64,000 nucleotides of DNA from Sphaerodactylus townsendi (Eukaryota). Shown here piece by piece: positions 1-64,000 of the stretch. How positions within the stretch are numbered: the first letter of the stretch is position 1; the number at the start of each line of letters is the position of its first letter. Under the pieces are notes generated by a model. The model made no database searches. It was not told where the DNA came from and was given only the letters and a program-made list of their open reading frames with translations. The position numbers and the translations under genes are program-made. The stretch covers positions 54,002,001 to 54,066,000 of the forward strand of contig NC_059436.1 in the NCBI RefSeq assembly GCF_021028975.2. Reading direction: 5' to 3'.

Positions 1-517
1 GGAGGGAAATAAAGCTTCTCCTGCTTGTTGTGTTTGCGCAGGAGCACCTCCAACCTGGGATTGTGCAAAAGGATTGCTGGTTTAGTTATCTACGAAAATC
101 CTCATTTGAGGGGAATAAAACAGGCCAAACTTGTTTTGGGAACAGGACCTGTGCAAACTGCCCTCGCCTAAACGGTTTATGTAACATCCTCCAGACATTG
201 TATTTGGTCTGTGCGGAGTACAGCAAAGATAAAGTAGAGGAGGAAGAATATAACTGCTTTGGGTCCCTATCAAGGAGGGACATAGGGTGTAAAAATCTAA
301 ATAAGTATATATCCTATATATCACGGTGTGACAGCATTGTATTTGATTTTTATGAACATTGAAAGAAAATTTGAGACAGACAGATCTTGGCTTTCTTGAT
401 TTAGCTAAAGAGAGGTTTGTTTCTTATGCAGCCACTGATACAATTATAAGGTTGGGTGCCTCAGAGTCTGTGCAGTCACCCATGCATACATGGAACTGCC
501 TTGAAGAGAATTCAGAC

Positions 518-1022
518 CAGTGGTGGTGAACCTACGGCACGGGTGCCAGAGGTGGCTCTCAGAGCCCTCTCTGTGGGCACGCACAAACAGAGTCACCCCC
601 ACCCCCACATCTAGGCTGGCCTGGGCCGCTGGGCTCGATTATTAGCATTAAACCTAAGACCTAGTTTTGGGGAAGCAGTGCAGGTAACCCTGCTAAGCGC
701 TGTTAAACCCCACTGATTTTCATGCGAAGAACTACCGCGCAATCCTTTACCTGGGAGCAAGCTTGGTTGCTGGCAATGGGGCTTGCTTCTGAGTAAACCC
801 TCCTAGTGTCGTAATTCACCCGTTGGAAGAGTTGCATGGTTGCTTCAAAGCAAAGCCGACTACCACCAAGCTTTCCCCGGAGTAACGCACGCCTCGGAGC
901 CAACTGTTTTTTCTCAACTAAAACCTCAGTTTTCAGGTTAAATTGCCTTGTTGGCACTTTGCGATATATAAGTGGGTTTTGGGTTGCAGTTTCGGCACCC
1001 GGTCTCAAAAAGGTTCGCCACC
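518..1022 (+). mobile_element. Non-autonomous hAT DNA transposon (~510-bp family, copy 1)
   Basis: Starts CAGTGGTGGTGAACC. Right TIR is truncated. Flanks ATTCAGAC / CTTCAGAC resemble an 8-bp TSD. Near-identical to copies at 10076, 41022 and 48016. Confidence 0.85.
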
Positions 1023-1458
1023 TTCAGACCTTCAGACCCTTCATCCACCAAGGTCTGTGCTGCCTACTCAGGCTGGTGGGGCCTCAAGCAGAGGTCCTTC
1101 CCATCGCCAGCTGCCTGGCCCGTTTAACTGGAGATGCTGGGGGTTGAACCTGGGACCTTCTGTATGCCGAGCAGAAGCTTGTGCCTGAAACTGCCTGAAA
1201 CTGAATCAGACATCAAGGCCAGACTTGCCTGCTCAGACTGGTAGTGGCTGCCCAGACTCTACAGCAAAGAAAGGTCTTTCGCATCATCTTCCACATGGCT
1301 CATTCACAAGGGACTGCCATGCTCTTCCCCGAGCCCTTCCCATTGGCCAGCTGTTCAGAATGCCCCATTAGTATCGCACCACCCCTCCAAGTATTGACGG
1401 CAGGTGTGCCGAGGAGTTTGGCCCACAGCCTTTTTGGCCGCCTTGGTACGGTGAGGAG

Positions 1459-1696
1459 GAAGAAGAAGAGTGTGGATTTATATTATAACAAACACCCTGC
1501 GAGGTAGGTGGGGCTGAGAGAGCTCCGAGAAGCTGTGACTAGCCCAAGGTCACCCAGCTGGCGTGTGTGGGAGTGCACAGGCTAATCTGAATTCCCCAGA
1601 TAAGCCTCCACAGCTCAGGCGGCAGAGCTGGGAATCAAACCCGGTTCCTCCTGATTAGATACACAAGCTCTTAACCTCCTACGCCACTGCTGCTCC
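1459..1696 (-). mobile_element. tRNA-derived SINE (Squam3-like)
   Basis: Reverse complement of the copy at 54444-54743. tRNA-like head with A/B boxes and a (TTC)n tail. Confidence 0.8.
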
Positions 1697-3204
1697 TAGG
1701 GTTGCCTCAGCTGGTTTGGAGGCCTGATAAGCCCCCTCAAGGGGCCAGATGTAGCCCACAGGCTGCATGTTCGACACCCCTGGTGTAGGTTGCAGACAGG
1801 CAAGGTCCTGCTGCCGCCATTGGCTTGGGGAGGTGCCTGGTTGAAATATGTCCCCCAAAATCAGCCTTCCCCTCTTCAATGAAATTTCCTTCAGCAGTTT
1901 TTGGGATGAGGCACTTTGAAGTGGTGCTTTCTTCTAGGACCCTGGACAGCTCCCCCCTCGCATCGCCACTTTGGCTCCACCCTTGGTATGTCAGGTCCTG
2001 CCACGGGCTGTCAAAGCCGATCAGCCACACACACTTTGTAGAGCACTTGACAAAGCACAAGGGTGGGGAGGGGGGGTCAGATGCACATGTCATGGAGGCA
2101 GTGTATCCATGTATCATGTCACACATCTGGTGAGGCCCTGAGAACTCACTGCTACTCAGAGCACACAAGACTGCCCTCGATGGTTGCCCTTCGTCAGATG
2201 CATGAAGTTTCTCTTTCAACGGATCTTTGCAGGTACCACTTTCAATCTGCAGGAGGCAGTTGAAGGCTACTTATTCGGGACTGTATTGTACTAATTTTGG
2301 TTTCTTATGAACTGGCAGTCCGTACTGAGATTTCAAAGTGCGATCTTTTACGTTTCCGTGTGTTTTTAAATGGTTGTTCATTTGCATTGTCAGCTGTCTT
2401 GAATTCCACAAGGTAGAAGGGTGGCTAATAAATGTTTTAAGTAGATCAAGTAATGTCTCGGGGGGGGGGGGGGGGCCATGACCTCAGACAGCTCCCCACC
2501 CGTGGAATTTGTGTTTTTTTCTGATACTTCTTTGGAATCCAAGCAGTATTGTCATTAGGACCCACTGTGGTTTAGCAATCTGTTCCGTGAGTGTTTGAAC
2601 TTCACATCATTCAGCATCTGAACAAGTGGAAGAATGTGAGGGTTTTCCTGCCGCTGTGAATCCAGTCAAAACTATGTGCCTGCTGTGCTGTTTCTTCCAG
2701 CTGCCACGTGCTGGCAATGAGGCTGGCAACAAAAGAGACCTCACCAAGGCTCCCCTGGGCCACGCCTCAGTGAGAACCTCTTCCCAAGCACCATCCTAAC
2801 TCATTCTATTTTAATTGATACCTGTGTTTGTTTGCAATCAGCATAAGCTTATTTGGGAACCAATTTCTGTCGGAAAAGTAGGATTTATCTCTCGTATAGA
2901 ATTTTCTTCAGTGACCTCTAATTCCATTTCATTGTCTAATCTGATAGTGGTGGAAAGTGTCACCAAGTCACAGCTGACTTTTGGCAGCCCCACAGGGTTT
3001 CCACGGCAAAAGGCTAAAAGAGGTGATTTGCCACTGCGTGCCTCTGTGTAGTGGCCCTGGGTGCAGTGAGCAAGCTTGATTTGCATGTGTTGGGTGGAAT
3101 CAAGCTTGCTAATTGCACCTTTTACACTTATTAACAGGCAAATGGTTCTTCCTCCCACCCTGGACATTCCACAGGTATATATACTCCACTTGCTTTACTA
3201 CCAT

Positions 3205-3335
3205 CAGATCCTCCGAAGATGCCAGCCTCAGATGCAGGCGAAACGTCAGGAGAAAATGCTATTAGAACACGGCCATACAGCCCAGAAACCCCACAAAATC
3301 CCAGTGATTCCGGCTGTGAAAGCCTTTGACAATAT
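3205..3335 (+). mobile_element. Penelope-like element terminal repeat fragment with mutated hammerhead core
   Basis: Same sequence as 52519-52643, but the core reads CCGAAGA instead of CTGAAGA. Confidence 0.75.
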
Positions 3336-3489
3336 ATTAACTTCTTACTTCCTGTGATGAGTTTAGTTATCCTATTGATGTCTCTTAATTACTACAAATG
3401 TTTTATTGTTTTCATTATATGAATGGACTATTTTTAACCACTTCCACAATCTCCATTTGAGAGAGAGGGCTAAAATAATCTAAAATGAT

Positions 3490-3656
3490 AGAATAAATCG
3501 ACCTCTGTCCAACTTGACCTCTGCGTTTAGCAGAGGCCAACTTACTGGAGGTCCCTGGCCCCTCAATGATACGGCTGGTCTCCACTTGAGCCAGGGTTTT
3601 TACGGCTCTGGCACCAGCCTGGAGTAACACTCTCCCTCCAGCTGTCTGGGCCCTGC
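3490..3656 (+). mobile_element. L2-like LINE 3' fragment, interrupted by the Gypsy element (continues at 7892-8148)
   Basis: Removing the LTR element rejoins ...TGTCTGGGCCCTGC|GGGACCTTGGGGATTTCCGCAGGGCCTGTAAGACTGAGTTGTTCC, similar to L2 3' ends at ~47060-47620 and ~57655-58130. Confidence 0.65.
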
Positions 3657-3999
3657 TGTCAGAACCCCCAATAAAAAACAAACTCGTGCTGTAGAGCAGA
3701 AGCTTTATTTTAGATGAGTCTGCGAAGCAAAGCTGAGAATGGCAAATTCCAACACACACAACTCATATAACACTTTGGCCACCCCACCCCCATCCTTGGG
3801 AACGAGGGCTCCACAGAGAACACACGGAGATAGCAAGGGGGGGAGCGCAGGCAGTGACCTTGAAGACACCTGCGATGTGTAGACTTCCCAGAGCAGCTAG
3901 AAAATACAGTTAAGACAGCAGTAACCCTTTAAACCCCCTCCCAACAGTGAAACAATGAAATGCAGCAAAAGCAACCCCTCTCTTTTAGGCCTCCTGACA
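3657..3999 (-). repeat. 3' LTR (343 bp)
   Basis: TG...CA termini. AATAAA on the minus strand at 3704-3709. Differs from the 5' LTR by 2 substitutions and a 12-bp indel. Confidence 0.95.
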
Positions 4000-4010
4000 T
4001 ACTGCATCCT

Positions 4011-4874
4011 TTATGGCTTTTCTCCCGGCTTGTTTGGCCAACGTTGATGAAACCTTTTGACAAGGCCGGGGGCTTTTATGTTGTGGGCAAAGATCCACTG
4101 ATTTTGCCCAGGCAAACAACCCTTCCAGGAGACCAAATACTGCAAGCTGTTACGATACAAGCGAGAATCAAGAATATCAGACAGTTCATAATGCTTGGAG
4201 CCATCAATCAGAATCGGAGGAGGCACTTTCATCTCTGGATGCCAGACGTCCGGGGAAGTTGTCTTCTTCAGGAGACTGCAATGAAACACAGGGTGTAATT
4301 TACTCAAAGCTTTAGGCAAGTCCAGTTCAGCAGTTACCTTATTTATAACCCTGACAATTCGGAAGGGGCCCACATATTTCGCACTCAGCTTGGAGGGTCG
4401 GTGCAGGCTGCGCAAATTCTTAGTAGACAAATAGACCATGTCACCCACCACCAGAGGGAAATCACGCCTATGTTTATTTGCCTGACGCTTGTAGGCCTCC
4501 CTAGCCTTCATAAGAGCCCGAAGGATGCCCGGCCCCTGCTGAGCCACCGACTGAATCCAATCCTGAAGTTCAGGTGCAGGCGAAGAGTCAGACATCAGCA
4601 AATGAGGCAAGGGGGGAGCTGCCTGGCCATGAACCACCTCAAAAGGAGTTTTGCCCGTACTGCTATGAACAGAGTTATTATAGGCGTATTCAGCATAGGG
4701 CAACAGATCAACCCAATTATCTTGCTGATAATTGGCATAACACCTGAGGTATTGCTCCAATGTCTGTTGAGATCTCTCGGTCTCGCCGTCGGTCTGGGGA
4801 TGAAAGGCAGATGAGACCCCCTGCTCCACCCCCAACAATTTGAGCAAAGCCCTCCAGAAACGCGACACAAACAT
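4011..4874 (-). CDS. Gypsy integrase C-terminal part with GPF motif and chromodomain (after a 1-bp frameshift near 4875)
   Basis: FHPQTDGETER (catalytic E), YVGPFRIV and the chromodomain YELSDILDSR..LQYLVSWKG..W. Stop lies 11 nt before the 3' LTR. Confidence 0.9.
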   Translation of the reverse strand: MFVSRFWRALLKLLGVEQGVSSAFHPQTDGETERSQQTLEQYLRCYANYQQDNWVDLLPYAEYAYNNSVHSSTGKTPFEVVHGQAAPPLPHLLMSDSSPAPELQDWIQSVAQQGPGILRALMKAREAYKRQANKHRRDFPLVVGDMVYLSTKNLRSLHRPSKLSAKYVGPFRIVRVINKVTAELDLPKALSKLHPVFHCSLLKKTTSPDVWHPEMKVPPPILIDGSKHYELSDILDSRLYRNSLQYLVSWKGCLPGQNQWIFAHNIKAPGLVKRFHQRWPNKPGEKP

Positions 4875-7417
4875 GCCCCCCCATCTGAAATTATCTTCTT
4901 CGGAAACAAATGTAAACGGTAGATATGCAGCATGAACAGTTCAGCCAATTTCTGAGCAGTGGGAATAGAAGAACAAGGAATAAAGTGGGCCTGTTTCGAG
5001 AATAAATCCACTACAGTCCAAATCACCGTTTTGCCATGACTTAGCGGCAGGTCCGTAATGAAATCCATGGAAATCACCTGCCAGGGAGCACTAGGCAAAG
5101 CAATGTCCTGTAACAGACCCTGCGCCTTTGCAGGAATCGTCTTAGCCATGGCACACACAGGACATCCTTTGATATAATCCTCAATATCCTTACGCATAGT
5201 TCTCCACCAAAACTGCCTCCTGAGCAAGTGCAGAGTTTTCACAAAGCCGAAATGGCCAGCAGTTTTAACATCATGTCCCTGGTGGAGAATTTGAGAACGC
5301 AATGAGGGTGGAACAAACAGCAGAGATCCACGATACCAGAGACCATTCTGTAAGATCAGCCCATCACCCCCCTCCTCCTTTGCAACCGGAGACAGGCCAG
5401 CCGTTAGGAATGCAGAGAGGAGGTGATCTGGAGGAGACAGGCCAGGCTTGTCCTGAGCTAGCATGCGAGACCGGGTAACAACCAGGCCCAAATGGGAGGG
5501 CGAGAGGATTGTGCGGGTAAGAACAGAGAGAGATGAGGATTCACCCCCCTGTGGCAACCGGGAGAGTGCGTCCGCCAACCGATTGGTCTTACCCGGAAAG
5601 AAATGAACAGTGAACCGGAATCTAGCAAAGAAATCAGCCCAACGCGGCTGTTTAGCTGTCAGACGACCCGGGGTGCACAAAGCAGCCAGGTTCTTATGGT
5701 CAGTCCAAACTTCAAAAGGCTGTTCAGCTCCTTCCAAAAAATGCCTCCACACAGACAGAGCAACTTTCATAGCACAGGTTTCCTTATCCCCCACAGTCCA
5801 ATTCAGCTCAGCCCCAGAAAATTTACGGGAAAGGTAGGCACAGGGACGAAGGCGACCCATGGGGTCCCTCTGGAGGAGGGCAGCCCCAAGAGCCTTGTCT
5901 GAGGCATCCACGTGCAACACAAAGGGCCGAGAGGGGTCAGGATGAGCCAAAACAGGTTCAGATGTGAACGCCGCCTTCAGATTGTCAAAGGCTGCCTGGC
6001 AGGAAGGACCCCAGGGCAAACTGGCACCAGGGCGGGCCGCAGCAGCACCCCGTGATGTAGTACGCAGGAGGTCAGTCAGGGGCAGAGCCAGGGAGGAAAA
6101 ATTCGGAATAAAGTCACGGTAGAAATTTGCAAAGCCCAGAAAGGACTGGAGTTGTTTACGGGAGCGGGGGGGCTGCCAGGCGAGCACATCAGCTACTTTG
6201 GCAGGGTCCATTTGTAATCCAGCAGCAGAAATACGGTAACCTAAAAAGTCAAGCTGAGATTTGTGGAATTCACACTTGGAAAGCTTCACAAACAGAGAGT
6301 TAGCAAGAAGTCTCGTCAAGACCTCTCTAACCAAGGCAACATGAGAGGCTTCGTCCTGTGTATAGATCAAAACATCATCTAAATAGACAACCACCCCCTT
6401 GAACAACAAGTCATGCAGAACACCGTTAATCAAACTTTGAAACACGGCTGGCGCCCCCGTGAGGCCAAATGGGAGAACACAGTACTCGAATTGACCGTAT
6501 CTCGTGTTGAAGGCCGTCAGGTGCTCATGCCCCTCTGCCATCCTGACGCGATAGTACGCTTCCCTCAAATCCAACTTAGTGAAAATCTTGCCAGAGCCCA
6601 GGTTAGACAACAAATCCTTGATTAACGGCAAGGGGTATCTATTAGAGCTAGACACAGCGTTCAGGCCGCGGTAATCTGTGCAAAGGCGAAGCGTGCCATC
6701 CTTCTTCTTCACAAACAAAACAGGGGCAGCATAAGCACTGCGTGCTTTCTGAATAAAACCCCGAGCCAAATTCTTGTCCAAAAAAGCCCTCAATTCAGCA
6801 TCCTCAAGGGGACTCATTGGATAAATCCTGCCCTTGGGGAGTTTCGCCCCCGGAATCAGTTCAATCCTACAGTCCGTCTCTCGATGGGGAGGTAGCACAT
6901 CACACTCGGTTTCCTCAAAGACACGTTGTAAATCCTGATAAGGGGCAGGAATCACAGGAGCACTGCTGGCCGGCTGAAGGCTGCACGCCATGCCCTTAGA
7001 CGCACCTAACAAGTGGTCGGGAGGTTCAGAAGCTTGCATCATTCTCCAGGCTGCAGTGTCAGAGGCATCAGCTCGGTCCGCAGAACGGTCGGATAAGTTC
7101 CCAGCCAAGGGAGCTGTCGCCCACGTGGCACTGGACGTTCCCCACGGCAGGGAATCCCGGAGCATTTCAGCATTTCTACGACGCCTCATGGTAACTCCTT
7201 GTGAGGCGTCCAACGGAGCAGTCAAAAATCGAGTGGGAGCCTCCAGATAGCTGGTCGCAGGCAGTTCACCTCCGGAGGCAACTGTAAATCCAGCCGTAAC
7301 GCGGGGTCCCTCCAAGGGATCCGGTATTGAGTCCGACCCAGTTAAATCAGGCTCCAGGGGGAGTACTGGTTCAACTCTCAGAGTATCATCCCCACCGGCA
7401 GCACCCGAGGTCGACAT
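4595..7417 (-). CDS. Gag-N-terminus/Pol fusion ORF: RT, RNase H and integrase N-half (runs out of frame after ~4875)
   Basis: RT motifs LCTDYRGLN, KLDLREAY, LPFGL, YLDD. RNase H VDASD..LGAAL, WTDHKNL. Integrase HHCC (GH..AGH..CPVC), SMDFITDLP, IISDGG. Confidence 0.92.
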   Translation of the reverse strand: MSTSGAAGGDDTLRVEPVLPLEPDLTGSDSIPDPLEGPRVTAGFTVASGGELPATSYLEAPTRFLTAPLDASQGVTMRRRRNAEMLRDSLPWGTSSATWATAPLAGNLSDRSADRADASDTAAWRMMQASEPPDHLLGASKGMACSLQPASSAPVIPAPYQDLQRVFEETECDVLPPHRETDCRIELIPGAKLPKGRIYPMSPLEDAELRAFLDKNLARGFIQKARSAYAAPVLFVKKKDGTLRLCTDYRGLNAVSSSNRYPLPLIKDLLSNLGSGKIFTKLDLREAYYRVRMAEGHEHLTAFNTRYGQFEYCVLPFGLTGAPAVFQSLINGVLHDLLFKGVVVYLDDVLIYTQDEASHVALVREVLTRLLANSLFVKLSKCEFHKSQLDFLGYRISAAGLQMDPAKVADVLAWQPPRSRKQLQSFLGFANFYRDFIPNFSSLALPLTDLLRTTSRGAAAARPGASLPWGPSCQAAFDNLKAAFTSEPVLAHPDPSRPFVLHVDASDKALGAALLQRDPMGRLRPCAYLSRKFSGAELNWTVGDKETCAMKVALSVWRHFLEGAEQPFEVWTDHKNLAALCTPGRLTAKQPRWADFFARFRFTVHFFPGKTNRLADALSRLPQGGESSSLSVLTRTILSPSHLGLVVTRSRMLAQDKPGLSPPDHLLSAFLTAGLSPVAKEEGGDGLILQNGLWYRGSLLFVPPSLRSQILHQGHDVKTAGHFGFVKTLHLLRRQFWWRTMRKDIEDYIKGCPVCAMAKTIPAKAQGLLQDIALPSAPWQVISMDFITDLPLSHGKTVIWTVVDLFSKQAHFIPCSSIPTAQKLAELFMLHIYRLHLFPKKIISDGGACLCRVSGGLCSNCWGWSRGSHLPFIPRPTARPRDLNRHWSNTSGVMPIISKIIGLICCPMLNTPIITLFIAVRAKLLLRWFMARQLPPCLIC

Positions 7418-7542
7418 ACTGACGCACAGAAGTCCTCAGGCAGAAAAAATAAAGTCCAGAAAATCAAGGAAAAAATAAATAAAAAATTGTAGAAGGTGCA
7501 ATTCCAGCAAGCAAGTCCGCATGGAATTCAGCCTTAAAGGGG

Positions 7543-7553
7543 ATTCTCAGCTT
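7543..7553 (-). promoter_or_regulatory. Self-priming primer-binding site (11 nt)
   Basis: Minus-strand AAGCTGAGAAT, 2 nt inside the 5' LTR boundary. It is exactly complementary to ATTCTCAGCTT at 7639-7629 in the LTR and has no TGG tRNA-type start. Confidence 0.85.
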
Positions 7554-7555
7554 AA

Positions 7556-7886
7556 TGTCAGAACCCCCAATAAAAAACAAACTCGTGCTGTAGAGCAGAA
7601 GCTTTATTTTAGATGAGTCTGCGAAGCAAAGCTGAGAATGGCAAATTCCAACACACACAACTCATATAACACTTCGGCCACCCCACCCCCATCCTTGGGA
7701 ACGAGGGCTCCACAGAGAACACACGGAGATAGCAAGGGGGGGAGCGCAGGCAGTGACCTTGAAGACACCTGCGATGTGTAGACTTCCCAGAGCAGCTAGA
7801 AAATACAGTTAAGACAGCAGTAACCCTTTAAACCCCCTCCCAACAGTGAAACAATGAAATGCAGCAAAAGCAATCCCTCTCTGACA
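7556..7886 (-). repeat. 5' LTR (331 bp)
   Basis: TG...CA termini. TATA at 7668-7665 and AATAAA at 7608-7603 on the minus strand. Confidence 0.95.
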
Positions 7887-8148
7887 CCTGCGGGACCTTG
7901 GGGATTTCCGCAGGGCCTGTAAGACTGAGTTGTTCCACCGGGCCTTTGGAGAGACCAGCAGCTGAGGGTGCCCCAGCCCCCCTCCTCCTTACCCCCCATG
8001 GGCCCAATACCATCAGGACCCATATTTTTCATTAGGAGGGCTTCGTAAGGGATCCATGGGGTGATGTTTTAAGATGACTGTTGTTTTAAACGATATGTAT
8101 GGTTTTAGTTGATGTTTTATTGTACACCGCCCTGAGCCCTCCAGGGAT

Positions 8149-8368
8149 NNNNNNNNNNNNNNNNNNNNNNNNNNNNNNNNNNNNNNNNNNNNNNNNNNNN
8201 NNNNNNNNNNNNNNNNNNNNNNNNNNNNNNNNNNNNNNNNNNNNNNNNNNNNNNNNNNNNNNNNNNNNNNNNNNNNNNNNNNNNNNNNNNNNNNNNNNNN
8301 NNNNNNNNNNNNNNNNNNNNNNNNNNNNNNNNNNNNNNNNNNNNNNNNNNNNNNNNNNNNNNNNNNNN
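8149..8368. other. Assembly gap (220 N)
   Basis: Run of N. Confidence 1.
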
Positions 8369-10075
8369 CCATTATACAGAAAGCAGTGACGTGGCCTGCG
8401 GGGGTGGAAGGGTTAACCTTTCTCCCATTTTGCAGCCTGATCCAGCCGCCCTCTTGCCCACCACAGCTGCTGTGTAAACTGGAAAAGCCCATCGCTGCTC
8501 AGTGGGGGGCTCTCCAATGTTACTTCTTTGCAGGACCTGTAAAGTGACCTGCTATTGCAGAAACCTTCTTGTATTGACTTAGGACTTTCTCAGTGTTTGC
8601 TTTGGAGAATGGTCCTTTTCACAGCTTATCACAAAGATCTGTCCAAACGTGCCCTCTGCCCTTTGCTCTGGCTGGTTTTGGAGGCTTCAAGTGGGTAGGT
8701 AAAATGAAGGGTGCAGAGAGAAAATAGCATTTGAGCAGATTCAGGTGGTTTGTCAGGGGGATGCATGCCTGAGTAAACAAAATGCATTCTGTAATCACCA
8801 GATACAACCAATCAATGTCTCTTTGATATAAGTGTGAGCTGCTACATGTTACCATTGCCGTCTGTGCATTCCTTCCTTGACCTATGCTTTATGGCTTTGC
8901 CTACTTTGTAGTAAACTAGGCTTCCCCTGCATCTCCTGTCCCATGAGAAAAGAGTTACAACTATTATCTTGTTGTGGGATGTCAGAATCCCAAAAACTGA
9001 AACAAACAGTAGTTTATTGAGCATTGAGGATCTTCTCTGGTCATGCCAGAACTGAGGTTTCCCCGTGCAAAACCCACTAGTTAAAGTGGTTCGCACCCCC
9101 CCCCCTTCCTGGGAAAGCGTGCTCAAAAGGAACTGTGAAAGAGATAACAGTAGAGATGGCAAGGCACTGACCTTGAGCAGCACCTGGTACAGTATACATC
9201 ACACAAAAGACAGTTGCAAGTCAGTTAGAAATGCAATTAACCCATTCCACCACCCCCTAGCATACAGAAAGCAGCAATAGCAAAATCCCCATAATAACAG
9301 GCCTCCTGACATGGGCAGAGGACCAGATGGTTCCCTGTTGCTGACCTTGGGGCAGTCTCGGTTCCAGAGGCTGCCACTGGGAAGCTGGGAGGGGGGAATC
9401 TGTAGGGGATATATGGGTCTGTGAATGCCAGTGTCTTCAGAACTGACTTTCGCCAAGTATGGCGCTTCAATACCTTATGAATAAACGCTAATGATTGATA
9501 CTTCAGTGTCTGTTTATTGGCTTAAGGTTCCGAGACCTAACACTGCTGCAATGCCTGATGGGAAAAAATCATAGTGAGCTCAACCAAAGCTCAAACTGTG
9601 TTACTTATATTTTCATCCTACTTGTTATCCAAAGACCAGCTCCCAGGAATCAGAGGACAATATACAGAACGATTGACTTTTTAAAAGTTTCTTGGAGAGG
9701 AGCCCCTCTGCTGGCTGTTTCCTGACCTCCTTCTGATCACCTCAGGTCTCAGCAAGTCCCTTTATCCCATCCGCCTACACCATATCTACAACTATTCAAC
9801 AATAATTTTGCAGAACAGCATGCAAGGTGTTGTACAGATCACAGAAGGGGCAAGTTATTTGTTCAAAAGCCCCCTAATTTCATACCTTCCATTTACATGA
9901 TGTAGGCAGGTAACAGGAATATACAGACTGAACTGCCCAATACTTTGTTGCCTTAACTTGCTTTTAAAACTACACTTACTTTTAAAACTACACTTTGTTT
10001 TAAAAACTCTTTTGTATGTGTGCAGAATTGTCACCCAGCTAAATATCTTTTCCCATCCTCAAGCTGCTCTTAGAC

Positions 10076-10591
10076 CAGTGGTGGTGAACCTATGGCACGG
10101 GTGCCAGAGGTGGTACTCAGAGCCCTCTCTGTGGGCATGCACAAACAGGGTCACACACCCACACACACATATCTAGGCTGGCCTGGGCCACTGGGCTCGA
10201 TTATTAGCATTAAACCTAAGGCCTAATTTTGGGGAAGCAGTGTAGGTAACTCTATCAAGTGCTGTTAAACCCCACAGATTTTCATGTGAAGAACTAAAGT
10301 GCGATCCTTTAACTGGGAGTAAGCTCAGTTGCTGGCAATGGGGCTTGCTTCTGAGTAAACCCTTCTAGGGTCGTGATTCACCTGTTGGGAGAGCTGCACG
10401 GTTTCTTCAAAGCAAAGCCACCGACAACCACCAAGCTTGCTCCCGAGTAGCGCATGCCTCTGATCCAACCGTTTTTTAAAAACTAAAACCTCAGTATTCA
10501 GGTTAAATAGCTGTGTTGGCACTTTGCAATAAATAAGTGGGTTTTGGGTGGCAGTATGGGCACTCAGTCTCGTAAAGGTTCGCCACCACTG
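10076..10591 (+). mobile_element. Non-autonomous hAT DNA transposon (~510-bp family, copy 2)
   Basis: TIR CAGTGGTGGTGAACC...GGTTCGCCACCACTG. Perfect 8-bp TSD TCTTAGAC. Confidence 0.92.
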
Positions 10592-10875
10592 TCTTAGACT
10601 CTTAAATTCCAGGTTAAAATCTACTATGTTCATGAGATGTGGAAATCTGGAAACCAGAATGTTTAACCAAATAACTGTTAGCTTGTCTTTGTTGCTTATT
10701 TGCACATGCATTTTGTAATAATTTGCCACCAGCTAGGATCTGGAATTCTGAATGCTGTTCAGCTCTTTTCAAATCATCTGCTCATAGTATGTAGCATATA
10801 CATCTACAACCTATCCTGAGACATAATTGCCTAAGGTTGGAATGTCTGGTGACAACTCACTTCTAACCAATCACC

Positions 10876-11212
10876 TGTCAAGACCATGCCTGTCAGTATC
10901 TTGATGTCTTGCTGTGTGTGATTTGCAATTGTTTTCCTGTTTCCCTCTTCCCTTCCTAGCAATCTCCTGGTGCCAGCCCATCTTCAAAGAGGTGTGAAAG
11001 GTTCCCAGGCCCTTTGTAGCTTTGTAGTAGAAACTGTAATGGACATTTGGCATGGGGCAAAATGGGGGGGGGGGTGTTAAAAGATATAAGTCCTGGATCT
11101 GAGCTCTCTAGCTCAGATCCTGCTTTATTTTGTTACTCTTCACATCACCTGGAATAAACTGCTTTTGGACTTTCCTACGGTCTCTGTTATTTCCACGTTT
11201 GAGAGTCTGACA
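10876..11212 (+). mobile_element. Solo LTR (Gypsy-type)
   Basis: TGTCA...TGACA, 5-bp TSD TCACC, internal TATAA (~11085) and AATAAA (~11153). Confidence 0.8.
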
Positions 11213-11409
11213 TCACCATGCAGTCCATTCCCCCACCTGCCCTCCTCTCACCCCAAACACCACGCTGGGCCCAGCACAAGGCCTGGTACCAGCCTCCCCA
11301 TTCCCCTTGCTCTCCCCTTCCCAAACACCAATCCGGGCCCCAAATGCCAAGCTTTAAAAACAAACTACAGGCTAAAGCTTGCTGGGCCTGGAGGACAAAG
11401 GCTTTAAGC

Positions 11410-11544
11410 CATAGGTGTCAAACTCGCGGCCCTCCAGATGTTATGGACTACAGTTCCCATCATCCCCTGCCAGCATCATGCTGGCAGGGGATGGTGGGAA
11501 CTGTAGTCCATAACATCTGGAGGGCTGAGAGTTTGACACCTGTG
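11410..11544. mobile_element. Palindromic hAT MITE carrying two ACTACAnTTCCCA motifs
   Basis: Near-perfect 135-bp hairpin with an 8-bp TSD CTTTAAGC. Confidence 0.9.
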
Positions 11545-12974
11545 CTTTAAGCAACTGAATAAAAAGTGTTGTGTCTTAAAGGGACCATGCCAGCCAGGAA
11601 GGATTCAGGTAAAGAGACGGAGGGGCTGTTGTATGGGGAGACAGAGAGAAGGAGAAGGTTTGGGAAGTGGTTTTCTGCAGCTTATCTACACATTTACTTT
11701 CCTGTGTTTTTTTGGGGGGGGGATGGGAGGTTTGGTAGAATCATTTCTTCCCTTTTCATATAACAATCCCCCCCCCCACACACACACTTTTCTAGAGCCC
11801 ATTGCATTTCCCCCCACAATGGGCTTTACAGCTAGTGTCTATATAATTTACAACAATCTACCTTGAATCCTTGGGGTCTACCAGGGGAGAGAAACCAAGA
11901 AAGGTCATCTCTGGGAAGAGACCTTGCAAGAAGGAGGGACCAGGCATAAGCCAGGATTCCTTCCCTTATTATGCCTAGCTCTGGCTCCCCTCCTGCCAGC
12001 TCTCCAGTGACCTTAGAAAAGGGGTGGGGTGGGGGAGCAGCAGCCAGGAGCCCTTCCCTTGTGCCTGGACTGACATGACTGTGTTAAATCAAACTCCGAG
12101 AAAGATCAGAGGCATATTTCCCCATAAATAAGCACTCTTGTGACAAGCAAATCAGATTTCCCTGGCTGGAGGTGAGATCTCTTGATGAGATGCTTGAAAA
12201 ACTTGGGCTTTTGGGTCATCCCTAAGCACAATATGAGACAAAAAGGAGAAACCTGATTTGCTTCTGAAACTATTATTTTGTGGGAACTGGATCGAATGCC
12301 TACAAATTGTATTAGATCAAGGAATATGGATTTTGTATGAACCAAAGATTTCTAAGAATCAAATGGGGTTTCTATATAGAGACCAGCAGGACTGCATGTT
12401 AGCAGCAGTTGTGCAGGCAAGCAAAGATAAATATCTTTAAGATCTTGTCACTAAAGGTTAATACGTGACAGAAGACATATACATTTATAACTTTGTTTTT
12501 GTTAGAACCAGCTATAGGGAATAGCTACATGAATAAACAGAATCATAAAAGAGATCAGAGGTTAGAATAGAAATGAATGTGATTAGTTAAATGGAAAAAG
12601 TGTTTTTCTATATATGTTAAATGAACACAGAGAAATGATAATGAGAGATTCATATTTACTGATTTTCACTATAATTCCATTGTATTAGAACTAAAGGCAA
12701 TTGTTAGAAGGTCTTTCTCTGCATGGTGGGTGTGTCTCTGCCAAGAGCAATCTAGAGGGGTTCATCTTCTGTCTCTATATTCCTGTTAAGTAAAACTGTC
12801 TGTTTGTTTCTGCTGTCTGATGTCTGATGCTTTCTTGGGACTTTGTTTCTAACCTATCTTTTCTCAGAAACAGCTATGCGAGGCCGGACATGAGTTCTGG
12901 GCCTCACAATTTGGTATAATATGTATTAAACAGCATATCGAGGTTGGGAAGAAGGTGATTTTTTTCCTGACAGC

Positions 12975-13118
12975 TTGCATCTGTGTGGCTGGTATCTCGA
13001 GGATGCCAGCCACAGATGGTATAAACGCCAGGAGAGAATGCTGCTAGAACACGGCCATACAGCCCGGAAACCACACAGCACCCAAGTGATTCCGGCCATG
13101 AAAGCCTTCGACAATACA
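12975..13118 (+). mobile_element. Penelope-like terminal repeat fragment (degenerate hammerhead)
   Basis: Matches 52519-52643, with a short inverted piece on the left. Confidence 0.7.
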
Positions 13119-13724
13119 AGGCTAGGAATGCTGATAAATTTTAGCATTTATGTGCACAGCAGTTTATTTATTCTTGTCCCTTTTTTGTGCCTTGCTCAAT
13201 TAGAATAATCTTTTTCTTTTCCAGTAACCGATAAAAAGTTTATTCAGGTGTCCTGTGTGGTTTGCTGGTTAATAGTTCAGACAACAGAACTCACTCCCTA
13301 CGCAATGGTATTGTCAGAGCCAAAAAAGTTTCTCTACTGTGATAAGCCCTGGAGATCTCTGTGGCTGGCTAACCAGTGTTTGCACAGGAAAAGCCTTGAA
13401 CAAAGTTGAAACAGTGGAACATGTATTATTATACTGTCCATTTTATAAGGACATAAGTTCCACCTATCTCAGCCAAGTTCCCAGGAAGACCTGAAAAATT
13501 CTACACATATCTCCTCCTTGCAGACTACTCCAATAAGACCATGGCAGATACTCCAGACTTTTTAATAACCCTTCTGTATAATTAATTTAGGCTCAGGAAG
13601 ACTATGAATTTTATCTTTGTACTGTATATTAATGCCATATTTGTACGTAGGCTGTGCATTTGCCAGAGTAACACTGGCATCTAGTTGGAAAGCTGAAAGA
13701 TGTCCAAATATAGGCATACGTGCA

Positions 13725-13775
13725 CATGTACATACACATCTATATAGATACACACACACATGTACATATATATAT

Positions 13776-13816
<41 letters not shown>

Positions 13817-13832
13817 CACACACATACACACA
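13725..13832. repeat. Compound (CA)n/(TA)n microsatellite
   Basis: Directly visible. Confidence 0.95.
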
Positions 13833-13938
13833 TAGGAGGAAAAAGTAAGAGAGTATGGTACAATGGCAAAATTAACAAATCTTGTAAATAGACCACCCAA
13901 ACATGAGTTTGATGAAAAGTGGGAACTGTTTGTTGCTG

Positions 13939-14289
13939 AAGAAGAAGAAGAAGAAGAAGAAGAAGAAGAAGAAGAAGAAGCAGCAGCAGCAGCAGCAGCA
14001 GCTGGATTTATTCCCCCCCTCTCTCCATCCCCCACCCTTCTCTCCTGTAAGGAGAGTACAAACTCCTTTCCCTTCCCTCCTCAGAACAAACACCTTGTTA
14101 GGTAGGTGGGGCTGAGAGAGCTATGAAGAACTGTGACTAGCCCAAGGTCACCCAGCTGGCATGTGTGGGAGTGTACAAGCTAATCTAGTTCACCAGACAA
14201 ACTTCCACAGCTCAAGTGGCAGAACGGGGAATCAAACCTGGTTCTCCAAGTTAGAGTGCACCTGGTCTTAACCACTACACCACGCTGGC
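13939..14289 (-). mobile_element. tRNA-derived SINE with expanded (GAA)n(GCA)n tail
   Basis: Same family as 54444. Trinucleotide tail at 13939-14000. Confidence 0.85.
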
Positions 14290-15339
14290 ACTCTCCTTTG
14301 CTTGGTTAAAAATGTGTCATTTGGGGATTAAAAATAGACTTGGAAAGGTTGAGTGAAAATGTTACTAGTTGTCAGTGTTTATTAATATATAAATTGGTGT
14401 TATTGCACAAGAATGTTTGGTGAAATAAGCAAGGTAGAAGGAACTCCCTCCCTCAAATTTATATCAGTCTCTATCCTGTTGAAAATTAAGATCCATGCTA
14501 TGTCATTTATTTATATAGGTTTTAAGCTGAAGAAAATGACAGCGCTGAACCCCCTCAAGGGGAATACAGTGCAACAAGTAGAAGCAGCCTATTATTGAAC
14601 ATTAGTTCATGTGTGTCTTTAATGGGTTTTCCTTTCTGTGTGCTTTTACACTGAGAAAAATCGAATTAAGAACATTCAAAGGCGCCAGCTGCGCTGTTCA
14701 CGATTGGCTACTGCAAGAGGTCATGTGCTGCCATCAGCTCTGCTGGAGGGAAGATTTAAGAATATGGAACGCCCTAAAGAGTTTGTTCATGTGGACAGGA
14801 CTACGGTTGAAACATTTGACCATACCCGTTTCTATGCCCTAAATACAATAAGATAATGATGAAATACGCTGAATTCCATTTCTTGCAATGTCTCAGTGGC
14901 AGGAGTGTTACAAGATCCCCACCTGGAATAACAGCTCTGATGTGCTCTTTGTGAAACTGTTGCAAAATTTTAATTGAAATTGGGGTAGTTTTAACCGTAT
15001 TTTAACCTTGTTTTGTTTTAAAAATTTGTCCTGTTCTATTTGCCAATAAAGGCGTGTGTGTGTGTGTGTGTGTGTGTAAGTGAAGGGCATCAAGGGCAAG
15101 ATTGACTGCAGCAGGATTACAGCTAACCTTTTATCTGATAATGAAGAACCATATAATGTTTATATTAAATTTTTATTTTTTTATTTTATTTTTTTATTGT
15201 TTATGCTATTGATGTCAGAAGGAGCAGGACTTATCCTGAAAGTAGAAAGCTCTCATTCCTGTACTACTATATCTGAAACAAGAATTTTGATAAGAGCATT
15301 AAACAGAAATGAATAATAAATAAATACAAATAAGTCCTG

Positions 15340-15900
15340 CGGGCGACCCGTCTGATTCTTCTGACTGTGGGCGGAAGTGCGGCTCCGAGGCGGCGAAGGG
15401 TCCGGCCAAGGCAGCGCCCGGGCGGAAGTGGCGCGCGGGGGGCTCTGGGAAATGTAGTCCCCGCCTTCCCGCCGGGCGCCCCGCGAGTCCGCCATGCAGC
15501 CGCCGCCGCCGGGGCTGGCGCTGCTGCCGCTGCTGCTGCTGGCCGCGGTGGGGCCGCCGCCGTCGGGCGCGCTGGAGCCCATCAGCGTGGGCATCGCCAT
15601 CGGGGCGGCGTCGGCGCTCACCGGCTACCTCTCCTACCCGGGCTTCTACTGCGGCTTCGTGGAGTGCTGCCCCGGAGAGCAGGACCGGCCCAACGGAACC
15701 GGTACAGGTGGGGGGGGGGGAGGACTGGAGCAGGAGGAGCCGGTTCCGTGGGCTGGGGCGGTGGGGCTGGGGCGGGGAGGGTTGCTGCCGAGGAACTGGG
15801 ATTGGACTGGGAGAACTGGGGGCTGCAGAACTAGTGCCGTTGCAGTGGCCCCATAGACCTGGCACGGGCGCGCACCGGTGGGGCGGGGGGGGGGGGCGGT
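15340..15900 (+). promoter_or_regulatory. TOR1B CpG-island promoter
   Basis: CpG-rich. ETS/GABP-type GCGGAAGTG at ~15371 and ~15422. ZNF143/THAP11-type ACTACATTTCCCA on the minus strand at 15446-15458. Kozak GCCGCC-like ATG at 15494. Confidence 0.8.
15494..15701 (+). CDS. TOR1B: TOR1B exon 1
   Basis: [18 protein letters not shown]...[18 protein letters not shown]...ECC...NGT. Phase-1 GT donor; alternative donor at 15708. Confidence 0.88.
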
Positions 15901-18900
15901 CAAAAGCAGCTGGCTCAAGACAACTGGTGCTGGTGGTCGGGTTGCCAGATCCAGGTTGGGGAACTCCTGGAGATTGCGGGATGGAGCCTGAGAAGGACTC
16001 CGTGGGGTACAGTGCCATAGAGCCCCCCTCCAGGGGCAGTGTCCTCTGTAGTTCCAAGAGAGGTCAACTGTTAGGATTACAGTTCATCATCCCCTGCCAG
16101 CAAAATGCTGGCAGGGGATGATGGGGACTGTAGTCCATAACATCTGGAGAGCTGCGAGTTTGACACCTGTGTTCGAGGGGATCCCCAGGTCTGAGCTGGA
16201 GGCTGGCATCCCTAGCACTGGACTGGCATGGGGGGAGGGGGAAACAGAGGGTGTTCCCAAAAGAGGTCCAACAGGATGACCACATTCAGGGTCAAAAAGG
16301 GAGGCCGCAAGAGCAAGAGGCTCCAGCCGGTGCCAGGGAGGGAGGGGAGGGGGGGGGGCTGGAAAGAGCTGGTTTTCCAGGGCAGCCGTTAACCCCTTCC
16401 TGGCCTTTCTCTTTTTGGCTGGCTCAGCCCTCAGACTGAATCTGGACGCCAAACTCTTCGGGCAGCACCTGGCCAAAGAAGTGATCCTGAAAGCCCTGAC
16501 CGGGTTCATCAACAACCCCAACCCCAAGAAGCCGCTGACCCTCTCTTTGCACGGCTGGGCCGGCACCGGCAAGAACTTTGTCAGCCAGATCATCGCGGAG
16601 AACGTTCACAAAGCCGGCCTGAAGAGTAAATTCGTGCACCTTTTCCTCTCCACTCTTCATTTCCCGCATGATCATGAAATAAAGCTGTACAAGGTGAGGG
16701 GGCGCAGACCTTCCGGGGCTTCTTTGAGGGGTGGGAACTGGGTTGCTGTGTTCAAGCTCTTGGCAACTCTTATGAAGAAGAAGAAGAAGAGGAGGAGTTT
16801 GGATTTATATCCCCCCTTTCTCTCCTGCAGGAGACTCAAAGGGGCTGACAATCTCCTTGCCCTTCCCCCCTCACAACAAACACCCTGTGAGGTAGGTGGG
16901 CTGAGAGAGTCTCAGAAGCCAAGCGACTAGCTCCAAGGTCACCCAGCTGGCGTGGTGTGGGAGCACAGGCTACTCTGAATTCCCCAGATAAGCCTCCACA
17001 GCTCAGGCGGCAGAGCTGGGAATCAAACCCAGTTCCTCCAGATTAGATACACGAGCTCTTAACCTCCTACGCCACTTGCTTATCATCCAGTGTAGAAAAT
17101 GGATTACTTTTTGTGTTGTGGTTGGTACAAAGATTTATCTTGAATCCTCCTTCAAATCTAGACTATTCTAGAGTCAGTCTTTGAAGTGCTCGTTGAAAGG
17201 ATCTCCAGATGTTCATTAGAAGAACTTTTCTCTGTCTGGAAAACCACTACCACAACTGGGAAAAGCCAGCATGATGTAGTGGTTAAGAGTGGTGGACATT
17301 AATCTGGAGGACCAGGTTTGATTCTCCACTCCTCCACGTGAAGCCTGCTGAATGACCTTGGGCCAGTCCCGGTTCTCTCAGCACTCTCTCAGCCCCACCT
17401 GCCTCACAAGGTGTCTGTTGTGGAGAGAGGAAGGGAAAGGAGTTTGTAAGGCCCTTTGAGACTCCTTACAGGCCAGGCATAAATCCAAACTCCTTCTCCT
17501 CCTCTTCTTCTACCAGTCTGGCAGAACGAGTGAGAAAGAACTGAGGCTCATACTCATGTTCAGTCTGTTTATCTTCACAATGCTGTCTGCTGCATAAAAA
17601 TGAAACAAAGGTCCAGGATGTTTAGTTCCTGTTCCCATGACCTTTCAAAGATGTTTTGTTTGGCAGTGCTCTCCAAGGCAAGAAACTAATCATGTGACTT
17701 TCTGGAAAGGGAGTTGAAACTCAGAAAAGGAAATTCAAAACCTGGTGTGTTCTCTTCTCCCTTGTTTTACAAGATGGCTTGCAAGCCCCAGGAAACTCCA
17801 TTCTCTTTTCTCAGACCTTTAAAATTAGGCAGATTTTTCTCTGGAGATCACTAGAATAATGAATGATATTTAGTCACATCTAAGAACATAAGAACTAGCC
17901 TGCTGGATCAGACCAGAGTCCATCTAGTCCAGCACTCTGCTACTCGCAGTGGCCCAGCAGGTGCCTTTGGGAGCTCACGTGCAGGATGTGAAAGCAAGAG
18001 CCTTCTGCTGCTGCTGCTGCTGCTCCTGAGCAGGTCTGCTAAGGCATTTGCAACCTCAGATCAAGGAGGATTAAGATTGGTAGCCAGAGATCAACTTCTC
18101 CTCCATAAATCTGTCCAAGCCCTTTTTAAAGCTATCCAGCTCATAATATCTATATTATGAGCAATTACAAAATGTTTAAATTGCAGGTACCAGCAAATTA
18201 CAAAGGTACAAAAGTATGTAGGTTGAATGAGGAAATGAAACCAAAAAAACATCAAGGAGGGATGACGAGAACGAGGGTGCATAAAGATTTGGGTTTCCAA
18301 TCTCCAGGTGGTTCCACCATATTAAAAAAATTGTGGGGTGGGTGCACTTAAGTAAATGCAGCCAATCCATTTTTACACAGTTAGGGCTAAACCACTTGTC
18401 CTAAGATAGGGATACATTGTAAGTCTTTATAATGAAAATTCTTGTGTTGACATTCATACCAAAGGACTCCTTGCGTCTCTAACACAAATAATGCTTTCAG
18501 CGTGCAATATACGCTCACGTATAACTACAATGTATGCAATACAAATATTAGTAACATGCAAATAGTCAATCATTATTCCACAATCATATATGGGTTTGGG
18601 TTAACCAAACTCCAGTAAGTTTTATGGAGGAGATTTATGGAGGAGAAGTCGATCTATGGCTACCAATCTTGATCCTCCTTGATCTCAGATTGCAAATGCC
18701 TTAGCAGACCAGGTGCTCGGGAGCAACAGCCGCAGAAGGCCATTGCTTTCACATCCCGCGCAGAGCTCCCAAAGGCACCTGGTGGGCCACTCTCATGGCA
18801 GCAGAGTGCTGGGACCAGATGGACTCTGGTCTGATCCAGCAGGCTAGTTCTTTGTTCTTAAGGCCCTTTGCTTTCACATCCTGCGTGTGAGCTCCCAAAG

Positions 18901-21900
18901 GCACCTGGTGGGCCACTGCGAGTAGCAGAGTGCTGGACTAGATGGACTCTGGTCTGATCCAGCAGGCTAGTTCTTATGTTCTCATTAAGTTTGGTTTTGG
19001 AATTCCTTCAGTGGTCCAATAATTATAGCTCTAATATACAAAACTCTCAAAGGAGTGTGTATTAATAATATTTGACTCTGGCTGTTCCGAGACTACAGCT
19101 GACCGCTTTCTCTCATGCCTAGGCTGTAGTCTCGGAACAGCCAGAGTTAGGGTGTAAAAGATTATAAAGGCAGGGTTCTTTTGCAGAGTTCTGATTTCCT
19201 TTGACACACACAAAATCCTTTAAGTGTGAAACAGCTGCCACTTTAACTGTTTATTTGGTCCAGGACCAACTGCAGAAGTGGATCCGGGGTAATGTGACCG
19301 CTTGTGCAAAGTCCGTATTCATATTTGACGAAATGGATAAACTTCACCCGGGGCTGATTGATGCCACTGCCGCTCTCGACTACCGCGAGCAGATTGACGG
19401 CGTGTCCTATCGAAGAGCCATCTTTATTTTCCTCAGGTCAGTGACCTCTTCAGTCTGGTTGAAGGCCCTTTGGCTGCAGGTTAATATGTGTGTCAAGGAA
19501 GTGGAGCCGCTGGGGAAGGGTACTTTTCATGTTCATTCCCACCAAAAAAAACAACCCGATGGTCATGTAAGTCACTTGTGCACAGTTCAGATTGGCTGGT
19601 GCTTGTGATGTCTCGGAGCAGCATTTCAACTAACATTTTTGGGTGCTTGTTAAATAAAACAAAAAACAAACGTTCAACTGGATAAATTTACAAGTAGCAC
19701 ATTAAATGAAAGCTGACTGTCACTCTGCAACATTGGGCAGTGGAAGGCAAGATCTTTCTATCCCATCCTGCCCTTTCTGCCGAGTAGTTCTCTCTTCCTG
19801 TACTTTGCCTCCTACCACGGGTGTAGCTGAGGCACCCATTGAGCTTCAAGGATGTGTGGAGAGGTGAATCTGGATCTCCAAGATCTAGTCTGACAGGCTA
19901 CTGACTGTGCCGCACCTGTACCTTGTTCGCCTTACAGGCAGATTATGGATGGGGCTCTGAGCACGCATGGGGAGCTAAAGCGCATTGGGGCAAGATTTCT
20001 CGTCCTGACGTACTTCCTTTTGCTCCGCCGGTGCAAGAGCACTTCTGGTGCAACTTTTTGCGCTGGAGCGGGGCAAGAGCTGGCTGTAATCAGCCTCCGT
20101 TTTGTAACATCTGTCACAGTTGCCCTTTTCTCTAATTTGCTACTGCTAAACCTCAATTCTCCTTTCCTGTACCATACGAAGACCCTTTCTCCTCTTGCTC
20201 TGTTTAAACATCTACTGATTATGCAAAATGTCCTTTCTCTTACTTTGACAGACTCATTCAACCTTCCCCAATCCAAAGCTCCATTCCTGTACCCCAACAG
20301 CCTTTTCCCTTAACAGGCTGAACGATGGAGCCATTATTTTGGGGTCAATGTTGTTGTTTTGAGCTGCGCAGCAAGGGCCGTGGACAGGATGTAAATGTTA
20401 AATAATAAGCCGTAAATTGGCCTATTAGCGAACCTTCAGGCCAACTTGGTCATTCACCCCCCCTACCCCCGAGAAAAAAACTGCCTCAAAGTCTGCTCAG
20501 CTTACTTCCTCTGTCCAAAACGACATGAAATAATTCTCGTTGACCTCAGTGCAGGGGTGGGCAATTATTTTTTCCATGGGGCCACATAAGAAACAGAAAA
20601 TATTGTGGAGGGCCAACAAAGGGCGAGGGCTTATTCGCGAGAAGCCGCAGCCAAGGCAACCGCTTCTGGTTTTCAAGACACCTCCGCCTCCCAGCACGGC
20701 AGGGGCCAATAGGTAACTGGGCGGGTCGGATGTATTCACAGGTCAGATAATGCCCAGGTCTGCCTTAGTGGCTTGCATCTTGGAAAACAGGGTTTCTAAT
20801 TTTGCTTCTGCTGTTGAGGTTTGGTGTGACCAATTACTGGAGTTCCAACTCAATGGAGTGAATGAGAAGGACCAGACAAGGAGGGAGCCAGGACCCATGG
20901 AGAGCCTGAACTTTTCTGAGCTCTCAGAAGGACGGGTGGTATAGGCAGGTGACAGATAAGGAGGCTCAGGACCAACTGGAGGTGACGCACCACTGACGCT
21001 CTGCTTTTTCTGCTTTTGGGCAGAATGAGAGCAGGAATTGATCATAAGAACAGTGAGTGGTGTGCTCCCCCCCCCCCCCCCATCATGAAGAAGTTGATTC
21101 TGTGTGCTGGAAGTACTGGAAAAGTGTAAAAGGTGGAGGGGAGAGATTTCCTTACTCTTGTGGGTCTCTAGTTGGCTTGGAGCTACACAGTAGCTGTGCA
21201 GAGTGTCTGTGTAGTAGAGGCTAAGCTGGTCACTGCTTTAAGCCACAAGAGGCAGGGCAATAAAACTAAGGCTCATTCCGCACCTGCAGAATAATGCACT
21301 TTCAAACTGCTTTCAGTGCTCTTTGAAGCTGGGCGGAATGGCAAAACCCACTTGCAAACAGTTGTGAAAGTGGTTTGAAAACGCATTCTTTTGCGTGTGC
21401 GGAAGGGGCCTAAATCTCCTGTGGTCCCCAAATTTTCACCCACAGTTAAATTTTGTCTGCTGTGTCTGAATGATTCTGGTGAACGTCCTTCCCATTCAGC
21501 GTGTGGTGGTGCTGAATGATTTTACATTGTTTGTAACCAGATCATTTGGTGCATCCCAACACAGCTGGCTTACCTCCCCTTGAAGAAGAGGTGCTTGGAA
21601 TAGGGAGTCATGGTAAACCTTTTTGGGTGTCCCGAACTAAACCTTTTTGGATCCTCGGAGTCTGGAAGGGAAGGCTCAAAACCCTCTATGGGGGCTACCG
21701 TGCCTTGTCAAGAGTCACGGAGTACTCAAGAGTACTCAATCTCTGCATGTTAGAACACCAGAGATCCAAACACAGTCAAGAGAAAAAATGAGTTAGATTC
21801 TTTTGGCCGGGCATCCGGCCAGGACCTGTATCAACCTTGTGAGAATGCTTATCTCGCTTTCGCATAGTAGAATTCCGTTCTCATGAGAATGGAGCCGGGA

Positions 21901-24900
21901 TGGGTTAGTCAGCATTATAACCTGTTGTTTGAGCCGGGTTGCTCATTCCTGCCATGCAAAGCTTTCCAGGATGTCTGAATAAACGGACTTATAATCAAAA
22001 GCCTTTTTATTTCTGCTCTTTGGAATTCCTTACACTCCAGATGTTCGTGGACTACAATTCCCACCAACCAATTGGCCATGCTGGCAGGGGCTGGTAGGAA
22101 TTGTAGTCCATGAACATCTGGAGCGCCATAGGTTGGCCACCCCTGTGATATGGCATAGTTAGGCACAGCTGCAAAACGTTGTGGTGGGGGGGGGGGAAGT
22201 GTCATCAAGTGACAGCTGACTTATGTGAATCTCTAGGACAGACCTGGGCATTATACGGCCTGCGGGCCACATCCGGCCCGCCAGATTACCCTGACTGGCC
22301 CCCCTGCCATGCTGGGGAGCGAGGCACTTGAGGGAAGTTCCCCAGTGCCGGTTGCCTTGGCTGCCGGGTTTCAAGTGGGCTTTCATATGCCTCAGCCTGC
22401 CTTTTGGCCCGGCCCTCCACAATATTTTCTGTTTCTTATGTGGCCCCATGGAAAAAATAATTGCCCACCCTTGCTCTAGGAGTTTCAAGGCAAGGGTTGT
22501 CCAGAGGTGGTTTGCCATTTCCTGCCTTCACGTGGGGTGAGAGAGTTTGGAGAGAGCTGTAACTGGCCCAAGGTCACCGAGCAGGCTTCACTGGAGGAGT
22601 GTGGAATCAAACCCTGATCTCCAGATTAGAGTCTACCCTACAAGGTCGCCATAAGTCAGCTGTCACTTGGCGGCACTTTCCACTGCCACCACCCTTTCTC
22701 AAGGTCTTCTGGACACCGTTGTGTGTGTAAAGAGCCCTCAAGTCACAGGTGACCTACAGTGACCCAAACACTTTCCAAGGCACAGACCAGGAAAGGGATT
22801 TGGGCGTCTTAGTTGATAGTTCCATGGGAATGTCAACTCAATGCATGGCAGCTGTGAAAAAGGCAAACTCTATGCTGGGGATAATTAGGAAAGGAGTTGA
22901 GAATAAAACTGCAAAGATTGTCATGCACTTATATAAAGCCGTGGTGCGACCGCACTTGGAGTACTGTGTTCAGTTCTGGTCGCCACATCTCAAAAAGGAT
23001 TCTGAAGAGATGGAAAAAGTGCAGAGAAGGGCAACAAGGATGATTGAGGGACTGGAGCACCTTCCTTATGAGGAGAGGCTGCAGCGTTTGGGACTCTTTA
23101 GTTTGGAGAGGAGACGTCTGAGGGGGAATATGATTGAAGACTATAAAATTATGCATGGGGTAGAAAATGTTGACAGAGAGAAATTTTTCTCTCTTTCTCA
23201 CAATACTAGAACCAGGGGCATCCATTGAAATGCTGGGGAAGAATTAGACTAATAAAAGAAACACTTCTTCAATGCTTAACGCAGGATTGGTAAATTTAAA
23301 TATGCTGCCACAGGAGGTGGTGAGGGCTACTAACCTGATAGCTTTTAAAGTGCTTTGGACAGATTTATGGAGGAGAAGTGTCGATTTTTGGCTACCAATC
23401 TTGATCCTCTTTGATCTCAGATTGCAAATGCCTTAATAGTCCAGGTGCTCGGGAGCAACAGCCGCAGAAGGCCATTGCTTTCACATCCTGCATGTGAGCT
23501 CCCCAAGGCACCTGGTGGGCCACTGTGAGTAGCAGAGAGCTGGACTAGATGGACTCTGGTCTGATCCAGCTGGCTTGTTCTTATGTTCTTATGGCAAGTG
23601 ATTCAGCAGAGGTCTGGGCATCATTACGAAGACCAAATAGAAGCACTTGTCAGGATTGCTAAAGCAGCAATTCTTAGTTCGGGTCTGATAAGAAAGGAAG
23701 TATTGCATATATTTCAATCCTCCTTGCAAAAGAATGTTAAAAACTGGTTTTTCCCCATGGCTTCAACATTTCCAGAAATGATACTTCCATAGATGGGTAG
23801 TCCTGAGTTAATGGCAGGTTCAATCGACGGAGGCATTAGTCCCCTTAGAAGTTGCCCCTGCATTGGTTGGATTCTCCTCCTGCCCTCCCAGTTTTGCTTA
23901 TGCTGTTGTGTTGTTCTTGACACTGAAGTGACCTTTTGACCTCCTCCCAAACAATGCACCTGAGGCCTTTGACATCTGCATCAAATTTTAATCCATTTGT
24001 TAAAAGGGTTTGTCAAGCTTCCTTCGGGGGAGGGCGGTATAAAAGTGGAATAATAAATAAATAAATAATAAATAAATAAATAAATAATAGTAGGGTTCAG
24101 TCCATGGGTTCTCCAGATGTTCATAGACCTTGAAGTTCCCAAGGGCCCTACCACTTGGCCATGCTGGCAGGGGTTGATGGGAATTGTAGTCCATGAACAT
24201 CTGGAGGGCCATAGTTTGAAGACCCCTGGTCAAAGGCTTTAATGGTGCTTTTTGCTCCTGTCTAGGAGCACCCCTAAATGCCATCTAGGGGTGGCATTTT
24301 CAGAAGCGTGTCATGGTGAGATTTGTGCCACAGAGAGAAACACATCTAACTGAACGATTTGCTGGTTAAAATGTAAGCAAAGAATCCAGACCCTAATATC
24401 ACATACCTCTTGGGTAAATTTCCGAAGAAGTAGCTGAGTGAATCTGTTGTGGACAAAGCAACTGGGTCTTCTGGCACCGTAAACAGGTTTTGTGGCGTTC
24501 CCCCTGCCCCGCCTGCAGCCCGGCTGCACAGCAAAGCCCGGCCCTCCGGCCCCTAACCAGGTGTTGGGCCCCTCGCCAGTGGCCCCGGCTCCTTGGGGCC
24601 TTCACCGCCAGCTGCCTAAGAGCCACAGGGTGGCCGCCTAGGGAGGGGAGGTGCGTAGCAGCTTCCTCCCTCACCAGCTTGCATGACCTGCCTACACCAG
24701 GCTGGGGTCGGCTACAGCCCCACGGGTGCAGAAGCCAAATCTCACGCCGCGTGAGCAGCCGCCCTTCCCTCCCCTCCACTCCCTTTCCCAAGCGCCCGTG
24801 TTCACCTCCGCTCGCAGTCCCTCCCTCTCTCCCCAACTACGTTCCCCTCGCCTCCTTTCTTCCAGCCTCTCTCTTTCTCTCTCTCTTTTGTCCCACGCCA

Positions 24901-26846
24901 AGTTTCCTCTCCTCTCCCTGCTCGCGTAACTCCCTCCCTCTTCCTCTGCTATGCACCCAGCCTCCCCCCCCCCACTCTTCCTCCTTCCTGCAAATAGGGT
25001 TCCCTCCTGATTGGGGCTGTTCCTGGCCTCGTCCTCGGCCCGGATACGTCGACGTCAGCATCTCTCGGCGCAGCTGCGCCTGCAGTTTCACCAGCCGCTG
25101 TCAAGCTCCAGCAGCCGCAGAGCTGCGGTATGCGATCAGCCCATACCGGCCTGCCGTCACCGACGCCAGCGCTTCCTTGACAGGTCAAGTTGCTGCCGGT
25201 CCCGCCGGCCGATCTCACAATTCCGCCTCGGCATGCGGGAGTCCGGGGTAAGCCGTCACGGGCAGCCACGCGGCGCACTCTCGGACAGGTTTCATGGACT
25301 TTTTGGGTTTTGTGTTGGACAAAGTGGGCTCCAGACCACAAAAGCTGGGCCACGTAACATTTGTTACTCTTTGAAGTATCACAATGCCATTTGTTGGATT
25401 TTATAGGTCATATCCAGACCATTTCCAAGCAAATCTGCTTCACAGTGTAAATCCCTCAGAATTGGGACAGCAGCCATTTTGTGATTCCCCCTGCGAGAAG
25501 CTCCACCAGAGTTGCAAACTAGACTCGTGGCTTCCTCTGGAGCAAGGGTGGGCAATTATTTTTTCCATGGGGCCGCATAAGAAACAGAAAATATTGTGAA
25601 GGGCCGGGCCAAGCAGGGTGATCTTTTGAAAGTCTCACGCTATAGCCCATGCAGCCAGCCAGGCAACCGGCTTGTGCAGGGCTTCTAAAGACAATTCCGG
25701 CCTAGCAAGACGGTAGGGCGAGGCGGCTTTTTGAAAAGCTCCTCACAGGAAGCCGGGCAGCCAAGGCAAACTGGGTTTCCTGGGGGCTTTCAAAGACGCC
25801 TTCGGCCCCCAGCACACAGCAGGTGGGGGCTAGTCAGGGTCATCCTGGCAGGTCAATGTGGCCTCAGCAAGGGTCAGAGGCAATGCCCAGGTCTGCTCTG
25901 GAGGGTAGAGTGGTCCCTGAGAATATAGAAAGCAGCCATCGTTGGATGAGTGAACAGAAGTTTGGTCATGACCCCGCATTGTCCTGCTCTCAAATCCTTG
26001 CCAAGATCCTGCCTCTCGTATGAGTGGTACTGAGGAAGTTTATTTAGTGCATTTTTATTCTTCCTGGGAAGTCAGAGTGACGTGTGTTGTTCTCCCCTCT
26101 TTCCTTTTATCCTCACAACAAACTTTGAGGTAGGCTAAGCTGAGAGAGTGCCTAATCCAAGGTCACTCAGGAAACTTGACTGCGCAAGAATTTGAACTGG
26201 GGACTTCAGAATATCCTCATCTGATTTCTAGTATTGCAGGAGGCGAACCTCTGGCACTCAGATAGCATGGATTACCGAAAGTTCCTATCAGCCCAATTGG
26301 CCATGCTGGCAGGGGCTGATGGGAATTGTAGTCCATAACATCTGGAGTGCCAAAGGTTCGCCACCACTGCCCTAGTAACTACACCAGAGCCCTGTATTCA
26401 GGGAGGAGGGTAGTATCTTTTGATATATCTGGCTGTTGTCAGTGCAGACTAAACCAAAATCCCATAGCTGTGTCACTTAGCAGGAACAGTAAAACGCTGA
26501 CTTTGAAAGCTTTTCCTTCCTGGTCACCTGGAATAAGTTATTACTCACCCCAGGAGGGTAGTTTCTGCTAGCCTATTCGTTAATTATTCCCCTGATTTCC
26601 CCAGGTGGCCTGTGGCACAGCAGCCTGATCGACCGAAACCTCATAGACTATTTTATCCCATTCCTTCCTCTGGAGTACAAACATGTGAAAATGTGCATCC
26701 GGGCAGAAATCCAGTCCCGTGGCAACGAAATAATCGAGACCGTAGTCCAGAAGGTGGCGGACGAGATGACCTTCTTCCCAAAAGAGGAGCGGATCTACTC
26801 GGTCAAAGGCTGCAAGACAGTCCAGACCAAGTTGGACTTTTACTGA
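15494..26846 (+). CDS. TOR1B: Torsin-1B (ER AAA+ ATPase); exon 4 not found in this sequence
   Basis: Exons 15494-15701, 16428-16693, 19264-19436, [exon 4 absent], 26605-26846. Signal peptide, Walker A GWAGTGKN, Walker B IFDEMDK, C-terminal KGCKTV. Tail-to-tail with TOR1A as in other vertebrates. Has the NGT sequon and lacks the NIT sequon, as expected for 1B. Confidence 0.88.
16428..16693 (+). CDS. TOR1B: TOR1B exon 2
   Basis: 266 nt, AG/GT bounded, LFGQHLA...GWAGTGKN...LYK. Same length as TOR1A exon 2. Confidence 0.95.
16774..17075 (-). mobile_element. tRNA-derived SINE (Squam3-like)
   Basis: Reverse complement of the 54444 copy. Confidence 0.85.
17265..17510 (+). mobile_element. tRNA-derived SINE (related subfamily)
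   Basis: GTAGTGGTTAAGAG...GGTTTGATTCTCC head and CTT-rich tail. Confidence 0.75.
17881..18140 (-). mobile_element. CR1 LINE 3' UTR fragment
   Basis: (TTCTTATG)n tail on the minus strand. Matches the 3' end of 22785-23592. Confidence 0.85.
18620..18982 (+). mobile_element. CR1 LINE 3' UTR fragment with a ~120-bp tandem duplication
   Basis: Matches 23360-23592; the terminal segment is repeated. Confidence 0.85.
19264..19436 (+). CDS. TOR1B: TOR1B exon 3 (3 nt shorter than the TOR1A exon)
   Basis: [38 protein letters not shown]. 173 nt versus 176 nt. Confidence 0.9.
21270..21410 (+). mobile_element. PIF/Harbinger-type MITE
   Basis: TIR GGCTCATTCCGCAC...GTGCGGAAGGGGCC with a TAA TSD. Other copies at ~30548-30679, ~42720-42860 (reverse) and ~44650-44794. 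Confidence 0.85.
22785..23592 (+). mobile_element. CR1 LINE 3' fragment (ORF2 C-terminus and 3' UTR)
   Basis: [38 protein letters not shown], and a TTCTTATG tail. Confidence 0.95.
26605..26846 (+). CDS. TOR1B: TOR1B exon 5 (coding part)
   Basis: (S)[30 protein letters not shown]...[30 protein letters not shown]. Confidence 0.95.
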
Positions 26847-27235
26847 GATTTTTAAAAACCACACTGAACTGGGAAGTGGAGGACTATAAACATTTGGACC
26901 TTCCCGCCACCTCTACTTTTCTGACGCACTTTTTGGGGAGGGGGACGATGACAAATCTGTGGATATGCACTTTTGAATGCTTTGTGATATGAGACATGTT
27001 TTCAGGAAGCTGCTGGGGTTTTTACAGTACAGTTTGGTCTTTTCCTCCCCAACCATCCTACCATCAAAAGATTGCCTTTTTAGATTACAGAGATGCCTTC
27101 AGAAGCACTCTTAAGTGTGCCGAGCAGTGTAAGGTGACCACTGCGCTCTCTGAAATGGTTTCTCATCTCTCTCTCCCTCTTGGCTGCAAAGCTAAAAAGG
27201 GATGTTACAGGATTCCATTATGTTACACCTTTTAC

Positions 27236-27587
27236 CAGTGGCGTATCTACCTAGGGAGAAGGGGTACCCTTGTCCCTGGGCGCCACTCTTCTGGTCACAT
27301 GGGGGGCGCAAAATCGGCCCCCCACATTACCAGGAAGTCCTGCTGCCTCGTCGTTTTCATGTGCCTCGACCCCGTTTGTGTCAGTCGAGGCATGCAAAAA
27401 TGACGAGGCAGCAGGACTTCCTGCTGCCTCCAAGCACCCTCAACCCCACCCTGGACTCCCCCTCCCTTCCTTCCCCCGACTGGTGACATGGGTGGGGTCA
27501 AGGGCACCGGCAATGGGGGACGGAGCCTGGGGGGGCGTCCCAGAGACAATTTGTCTCTGGGCGCCGTTTACCCCCAGTACGCCTCTG
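27236..27587 (+). mobile_element. hAT-like non-autonomous element in the probable TOR1B 3' UTR
   Basis: CAGTGGCGTA...TACGCCTCTG termini. Imperfect 8-bp TSD CCTTTTAC/CTGTTTAC. Internal hairpin at 27331-27423. Confidence 0.75.
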
Positions 27588-29497
27588 CTGTTTACACAAG
27601 CCCCTCCCTCTCCTTTGGGGAATTTTAGCTTGCAGAGATCAGTGACAAGTTGAGCGTCTTCAGGTTGGTCATAATGTATAGATTTTTCCAGATGCTGATG
27701 CCTTGTGAGCAGAAGAGGTGTCCCTTTGTTTATAAGGCTCAAAGCCAACCTGTTTATATGGCTCTAGGCCTGTCCACCTAACAAAATAAGACCTATTCGA
27801 GCTCAGGGGAAACTGGTTAGTAAATGACAAGTGAGGTTGTTCTGCCCTCTTTGATTGGGACAATTTTGCTCTTTGGAAGAAACCTCCTCTCCGCTGAAGA
27901 ACCAAAGAGGTTTCTGTCTGGCATCATTTGCCCTTGGGAGGGCCAGGGAAATAATTGAGCTGTTACACTTTTGCTTGGTTTGTCTGCTTCAGTGCCACGA
28001 GGGGAAAGATTTCATTCCCAGTTTTGCCATTTCAGCTTGCCCAGTCTTTCACCTGTCTGCAGGAATACAGTTAAGAAAACCTGAAGTTGTCTTATGAGAA
28101 GATGGTGGTTTCTGCTGTTTCCATCCTACTGAGAAAGAAAACCTGAGTTTCTTTACGTTTTCTGGTTGGACACAGACCAAAGGTCTGCGCTGAGGTCAAT
28201 TGCAGGAGGATCGAACTGTTCCTTCTCTGACTAGGACTTTCTAACCTCAGGGGTAGCACCCAGCCCATGCAACATGTTCTTAGAACCTTTTCATGGGATT
28301 AATTTTTAGGAGCACATTTTAAAAAAATGAAATGAATGCCTTGATCCCCAGAATGAAGTCATTGGGGATTATATAGTCTATTTTTAAAAGAAAGTTGCGG
28401 GGAAACGAAAATGCTTGCTCAGAGGTGAGTGTTTCCATCTCTTCCCCTCCCCTCTATTTTTAAAGCTACTTGCAGAAGCATTATTTTTTTACATGTATCC
28501 AGTCAATACCTTCCTAGTGGTGTGAACTGGGAGGGTGGCCGGGTCAGCCCAGAAAATCAATGAGAGCCTGGTTCCTTATAAGACCTGTTCCTCACATGCA
28601 GGAAAACAACGGGAGAATGAGAAGATGGAGGGGAAGGAGAGCCACATTTTAGCACACACCCCCCCCCCCGCCCCATTTAAGAACTTCATGCAGCTTATGA
28701 AACAACATAACAAAGCCAGGAGAAATGACGTAGCCTTTCTTGCCAGCAGGTTAGTTTTTCAATTTTCACGGAGTTGCTTAACATGAAGGAATAATCCCAA
28801 ATTGGAATCTACCATCTGCCGTCTGGTTTCGACTGTTTCGCCCATCTTGGGCATCTCTGACATCGTGAGGAAGGAGGAAGGAGTGGCTGCCACGTGCTCT
28901 TTTGTGCAAAGGGCCAGAAAGTGCCTGGACTCTCATGTGAAAGGCGTTCTCCCCTGTTCGGGGTGCTGCCGCCAGAAGGCTCGATGTCCCTTGAAATTCT
29001 GCAACTGCTTGCTCTTCTGGATGTTCAAATGCAGGCAAGAGGCCTTTTACCATTTGCAGAATTATAGGAAATACTCCAGAGAATGCTTATTAATCTTTCG
29101 CTGATGCAGATTCCTTGCACTGAGACCACGGGTGTGCGCATGTGAAATAATAATTTACCAAAAGAGACTTAACAGAGTGCCGTGTTTGCAGTGGAGCCAA
29201 AAAATACCTGTGAGTTACTTTATTATCCGAGTATGTTTTTAAATACTCTTATGTTGTGTTCCCTTCAGTCTGTTGTGTGTGAATCTTGCAGCGAAAAGCG
29301 ACTGCACCATAGATCATTATAGCTGCTACACTGATGCATTAAACCTTGGTGGTTGCTTTCCACCTCTCCAAACCAGGCCTTCTTGTGCATTCTCCCCTAT
29401 CCTCATTGCAGTCCAAAACTGTACTGTAGGATTCCTGAAGCTTTAAATGCAAGAGTGTCACTTTGAGGAACGGAAATGGTTTTCTGTGAGCAGCTGC

Positions 29498-29503
29498 AAT
29501 AAA
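29498..29503 (+). terminator. Candidate TOR1B polyadenylation signal
   Basis: AATAAA followed by GT-rich sequence. No transcript evidence. Confidence 0.45.
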
Positions 29504-30153
29504 GATTTTCATTTGTGTTGCTGCCTGTTGTTCTCTGGTCAAACTCTGTTAACTCTACTGCGTTTTTTTGTGCACTGAGAATAGTTTATTGTACGGTTGG
29601 GTAGACATTTCTCAGGAGCTGATCGGGGCTTCCCAGAAACGCCTTTTAAAATTGTACAGATATTTTGCTATGGTAAAATATGGGCATCATTCAGCCATAA
29701 GTCTCCACCACCTTTACTGCTGTTACTGCTGAGGTCTGAGCAGTAGACAGGGAGCTTTTGTTTCTTTAAGGAAAATATGGTGAAGAGATAACTTAGCCAC
29801 TGACAGCATAGTCCTTGGATCTCTATCCACCAACAAGTAGGGGACTATCTTTCTTTATGGCAAGAGGTAAAATAGGGACAATAAGAGTTCTATTGAGGGC
29901 GTTCCAATATCACATGGGATAGAGTCAACCTTTTAAAAGTTTCATTGACAGAGTCTGTTTTTGGTATGACAGATCATGGTGTCTCCCTAATACGACTGCC
30001 ACGGGTGCAGCATTCAAACATGCAAGAGTACGATGCAGACTAACTGTTAGGTTTCTTATCTAAGATGGAATTTTTGAAGGTGGGAGATTACCAAAGATCT
30101 GAGTGGAACATACTCTTTGAGCTCATGTATAGAGTTAAAATAGTCTAGCATGG

Positions 30154-30422
30154 TCAGCATAGTGTAGTGGTTAAGAGCTACTCTAATCCGGAGAACTGGG
30201 TTTGATCCCCAACTCTTCCACATGAGCAGAGGACCCCTATCTGGTGAACCATGTTTGTTTCCCCCACTCCTCCACATGAAGCCTGCTGGGTGACCTTGGG
30301 CCACTCACAGTTCTTTCAGAACTCTCTCAGTCCCACCTACCTCACAGGGCGTCCATTGTGTGGAGAGGAAGGGAAAAAGTTTGTAAGCCATTTTAAGACT
30401 CCTCACAGGAGAGAAAGGCAGG
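30154..30422 (+). mobile_element. tRNA-derived SINE
   Basis: Similar to 17265-17510. Confidence 0.75.
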
Positions 30423-30899
30423 ATGAGCAATTTCTCATCTATTTCTTGTATCCAGGGGGACTAGAATTAATCCTTATTAAGATCATAAAGCAGGTTATCC
30501 TTTGTTGAAAAATAACTTTTAGCTTATGTTTAAATGCTTGCAGCTATGGCTTATTCCGCACATGCAGAATAATGCACTTTCAAACTGCTTTTTGAAGCTC
30601 TGCGGAATGGCAAAATCCACTTGCAAACAGTTGTGAAAGTGGTTTGAAAACGCATTACTTTGCGTGTGCGGAAGGGGCCTATGTTTTAGCTTCAGTAGAC
30701 CTTTGTTCCTGTTCTAGCCTTAAAGATAACCTGGCAACACATCTTGAGGTCCTTGAAATTCACCACAGAAATTGAGTCTGATCTAAATTCTCACTAGCAT
30801 GAAGGATCCATATTGAGGCATCATATAGGAACTGTAGAACAATTTTCAGATTAAATACCTGCAATTCCCCTGGAATATATTTGCCTCCTTTGGAAAATA

Positions 30900-31500
30900 A
30901 AAAAAAAATTCAATTGCTGCCATCAAAGGTTTAATTTTGTTATGAATTTGAGATGGGACTGCCACTTAAAGTTAAGAGTCGAAGACGATGCCCAAGTATG
31001 GGAATTGAGAGACTTGTTCTATGCTCTCAATGTTCCAGGTCATAAAGTGGTTTTCTTGGTTTTAGAAAATACCGTAATATTTGATTTTGAGTAGTTGACC
31101 TGAAGTTGCTCAGATTTGCAGTATTTCAAGAAATGTTTTAAAAGTCTTCTCAGACTGATCTGAGAATGAGACATAAGAATGGTGAAACTCTACAAAAGAA
31201 GTTGTGACATCGTTCAAAAACAGATTGAAGAGTAGGGGAGCCAAGAGACAGCCTTGCTTTGTTTCTCCCAACAAGTCAGAAGTACTCCAGAAGTTCTTCC
31301 TTTTCTCCGCAGCAAACCCAGGCCTTACAAAAAGAATAAAGTTTTTTATTGACCAAAGCAGCCTTTTATCGATTGATGCATGTTCCAGTTTTCCCCGCAG
31401 CCGGCTCCTAGATACAGTGTCAAAAGCTCTTTTAAGGTCTATAAATTCAACATTTTTTTAACCTCTTGGTGAGAAGGTATATATTTCAGCTAAGTGGGCT
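30900..31500 (-). mobile_element. Degenerate non-LTR retrotransposon RT fragment (clade uncertain, RTE-X-like)
   Basis: Minus-strand FIDLKRAFDTVSR and KQGCLLAPLLFNLFLND. Confidence 0.65.
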
Positions 31501-31549
31501 AGAATGATTTATTTCTGTAAATTTATTTCCCAGCCATCACCAGAGTCCC

Positions 31550-32445
31550 TGGGTGGGATAGAATTTAAAAAGCACAATAAAAAAAAACAATTATTAAAAA
31601 ATCTAAAACCCAGGGAAGTTGATACAGGGAGGGGGAACCACTCAAAAGGGGTCAGCCATATGACTGGGTACAGAGGGTGATCTTAGCCAGGCACCTAAAC
31701 TCCTGCAGAGTTGGTGCCCAGTGAACTTCTAGGGCAGACCCCTGTTCTAGGGGAGAGAGTATTCTAAAGCAGAAGGCGATATGACTCTCAGGAGGGCCCC
31801 TCCCACTGACCTCAGCGCCTGGTAATTGGGCCAGGTAGTGAACAGTGAGCCAATGCAGTTCCCTCAGGACGGGTGTTATATGATGGTGTCCTGAGCTGCC
31901 ATGTTCTGCACCAACTCCAGCTTCTGGACCATCTTCAAAGGCACATCACAACAGTCTAACCGGGAGGTTATCAGCCCATGAATGACTGGCCAGGTCACCC
32001 CGGTCCAAGTAAGGGCGGATCTGGGAAACCAGCTGGAGAACCTAGTAGGTCCTCCTCACCACCATAGTCACATGGGATTCCAGTGACAGCGGTGGATCAA
32101 GGATAACCCCAGGTCCCACATCCTATCTTTCAGGGGTAAAACCACCCAATTCAGGATTGGGTGCCCCTTAATCTCCCAGGTCTTGGGATTCAGGATACAC
32201 AACACCTCCTTCTTGCCAGGATTCAATTTCCATTTATTCTCCCTCATCCAGCCCATGACAGTCTCCAGACACCGGTCAAGCACAGACAACTCCTCCCCTG
32301 ATGCAGGTGGAATGGAAAGGTAGAGCTGGGTGTCATCCGCATATTGGTGACAGCCCAACCCAACCCCCTGACGGCCTCTCCCAGTAGTTTCAGTTGGATG
32401 TTAAACAACATAGAGGACAGCACTGAGCCCTGGGGAACCACATAA
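31550..32445 (-). mobile_element. L2 LINE RT/3' fragment
   Basis: VPQGSVLSSMLFNI and CHQYADDTQLY..WMRENK.KLNPGK, frameshifted. Confidence 0.85.
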
Positions 32446-32691
32446 GGGAGCTCCCAGAATTAAATAATGGTCCTGAGGACCAAAGCCCTTTTAAAGCCTG
32501 TCTGATATATCATTGGAGGTTATCCGTCCCACTAATTTGTGGAAGACTGTAGATATGAAGAGTGTAGCTTTGACACCGATGAGAGAAGGCCAACTATTAT
32601 CCCAATATCTTTCCAGCATGGGGTGAACCAGCACAAAAGATGATGTTACACAGATGTGACAACAAGCACGTGGCTATTTAGCCAACCGAAA

Positions 32692-32697
32692 TTTATT
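32692..32697 (-). terminator. Candidate TOR1A polyadenylation signal
   Basis: Minus-strand AATAAA after a U-rich stretch. Alternatives at 34008-34013 and 33521-33526. Confidence 0.35.
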
Positions 32698-35261
32698 TGG
32701 AGATTTACAAACCATTACAATTAAACAAAAACTGGCACCATGATCATTGTGCATGACCGTACTAGAGCTGCGATCTGCAAAGTCATTCTATTTCATTCCT
32801 TCATCACATTGATATTGGGGGGGAGGGGGAAGAGTCCCTTAAAGGGTTTTTGCGCTTGAATCTGCACCCCATACTTGATTTTAGGCCTGACAGGGGGACC
32901 TGGGTGGTCCAGCCTAGCCCAATATCACTAAAACTTGTAAGCTACAGAGAGTCAGCCCTGGCTAGATCTCCAGGGAAGTCCAGGATTGCCACACAGAGGC
33001 AGGAAATGGCTCTCAACATCTTGTGCCTTGAAAACCCTGTGAAGGGTCACTGTAAGTTAGCTATGACTTGGCAGCACTTCCCTCCACCATCACCACAGAG
33101 AAAAGGGGCATCTTTTTTGGCCAGCTCCCAACCACAGCTGTGAGTGAGGGGCGGGGTTTCAACAGGGGAAATGTAGTACTACATCTGCCCCCAAAAAACA
33201 GAGTTCCCAGTGTGTTCCCTGGAGCTTATCTCCATGGCCAATTACCTGACCTCTGCTGCCCAAATGTCACATCCTGCAGAGGCGCACGGAATACAACCTG
33301 CCTGAACCTTTCTGGAGCTGCACAGGAAGAGGTGGTTCTGGGGCAGCCCTGCATAGCGGCCTCCATGTCTTGATAGGCGTTTTCCCATCCTTGCCAGCAG
33401 CAGCAGTCCTGCCCATAGTGACAGCCGGACACAGGGTCAGTTGTGCTTGTTAGTGAAGGGAGAACAGAGAACTATACACGCTGCTGCTTACTGCACAGCG
33501 ACCCCACAGTTTTTGCCATTTTTATTTAGCCAAACATACTCCATGCTTCCTCCCACAAAGCCAGGTGGTAGCTAACAACATTAAGGTAAAAAGGATACAT
33601 ATCTACCTTTTTACAACACACAAATAGGATACAAGCCCCGGTAGATCACTGATTGCCACCCAAAGAGTCCATCTGAATGCTGCTTTGCACCTTATCTCAA
33701 AAAGCAAAAGTAGAAAACCCTGCTGATCTCCTCCAGGCGGCCAATCTGTATCATGGGGGTTATTCTTGAGAAAGTCCAAGGCCTGCGCCAGGAGGCGTTC
33801 CGCAGATGCTGCCAGGCAGAGGCACAAGCCCACCCTTAGAGCAGCCTATTGGCAGAAAACAGCCCCTTAAACAGCTTCAGACCAGCAAAAAGCAACTTGG
33901 AACGTGGTTATGCAGAGTTCACTGGAAGATAACAAAGAGGTTGATTTACCATAATGTGTAGATCTCCAGGAAAGCAGCACCTAAAGCGCTTTTCCTCTGT
34001 AGCCAAATTTATTTTGCTTTTTACTGCCCCTCCCTAGGACAAAGCCCGTGTGCCACACACAGTCTTATTGCAAAATCCCATATGGGTTTGGTGCCCGGGA
34101 CTGCCCGCCAAGACTGTCACCACCAACTGGGAAAGTGTACAAATCTTCCCAGAAATGCTTTCAGTTCTCTTAAAAGTCATCCAGCTCCCCCGTTCCCTGC
34201 CTCTCTTCACCAGGAAACGTAAGATAGACATGAACCAGGCACACAGGAACTGCTCACTTAGAACTCCACAGGAGAGAAGACCGAGGCTTCAATGGCTGTC
34301 TGATTGACTGTCGAAGACCGTTCTTAATCATCTGCGCTTGAAATACTGGTGGAGAAGGATAGCTCGGCTTCACTGTTAGGGTCCTCAATCATGATCCTGC
34401 AATTGTAAGTGGTGGTCTTAAGTATCCTACCTTCAGGTACGTGTTTTGGTGGGAAGCCCCGACCTGACCCCCATACAGCCACTGTGCACTCAAGAGCATT
34501 CTGGAAGAGTCATCCCAGTGGAGACGAGGATCCTGGCTAGGTCTCCCTGTTACATTAAATGACAGGGGTATTCTGGAAACCACCCCAGAATTTTGCAGGG
34601 CTGTACACTGGAGAGAGGGGATCAGATTGCCAGTAAGGTGCATGCTGGTGGAAAAGGGGACCCCCTCCTCTTCTGCTAGTAAGGGGTTCCTGAAGAATCC
34701 TTTGATCAAATCCAAAGGGACTCCCTCACATTCCCCAGCAGTTTGAAATCTGCGGATAGTTACTATCTTGAAATATCAACCAAAAGAATCCACAAGTTTG
34801 GTTTCATATAAAAACACCCCATAGGCCTAATAGGCTGGAGAGCATTGCCTTCATTTCTTCAGAGGAATCACACAATCGTTGCTTTAAGTCCCCAGTGCAG
34901 AATGCCTCTGCTTTCTTATCAACTGGACACCTAATCACGAGGCCCCAGCCTAGCAGACAGACGACTGCTCAAAGAAAGCAACCATCTGAATGGCTTCACA
35001 GTATATAGGCACTGTTAAGACAATGCTCAGGAGTGGGTGGACTGAGACACCGAGAGTTCTCACACTTGAGGCCACCAGGCTGAGGTTATTTTGCAATTAG
35101 GGTCACCCACTCCCACCCCCTGCTTAAATTAAGAACAAATGATACTGTCTATTTACATTGTTTCAAACCCTTTTTAAACATGGTGGGTGAGGGGAGGGGG
35201 AAATCCTTCAAATTCTGCACTTGGGTTCGTTTTCTTCATTGAGGACGAGATCATAAAAATA

Positions 35262-35506
35262 TCACAAGTAAAAATCCAACTTTGTGTATACAGTTTTGCA
35301 TCCTTTATCAGAATAGATCCGCTCCTCCTTTGGGAAATAGGTCATCTCATCTGCTACTTGGGTCACGATTTCTTCATCTATCTCGTAGCCCCGAGACTCA
35401 AGTTCAACTCTGATGCACATTTTCACATGCTTGTACTCCAGGGGAAGGAAAGGGATGAAGTAATCAATGAGGTTCCTGTCGATGAGGCTGCTGTGCCAAA
35501 AGCCAC
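35262..35506 (-). CDS. TOR1A: TOR1A exon 5
   Basis: (S)[12 protein letters not shown]...[31 protein letters not shown]. Confidence 0.95.
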
Positions 35507-38500
35507 CTGTCGAAAGAGAAAAGAGTCAGGAAGGAGGGAAAGTAGCCGCTTCAGCCGTGGGAAGCCATAGAGCAGGGGCTATTTGAGAACACTTGTACTG
35601 CATCTCTCCTCTTGGAAGGAATAGTTGTAACAAGAGTGTTAAAACCGGATAAATCAAACCCCAAATAGCGTTAATATGCATTAATACGCCATTTTCAAAT
35701 GAATATCTTCTTCAGTAACGCGATTCTTGAGTGTAACATTCGTAGTCGACATAAATATGTCTGTTTAAGTTCTAATTTTGGTATTCAGGGATTGATTGCA
35801 CATACTGCAATGGGTACATTTGAAATGTCCTAAAATGGACGGTTTTTCCCTAATTACAGGTCTGAAATCCAAATGCATTCATTTCTGCTTAAGATTCACT
35901 GTTTTTCTAAATCCTATTTGAAGAGGTACCGGTAGGTACCAGACATCTGGGGAAATACAGCTAGACGTGGAAGACTTTTTGTGGTCCAAATTATTGACCA
36001 AGGCCCAGAAATTTTTGGTATTGTTGGAGATAACAGCAGAATGTAAATGCTCCCATTGTGATTTGGCATGTTCAAGCTGTTTCATGAACTACAACGACTG
36101 TTTGCACTCTGGCTGTAACTAATCTCTCAGATGCATATATATACATAAACTTATATCGTTGTTCATCTTTTATATTTCATTAGTTATAATCACAATCACA
36201 TATTTTCAAATAACAATAGGATGTGATTGTGATTATAACTAATGAAATATAAAAGATGAACAATGATATAAGTTTATGTATATATATGCATTTGAGAGAT
36301 TAGTTACAGCCAGAGTGCAACAGTCGTTGTAGTTCATTCACCAATATTTACTGCTGTACCCGAGCTGTTTCATGGCCATTAATTGGCAAAGATCGATTTT
36401 ACATTGGGAAATCTGATTCCAGATCATGGGAAATCGGGAATTTTTATAACATCGATACAATTGGCGGATTTTTGTATTGAATTGCTCACATTCTTTGTCA
36501 AACCAGGAAGCCTTGTTGCTGCCTGGCTTAAATTTCTTCATATCATATTTTAGTAAGCAGTTGACTACATGCTCTCAAGTAAATGCACACCACTATCGCC
36601 CTTGCTGGTGTAACTCACTGTTTTTGTTATTGAAAACAGACACAGACACCGAAGACTCCAGATCTCGCAGTCCCAGGTCCTCCCGTCTCTTTCCACTCCT
36701 CCAAAAGTCCAACGCCACTTCCGTTATTTTTTCAGCCCCTGCATTGCTGCAAAAAAAAGTACTGTATATACTCACGTATAAGCCGAGTTTTTCAGCCCTG
36801 TTTAAAGGCTGAGAAAAGCCCCCTCGGCTTATACACGAGTCACCATTTTCTATCAATCACAAGGAGACTGGGGGCGGGGCAACCTCCCTGCTGCCAGCAG
36901 GCAGAGGGAGCTCCTTATTTGGGCAGTGACATCAGGGGGAGTCACTGCCCAAATAAGGAGCTCACTCTGCCTGCCGGCCAGCTGGGCTTTGTCAAACCCA
37001 GCCTTGATGTCACTGCCCAAATAAGGAGCTCCCTCTGCCTCCCGGCTTCCCATCCTGGGCTTATACCCAAGTCAATAAGTTTTCCCAGGTTTGGGCAGTA
37101 AAATTAGGTGCCTCGGCTTATATATGGGTTGGCTTATACACGAGTATCTACGGTAGTCAACAACCTTTCTCTTTTGCAAGAACAGCAATCCTGCAGTTCT
37201 GTGTGATCTCAAAGAAAAGCTTGGTGAAGTCCCAAGCATTTAACAAACCTAGGATCAGAGACTTAATGCTGATCCCAGAACTCCCAGATAAGCTTCGAGG
37301 CTTCTTCAGGACTGCAGCCAAGAGGTCTGCTACCACTACCCAAGGATGGAAATACCTTCTCTGCTAACCTGAGGAAGATGAAGATGGCTTTCCGGTAAGA
37401 CACACCATCCAGCTGCTCATAATAGTCCAGGAAAGGTTTGATGGAATCAATGAGTCCTGCGTGCATTTTATCCATCTCGTCAAAAATGAAGATGGACCTC
37501 GCGCAGGCAGTGACATTGCCCCGAACCCACATTTGCAACTGGTCCTAAAACAGAGAGAGAATTCTATACATTCTAGCTGCTAAGATCAGTGATGTGCGAA
37601 TACAGACTTACAGTATCTCCCAAGACTTTTTGACATCAACCTAAAAGCCGTCAATGTTCAACAAAGAAACTTCAAAGACAAACTCCCACATGAAGCTGGC
37701 TGAATTTAAAACACGTCAGAACAGGTAAGCATATTTGTCTATCTCTGCATAAAGGTGCGCAATTAACAGTTTCCTAGTTTTAGCTTTACCAGTCTGGCAA
37801 ACACAAAACTGACGATAAAGGCTCTCCTCCCCATTCCAGCTTTACAGTGGAGGATGTTCCAAGCTGGGTAGTCCAAGCACCTGAGCTCAGGTTGGGAAAT
37901 ACCAGAGATTCTGGGGGTGGACCCTGGGGCATTTCCAAAGCACCGTGTAACACCAGAGATCGAACACCACCTCTTCCCCTCGGGGCCATCTAGAAACACA
38001 AATCCTGACTGATTAATGCCAGCTAAAATAGACTTCAGTGCATGCAGTTAAGGATGTTTTCATTGAGTCAGCCACTCAGCCTGTGAGGAACACAAGAGAT
38101 CCCTTAAAGGGACTTTGAAAATCACTGTAATAAAACAGCTCATGTCTTCCAAGCACACCTGTCATACTTCAGTGATGTAAATATTACCTTGTACTGGGTG
38201 ATGTTCTGCCGATGAGGAAAGTGCAAAGTGGAAACAAAATTATGGACATATTTGCTGTTGAGGCCTCCTTCGTAGATGCTCTCTGCAATGATCTTGCTGA
38301 CAAAGTTCTTGCCTGTGCCCGTCCAGCCATGCAAGGAGAGGGTCAGCGGCTTCTTCGGATTCGCATTATTCAAAAAGCCAGTGACGGCTTTCACAACCAC
38401 CTTTTTCACCAGATGCTGCCCAAAGAGCTTCTTGTCCAACTCCTCCTCAAGCACTAGAAAGGAAGAACAACAATCTGCTCAATGGGAATCAGGATCACTT

Positions 38501-41500
38501 CCACAGCCGTGCCTTTACGTGTCAGCCTGCCATTTCTAGAGGGCTCCGACCAAGCCACAGATATGAAGTCATTTCCTTCAACGGGAGATCCACTAGGACA
38601 GTGGTGGCGAACCTTTGGCACTCCAGATGTTATGGACTACAATTCCCATCAGCCCCTTCCAGGATGGCCAATTGGCACTAGGAGATCAGCTCTCAAGACC
38701 ACACAGGGCTCAACACAGCATCTTGGGTTGCAAACAGGAGTATAGTCTCATAGTCCCTCTGCAATTCTTTCCCAGGTGTAAGTACTGGTTCCCTCACCTG
38801 AAAAGTCAGCTTCTGCAGTTGTGGAAGGCAGATAATAAACCCATATAGGGGAGTCATTCTACTCAGACCTTCCTGTCCGACTCTAGATGAACTTCTCACC
38901 ACACACTTTCTCTTCCTCTTACCAGCATATTCTAAAGAAAAGGCTGTCAAACTTGGACCAGGAAGACCCTCCTTCAAAGTCACACACTTCCATGAAGCCT
39001 ATGGGTAGACTAGGTTGTTGTGGGTTTTCCAGGTTGTGTGGCCATGTTCCAGTAGCATTTTCTCCTGATGTTTCGCCTGCATCTGTGGCTGGCATCTTCT
39101 CTGAAGCCACAGATACAGGCAAAACATCAGGAAAAAATGCTACTGGAACACGGCCACACAACCCATAAAACCCACAACAACCTAGTGATTCCGGCCGTGA
39201 AAGCTTCTGACAATACCGTGACTTTGGGACAGACTCTGCCTGTCAGCCTAACTGATCTCCCAGGGTTTTTGTGAAGGTAAAAAGGCAGAAAGGGAAAGAC
39301 CCTGATGAATGCAAAGGTCCCTGCAGGAACGGCAGGATAACTGCAACCCTGCTAATATTCTCTTTTCCCAGCCTAGCCAACGGCTAGAATGTTTACATTC
39401 AAACTCCCTCAATTTCCCCAAACCATTTCCTTCTCTGAATATTTCACTCCTCTGAAGTGTGTGTTTTTGTGCGTCTATTTGTGGGAGGCAGTGTGTGTTG
39501 CAGTTCTTCACTTCCTGTGGTAGCCATTTTATGGCAGAGCTCACCACATTATGTCAGAACTCCAAAGGTGTTCCCAGACTTAGGAAAGTTGGGGGGCCCT
39601 CCCTCACCATGCACCTCTCATGCATTTCTCCCTTCTCCACACCCACTGCTCCACAACTACTTAGCACCCAAAATCTTGTTCCTTTCTCCCAAATACAAAG
39701 TTAGAATCATGGAATCTTCTACGTTCATAAAAGCGAGTTCTCCACATTGCATCACACTGCAGGATGAGTCAAACCTAAGATGCGACTAACAAATCAGTGG
39801 GGCCTGTAAACACCAACACTGATTGTTAGTGGCTGGGTCACAAGGGACTCTGCCCCAACGCTGCCCCCAACTACTTCCTTTGGTTTTCTCCCTTACAAGC
39901 AAATAGCTGCCACACACTCCTTTAGAATAAAATGAAACTCTTTTCTTGGAAGCAGAATTGGGGCAATGTTCATGCTGACAAATGCCCCTACGAGGGACAA
40001 AGCTGAAAGAGCCTTCAACCAAAAACATCCCACAAAACAGGCCACCTTCTACTGCAGCACAAGCAACATGCAGAAAACATTTCCTTCACTGATGAATATG
40101 TCACAATAATCCCGCTGTGCATCTTGGAGGGAGAACTACTTTCCAAGAAGGCATCATCACTGGTAATGTGAAAGAAACCAGTCACCCCTTGCTGTGCACC
40201 CACAGCTCGGAACAGCAGAGCCTTTCCCTGACATCACGGCACCTAGTGCCCATCTCCTCCGACTCAAAGAACCTGGCTCCAGCAGCCCTCTTCCCTAACC
40301 ACAATCTTTTGCCCAACATCAGAAGCCCAGGTCACAAGAATATAAGAACATACTCTGGTTTCTCTTAAGATCGTATAAATTGATAAGAACATAAGAAAGC
40401 GCCTGCTGGATCAGACCAGAGTCCATTTAGTCCAGCACTCTGCTACTTGCAGTGACCCACCAGATGCCTCTGGGAGCTCACATGCAGGAGGTGAAAGCAA
40501 TGGCCTTCTGCTGCTGCTGCTCCCGAGCACCTGGTCTGCTAAGGCATTTGCAATCTCAGACCAAGGAGGATCAAGATTGGCAGCCACAGATCAACTTCTC
40601 CTCCATAAATCTGTCCAAGCCCCTTATAAGAACACAAGTTCCAGTGAATGTCCACAGAATCGCTTCCAGCAAAATAATACAGTGCTTACACAAAAAGGAA
40701 GAACTCCTGAAATTTGACTTGCTCATCCTGCCATGGTCCAGGTGACCAACTTGATAGAATCTTTTTGTCACTGTTGGGAATCCAGAAAATCTCTGCACTG
40801 CATACACTAATTTTTTCTTTATACCCGCATTGAGTAATTCTCAGGTTACATTCAGACCCCATAACGGCCAAAGCATGATGAAAAACCCACTTTTATCCTA
40901 GTACTGGTCCATCATTTTGTTTGTAAAGCGTCAATTCTTTCTTACAAAGACACACACGTATGTGCACCCAAGAGACAGCTGCACTCACTGCCATGTGTGA
41001 ACACGGCTAGAGGTCCTATTCCAGTGATGGCGAACCTATGGCACGGGTGCCAGAGGTGGCACTCAGAGCCCTCAGAGCCCACACGCAAACAGAGTGCCCC
41101 CCCACCCCCACATCTAGGCTGGTCTGGGCTGCTGGGCTCGATTATTAGCATTTAAACCTATGACCTAGTTTTGGGGAAGCAGTGTAGGTAACCCTGTTAA
41201 GCGCTGTTAAACCCCACTGATTCTCATGCAAAGAACCAAAGCGTGATCCTTTACCTGGGAGTAAGCTCAGTTGCTGGCAATGGGGCTTGCTTCTGAGTAA
41301 ACCCTCCTAGGGTCGTGATTCACCTGTTGGAAGAGTTGCACGGTTGCTTCAAAGCAAAGCCACCGACTACCACCAAGCTTACTCCCGAGTAACGCACGCC
41401 TCGGAGCCAATCGTTTTTTTCTAAACTAAAACCTCACTATTCAGGTTAAATTGCCATGTTAAGCATAAGCATAAGCATTTTTATTGTCATTGTGCACGCA

Positions 41501-42281
41501 CAACGAAATTTACAGCAGCATTCCTCGATGCACACAATTTCAGACTCATACATCATCATCCTCCACCCATCCCTACACAGCCCCAAATACATCAATATGA
41601 AGCAGTGGAGTTTAGCATAGCCACAGCTCTAGAGTAGAAGCTGTCTCTAAGCCTCTTTGTCCTAGTTCTGAGGGCCCTGTATCGTCTGCCAGATGGTAGC
41701 AGTTTAAAAAGAGAGTGTGCTGGATGAGACGGGTCCCTTAGAATATTTTGGGCTTTATTTAGGCTTCGGGCATTATAGATTTCTTCCAAGGAGAAGTGTC
41801 TCAATATCATGTTGGCACTTTGCGATAAATAAGTGGGTCTTGGGTTGCCATCACTGACCTATTCCATCATGCTTCCTCCTACCACCCTATCTGCCTTACG
41901 CTAACAGAAACCTTCCGTGACGTCACGGCATTCCTCTTCCCACTGGCCAATAGCACCCGTGTGTCCCCTGACTTCACGGCATCCAGACCTCTAGACCCCC
42001 CCTACACTCCTTCCATCCCTGACAGAACAAAGACGCCTCCTTGGGCCCCTGCAGCCGCGCCCCTTACCTGCTCCAGCTCGCGCCCCGGGCCTCTGCAAGC
42101 AGCACTCGGTGAAATAGCAGTAAAGACGCGGGTAGGATATGAAGCCGGTGAGAGCCGAGGCTGCGGCGCCGGCCAGCGCCAGGCCCAGGCTGATGGGCTC
42201 GACCGCCCGCGCCGCTGGGCTCAGCTGGCACAACACCAGCACTAGGCCCCACATGGGCGCGCGCCCCCACAGCATCTGCAT
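35262..42281 (-). CDS. TOR1A: Torsin-1A (ER AAA+ ATPase), 342 aa
   Basis: Exons 42281-42068, 38453-38188, 37544-37369, 36746-36619, 35506-35262 (214+266+176+128+245 = 1029 nt), all GT-AG. Walker [12 protein letters not shown] and NVT sequons, DEMDKMH, IKPFLD, FLSNAG, KGCKTV. Confidence 0.96.
35879..36560 (-). mobile_element. Old LINE ORF2 fragment split by a fold-back insertion
   Basis: WFDKEC...LMAMKQL|EHAKSQW...[10 protein letters not shown] becomes one reading frame when 36087-36374 is removed. Confidence 0.7.
36087..36362. mobile_element. 276-bp fold-back insertion with 12-bp TSD (Penelope-like architecture)
   Basis: ~117-bp inverted arms, 19-nt loop, TSD AGCTGTTTCATG at 36075-36086 and 36363-36374. 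Confidence 0.75.
36619..36746 (-). CDS. TOR1A: TOR1A exon 4
   Basis: (S)[24 protein letters not shown]...VFNNKN, 128 nt. Confidence 0.95.
36762..37153. mobile_element. Tc1/mariner (Tigger/pogo-like) MITE
   Basis: TIR CTGTATATACTCACGTATAAGCC...GGCTTATACACGAGTATCTACGG with a TA TSD. Confidence 0.85.
37369..37544 (-). CDS. TOR1A: TOR1A exon 3
   Basis: [14 protein letters not shown]...IKPFLDYY...AIFIFL, 176 nt. Confidence 0.96.
38188..38453 (-). CDS. TOR1A: TOR1A exon 2
   Basis: [13 protein letters not shown]...GWTGTGKN...NITQYK, 266 nt. Confidence 0.96.
39011..39215. mobile_element. Older Penelope-like inverted terminal-repeat pair (hammerheads degenerate)
   Basis: Same fold-back layout as 52422-52643. 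Confidence 0.75.
40384..40623 (-). mobile_element. CR1 3' UTR fragment
   Basis: Matches 17881-18140. Confidence 0.85.
41022..41856 (+). mobile_element. hAT ~510-bp family copy 3, interrupted by a Rex1/Babar LINE fragment
   Basis: TIR CAGTGATGG...CCATCACTG. TSD TCCTATTC/ACCTATTC. Confidence 0.88.
41461..41807 (-). mobile_element. Rex1/Babar-like LINE 3' end
   Basis: [35 protein letters not shown], (ATGCTT)n tail and a CATGTT TSD. Confidence 0.85.
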
Positions 42282-42560
42282 CGCCGCGGGCCCCGTCCTC
42301 GCCCCGAGTTTACCTGCCGGGCATCACTTCCGCTTCCGGACACCCGCTTCCTGTGCCGCGGCCGTCATCTTGCTGCCGGGCGGGAAGGGGACTAGCTGGG
42401 AAGGTTTGATTGGCAGGAGGGTGTCACGTGACCGCTCCTCTCCCGCGCGCCCCGTTACGGCGTGTTCCTAGTTACCAAGGCGACCAAAGCAGTTAGAGTA
42501 CGCTGCGGTCGGTCTCTTGGCTGCGTGGCCGTGGCCTGGTCGTGTTTGCTCTTAACCTTT
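41900..42560 (-). promoter_or_regulatory. TOR1A CpG-island promoter
   Basis: Tandem ETS sites CACTTCCGCTTCCGG (~42325-42339), YY1-like site at 42361-42372, CCAAT at 42409-42413, E-box GTCACGTGAC at 42423-42432, RFX-like site at 42471-42484, intronic CRE at 41918-41925. Confidence 0.8.
42068..42281 (-). CDS. TOR1A: TOR1A exon 1
   Basis: Signal peptide then [13 protein letters not shown]...[12 protein letters not shown]; donor GTAAGG. The start could also be the ATG at 42275 or 42254. Confidence 0.9.
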
Positions 42561-42888
42561 CGCCAAGAAAAACCACAACAGCCACTTGCACATGTATTAT
42601 TTGGGTTGGTGTGAACCGCCCAGAAAAAGTGTTTACAGCTGCACATCTATGGCAAAATACCTTGCAGTGCTCTGCCTCAGAAGAGCCTGGAGACCCCACA
42701 ACAGCCATTTGTACACAGTGGCCCCTTCCGCACACACAAAGTAATGCGTTTTCAAACCACTTTCACAACTGTTTGCAAGTGGATTTTGCTATTCCACACA
42801 GCTTCAAAGAGCACTGAAGGCAGTTTGAAAGTGCATTATTCTGCATGTGCGGAAGGAGCCGCTGTTAGGTTTTTTTGGTTGGTGTTAA

Positions 42889-43660
42889 TGTAACTCAGGA
42901 GAACTATATTATGTGGTTAATATTCATTATTAGAGATATATAACCATAGACTAGAGTAAGAATTATTCTCTTTTGATTGATATTTAACTAAAATAAATCT
43001 TTTTGCAGGCCTGACATCTGCCCCTATTTTTCAGAGACAAAATCACTTCTGCATGTCACTTTTAGACAGAACCCTGAAAAATGCTGAGATTTGGCCAAAC
43101 GCCCAGAAACAGGATAGGGAAGGTACACAGCAACCCCAAATAACTTTGTTTCCATCTCATGCTTGTTCACAAGAAACTGCAATGTAGTTACGTATTATAA
43201 CAAAAGACAGAGGATTTTAGAGTCTTTCCTCCCTGCTAAGTAAACTAGCAAACTAAATTTATTTCATGACAATACGATTTCTCTTCTGTTGAATTTACAG
43301 ATGGTTAATAGGTAGTGAAATGTGAACCTGCTTGCTCTCCTCTGTCCCCCACTGTTCATATAGAAATATTTAAAGGTAACTGTACTGAGTCAGCAGAAGG
43401 GAGGGGGAAGCAAAGTCAGATTGTCTAAAAGAAAACCTTGATGAAAATGTTTCTTAATACATTTGAGATGTCATAATGACTGCCTCAAAGTAGGACGATT
43501 TTGTTTTTCAAGCCCTATAAAGATGTTAGGCTTCTGCCTGTAGGGTGTGCCTTCCCCTCCCACCGCTGAATGAGTTATCGATGCTCAAAACAAAAATATT
43601 TATTTTAAAAATATGTTTGCTTCAGTATTCTTGATTGGGATAACTGAGCAGGCGGTAACA
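42889..43660 (+). mobile_element. Solo LTR (ERV1-like, 4-bp TSD)
   Basis: TGTAAC...GTAACA, TSD TTAA, internal CCTATAAA at ~43515. Confidence 0.65.
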
Positions 43661-43953
43661 TTAACATCCCCCTCCTCTATAAAGTATCTGTAGGGCTTCA
43701 GCTCCTAATGTTCCGCCTGCATCTATGGCAAAATACATGTTCCCATGGCACACACACGGCCACACAGCCCAGAAACCCCACAACAACCTGTTAATGCTTC
43801 ATCTCCCCCCCCCCCACGCCCCGTTTTTAAACACTACCTGCCAATAGAAAACTAACACATCAGGGAGCGGGCTGGGGCATAACCATTCCCTCTATTTTAG
43901 TATTTCAGTCCCAGGGAATCTTTTCCTTGCCCACCTGCAGCCTGAAGTAAACC

Positions 43954-44313
43954 CAGAGGTGGGATCCAGCAGGTTCTCACAGGTTCCCGAGAGTAGGTTA
44001 CTAATTATTTGTGTGTGCCAAGAGGGGGTGACTAATTGGTGATTTTGCCATGTGATTTTTGCCTTAGTTACGCCCCTCCTCTCAGCAATAGCGTGCAGAA
44101 CTTGAAGCAGTCTAGCAGGAGGTGCACCAGTGTGCGTGGCAGCCTGCACCTGCGTGCATTCATTTCCCACCCAAAGAGCGGTGCAGCGGCTGCGTCCTTG
44201 CCACAGCCCCGCCCAGCAATGCCCCGCCCCCTCATGTCCCACTGGTGCTACGCCACTGTTTGAATCCCACCACCATGGGAACTTGTTACTAAAATTTGTG
44301 GATCCCACTACTG
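43954..44313 (+). mobile_element. hAT non-autonomous element
   Basis: CAGAGGTGGGATCCA...TGGATCCCACTACTG. TSD AGTAAACC/AGTAGACC. Confidence 0.8.
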
Positions 44314-45146
44314 AGTAGACCAGTTGGGTGTTAGAAATAGAAATCTAAATGCTCATTTCTTGATGCTGTTTCATAATGAAGAAATCAACTGAAACCAGAG
44401 TCTTGTTATTGAACAGGCCAGCGTGCAACAGAACTAAGCATAGCCACCTCACCCCTATGTCCTGTTACCCCGCCCAGCAGCCCAAGGGGGGTGCACCTCT
44501 CCACTGCATACATGCTGTGGAACAGGGGGTCTCCACCATGATGCCAACAAACCTTTCTGAGTGCCCACTAAGTGTTTTAAGAACGCAGGCAGATCCAGGT
44601 TGGGCTTTTATCTAGCAAGGTTTTTGACTGGCTTTGAGATGTTCAGGAAGGCTCATTCCGCACATGCAGAATAATGCACTTTCAAACTGCTTTCAGTGCT
44701 CTTTGAAGCTGTGCGGAATAGCACACCACTTTCACTTGCAAACAGTTGTGAAAGTGGTTTGAAAAAGCATTATTTTGCGTGTGCAGAAGGGGCCAAAGAT
44801 TACTTTGACAACAGCTGCAACGGCAATACAAGGATCTTTATTGTGACTGAAGATAAGCTGGGGCAGCCATTTTGTGGCTATGCCTACCCCTCTGTGGGAG
44901 CCTTAGAAAGGTTGGGACCCCTGCTGTAGAAATATGTATTCACTTCATTTAGGTTATATGTGGAATTCAGTCTCAGAAGGGGTTTTAATTAGTTTTCTTG
45001 ACCAAGCCTCTGAAATGTGAAATCCCTTGTATGCTCCTCTATCAGCTCCTGCCCTAGACATCTTATAAAGCAAAACTATCTATTTTCCAAGTGTCTCAAT
45101 ATCATAGTTCATTACGCACAAGAGAAAAGGAATCCAAACAGACATT

Positions 45147-45152
45147 TTTACT
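45147..45152 (-). terminator. Candidate C9orf78 polyadenylation signal (AGTAAA variant)
   Basis: Followed by GU/U-rich sequence. A canonical AATAAA alternative lies at 44837-44842. Confidence 0.35.
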
Positions 45153-45360
45153 AAATACAAAGCTTTAACACTGAAAATAAGCCACAATATACCTTGCCCA
45201 TGGAAAAGACTCAGAGGTCACTGTACAGATAGGTCTGTGGAAGACACTTTGGGCAAAACGGATGGCCACAAATGAAGAGGATATGTGCCATCGTGCAAAA
45301 TCTATTTACAGATATGTCTCCAGCAATGAAAGAAAAGACACTCAAGCAAACACAGAGCTT

Positions 45361-45452
45361 TCAATAGCGCCTATTCATCTTCTTAAATTTCTCATAATGA
45401 TAGTCATCTGTTGCTTTTTCATTTGGTGGACGTTTGCGATTTGGAGGGGACC
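45361..45452 (-). CDS. C9orf78: C9orf78 exon 9
   Basis: (R)SPPNRKRPPNEKATDDYHYEKFKKMNRRY*. Confidence 0.95.
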
Positions 45453-48400
45453 CTGGAAGAAAATCAGAGGCATGATCATAGACTTAGAAAATAGAGGTGA
45501 AATTTGGCATGACAGCCGCATGATATTTTTAGAAGGCAACTGATAGGACAAGCTCAAGGAGGGAAGGGAGGAGCAACCAGACCTCACTCTCTTGTGAATG
45601 GCCCCAGCTCTAATTGAGAACCCTGTCCCCCTGACATCGCTACCATCAAGGTCAGAGAGAGAGAAAAGGCAGGCAAGCACTCCTCTCTTGTGCATGGATC
45701 CAGCTCCAGCTAAGGGCCCTGTACTCCCAGTAGTCACTACCAGCAAGGCCAGAGAGAGAAAAGGCAAATAGGCACTTCTCTCCTGTGTGGACCAATGTTC
45801 CCGATCGCCCCATGGCAAAGTGAGGCACAGTCAGCCTAACCTGCCTCAGAGGGATATTGCAAGGAGAAATGGACAAAGAAAACAGTCACAGATGCCATTT
45901 TGAATTCCTTAAACAAATTAAGTTACAAAAATGCAACTCATTCCCCTCTGTCTATCTTCAATGTTGTTTCCTTAACATCCCACAGAGTGAGTGTTGCTGT
46001 CGGTACTGTCCCAATGCTATAGGCTCAATCCCTCATATCCTGCTTTACTGTTCGAGGTATATTAGATATTAGAACCAGTCTGGGAGCTTTACTACCTTTA
46101 GAATTTATGTTTCTCTCAGACAAACAAAAAATGTCTAAGCTATTGAACAGCCCTAATGTAGAAATTTCTGAAGCAGTTGCTACATTTTTAATCCATGTTC
46201 TACATGATATGTAACAATGATCCTGTTTTTGTATTTGGAATGTATGGTACTTCTGGTTTATGCCTAATAAAGGTTTTTGGATTGGATTGGATTGGATTGA
46301 AGTTACAAAAAAAATCAACTTAACCCACTTCACAGGATTGTTGTTTGGATGAAATGTGCTCTACCCTGGCAGGGTTTTTTTAAACACTATACAAGCAATC
46401 AAGAAAGTCAAAAGACAATGGAGAAGCCTGCTGCATTGTGGCTATACACAACTCATTGGCAACCAATAGTAATACATGTTTTTTGCCTGTTACCTTGCAT
46501 TTTGCTTGATCACTACAGGGGTTATTAAGCTCATTTAGTTTATACATTTTCCCTTTTTTTGCTTTCTGAACACTTATTAAATTTGCACAATTATTATTGT
46601 TGGTATGCAATTGGTTGTTTATAGCCACAATGTAGCAGGCTTCTCCTTTCGTCTTCAGGGTTTTAAAAAAATACATCTCATAGATACACAATAAAAGGAA
46701 TTCTGGAAAGCTGGATGTACATTACTGCAGGAGAAACTTACGCTCTGGTTCAGGTTTCTCTGTGTCCCCCACTCTTAACGGGCGGGCTTTAGGTTCCTCT
46801 TTGTTCCTTCTTACAGGCGCATTCAGCTCTTCATGATAAACTGAAAGGAGACACCCCACCAGTTTGAAATCCTGAGGTAGTACAGTGCACTGGTTAAAAC
46901 TGTCAGATTATCATTGGGGAGACTTGGGCTCAAATTTCCACTCAACTAGGAAGTTTCACTAGAGACTCTGGGCCAATCACCATCTCCCAGCCCCACTTCA
47001 CAGGGTTACTGAGGCTACATGTGCCTCCCTGCACTATAACTTTAACTTAAGCTTGCTCAACATGCAGCTGCTAGACTCCTAGTAGGAGCCTCTAGCTGGG
47101 ACTATATTAACACCTGCCCTACAAAATCTTCACTGACTGCCTATTGAGCACCAGGTTGTCTTCAAAGTTTTGGTGCTGACCTTTAAGACTATTAATGGAC
47201 TTGGACCTGCATATTTGCGAGACCGCCTCTCCCCTTATTGTCCTCCAAGACCCCATCAGTCTGTGGAGGGGAACTTACTAGCGGTTCCGGACCCCAAGGA
47301 TGTCCAGCTGGCATCAACACGGCCCCGACCTGGTGGGACACACTCCCCAATGACATCTGGGCCTTGTGGAATCTGTCTCAGTTGCTCCACTGGGCCAGCT
47401 GGTAACCCCTTTTGATATCGTTTCTGGTCCCATCTGGGATATGATGCGCACTCCTGCTCCCTTGTACTGTTAGATTTCAGTCATCTTGAAATTGTACTGT
47501 AACTGGTTTTAGTATTTATATTTGTGATTTTGTACTGTTTTTATTATGTTTTTATTATATATTCTATGTAAAGCTGCCCTGAATCCTTTGGGAGAGTGGG
47601 CAGGGTACAAATGTAAAAAATAAACAAACACAATAGTGTGATATTGCTCAAGGCCATCGGGTGGAATGCATCATTTCATGGTTTACATCTGTCTGCATAA
47701 AGGTCCCTTTAAGGAACAGGGTTGCCAGGTCCAACACAGGCCCATGGCCTTGACTGATGTACACTGAAATCCCTGGCCAACTCCGAGGTCAGTGGATAAA
47801 CACCACTCCCCAACTCACATCTGTTGTGCTGGACATAGTTCACTGCCATGTTTGTGGGAACAAAGGAGGTCTCGCTGTCTTTCTTCTTATTCTGCTGTTC
47901 GGCCAATAGACGAGCTTTGGCCTCCTCGGTGGAGATAATGTTTTTGATTTTGGCTCTAAATGGATAAAGGAAGAAGACAAAACAAGAGGAAAAAAATCAA
48001 AGATGCTTCCTAGAGCAGTGGTGGCGAACCTATGGCACGGGTGCCAGAGGTGGCACTCAGAGCCTTCTCTGTAGGCACGTGCAAACAGAGTCCCCCCCCC
48101 CACATTTAGGCTGGCCTGGGCCGCTGGGCTCGATTATTAGCATTAAACCTAAGATCTAGTTTTGGGGAAGCAGTGTAGGTAACCCTGTAAAGCACCGTTA
48201 AACCCCACTGAATTTCATGGGAAGAACTAAAGTGTGATCCTTTACCTGGGAGTAAGCTCGGTTGCTGGCAATGGGGCTTGCTTCTGAGTAAACCCTCCTA
48301 GGGTTGTGATTCACCCATTGGAAGAGTTGCACGGTTGCTTCAAAGCAAAGCCACCAACTACCACCAAGCTTACTCCCGAGTAACGCACGCCTCAGAGCCA

Positions 48401-51400
48401 ACCGTTTTTTCTAAACTAAAACCTCAGTATTGAGGTTAAATTGCTGTGTTGGCACTTTGCGATAAATAAGTGGGTTTGGAGTTACAACTTGGGCATTCAG
48501 TCTCAAAAAGGTTTGCCATCACTGTCCTAGAGGGTGACATGAGACTCCCTCCCTTTCGCCCCTCCCTCTGGTCTTTACTCCTTCAGACTATCGTTTTCAG
48601 TATAGGTCTGACCCCTGAACGTGTCGTGTAGAGCCCGCAGGGGATTGACTGGCTTTGTCTTCAGAGGTGATTTTTGCATGGTCAACCTCTTCTCCCACTC
48701 ACGCTCCAAAGGCTCAGCAGAAGAATGATCTTATCAGTGACCAAAAAAACAACAAAAGTCAGGCCCACATCCTTCATACAGGTGTTTTAAGCATGGACAG
48801 TAAGGACCAGATTATTTTAAGTCAAGCCTGCCTCACTGCCCAAATGCTAGCATCTTGCCACCTGCTCTGGGAGCTTCCATCAGCTGAAAAATGGTGGGCA
48901 GATACTACAGACAATTTTCTGTGGTGGGGCCTCTGTTATGGTTTGATTGGTGCCTGATCTACTACTTTTCAGACGCTGGGGAAAGCTTGGTTGTTTACTT
49001 AGGCATTCTGTTTCAAATAATTTTTCCCCTGGTCTCTTATTAGTTTCCTGTTTCCTTTATAGCATTTACCTTGCTGTTTTTATCAGCTACTCTGAATTTA
49101 TATTTTTTGTAGTGTTGATTTGCTAGTCATGATCAGTTACACTGAACTGCCTTTTGCTGCTGCTCTAAATCCTGTTCAATTGGTTCTCGGGGTCCTTTTA
49201 AAATGAGCAATTAAAAAAATGTCTCCACTTTGTGAACTGCCTACAAATTACCTGAACAAACATGCCCAGACAGCCGTTTGTTTCCTCAGTGTTGGGGTAA
49301 GGATTCTGAAAAAACAAGTGCCCTGAGTCACTCACTCAATTCCAAGGTCCACTTCAGGAATGCCGCTAAGCATCTGATTGGACAGCATCTCTTCCGTCTT
49401 CTTGGCCGAAGAGACCCGGATGCTCTCCGGTAACTCATAGAGACAGTCTTCTGCGTTCTTCTGCTTCACTTTCTGCTCCTCATTTTCTACTATCCCTTTC
49501 CTCTTCTTCAGCTCAGTTTCAATGTATTTCATCCTGTACAGGAAGTCAATGCAAAGCTTGCATCAGGTGGCAATACCCACCAGTCTCCAACCCAGTTTTT
49601 GCGGGGAGAGTTCCAAGGACCTTAGCTGACTTGGCCTTTGCTGGAAGATCTTCAAAGCACCAGAGAGGTGGTGGAGGAGGAGGAGAAGGAAGGGGAGGAG
49701 AGTTTGGATTTATACCCCACCTTTCTCTCCTGTAAGGAGAATCAAACCCGGTTCTCCAGATTACAGCCCATCTGCTTTTAACCGCATCACCACGTCTCGT
49801 TGCCTAGAGGTTCTACAGGAACTTCTTATCCTCCGGCATCCCTACCCAAACTTGCTTGGCTTTCTCTTCCCTTTCCCTTCACTGCCCTTCATCCCTTGCT
49901 TCAAGTGACTTCCCTTTACATCAGTCAAGTTTAAGCAACAGGGACAATTAATTTCCCTTTATACAAGTCAAGTTTAAGCAACAGTGACAACACTTTTCAG
50001 GGGCCAGAGGAAGCATTCTGATCTTGTCTGACTACCAGCTTTGGTGGGTATGACATGCTGACAGAGATCCTGACTGCTAGCTCTTCACAGCCCTTGTTGC
50101 ATGATGACTGTGCTCAGATATCACATCACAGTGGTTTGTTCACTGGGAGAAGCTCTGAAGTTCACATGCTCTCTTCCTGTCTTCCTTCATGCATGGCTCA
50201 GACTGAACGCTTCTGCATTTGGAGTGAATCAGTTTGTTGCAGCATTCAGATTGGGAGCCTTGGCACACTGTGTCTGTTTGCTTGCCTACAAACCAGAATG
50301 CTCAAACTTGGTTTAGGTCTGCCTTGTATACAAGGCAACAAGCCACGGTTTGTCAATTCGGATGTAAGGAAGTAAGAAGTCTTCAGTCTTCAAACTACAC
50401 ACTGGGAGGGGTGGGAGAAATAATTATGAGAGGCCACAGACTGCTACGACCCATTCTTGTAATGAACAAGCCACAGTTTGTGAGGTCTGAATGCATCGCA
50501 ATCCTGGGTTTACAACTGAACATCTGTTCAATGGAATCACGGTTAATAACGACTCCCCAATGTGCATGTGATATGTGCTTGCAAACACAAGTTTCTTTTC
50601 CTGTTTTACATTTTCCAACATACATAAAGCATTTTATTATGTATGCAACCCCCAATATGATGATTAAAACACACACACACGAGAGAATGCCATTCTCTGC
50701 CTTAAAGATAAAACCATTTCCTTTCTATGCTTGTTTTGTCCTGTATTTTTATTATTACCTAGTTATTTCCTCTGACACTTTCAAAGGGTTCATTCCATAC
50801 TCCATTTATATTAAAGTACCAACATTATTTGCATACAGATCCCAATGAAGGTGGTTCCTCCCACCACTCCAATAGGCTAAACCAAGAGTCTGCAGCCTGC
50901 GGCTCTTTCAGCCTTATACTGCGGCTCCGCGTGGCCTGGACGTCGGAGGGTAGCGTGGGCGTGTCCCTCCAGCCCAGCGCTGGAAGGAAAGGTGAGTGGA
51001 GGAGCTGAACCGGAGGCGGCTCTCTGGCTCAGTAGATCTTTGGGGCCGTGGAAAACGGGTCCAAATGGCTCTTTGGATGGTAAAGGTTGCCAACCCCGGG
51101 GCTAAACAAATCTTCAGGGGTTTTTTTTTTCCACAACAAAGCCCTTCATTTAAGACCTTCTGTGCAGTCTTGAGAGCACACGAACTGCCGAGGAAAGTGC
51201 AGCACAAATCTAAGCAGGGCTGGGCCACCAAGGCTTGCTGCAACTGGCTAAAAACCCCTCCACATCCCTGCTTGTATAAACCAGGCTACCAAAAACAGAG
51301 CAGAAAATGCATTATAGGTTTTCTGAGAAGTAGACACTTTGGGCAAAGGGGAACCTTGAAAATTGTCCCAACCTGCTAACTACAGTTTCATGAGGAATTA

Positions 51401-54400
51401 TCACAGAAAGTCGTAGCAGAAGGAGAGTCCCATCACAGGCCTTCTAGGCATGAGAGTCAAATAGAACCTCCATGTTCTGAGGCACTATATCTTGGAATGC
51501 CAGTTACTACCCATCAAAAAACAGGGGATGCCCTGTGCTACTGCTTGTGAACCTTCCAAAGTACCTGGGTGGACACTGTGTGGACCAGGATTATGGACTA
51601 GATGAACCTCTGCTCCACTTCAGCACAGCTCTTCTTGTGTTCTTATAATGCAACTTACATGTCAGCATCTTCATCTCTCCTGTTGGTCTCTGCAGAGAAG
51701 GAAGTCCCAAGGTTCAGGTCCTCTTCTTCACTGATTCTATTAAGAGAGAAACATCCCCCACCCCAAAATCAATCTTAACCAACATCAAGAGAAACATGAT
51801 AAAAGCTATGGCATCATGAAGGTATCACGCCAAACCATGGTTTGCACATACTGTGAATTAGAACCAACCAGGGTTTGAGCTTCTAAATGTACAACCTTTG
51901 GTTGCTTTTCTATCCATTCTGCTTCATGAATTCACTCCCATCTCCATAGTGCAGCAGCTACTGGAAGTTGAACTACAGCTGCAACTCTGATTTGTGAATT
52001 CAGGCATCATGTGCTCATGTGTTAGCCAATCATAAAAGCCAAACCATAGTTAACATGAACCATGATCTGCAACTGCAAGTCAGAATATGGCTTAGGATTC
52101 TGCTTTTCCTACCTAATTTCAAACCATGGCGTGTCAATTTAGACATTACACCAAACCGTGGTGAGCACAAGCCAGAGTTGACAAATCTACTTCAGAACTA
52201 TTACTTCCAGTTACGGCTTGCTTGCCCATCATAAACCATGCTTGTTAATAAATACACTGCACCGAACCATTGTTAAGTGTTTTACTGGAACATTTCCTTA
52301 TCTACTGCAGTTTTTCAAGCTGAACGTGCTCCTTCAACAATACGGATGTCTTAGTAGTGGCTATAATAAAGTTTTTGCAATTCTGATTAAGGAGATGGTT
52401 TTTCAGAAACTATTACAGCAATGGGTGCTGTGTGGTTTCCGGGCTGTATGGCCGTGTTCTAGCAGCATTCTCTCCTGACGTTTCGCCTGCATCTGTGGCT
52501 GGCATCTTCAGAGGATCATCTGAAGATGCCAGCCACAGATGCAGGCGAAACGTCAGGAGAGAATGCTGCTAGAACACGGCCATACAGCCCGGAAACCACA
52601 CAGCACCCAAGTGATTCCAGCCGTGAAAGCCTTCGACAATACATTTTTACAGCAATCATTATTAATTCAAACAGTATTTTTAAGGCACAATCCAGTCAAA
52701 GTCAAACATTTCACAGTCTTCTGATTTCAACATAAAAGTACATCAATGGGACTACCAAATGCTCAGTAAATTGGCTCACAAATCTACAGCCAAAATGGAA
52801 GTGGTGAGCTGGAGCCAGCGCAGTGTAGTATATTTGCACTGGGATCTGGGAGGTCAGGGTCAAATCTCCACCCAGCCACAAAGCTTCCTGGGTGACTTCC
52901 AGCCAAACTGTCAGCCTGACCTACCTCACCCAGATGTTGCAAGGAGAAAAAGAGCCGGTGCTGTCCTGAGCTCCTTGAAGGTGGGATGGTATCAAAATTC
53001 AGCAGTGATTGACATAGCTCCCTCAAACATAGCATTTGGCAAAGGGCCAGTGGCCTCCCACCCACCTTTGCAGGCATTTTACATTACCTTTACATTTCCA
53101 GGGAGGGGAAAAAAGAGACAATGATTTGTAAACTGCCTTGATCTCTCAAATGGCCTGGGGGAGGGGGGCAGTGAAATGGGGAGAGGCAAATAAGGGATGA
53201 CAAAGGAAGCTCCATTGAGAAGCATCCCTTGAACTGTGTATAGAAAGGAGAATTTCTCCAGTTATATTCTCCCATTGTACTGTTACAATAACAAGAACAA
53301 CTGTACCTGAATTCTCACCCAATTTTTACAGGTAGAGGAGTCCTCAAAAATATCTGCCCCTCTCTCTACTTCCTACTGTTTCTTAACTTATTAGTTTTAA
53401 GCAGGTACCAAGTGATTCCCCAGCCTATGAAGCGCTCTGGTCTGCCTAATTCAGGGGTAGGGAACCTGTGGCTCTCCAGATGTTCAGGAACTACAATTCC
53501 CATCAGCCCCTTCCTGCATGGCCAATTGGAGACAATGGAAACATCTGGAGAGCCGCAGGTTCCCTACCCCTGACCTAATTCCTTCTTGTACATGATTGAG
53601 AAGTATTCCGTGATGGAGTGTGCTCCCACCCACAGGTGAAGTGGAGCATTCCAGATCCAGATTGTCTACCAGTGCAATCCTAAGGACACGAAGTCCCACT
53701 GGCAAACAACTGAGATTTACTTCCCCATAGACCGGCCGAGGTTTGATTCGTACCCTGTTGAAAAAACCGATGCCTTCGCCAAGTTCTTTACTGCAGCAAG
53801 CCAGATGCTGGCTGTTGCTTCCTGCATCCGTATGCCTTGTTCCACAGCAAACGTGCTTTATTATATACCTCAGGGGAAACCAGACACGCTCACCTGTCCT
53901 TGCCCCGTTCCTTCAGCTTCTTCATGTCCACCATTCCGCCAGTCTTTACATTAAAGGGGTCATCCTGGGGAAAAGAGGGATTTTAAGTGAGAGAGATGTG
54001 TCTATCTCTTGTCATTTAGCTTTACCTCACTGATGCATATTGTGTGTTAAGGCAGATCACTATGATCTAACTGACAGTTCACCTGACTGTTGCTTGAGGC
54101 AGTGAGCTGGTTCTAACCGGCTTCACCTGGACTATGTGACCTTTATGCTGATTGGTCAGTACTTGTATATATTCTGAACAGATGTGACTGTATGCACTGG
54201 CTAGGGTATTTCTATGTTGGCGAAGCATGCTGTCAGTTTGTTCTGTGATCCTGTAAATACTTCTTGTATATAACTCCACTGTTGATAAACTGCACTTCAC
54301 TAAAGAATAACGGCTTCTTGTGCTGTGTCTACTATTGTGGTGTTGCAACTGAGTTCCAAGGCTGCTTCTCCTACTCTCGGTCACCAGCATTCCGCTGTGC

Positions 54401-57400
54401 CGCAGGTCTACTCGCTAACATCTCTTTCAGCATAAGCTACATAAGGAGCAGCAGTGGTGTAGGAGGTTAAGAGCTCGTGTATCTAATCTGGAGGAACCGG
54501 ATTTGATTCCCAGCTCTGCCACCTGAGCTGTGGAGGCTTATCTGGGGAATTCAGATTAGCCTGTACACTCCCACACACACCAGCTGGGTGACCTTGGGCT
54601 AGTCACAGCTTCTCGGAGCTCTTTCAGCCCCACCTACCTCATAGGGTGTTTGTTGTGAGGGGGGAAGGGCAAGGAGATTGTCAGCCCCTTTGAGTCTCCT
54701 ACAGGAGAGAAAGGGGGGATATAAATCCAAATTCTTCTTCTTCTACTGGATGGCCCAGGCCAGCCCAATCTCCTCAGATCTCAGAAGTTAAGGAGGATCA
54801 GCTCTGGCTAGTACTTGGATGGCAGACTGCTGAGGAAGTCCAGGGTCACTGAACAGAAGCAGCCAATGGCAAACCACCTCTGATCAATCTTTGCCTTGAA
54901 AACCCTAGGGTTGGCATAAGTCAACTGAAACGTGCCTGCACTTTCCACCACCATACATGTCATATGCCCTGACCACTCTGATCTAGTCTAATCTCAGAGA
55001 CTGAGCAGGGTTCATCCTGGTTACGATTTGCATGGGAGCCCCCTCAAGGAAATCCAAGGTTGCTACCTCAGAGGCAGGCAATAGCAAATCACCTCTGTTT
55101 GTCTGGTCAGCAACAACTTGCCAGCACTTTCTACCACCACCACTACCACCAAGGTGCTGGCATTTCTTTCGGCCACAGGTAGCAAGCCAGTGTTTCAAGA
55201 GGCGACGAAAGCACCAGCAGATTTTAGCAAAAGAAGCCAATGCCTAGCACAGCTGGTCCCGTCCCCCATGTCATAAGCAGGGCTGCCGCACAATCAATCC
55301 ATGAACAAGTAAAACATTAAGTGGACAATTTATTGATCAGAAAGATTTCCATCAGTCCTGTTCCTCTAAAAACATGATGAACAATGCCTAGGAATCTAAA
55401 ATAGTTTTGTATCTCCCATGATTAGCGAAATGGTCTCCTCCCACCCCCACAGCTCAGTCTTACCGTCAAGGTCGTCTCTTCTTGCAACTTCTCCCCTACA
55501 AGCAGGGCTGCAGCACTGGCCAAAAGAGACACACAAAAGAAAGAGTCAAGTCAGCCAAGAAGGCCCCCTCACTAGTTCGTTAGAGCTGAACATAACAGCC
55601 TGGTTTTCTTTTCCCAGGTACCTTTTAATTCTCATTAGCATCCCTTAAGACAGCTTCATCAATCAGCCAATCAACACATCTGCAGTTCTGTGGTCCAAAA
55701 ACAAAACAAAATGCAGATGCTGAAATCTCAGATCCATCAGTTTCCACCCCATCTGCCTGCTAGTCTGCAAAGAGAGACCAGAAGCCTATTTTATATGGTG
55801 GGGATGGCTTCGATTCGCAGGGCACGCTGTAAGCTTAGGACAACAACAGCACAACGACATGCTATTGTAGGTGCAGGGTGGCATTTGAGGACTCTTTAAA
55901 TTCATATAACATTGATTTCTTCAATTGTATTGCCTTTATAATTTTGTGCTTTAATCATAACCAATTCAATCAAATATATGCAGGCCATCTGCTCTTTGCC
56001 CTTTTCCCTGTTGCTAACCAGATCAGTAATAGCCTTGATGAATACCCCTTGTCTTCACTCTTACATGGGAATGCAAGAGATTACGAACTAAATTGTTTTC
56101 GAGGTCTTCTTGTCCCCGCTGGCACCATAAGTCTACCCTTTTCTGATACAAACCAGAACATGGAAAATTGTTTAGGCTCTTTGTCTAGAAAAGTAGACAA
56201 ACTGAGAACAATGCTGATAAGGTGAGGCTGGGCCTTAGTTCACAGGACGTCAGAGGGTGAAATACTGACATCTTCCAAGAAGGGCATTTGCCTGTCCTAA
56301 ATGTTTTGGGTAAGGGGACGATCTCCTCCCTTCTCAGTGATTGATTGATGATGGTTGTACTTTGGGTGTATTCTTTCTAATGCTGTTCTGATGTAACCTA
56401 TAAAAATGAGAAACTGCAGTCATTTTGTGCGGCTCCTCTAATACTAGCTTGCCCGTTGTTGGCCTGAATAAAAATTATTTCTTTAATTTTATTCTTTGTT
56501 GGCTTAAGCTTTTTGGGCTTAAAATTTTTTAATTAGTTACCCCGCAGTAACACTATTGATGCTACTCCTATGCAGCCTGTGGAAACACAGCTGTGGAAGG
56601 CCAAAAGAAAGAGGAAATAACACCTTGCTAAAGCTATTGTTTCATTTCTCAGCTCTTCAGGGGTCCAACCACTGTGGGCAGGTGGTATCCAGGGGGAATA
56701 TGGCAACAAAATCCACAGATTATCAGTTTGGACATCAGTCCACATCACAGATCGCCCAAGCCACAAATGAAATTCAAACAGTACATCTGCTTGATTTGCC
56801 ACTTTTTGTAGACTCAAACATCTGTGCCAGACCACTGCTGGCTACTATGTCTGAACCAAGCCCCTACCTATCAATACATCAACACACCAGAAGAATGTAA
56901 ATTAGAATATAGGCAATGCAACCAGTGGACAAGGGCAAGATGCTGTGGGGATCAAAAAAACTTTGCTCACGGAAAGCTCATCCGGGGTGCCCTCTGGGCT
57001 GCCCAAAAATCAGCAGAAAGTTCAAACAACTCATTCAAGCCATCTACCACAAGCACAAGTAGCAGAACTTTAAAAAAAAACTCTCACAGATACAAGAAAC
57101 TCGATTTTTCTTTAAAAAATCCACCCCAAATGCTCACCTTCATGGCAGCCGAAATTCCATGACAGTCATTGTTACAAACATGCTGCACGAAGTTCAAACG
57201 AACATAGAATGCTTTTCAGGGATTCTGCCACGTCTCTTACCTCACTCCATTTTGTCTTCTCCGGAGACTCTGTACTTCTTTTGCTTCCTCAAGTTTCAAT
57301 CTGAAACACAACCCCGTGGTTAGGTCCGGTCCAAGACCATTGGATGCAACTCATCTCTGAGCAGCAGACAGTTTTGGACACAAGATAGCAAATGCAAACA

Positions 57401-59066
57401 TGCTGTACTGTAGGCTTTGAATAGCAATTGCTGAGGGCAAACCACAGACAAAGTGATGATGCTTTTGTGTCTCATTTACTGATCTGGCTGGTTGTCATTG
57501 GAAATGGGATGCTGGACTGGAAAGAAATTGGGCATGCCTCAGGCAAGGCAACTCTGCCAGTCTTATTAGGACTGGAAATGTTGGAATCCGAACCTACAAG
57601 CAAAGCAGAGGTTCTAACATTAAATCACAGCCCCTCCCCAGGTACATAGAGAGCATTCCATTAACCTTTAAAGCCCTAAATGGCCTGAGGCCGCCTCTCT
57701 TGATGCGCCCCTTGGAGAGCATTACACTCAAAATAACAGACTCCTGCAGATCCCCAGCCCTGAAATGATCCACCTGTCTTCGACTAGGAAAACTCTGTCA
57801 AATGAGACCAGGGCCCTGTCAGATCTAGCTCAGTTTGGCAGGGCAGGCGAGACGCAGCTGTTCCGCCAGGCATAGGATTGAGGACAGCCACAGGAGTTTC
57901 CATTTCAAGCTGGTCTCTCCTTTTCTAGCCTTTCCAGTTTTTCAGACTTTCCGTTTTCAGCTTTAAGTTGTGCTACTTTGCGTGTCTCTGTTTTGCCCCA
58001 ACCCTTGTCAAAATGTATTGAGGAGGTTACCGTTATAGAATTTTTAATACATTGTTTTAATTATACATCCATGGTTGTTTCACCCCTCTGAGCCCATTTG
58101 CAGGCATAGGGGTATATAACCCAAAATGAAAATGGAGACTCAGTGACTATGGCACAAACCAGCTGAGGTTATCCTAGTGGTAATCAGCATCCTGAGCACC
58201 ATTCCAAAAACACTGGGGTGGCACTTGAAACATCTTCAAATTGACAAAATCAACATCTGTCAGATTCAGAAGGCAGCCCTGCTGGAATCCACACAAATAC
58301 CGATACATTACACCCTAGGCCTCTGGGTGAGGCTCGAATTATAATGAAGGGTCAACCACCAGCTAAATAACTGGCAGCTGTGATATTAAACAAAAATTAT
58401 TAATAATAATGATAAACATTTGAATCCAAATGGACAAACTGATGGCACATAATATATCAGACATCTCATTGATTGAGGACAAGATAGTGACCATCATCGA
58501 CATAGCAACCTGGTGATAGCAGGGTCGGTGAAAAAGAACATGAGAATGTCACTAAATACCATGATTTGAAAATCGAGATTCAGTGGCTATGGCACAAACC
58601 AGCTGAGGTCGTCCCAGTGGTCATCGGCACAATGGGTGTCATCTTGAAAACACTAGGGCAGCACTTGAAACATCTTCACATCAACAAAATCGACATCTGT
58701 CAGATTCAGAAGGCAGCCCTGCTGGGATCTGCACAAATTCTACATTGATATGTTACAACGTCCTAGGTCTCTGGGTGCAGCTCGAATTGTAACGAAAGGC
58801 CAACAACCAGCTAAAGAACTGGCAGCTCTGATATTAAATAAAAATTAATCATCATCATCATCATCATCATCTTGAAAAACATCTGGAAATCTTGAAAAAC
58901 ATCTGGAAAGCCTAAACTTGGACAGAACATCAGTCCACATGCTGCAGAAAGCAGCACTTCTAGGAACTGCACATATTCTGTGCAAATACCTCTAATATCC
59001 TAGGTCTTTGGGAAGGACTCGATATTCAGAGATGAATTCCAGACACTTGTGCTGTGTTGTTATGTG

Positions 59067-59117
<51 letters not shown>

Positions 59118-60083
59118 TAGCTGCTGAACACAAAACCAGGAAGGTTATTAGTTCAAATCCTGCCAGTTGCAAACTCACTGGGGAACCTCAGGAAATTACC
59201 TGGCTATTCAGGAGTTTGCAGCAACCACAAAACAGGGCTTGTTTGCCACAGTCTCACACTCCAACCATCCTGCCCCCATATGCTGCATAATTGAAAACTT
59301 CCTGGTTTGGGAAGCCAGTCTCCCTCCCTCCCTCCCTCCCTTCATTCATTAATTAAACTTCTATACCGCCCTTCCCCGAAGGGCTCAGGGCTGTGTCCAT
59401 CAATTATATAAAAACAGTTAAAATCCATTTTGCTGGCATTCATCGGGGGTGGCCTTGTTATTGATTTAAAACCATATAGCTTTAAAGGGCTTATAAAAAT
59501 TCAGATGGTGATTAAAATTACTTGGCTTTCCCCAATCTTGCACCTACTTTGAGTAAGCTAGATATTTAAATGCTCAACAGAAGTGTGATGTTACCCCGGC
59601 TGGCCAAATGCCTGGCGGAACAGGTCCGTTTTACAGGCCCTGTAATTTGCCTTGATGTCTTGAGTTACAAAACAGACATTCCCAGGTGCCACCTGCATGA
59701 CAACGGCCTTATATCACAGGCCTGTACAAAACAATTAGATTGATTATTTCACCCAGCAGGGGTGGCCTTGTTATTGATCTGCCCATGATGTTTGGGCCAT
59801 GGAAGAACACAGCAGCCAGCAACCTCCTCCTATTTCTGCGGGGGCAGCCACAACCTCGAAAGGTCGACCAGACACGGAAGGAGTGAGCGGCTGAAGGCCA
59901 GCTGCAGGGCAGGGTGAGCGTGCGAGGCCCCGGCCCTGACCAGCACTGACTCCAACGGCCAGCCCGAACCCTGAGCGCTCAGACGAGGAGACGCACGCAC
60001 CGGACCACCTCGGTGACCTGCTCTTCCTCGTCTTCCTCCTCGGACTCCTCCTTCCTCCGCCGGAAAGACCTCCCTGCCGGCAT
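45361..60083 (-). CDS. C9orf78: Splicing factor C9orf78 / Tls1 homolog, 289 aa
   Basis: Exons 60083-60001, 57300-57241, 55515-55464, 53964-53894, 51736-51659, 49533-49336, 47955-47819, 46840-46742, 45452-45361 (870 nt, all GT-AG). Reads MPAGRSFRRRK...MKYIETELKKRKG...GIPEVDLGI...KATDDYHYEKFKKMNRRY*. Confidence 0.97.
46742..46840 (-). CDS. C9orf78: C9orf78 exon 8
   Basis: (F)YHEELNAPVRRNKEEPKARPLRVGDTEKPEPE. Confidence 0.95.
47060..47620 (+). mobile_element. L2 LINE 3' fragment
   Basis: FKVLVLTFK..NGLGPAYLRDRL motif and L2-type tail. Confidence 0.75.
47819..47955 (-). CDS. C9orf78: C9orf78 exon 7
   Basis: AKIKNIISTEEAKARLLAEQQNKKKDSETSFVPTNMAVNYVQHNR. Confidence 0.95.
48016..48524 (+). mobile_element. 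hAT ~510-bp family copy 4
   Basis: Perfect TSD TCCTAGAG and TIR CAGTG...CACTG. Confidence 0.92.
49336..49533 (-). CDS. C9orf78: C9orf78 exon 6
   Basis: MKYIETELKKRKG...SGIPEVDLGI. Confidence 0.96.
51659..51736 (-). CDS. C9orf78: C9orf78 exon 5
   Basis: ISEEEDLNLGTSFSAETNRRDEDAD. Confidence 0.95.
52423..52646. mobile_element. Penelope-like inverted terminal-repeat insertion with two opposite-strand minimal hammerhead ribozymes
   Basis: Perfect 91-bp inverted arms, ~35-nt right extension and a 10-bp TSD TTACAGCAAT. Confidence 0.88.
52473..52515 (-). ncRNA. Minimal type-I hammerhead ribozyme motif
   Basis: TCCT-CTGAAGA-T-GCCAGCCACAGATGCAGGC-GAAAC-GTC-AGGA. Confidence 0.8.
53452..53572. mobile_element. 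Palindromic hAT MITE (ACTACAATTCCCA-bearing)
   Basis: TIR CAGGGGTAGGGAACCTG. TSD GCCTAATT/ACCTAATT. Confidence 0.85.
53894..53964 (-). CDS. C9orf78: C9orf78 exon 4
   Basis: DDPFNVKTGGMVDMKKLKERGKD. Confidence 0.95.
54010..54420 (+). mobile_element. Solo LTR (Gypsy-type)
   Basis: TGTCA...TAACA, 5-bp TSD TCTCT, TATATAA at ~54267. Confidence 0.72.
54444..54743 (+). mobile_element. Full-length tRNA-derived SINE (Squam3-like)
   Basis: A-box-like TGGTGTAGGAGG, B-box-like GATTTGATTCC, (TTC)n tail. Confidence 0.85.
54748..55150 (+). mobile_element. Two tandem 5S rRNA-derived SINE copies
   Basis: GCCCAATCTCCTCAGATCTCAGAAGTTAAG...GCTAGTACTTGGATGGCAGAC resembles 5S boxes A and C, followed by a non-5S body and (ACC)n tail. 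Another copy lies at ~32900-33095. Confidence 0.7.
55464..55515 (-). CDS. C9orf78: C9orf78 exon 3
   Basis: AAALLVGEKLQEETTLT. Confidence 0.93.
55866..56552 (+). mobile_element. Solo LTR (ERV1-like, 4-bp TSD)
   Basis: TGTA...AACA, TSD CTAT, CCTATAAAA at ~56397, AATAAA at ~56467. Confidence 0.7.
57241..57300 (-). CDS. C9orf78: C9orf78 exon 2
   Basis: LKLEEAKEVQSLRRRQNGV. Confidence 0.94.
58130..59112 (+). mobile_element. Three head-to-tail R4/Dong-like LINE 3' fragments
   Basis: REL-endonuclease C-terminus (VTIIDIA..; KIEIQWLWHKPAEVVPVVIG..QKAALLGSAQIL). Fragments end in (TAA)n, (CAT)n and (TAA)n. Confidence 0.8.
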
Positions 60084-60420
60084 GATCCAGGCGACGGGCC
60101 GGAGTCGGCGCTCCGCAGGCAGCAGTTATGGCCGCTCCTCGTCTCTCCTTCCTGGACGTTCGAGCTCCGGCGCGCACTGATGACGCCCGTGGGGCGCCCC
60201 GAGGTTGAAGCCGCCGCCCGGGCGCTTTTTTTGCCCTTAGAATGTGCGGGCAGGGAACCGGCGGCGGCTCTGCTGGACTTTGATCCGCGGGGCGGAGGGA
60301 GGCTCCCCAAAAGGTAGACGTGGCTGGGTTGTTTTGCAAAGGGGCGGGGCGGAGGGGGTTGTAGGGTTGCAGCCAGAGCTGGCCAGGAGCTTCCCGGTTG
60401 CAACTCGTCCCCCATCTCTT
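59880..60420. promoter_or_regulatory. C9orf78 CpG-island promoter (possibly bidirectional)
   Basis: CpG-rich with GC boxes, around the ATG at 60083. Confidence 0.75.
60001..60083 (-). CDS. C9orf78: C9orf78 exon 1 (coding part)
   Basis: MPAGRSFRRRKEESEEEDEEEQVTEVVR; donor GTGCGT. Confidence 0.92.
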
Positions 60421-62355
60421 GACTGATCACGCTGACTGTGGTATATTCACTGTGTATATATGTGTCTAATGGAACAGTTTCCTCCTCCTCCCCTGTTATC
60501 CGTGGGATGTGGGACGGAGCTCTTGGTTTTAGGTCTCACTCCTTGCATATTAGCTAAAGCTGTTGGTTGCAAGAGTTGCCTTCTTCCGAATTAAAAAAAA
60601 AAAGCTCTTGTTTTGGACAGGCTTGTCTCTGCTAAATGGACTTGAGAACTAGTACCTCAGTTAGTGCTATAGTTCAGGGGATGCCACTTGCTAATAGGCG
60701 GGAGTGCCTGGTTGCTGTTTCCGCAGTGGGGAAGAATGAGCTGAGGTTGCCAGCTGGCCTGTCCCTTTGACACAGATTTAAAGGGCAGAAAGAGGCAGTT
60801 GAAGCGTTTCCTGGCATTAACTACCACCCCCTGGTAATTGTAGGCAGATCAGACTGGTATTAAAGGGACAGCCGGAGGAACCCGTTCTGCAGTCGGCACC
60901 CCATCTCCGAACTTCTATCTGTTTTGTAAAGATCCATGGCAAATCTTGTGTCTACTCAACAGAGTTCAATGAAACTTACTCTGTAGTGAGCGTATTTAGA
61001 ATTGCAGCCTTAGAAACAAATCCTGTTTGTTGGGGTAGGTAGCCCCTGAACTTCTCAGCACCTGGAGTTTCCCCAAAGGGGTTTTTTTTTTTGGTCATTG
61101 CATGAAAACTATTTGCCACTATTGGTGTCGCTACCGCAACCGGTGACTCACTTTATTTTTTTAACGTTTTGGAAACATACCGCCAATAGTAGTTCATTGA
61201 GGCACCTCGATCCCAATTCTGGTGGTGTTTATGTGTTTTTATTGACATATTGTTGGTTTTAATTGTTCACATGTTTTCATGTTTGCTGCCTTGGGGATTC
61301 TGATCAGATGGAAAGGTGGCATGAAAATGTTTTAAATGAATAAACAGAGTTTGGAAGCAGGGTAAAGAGAATGCCACAGTACCCTTTCAGGGTACCGAGA
61401 AGCCAGTGGAAGAACATTTCAGACACTCAGGATATTCTGCTGCTGATCAGAAGAGTTGCTATTCTCCCACAAACTATCATTAAAAGGAGATTCCAGCAAG
61501 AGACTTTTGAATGAGAATTCTCCAGGAAGCTCGTGCAGCAGGAAGATTGCCATTATAATCCATTGCTCCTTTTTGTGAATGACCGGCTTTCGTAACTCCT
61601 TCACCTTCTCCGCTTCCTGTGATTTTATGCTTGCTTGCCATGCGCGGTCCGCTCCCATGCATTTTACCAAGTGGGTTGTATTCCATTACTGTTTTAATTG
61701 AATGAGCAAAACCTTCAGCTTGAATAAAACTTGCAATTATAGGGTTCCGAGATACACCTTTATTTTTGCTGCAATGTACTAACAATGCATTCCTTAAGTG
61801 GAGTCACACCCTAAGCCCATCGAAGTTAATGAGCTTAGAAGGGTGTAACTGTACATTGCACCTAGAACTATTCCATGAAAACTCTGAATACTTTCAAGGA
61901 ATCCTATGCCCATCACAACAAATTCCAGAAGGGAACTGTGTCATGTTTGTTACCACCCAAATAAAAAAGAATCTTGTGACACCTGAAAGACTAGCAAACT
62001 GGGGCTTCTATAACCTAGGAAAGTAGGCCCTGGCTCACAAAAACCTCAGCAGTGTGTTAATCTTTTGGACGCCACAACAGTCTTTGTTGAAAAGCCTGTA
62101 AGTATTTGCAAACAGATTCTCAGATGATCTCTGTAATTCTGACAACTCAAGGATGGATGTGAGTGCATGCTTAGAATTTAGCAATAGCGAAGAATTTAAG
62201 GAGGATCTTTTTAGTGAAGATCTGGGGGAGTAGAAAACAAAAGGGAATTAAAACAAGCCAACAGCTCATGGGCGACATGCCATGTTTCATAGTGATTATA
62301 TTAGGATCTGGGAGACCCAGCTTCAACTCCCAACTCTGCCATGAAAGATTCCTGG

Positions 62356-63130
62356 GTGCTGGATCAGACCAGAGTCCATCTAGTCCAGCACTCTGCTCCT
62401 CGTAGTGGCCCACCAGATGCCTTTGGGAGCTCACAAGCAGGATGTGAAAGCAAGGGCCTTCTGCTGCTCCCGAGCACCTGGTCTGCTAAGGCATTTGCAA
62501 TCTGAGATCAAGGAGGATCAAGATTGAAACCCGCCATAGATCGAAACCTGCCGCCGATCTGTCCAGGCGCACTTCAAAGCTAGCCAGAAGTTTGGCATTG
62601 GCCATCACCACACTCACCAATGGGAGTATATTCCAAACACCAATCACGCCTTGCGTGAAGAAATGTTTCCTTTTATTAGTCCTAATTCTCTCCCCCCGCC
62701 CGACCCCAGCATTTTCAATGTATGCCCCCTGGTTCTAATATTGTGAGAAAGAGAAAAAATTCTCTTTGTCAACATTTTCTACCCCATGCATAATGTTATA
62801 GACTTCAATCACATCCCCCCTTAGACGTCTCCTCTTCAAACTAAAGAGTCCCAAATGCTGCAGCCTCTCCTCATAGAGAAGGTGCTCCAGTCCCTCTATC
62901 ACCCTTGTTGCCCTTCTCTGCACTTTTTCTATCTCTTTGATATTCTTTACATTTTGCTACATTGCTACATTGAACTGCATTTGCCATTTCTTAGCCTACT
63001 CACCTAATTTATAAAGGTCTGCTTGGAGCTCTTCGCAATCCTTTGCGGTTCTCACCACAATACATAATTTGGTGTCATCCGCAAACTTGGACACCATGCT
63101 ACCCACCCCTACCTCCAGGTCATTTATGAT
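62356..63130 (-). mobile_element. CR1 LINE 3' fragment
   Basis: SKFADDTKL and [13 protein letters not shown] motifs plus CR1 3' UTR, with an internal deletion. Confidence 0.92.
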
Positions 63131-63295
63131 ACCAATAAACACTTGGTATCCAGAGATGTCAAGGATTAAGGCTTTACGCATCTATTCTTTCAGTCAGTGG
63201 TAAGCCAGTAAATGCTGTCTAAAACATTCAAATTACAAACGAAACATCGGCTGTTTCTGTGACAGCTCAAATCGTAGAGTTAAATGCTTGTAAGC

Positions 63296-63427
63296 CTGTG
63301 GTGGCGAACCTATGGCACTCCAGATGTTCATGGACTAAAATTCCCATCAGTTCCTGGCCATGCTGGTAGGGGCTGATGGGAATTGTAGTCTATGAACATC
63401 TGGAGTGCCATAGCTTTGCCACCGCTG
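63296..63427. mobile_element. Palindromic hAT MITE
   Basis: Same family as ~26240-26370 and ~38599-38676. TGTAAGC direct repeats flank it. Confidence 0.8.
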
Positions 63428-64000
63428 TGTAAGCCAAACCCCACACAGGCAACTGCTTGTGCACTGGTGAAGCTGGACTTGTGTGCCCCTGAGCTGTTCA
63501 ATAATGAGACTCTGTATTCAGATGATTTCTTTATTATGAAACAGGGTCAGAAAAAAAGCATTTAAACTTCTATTGCCAGAACTAAAGCATCCTCCTTTAT
63601 ATCCCTCGTTATCCCCCTCCCCATAACATAGCACCGTCCCCTAACACAGTTCCCCAGGGAGTTTGGCACCCCTGTATTCCAGAGTCAGCATGGCCCTCAT
63701 ATAGTTCAAAACAACCCACATTCCCCAGCGCTGAACAGCAACTAGCAAGTGTCTTAACAAGCTTATAAAGTATTACCAAAATAAAATGAAACAACAGCAA
63801 CAGTTACCGGTAGATAAAAGACAGGGGGAAGAGGGGAAAGGATCCCGTGTCTCAGCTGGGAGACGTGGCAGGATCAAGCCAGAACTGGGCAGATCTTGAC
63901 ACTGAATGTCTCTGAAGTATATGGTGCAAGGCAAGGTTTGCTCAGGGATCACTCTGACTTACCCTGCAAAGGCCGTTGGCACCAGTAAGCAAAATCTTAA

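Follow-up and report, generated by a model that had tools for sequence, protein, structure and literature searches.

A defective chromovirus on the minus strand

The window, that is the whole stretch of 64,000 nucleotides analysed, contains an LTR retrotransposon on its minus strand. The 5' LTR (7556..7886, 331 nt) and the 3' LTR (3657..3999, 343 nt) both run from TGTCAG to CTGACA, and the element is bounded by a target-site duplication, GCAGG, on the same strand with its upstream copy at 7887..7891 and its downstream copy at 3652..3656. LTR ends of the TG...CA type and a target-site duplication are features of Ty3/gypsy chromoviruses. A purine-rich, interrupted stretch adjoining the 3' LTR (4000..4022, minus strand) is, from its position, a putative polypurine tract. 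Only two substitutions and one gap of 12 nt distinguish the two LTRs, and the insertion is therefore young. The gap lies near the start of the 5' LTR (7882-7870, minus strand), where 12 nt present in the 3' LTR are missing. The longer form of the LTR, with these 12 nt, appears in contigs of sequencing run X6 and the gap may be specific to the window copy.

The sequences flanking the element (7887-7950 and 3560-3656) read like a single interrupted host repeat and resemble the 3' terminus of an L2 LINE, which they may represent. A run of N marking an assembly gap is found at about 8140-8370, some 250 nt beyond the 5' LTR. A torsin gene exon (16280-16930, plus strand; PF06309, E 1e-36) lies about 8 kb from the element and is accompanied by a GC-rich frame resembling a first exon near 15330-15830.

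The main open frame of the element (4595..7435, minus strand) begins with about 148 unmatched codons and continues with reverse transcriptase, RNase H, the integrase zinc finger and the start of the integrase core. The rest of the integrase is found in another frame (4011..4940, minus strand), together with a Tf2-1-like SH3 domain and a chromodomain, the integrase being frameshifted near 4880. The Pfam families PF00078, PF17919/PF17917, PF17921, PF24626 and PF00385 all scored above their cut-offs, and the order of reverse transcriptase, RNase H and integrase with a C-terminal chromodomain fits a Ty3/gypsy chromovirus. The closest solved structure is that of Ty3 Pol. The translation of the open frame contains the YLDD motif of the reverse transcriptase and the acidic residues of RNase H. 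No capsid, zinc knuckle or protease was found in the element, and for P0008, a relative from a snake that is full-length, residues 1-507 (Gag-protease) are without a counterpart in it; similarity to P0008 starts at about 6991. The approximately 148 codons upstream of this point (7435-6991, minus strand) are unmatched in P0008 and in frame with the reverse transcriptase. An autonomous element has an intact Gag, protease and integrase, and the window copy does not. It is internally deleted and defective. Given the absence of capsid and protease and the frameshift in the integrase, it could therefore move only with the help of intact family members, if at all.

Among named proteins the closest, at 53-62% identity, are those of a gecko and of snakes, followed by those from frogs and fish at about 45-50%. 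These neighbours point to a lizard as the likely host. A scan of viral contigs with a single protein gave no relative. The position of the element was examined in a quick maximum-likelihood tree (IQ-TREE) of 63 RT-RNase H rows, built with SH-aLRT support only and without plant chromoviruses or the named references (sushi-ichi, Tf1 and the named V-clade elements). The element fell in a clade of nine rows (100% support) whose other members are proteins of geckos and snakes and a single unnamed one. This squamate clade was joined by frog and fish rows with 89% support, and all of these lay within a clade of 58 rows (98%) which also held fungal rows; three elements with a TGG-type primer-binding site (PBS) were placed outside. 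A reverse transcriptase located among fungal and vertebrate chromoviruses, in this quick tree without named references, is what is expected for the Tf1/sushi group. Judged from its sequence, the element is a recently inserted Ty3/gypsy chromovirus of that group.

The primer-binding site and its complement in the LTR

The sequence-only reading had placed a PBS that is not of the tRNA type 2 nt past the 5' LTR and an exact complement to it inside the LTR. Both were confirmed. The PBS, AAGCTGAGAAT, occupies 7543..7553 on the minus strand and is separated by two nucleotides (TT) from the LTR end at 7556. A TGG lying 0-5 nt past the LTR is the mark of a tRNA-type PBS, and none occurs in the 26 nt past the 5' LTR. 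The exact reverse complement of the PBS is found at 7639-7629, with a second copy in the 3' LTR (3740-3730) and no further occurrence of this 11-mer in the 64,000-nt window. The pairing does not extend beyond these 11 bp on either side and the duplex has a predicted energy of -14.4 kcal/mol. Among 20,000 dinucleotide shuffles, 21 gave a match of at least 11 nt anywhere in the LTR, with the PBS at an offset of 0-5 nt (p about 0.001). Complementarity of some 10 bp or more between the PBS and the LTR of the same element is typical of the Tf1/sushi group; here there are 11 bp at an offset of 2. The stretch in the LTR, ATTCTCAGCTT (7629..7639, minus strand), would form nucleotides 1-11 of the RNA and is the predicted self-primer, provided that the start site is placed correctly.

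The signals around this predicted start agree in part with what had been claimed, namely a CA initiator 29 nt downstream of a TATA box and upstream of AATAAA. The positions are correct: the TATA (7668-7665) precedes 7639 by 29 nt, and the AATAAA polyadenylation signal (7603..7608, minus strand) lies in R, 31 nt past 7639. The initiator consensus is YYANWYY and that of the TATA box is TATAWAWR. CCATTCT at 7641-7635 is the sole YYANWYY sequence among the 327 LTR bases scanned, and the 11-nt complement begins within it. The part of the claim that did not stand is the TATA box. The sequence concerned, TATATGAG (7661..7668, minus strand), does not match TATAWAWR, and a variant at 7667 accounts for 635 of the 1139 depth units of run X1, for 21 of the 38 of X2 and for all 210 of X6. 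It is therefore an AT-rich, TATA-like box, non-canonical and variable among copies, rather than a conserved TATA. Indirectly, this box and the unique initiator suggest that transcription would start at 7639.

Further copies of the family were sought by aligning contigs from four of 13 sequencing runs to 7380-7900; these contigs are unphased and cannot show where the RNA starts. No substitution was present in the PBS among the variants listed for X1, X2 and X6, or in the primer among those listed for X1 and X2. Just upstream of the primer, 7641 and 7643 differ in most copies of X1 and X2, and two X6 contigs cease matching right after 7640. The resulting edge of conservation at 7640 fits a U3/R boundary at the position predicted from the LTR. 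At primer position 6 (window 7634) a U in place of C was found in all of the X6 depth and also in X9 (two other organisms, unphased contigs). No matching change in the PBS was listed for X6, and the X9 contigs do not span the PBS. The substitution gives a G-U pair with a duplex energy of -12.2 as against -14.4 kcal/mol, and it would be a tolerated G-U pair and not a compensatory change. If it proves real in phased copies, then replication does not renew the PBS by copying the primer.

Related families and folding of the leader

The sequence-only reading had proposed comparing the PBS with the start of R across related families. For this comparison 173 loci with a related reverse transcriptase were fetched from three collections and the window was added. 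A repeat flanking the reverse transcriptase was found at 61 loci, window included, and in 24 of these the LTR end was defined in both copies. Removal of three TGG elements, four near-duplicates (L036, L044, L061 and L060) and one locus with a mis-picked end (L080) left 16 families, counting L112, whose short repeat is doubtful and whose pairing reaches just 5 bp. The window element is the only squamate family with LTRs among the 16.

The comparison came out as a self-priming group would lead one to expect. With LTR ends defined and no TGG, 11 of the 16 families pair with their own LTR over 9-12 bp, and in all 11 the PBS begins 1-2 nt past the LTR end. None of the 240 combinations of a PBS from one family with an LTR from another reached 9 bp. 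The remaining five families showed 5-8 bp only, and the three TGG elements only 4-5 bp with their own LTRs. The PBSs of the other families match that of the window element at only 1-4 of 9 positions; the letters differ among families, and each family therefore has its own matched pair. Fish-clade members are represented among the 11 by L017, L018 and L024 (11, 9 and 10 bp). The primers begin at a pyrimidine-purine step in 8 of the 11 families (p=0.0007) and an AT-rich box lies 24-36 nt upstream of the primer in 9 of the 11, both patterns having been chosen after seeing the data. A boundary-free scan, kept outside the main tally, covered 28 loci without defined LTR ends: six of them (L114, L020, L096, L111, L124 and L074; 10-14 bp) beat all 20 of their block shuffles and 22 did not.

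Two observations were made on the loci themselves. L028, L036, L044 and L061, which form one family among the fungal-type rows, show 8 bp, a one-base bulge and 5 more bp past the 5' LTR, and this bulged self-primer is undercounted by a test for perfect matches. Many of the loci L096-L173 are eukaryotic LTR retrotransposons whose contigs had been assigned to genomes of bacteria and archaea, probably through contamination during binning.

The RNA of Tf1 forms a 'pretzel' of three duplexes, as described in the available portion of bioRxiv 10.1101/2022.12.06.519325, and the leader of the window element was folded, without pseudoknots, for comparison. The central duplex would be that of primer and PBS and is predicted to be strong, at -14.4 kcal/mol. 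A second duplex is predicted between U5 (7565..7575) and the leader directly past the PBS (7532..7542), both on the minus strand, with 4 bp, a 2x2 loop and 5 bp (-10.5 kcal/mol). This U5-leader stem gave p=0.034 against 500 shuffles, with p<0.05 in 3 of 11 families, and is plausible as a modelled structure. The third duplex, of R with the end of U5, was no better than chance (p=0.44) and gave p<0.05 in 1 of 11 families. Overall, the R-U5-leader region folds better than its shuffles (z=-2.8). The description of the self-priming signature as 'complete' was thus overstated: the 11-bp pairing and the absence of TGG stand, while the signature has a weak TATA and a third duplex of the pretzel at chance level, and the copy is missing capsid and protease.

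A rival fold is close in energy to the fold with primer and PBS paired. In it the U5 stem (7568-7560) extends into the PBS (7547-7539) and nucleotides 5-13 of the RNA pair with an imperfect second site (7528..7536, minus strand). Pairing at this second site gave p=0.018 against 2000 shuffles, but was chosen after the fact and may be chance. Under nested folding, which does not score a pseudoknotted pretzel with its extra stem, the rival fold hides the PBS in two of six fragment lengths; the probability of primer-PBS pairing was 0.03 and 0.07 in these two and 0.87-1.0 in the other four. Because of the rival fold and the second site, both of which may be due to chance, it can be imagined that the leader is a two-state switch gating self-priming, in which a U5 mimic of the first five bases of the primer would extend the stem into the PBS and the displaced primer would dock on a decoy 17 nt further downstream. 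We consider such a switch unlikely. Were it real, the RNA would stay unprimed, and translatable, until refolded by Gag, and a vertebrate model for such control would be at hand in this young squamate family. Control of this kind is not mentioned for the Tf1/sushi group in the portions of the literature available to us.

Self-priming, its alternatives and known systems

The observations to be explained are the element and its clade, the 11-bp complement, the absence of TGG and the recurrence of this arrangement, in other letters, among related families. Very probably the primer of reverse transcription in this family is not a tRNA but the stretch of nucleotides 1-11 of the element's RNA, as in Tf1. 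This reading, put forward before from the sequence, fits the arrangement at the locus, the placement among chromoviruses and the pairing of families with their own LTRs and not with those of others. Transcription would start at 7639 and nucleotides 1-11 of the RNA would fold back onto 7553-7543, with the run of G in U5 pairing with the CCCC past the PBS and stacking against the 5' end of the primer. By analogy with Tf1, the RNase H of the element would then cut after about nucleotide 11, and the freed 3' end would be extended by reverse transcriptase over the spacer of 2 nt and on into U5 and R.

Chance complementarity in one dead copy has to be considered, given that 64 kb was scanned and a coincidence could have been picked out. 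The position of the match was fixed beforehand by the LTR end, at which p is about 0.001, the match falls at the unique initiator and the layout is repeated in 10 other families. The contrast between own and cross-family pairing (11/16 and 0/240) largely refutes this explanation, which is scarcely credible. A different possibility is that a host RNA fragment, such as a tRNA half or a small RNA without a CCA end, serves as primer, the complement in the LTR being a relic of self-priming ancestors. Priming by half-tRNAs is known in Ty1/copia elements, and in the available part of the same source is reported in copia lineages only (PMC6317226). ARAGORN found no tRNA gene in the window, which offers no host tRNA to compare with the PBS. 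A relic would be expected to decay, yet the families keep the complement to their own PBS (again 11/16 and 0/240). No Rfam family reached threshold at 7300-7900, where the two matches below it were at chance level. We regard priming by a host RNA as highly improbable.

The pairing might also be purely structural, closing the 5' leader with a role in packaging, dimerisation or masking of the poly(A) signal, while transcription starts further upstream and priming occurs in another way. The weak and variable TATA would suit this, as would the folding of the R-U5-leader region above the level of its shuffles. Against it, the paired stretch opens at the sole initiator of the LTR and initiator-like steps recur in the relatives, the partner site 1-2 nt past the LTR is where minus-strand synthesis must begin, and no other primer site is visible. 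A structural role without priming is thus improbable, and self-priming is the preferred reading.

Butler et al. 2001 is said to be the source for self-priming in vertebrates. That Tf1 primes itself and that this extends to vertebrate sushi-like chromoviruses, as the sequence-only reading stated, is borne out by the literature. Yeast and vertebrate members of the Tf1/sushi group are described as having self-primers, with at least 10 bp of LTR complement 0-5 bp past the 5' LTR as the criterion for predicting them (PMC6317226), self-priming is called a common feature of the group (bioRxiv 10.1101/2022.12.06.519325) and is implicated from fungi to vertebrates (PMC4600332), and the Tf1 primer is the first 11 bases, released by an RNase H cut between bases 11 and 12 (PMC7175516). 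Self-priming is therefore already described for the Tf1/sushi group, vertebrates included, and the window element is a further predicted case, from the squamate branch. The signature is an expected hallmark of sushi-like elements and will not surprise a specialist. It extends a known prediction to squamates with a clean, young example. A literature search, with most subscription journals outside its scope, turned up no experiment in which self-priming of a vertebrate element was put to the test, and none of the squamate or reptile chromovirus papers among the matches listed contained 'self-priming', although squamate cases may still be published, for example in the tables of PMC6317226 or in repeat databases. 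With its short leader RNA, the family lends itself to such an experiment.

Compared with known systems, the element shares with the vertebrate sushi-like elements the order of reverse transcriptase, RNase H and integrase with a chromodomain, a reverse transcriptase placed with chromovirus proteins of frogs and fish, the lack of a tRNA-type PBS, and complementarity of the PBS to the predicted start of the RNA. The Sushi LTR motif given in the accessible part of PMC3601003, TGTYANR...CNTNACA, fits its 5' end and, in part, its 3' end, CTGACA. It differs from these elements, whose named V-clade members are not in the tree, in belonging to a squamate branch, in its own primer sequence and in lacking capsid and protease. 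With Tf1 and Tf2 of Schizosaccharomyces pombe and Tj1 of S. japonicus it has in common an 11-base complement between RNA start, here predicted, and PBS and a stem with U5 adjacent to the PBS, here likewise predicted, while the primer sequence and the host differ. In Tf1 self-priming was shown by experiment, whereas here it is predicted and the third pretzel duplex is at chance level. Plant chromoviruses of the Tcn1 clade (REXdb) are likewise predicted to be self-priming by the criterion in the available text of PMC6317226, to which the element answers with 11 bp at an offset of 2; their hosts are mosses and club mosses and they form a different branch of the group.

Follow-up and report, generated by a model that had tools for sequence, protein, structure and literature searches.

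Intron 4 of a C9orf78-like gene harbors a 244-bp insert that carries two hammerhead ribozyme motifs back to back. The gene occupies the minus strand of the analyzed window, a stretch of 64,000 nucleotides in all, and its six exons, bounded by AG/GT-type splice sites, form one open frame, with exon 6 matching Pfam Hep_59 (E 1.5e-15). Both results confirm the location in C9orf78 intron 4 named by the original prediction. TOR1B (plus strand) and TOR1A (minus strand) adjoin, upstream in the window; for the other genes, Pfam mapping covered the 227 longer frames left of 45,500, of 271 listed.

Other repeats share the window. Long open frames on the minus strand at 4014-7435, with Pfam matches to RT, RNase H, integrase zinc-binding, SH3 and chromodomain families, point to a Gypsy-type LTR retroelement. 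A large fold-back of an unrelated AT-rich family lies within TOR1A at 36075-36374 on the minus strand, with outer arm ends at 36084 and 36337, main arms that are 98% complementary, a 25-nt extension on one side and a 12-bp flanking direct repeat (36075-36086 and 36363-36374). The CTGAnGA core occurs on neither of its strands, and its overall architecture is that of a Penelope stub without the hammerhead. Copies of a very abundant, short MITE-like hairpin repeat are present at 53451-53573, 11404-11550, 63300-63423 and 22035-22123, the copy in intron 4 showing a read depth equal to that of the Penelope stub.

The insert is composed of two terminal fragments of a high-copy repeat arranged head to head, with the target sequence duplicated on either side (Table 1). 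Recounting the arms at 52422-52512 and 52519-52609 gave exact reverse complementarity at 91 of 91 positions, as originally described, and when the six central bases are included the structure extends to a loop-less palindrome of 94+94 nt with a single mismatch, G52513 against A52518. The latter base sits beside the self-complementary GATC at the palindrome axis and differs from the C found in the upstream sequence of the family, as represented by the copy at 3136-3334 and by loose contig ends. No contig of the mapped runs spans the palindrome center, and A52518 is therefore read from the assembly.

Table 1. Features of the insert, its host intron and the other copies of the family in the window.
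Feature	Position	Strand	Remarks
Intron 4 of the C9orf78-like gene	51737..53893	-	2157 nt; element ~1.24 kb from donor and ~0.68 kb from acceptor
Left target-site duplication	52413..52422	+	9-10 bp; last T common to arm; organism D contigs stop at 52422
Inverted 5'-truncated terminal segment	52422..52517	-	-12 to +84 relative to ATG; tail-less; sense to C9orf78 pre-mRNA
Complete minimal type-I hammerhead motif	52473..52515	-	4-bp stem I, CUGAAGA, extra U, stem II, GAAAC, GUC
Self-complementary GATC	52514-52517		Palindrome axis; likely junction microhomology
Second hammerhead motif	52516..52558	+	Stem I mismatched once; cut predicted at 52554/52555, 26 nt past ATG 52526-52528
Direct 5'-truncated copy	52519..52609	+	Element sense; carries start of element ORF
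One-sided tail	52610..52643	+	34 nt; ends in AC-rich stretch at +111..+118
Right target-site duplication	52647..52656	+	Second occurrence of TTACAGCAAT
Simple direct copy	3136..3334	+	Extends further upstream; flanked by a 7-bp duplication; single core substitution
Short-armed fold-back with tail	12975..13118		Core damaged
Older fold-back of related subfamily	39009..39216		TOR1A intron 1; same host orientation; arms 75/82 identical; both cores damaged

The duplicated target is the 10-mer TTACAGCAAT; its only two occurrences in the 64 kb are those flanking the insert. The chance of such a pair is ~1.5e-4, even allowing 5 nt of slack per side, and with A or T at seven of its ten bases it represents a short target duplication in AT-rich DNA. 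The original prediction had the palindrome bounded by this duplication. The duplication itself stands, but the boundaries are less simple, as the right copy is separated from its arm by the 34-nt tail plus TTT and the left copy overlaps its arm by one nucleotide.

Scanning both strands of the whole window for the full hammerhead core together with at least 3 bp of stem I returned a sole site, the minus-strand motif whose core starts at 52511 and whose predicted cut falls at 52477/52476. The claim that the copy in host sense is intact, with a full core and a 4-bp stem I, is thus borne out, and the single stem-I mismatch reported for the plus-strand copy can be placed at A52518. When the sequence from 52515 to 52473 is compared with the published description of minimal hammerheads (min-HHRs), it displays CUGANGA, GAAA and NUH in type-I order and a helix I whose 4 bp fall within the described 4-5 bp, together with an extra base after A9, a G10.1-C11.1 pair and a palindromic helix III. 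A short helix I, an extra base between 9 and 10.1, the G10.1-C11.1 pair and a palindromic helix III also mark the min-HHRs of metazoan Penelope-like elements (PLEs) according to Cervera and De la Pena 2014 (PMC4209133), where helix II has 7-8 bp and differs from the 5 bp with an internal mismatch found here.

Structure prediction for the isolated 49-mer and for its co-fold gave a minimum-energy structure other than the active fold. Rfam returned no hammerhead match at the gathering score, and at E values up to 10 there were 20 matches, all under their thresholds, mostly to generic miRNA hairpins and none to a hammerhead. The lack of a hammerhead match is unsurprising because the motif is minimal, and the miRNA-like matches arise because the hairpin is perfect. 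Activity as an unmasked dimer may exist, since Lunse and colleagues are said to have reported dimer cleavage in 2017.

Among the closest known systems is PAc, the Poseidon element of Anolis carolinensis. According to Frangieh et al. 2024 (PMC11167929), the PAc ORF starts at stem II, its hammerhead cuts 26 nt downstream of the start codon, an AC-rich stretch at +111..118 holds the start of reverse transcription, an optional tail corresponds to the sequence between two start sites, and in vitro both target strands are nicked and extended with a preference for AT-rich targets. The insert reproduces this geometry closely: the ATG at 52526 lies at stem II with the predicted cut 26 nt downstream, the AC-rich ACAATACA at 52636-52643 falls at +111..118, the 34-nt tail covers the interval between the two start sites, and the target is AT-rich. 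It combines a hammerhead at the ORF start, a tail of the 30-40-nt class at one end only, 5' truncation with an inverted second copy, and a short target duplication. The same layout, in which a 5'-truncated copy is inverted and one end carries a tail of 30-40 bp, appears in Craig et al. 2021 (PMC8557442); Arkhipova et al. 2013 (PMC3846280) describe inverted pLTRs, 8-10-bp duplications and junction palindromes, with head-to-head arrangements commonest, and PMC4209133 describes dual minimal hammerheads on opposite strands in PLEs.

Endonuclease-positive PLEs (Penelope/Poseidon) are defined by an ORF with a telomerase-like RT and, at its C terminus, a GIY-YIG endonuclease. The focal copy retains only 40 codons, without RT or GIY-YIG sequence. 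This frame resembles stretches of repeat origin in gene models of a gecko (82%) and of Anolis (62%), which is a further pointer to a lizard host. Used as a query in protein searches, it gave one and eight matches, none of which carried RT or GIY-YIG; all of them were repeat fragments, lying either in short contigs or inside gene models, and full-length proteins were absent. Because no full RT/GIY-YIG relative was retrieved, the clade name rests on the geometry and the short peptide. Two of the matches (P0001 and P0007) place the first 40 codons inside the gecko 'caskin-1-like' and Anolis 'caspase-14 isoform X3' models, reflecting either mis-annotation or exonisation. Taken together, the PAc geometry, the tail, the duplication and the published layout support the original assignment to a Penelope-like insertion with minimal hammerheads, and we conclude that the insert is very probably a dead stub left by the recent insertion of a Poseidon-type Penelope-like retrotransposon, its hairpin being a by-product of integration.

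Four copies in the window contain the motif region: three fold-backs, one of them (the focal copy) with an intact core, and one direct copy with a single substitution. Rechecking the copies at 3205, 12975 and 39011 upheld the statement that all three have damaged cores. Two of them (~12975-13118 and 39009-39216) are themselves fold-backs, which had been overlooked, and the same tail ends all three. All three fold-backs of the family in the window turn at the hammerhead's 5' edge, upstream of the ATG by no more than ~13 nt. The turn-around points, at 52514-52517, ~39098 and ~12997, may represent a hotspot. At 43702-43788 there is also a decayed remnant of this repeat, in which an antisense piece precedes a sense piece.

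To view the family beyond the window, contigs from four public runs, of 16 listed, were mapped to 51600-54000. Between 27,506 and 66,484 contigs per run fell on this 2.4-kb stretch, concentrated on the element and on a second repeat at 53382-53624, and because of this load we regard the Penelope family as very abundant. Summed depth over the element is about five orders above the flanks, a figure that is shared with the repeat at 53382-53624 and is not a copy number. Pattern scans for more copies in viral, metagenome and prokaryote genome contigs found none, as expected for lizard DNA.

The joints recovered from these contigs lead from the antisense arm into the sense arm in all 15 of the best supported among 574, at varied positions, and therefore represent inversions. 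Six of these best 15 lie inside the reference range and show 2-4 nt of microhomology; in nine of the 15, the inverted arm bears a full-length hammerhead that is not covered by the partner arm. As the joints derive from short contigs, with 18-28 letters on the short side, they show extent and not sequence integrity or gene context. In run X6, 103 contigs of other copies end at 52423, which marks a fixed family terminus for the tail-less arm. Back-to-back copies of a related subfamily on other contigs are read through by three of the eight protein matches (P0004, P0006 and P0008), while direct and tandem forms of the family are represented by the copy at 3136 and by go-back joints.

Two further properties of the contig ends are recorded here. 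Two of 27 listed joints, both from other copies (52511 to 52555 and 52476 to 52555), terminate directly past the predicted cut, at its first downstream base (+30), and one of the two does so on both arms; either chance or a remnant of cut templates could account for this. At 52514 and at 52473/52558, loose ends indicate at least two further subfamilies that share the hammerhead region and diverge either upstream of stem I or just past the cut site.

Read data also bear on the age of the insertion. In two samples of organism A, the host species, contigs run from flank into element on both sides, to 52446 and from 52623, and since two samples contain both junctions we take the insert to be genuine and, within the species, at least common. 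Organism D differs from the reference at 61 of 2161 flank positions (2.8%). Two of its contigs break off at 52422, each leaving 11 letters unaligned, and a further alignment would fit a start at 52647. Judged from these alignment ends, the orthologous site in organism D appears to be empty; precise excision between the duplications in that organism is possible, and a skip joint of the kind expected for an empty site was absent among the best 15 of 574 joints. Organism B (run X4) had too little cover, and neither junction was reached by a contig. Between the arms there is 1 difference in 94 positions in the focal copy versus 7 in 82 in the 39009 copy; applied to the A-D split, this arm clock predicts 2.65 differences, with a probability of 0.26 for at most one, and alone it does not date the copy. 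The apparently empty site in organism D indicates that the copy is young, and we attribute its intact core to this youth.

The anatomy of the insert suggests how it may have formed. By analogy with Anolis PAc in vitro, the element protein would place a nick in each strand of an AT-rich target, with 9-10 nt between the two, and each 3' end would then prime reverse transcription on element RNA, one from +84 and the other from +118; the tail would be confined to one side because two different RT start sites were used. Both cDNAs would stop ~10 nt upstream of the ATG and be joined via the self-complementary GATC, with A52518 representing either a later substitution or an untemplated base. This insertion model leaves unexplained why the three fold-backs in the window all turn around within ~13 nt upstream of the ATG.

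A less probable but credible route to the same element identity is a snap-back, in which one cDNA or antisense template self-primes at GATC. The perfect, loop-less palindrome with its identical arms would follow naturally, and self-priming on an antisense template has been proposed for rotifer Penelopes in PMC3846280. The tail-less arm, however, ends at the fixed family terminus (52423), which fits the second RT start site seen in vitro, and the listed junctions of other copies are mostly asymmetric with arms of unequal length. The fixed terminus therefore leads us to favor two priming events over the self-priming described in PMC3846280.

With two primed cDNAs as the preferred origin of the hairpin, its consequence for the ribozyme can be considered. 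Once transcribed as part of the host pre-mRNA, the arms are predicted to pair into a 91-bp hairpin, burying the hammerhead core. Equilibrium (not kinetic) folding of growing minus-strand chains gives a probability of 0.73-0.80 at 52506 that the core is paired with the upstream arm, rising to at least 0.999 when the chain has reached 52490 and the cut site is still to be transcribed; the predicted hairpin reaches ~-211 kcal/mol against -8.4 for an imposed hammerhead fold. Sequestration of the host-sense core by the arm transcribed before it, as first proposed, is thus predicted. The plus strand folds alike (-211.0), and because both strands are masked to the same degree, masking follows from the geometry of any head-to-head junction.

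Several published observations indicate that a monomer of this kind would have little effect. In PMC4209133, single min-HHRs of metazoan PLEs show no cleavage and dimers show low activity; the PAc hammerhead, as described in PMC11167929, cleaves only with its protein, and RNA-seq yields no read ends at the cut site; and hammerhead cleavage within an intron leaves splicing efficient while the fast HDV ribozyme does not, according to PMC2995048, citing Dye 2006 and Fong 2009. Because published monomers remain uncleaved, PAc needs its protein and intronic hammerhead cleavage leaves splicing efficient, there is likely nothing to switch off at this locus. The monomer motif is probably inactive in any case, and the insert would likely be near-neutral and spliced out with intron 4. 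The predicted burial of the ribozyme is thus probably incidental, not an off switch that selection has shaped. Within the limited open-access literature, masking by an inverted arm was proposed in no title or abstract that we found.

A selective effect could still operate at the level of the family. Here the fold-back would remain a by-product, and weak purifying selection would purge unmasked, host-sense, intact intronic copies more than masked ones. Both classes exist in the family, nine of the best 15 junctions (of 574) leave the motif uncovered, and the focal copy is masked. A preprint reports that tandem hammerhead retrozymes in Xenopus are under-represented in introns, although 42-44% of copies overlap them, so that a weak filter retains some probability. 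However, the four window copies with the motif region show no pattern beyond age, and selection of this kind would require cleavage in vivo by a monomer or trans-dimer. On balance we consider such a passive filter unlikely.

Another reading shifts attention from the ribozyme to the 91-bp double-stranded RNA as the relevant biology. Long intramolecular double-stranded RNA is a substrate for ADAR and Dicer, and the pre-mRNA is predicted to form a highly stable hairpin, which could thus serve for editing or as a small-RNA precursor. The copy is nonetheless young and lies deep in the intron, where editing would be incidental and not a function, and this interpretation too appears improbable.

The original prediction went further, regarding the upstream antisense arm as a built-in off switch, on which the survival of an intact self-cleaving motif in this conserved gene would depend. 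Apart from the predicted masking, the sole complete motif in the window is indeed host-sense and masked, and the Xenopus under-representation points in the same direction. Against this, masking is symmetric and geometric, the copy appears young, the 39009 fold-back sits in a TOR1A intron in the same orientation with dead cores, nine of the best 15 junctions are uncovered, such monomers are inactive in vitro and slow intronic cleavage is reportedly tolerated. The notion that masking lets the ribozyme persist is thus not sustained, and an off switch is very improbable.

Two explanations of the insert as a whole fare no better. A non-autonomous, palindromic MITE-like element moving as a fixed unit would account for a short, palindromic, duplication-flanked and high-copy sequence, and real MITE-like hairpins lie nearby. 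Such an element would be expected to have inverted repeats at both ends and uniform copies, however, and here the 34-nt one-sided tail spoils the terminal symmetry, the junction positions vary by copy, and direct and tandem forms exist; we therefore rejected a MITE or hairpin DNA element as highly unlikely. An assembly or long-read fold-back artefact, which the lack of a contig across the palindrome center might suggest, is effectively refuted by the target duplication, the one-sided tail and the flank-to-element contigs across both junctions in two short-read samples.

The single locus matters little, being a young stub of an abundant retroelement with a published layout. Of wider interest would be the possibility, to which we assign a low probability, that the very many head-to-head stubs of this family record hammerhead activity in living lizards, such that unmasked host-sense intact intronic motifs are purged, masked ones survive and junctions pile up at +30. 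If true, Penelope hammerheads would cut in vivo and affect host genes, and a filter of this kind, or an excess of junctions at the cut site, would, if real, inform the question of what role these hammerheads have in vivo.

Among known intronic ribozymes, HH9 and HH10 are amniote hammerheads with a canonical fold, a stable helix III and an Rfam match that are active and deeply conserved. The motif described here resembles them in lying on the sense strand within an intron of a conserved gene, but it is minimal, repeat-derived and apparently missing in a close relative. A conserved, domesticated ribozyme of the HH9/HH10 type was rejected on the absence of an Rfam hammerhead match and of a helix III loop and on the apparently empty site in organism D. 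We likewise rejected a non-LTR retrozyme, in which direct tandem units each carry a type-I hammerhead, as the two motifs here are inverted.

In Schistosoma, as described in PMC4209133, min-HHR pairs on opposite strands are 100-700 bp apart, whereas those in C9orf78 intron 4 are directly adjacent and fully complementary. Relative to PAc, to which it was compared by geometry and peptide, the insert comes from another lizard and another subfamily, is a stub without RT or endonuclease, and is arranged head to head and not in tandem. With the PLE insertion units described in PMC8557442 and PMC3846280 it shares the head-to-head arrangement, the junction palindrome, the tail and the target duplication, and it departs from them in that both copies are truncated to less than 135 nt, as a consequence of which the entire insert is a palindrome. 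The feature is real, of an already known kind and with a published layout, and it provides a clean textbook example in that 244 bp suffice to read off the target duplication, a likely 4-nt junction microhomology and both of the RT start sites known from in vitro work.
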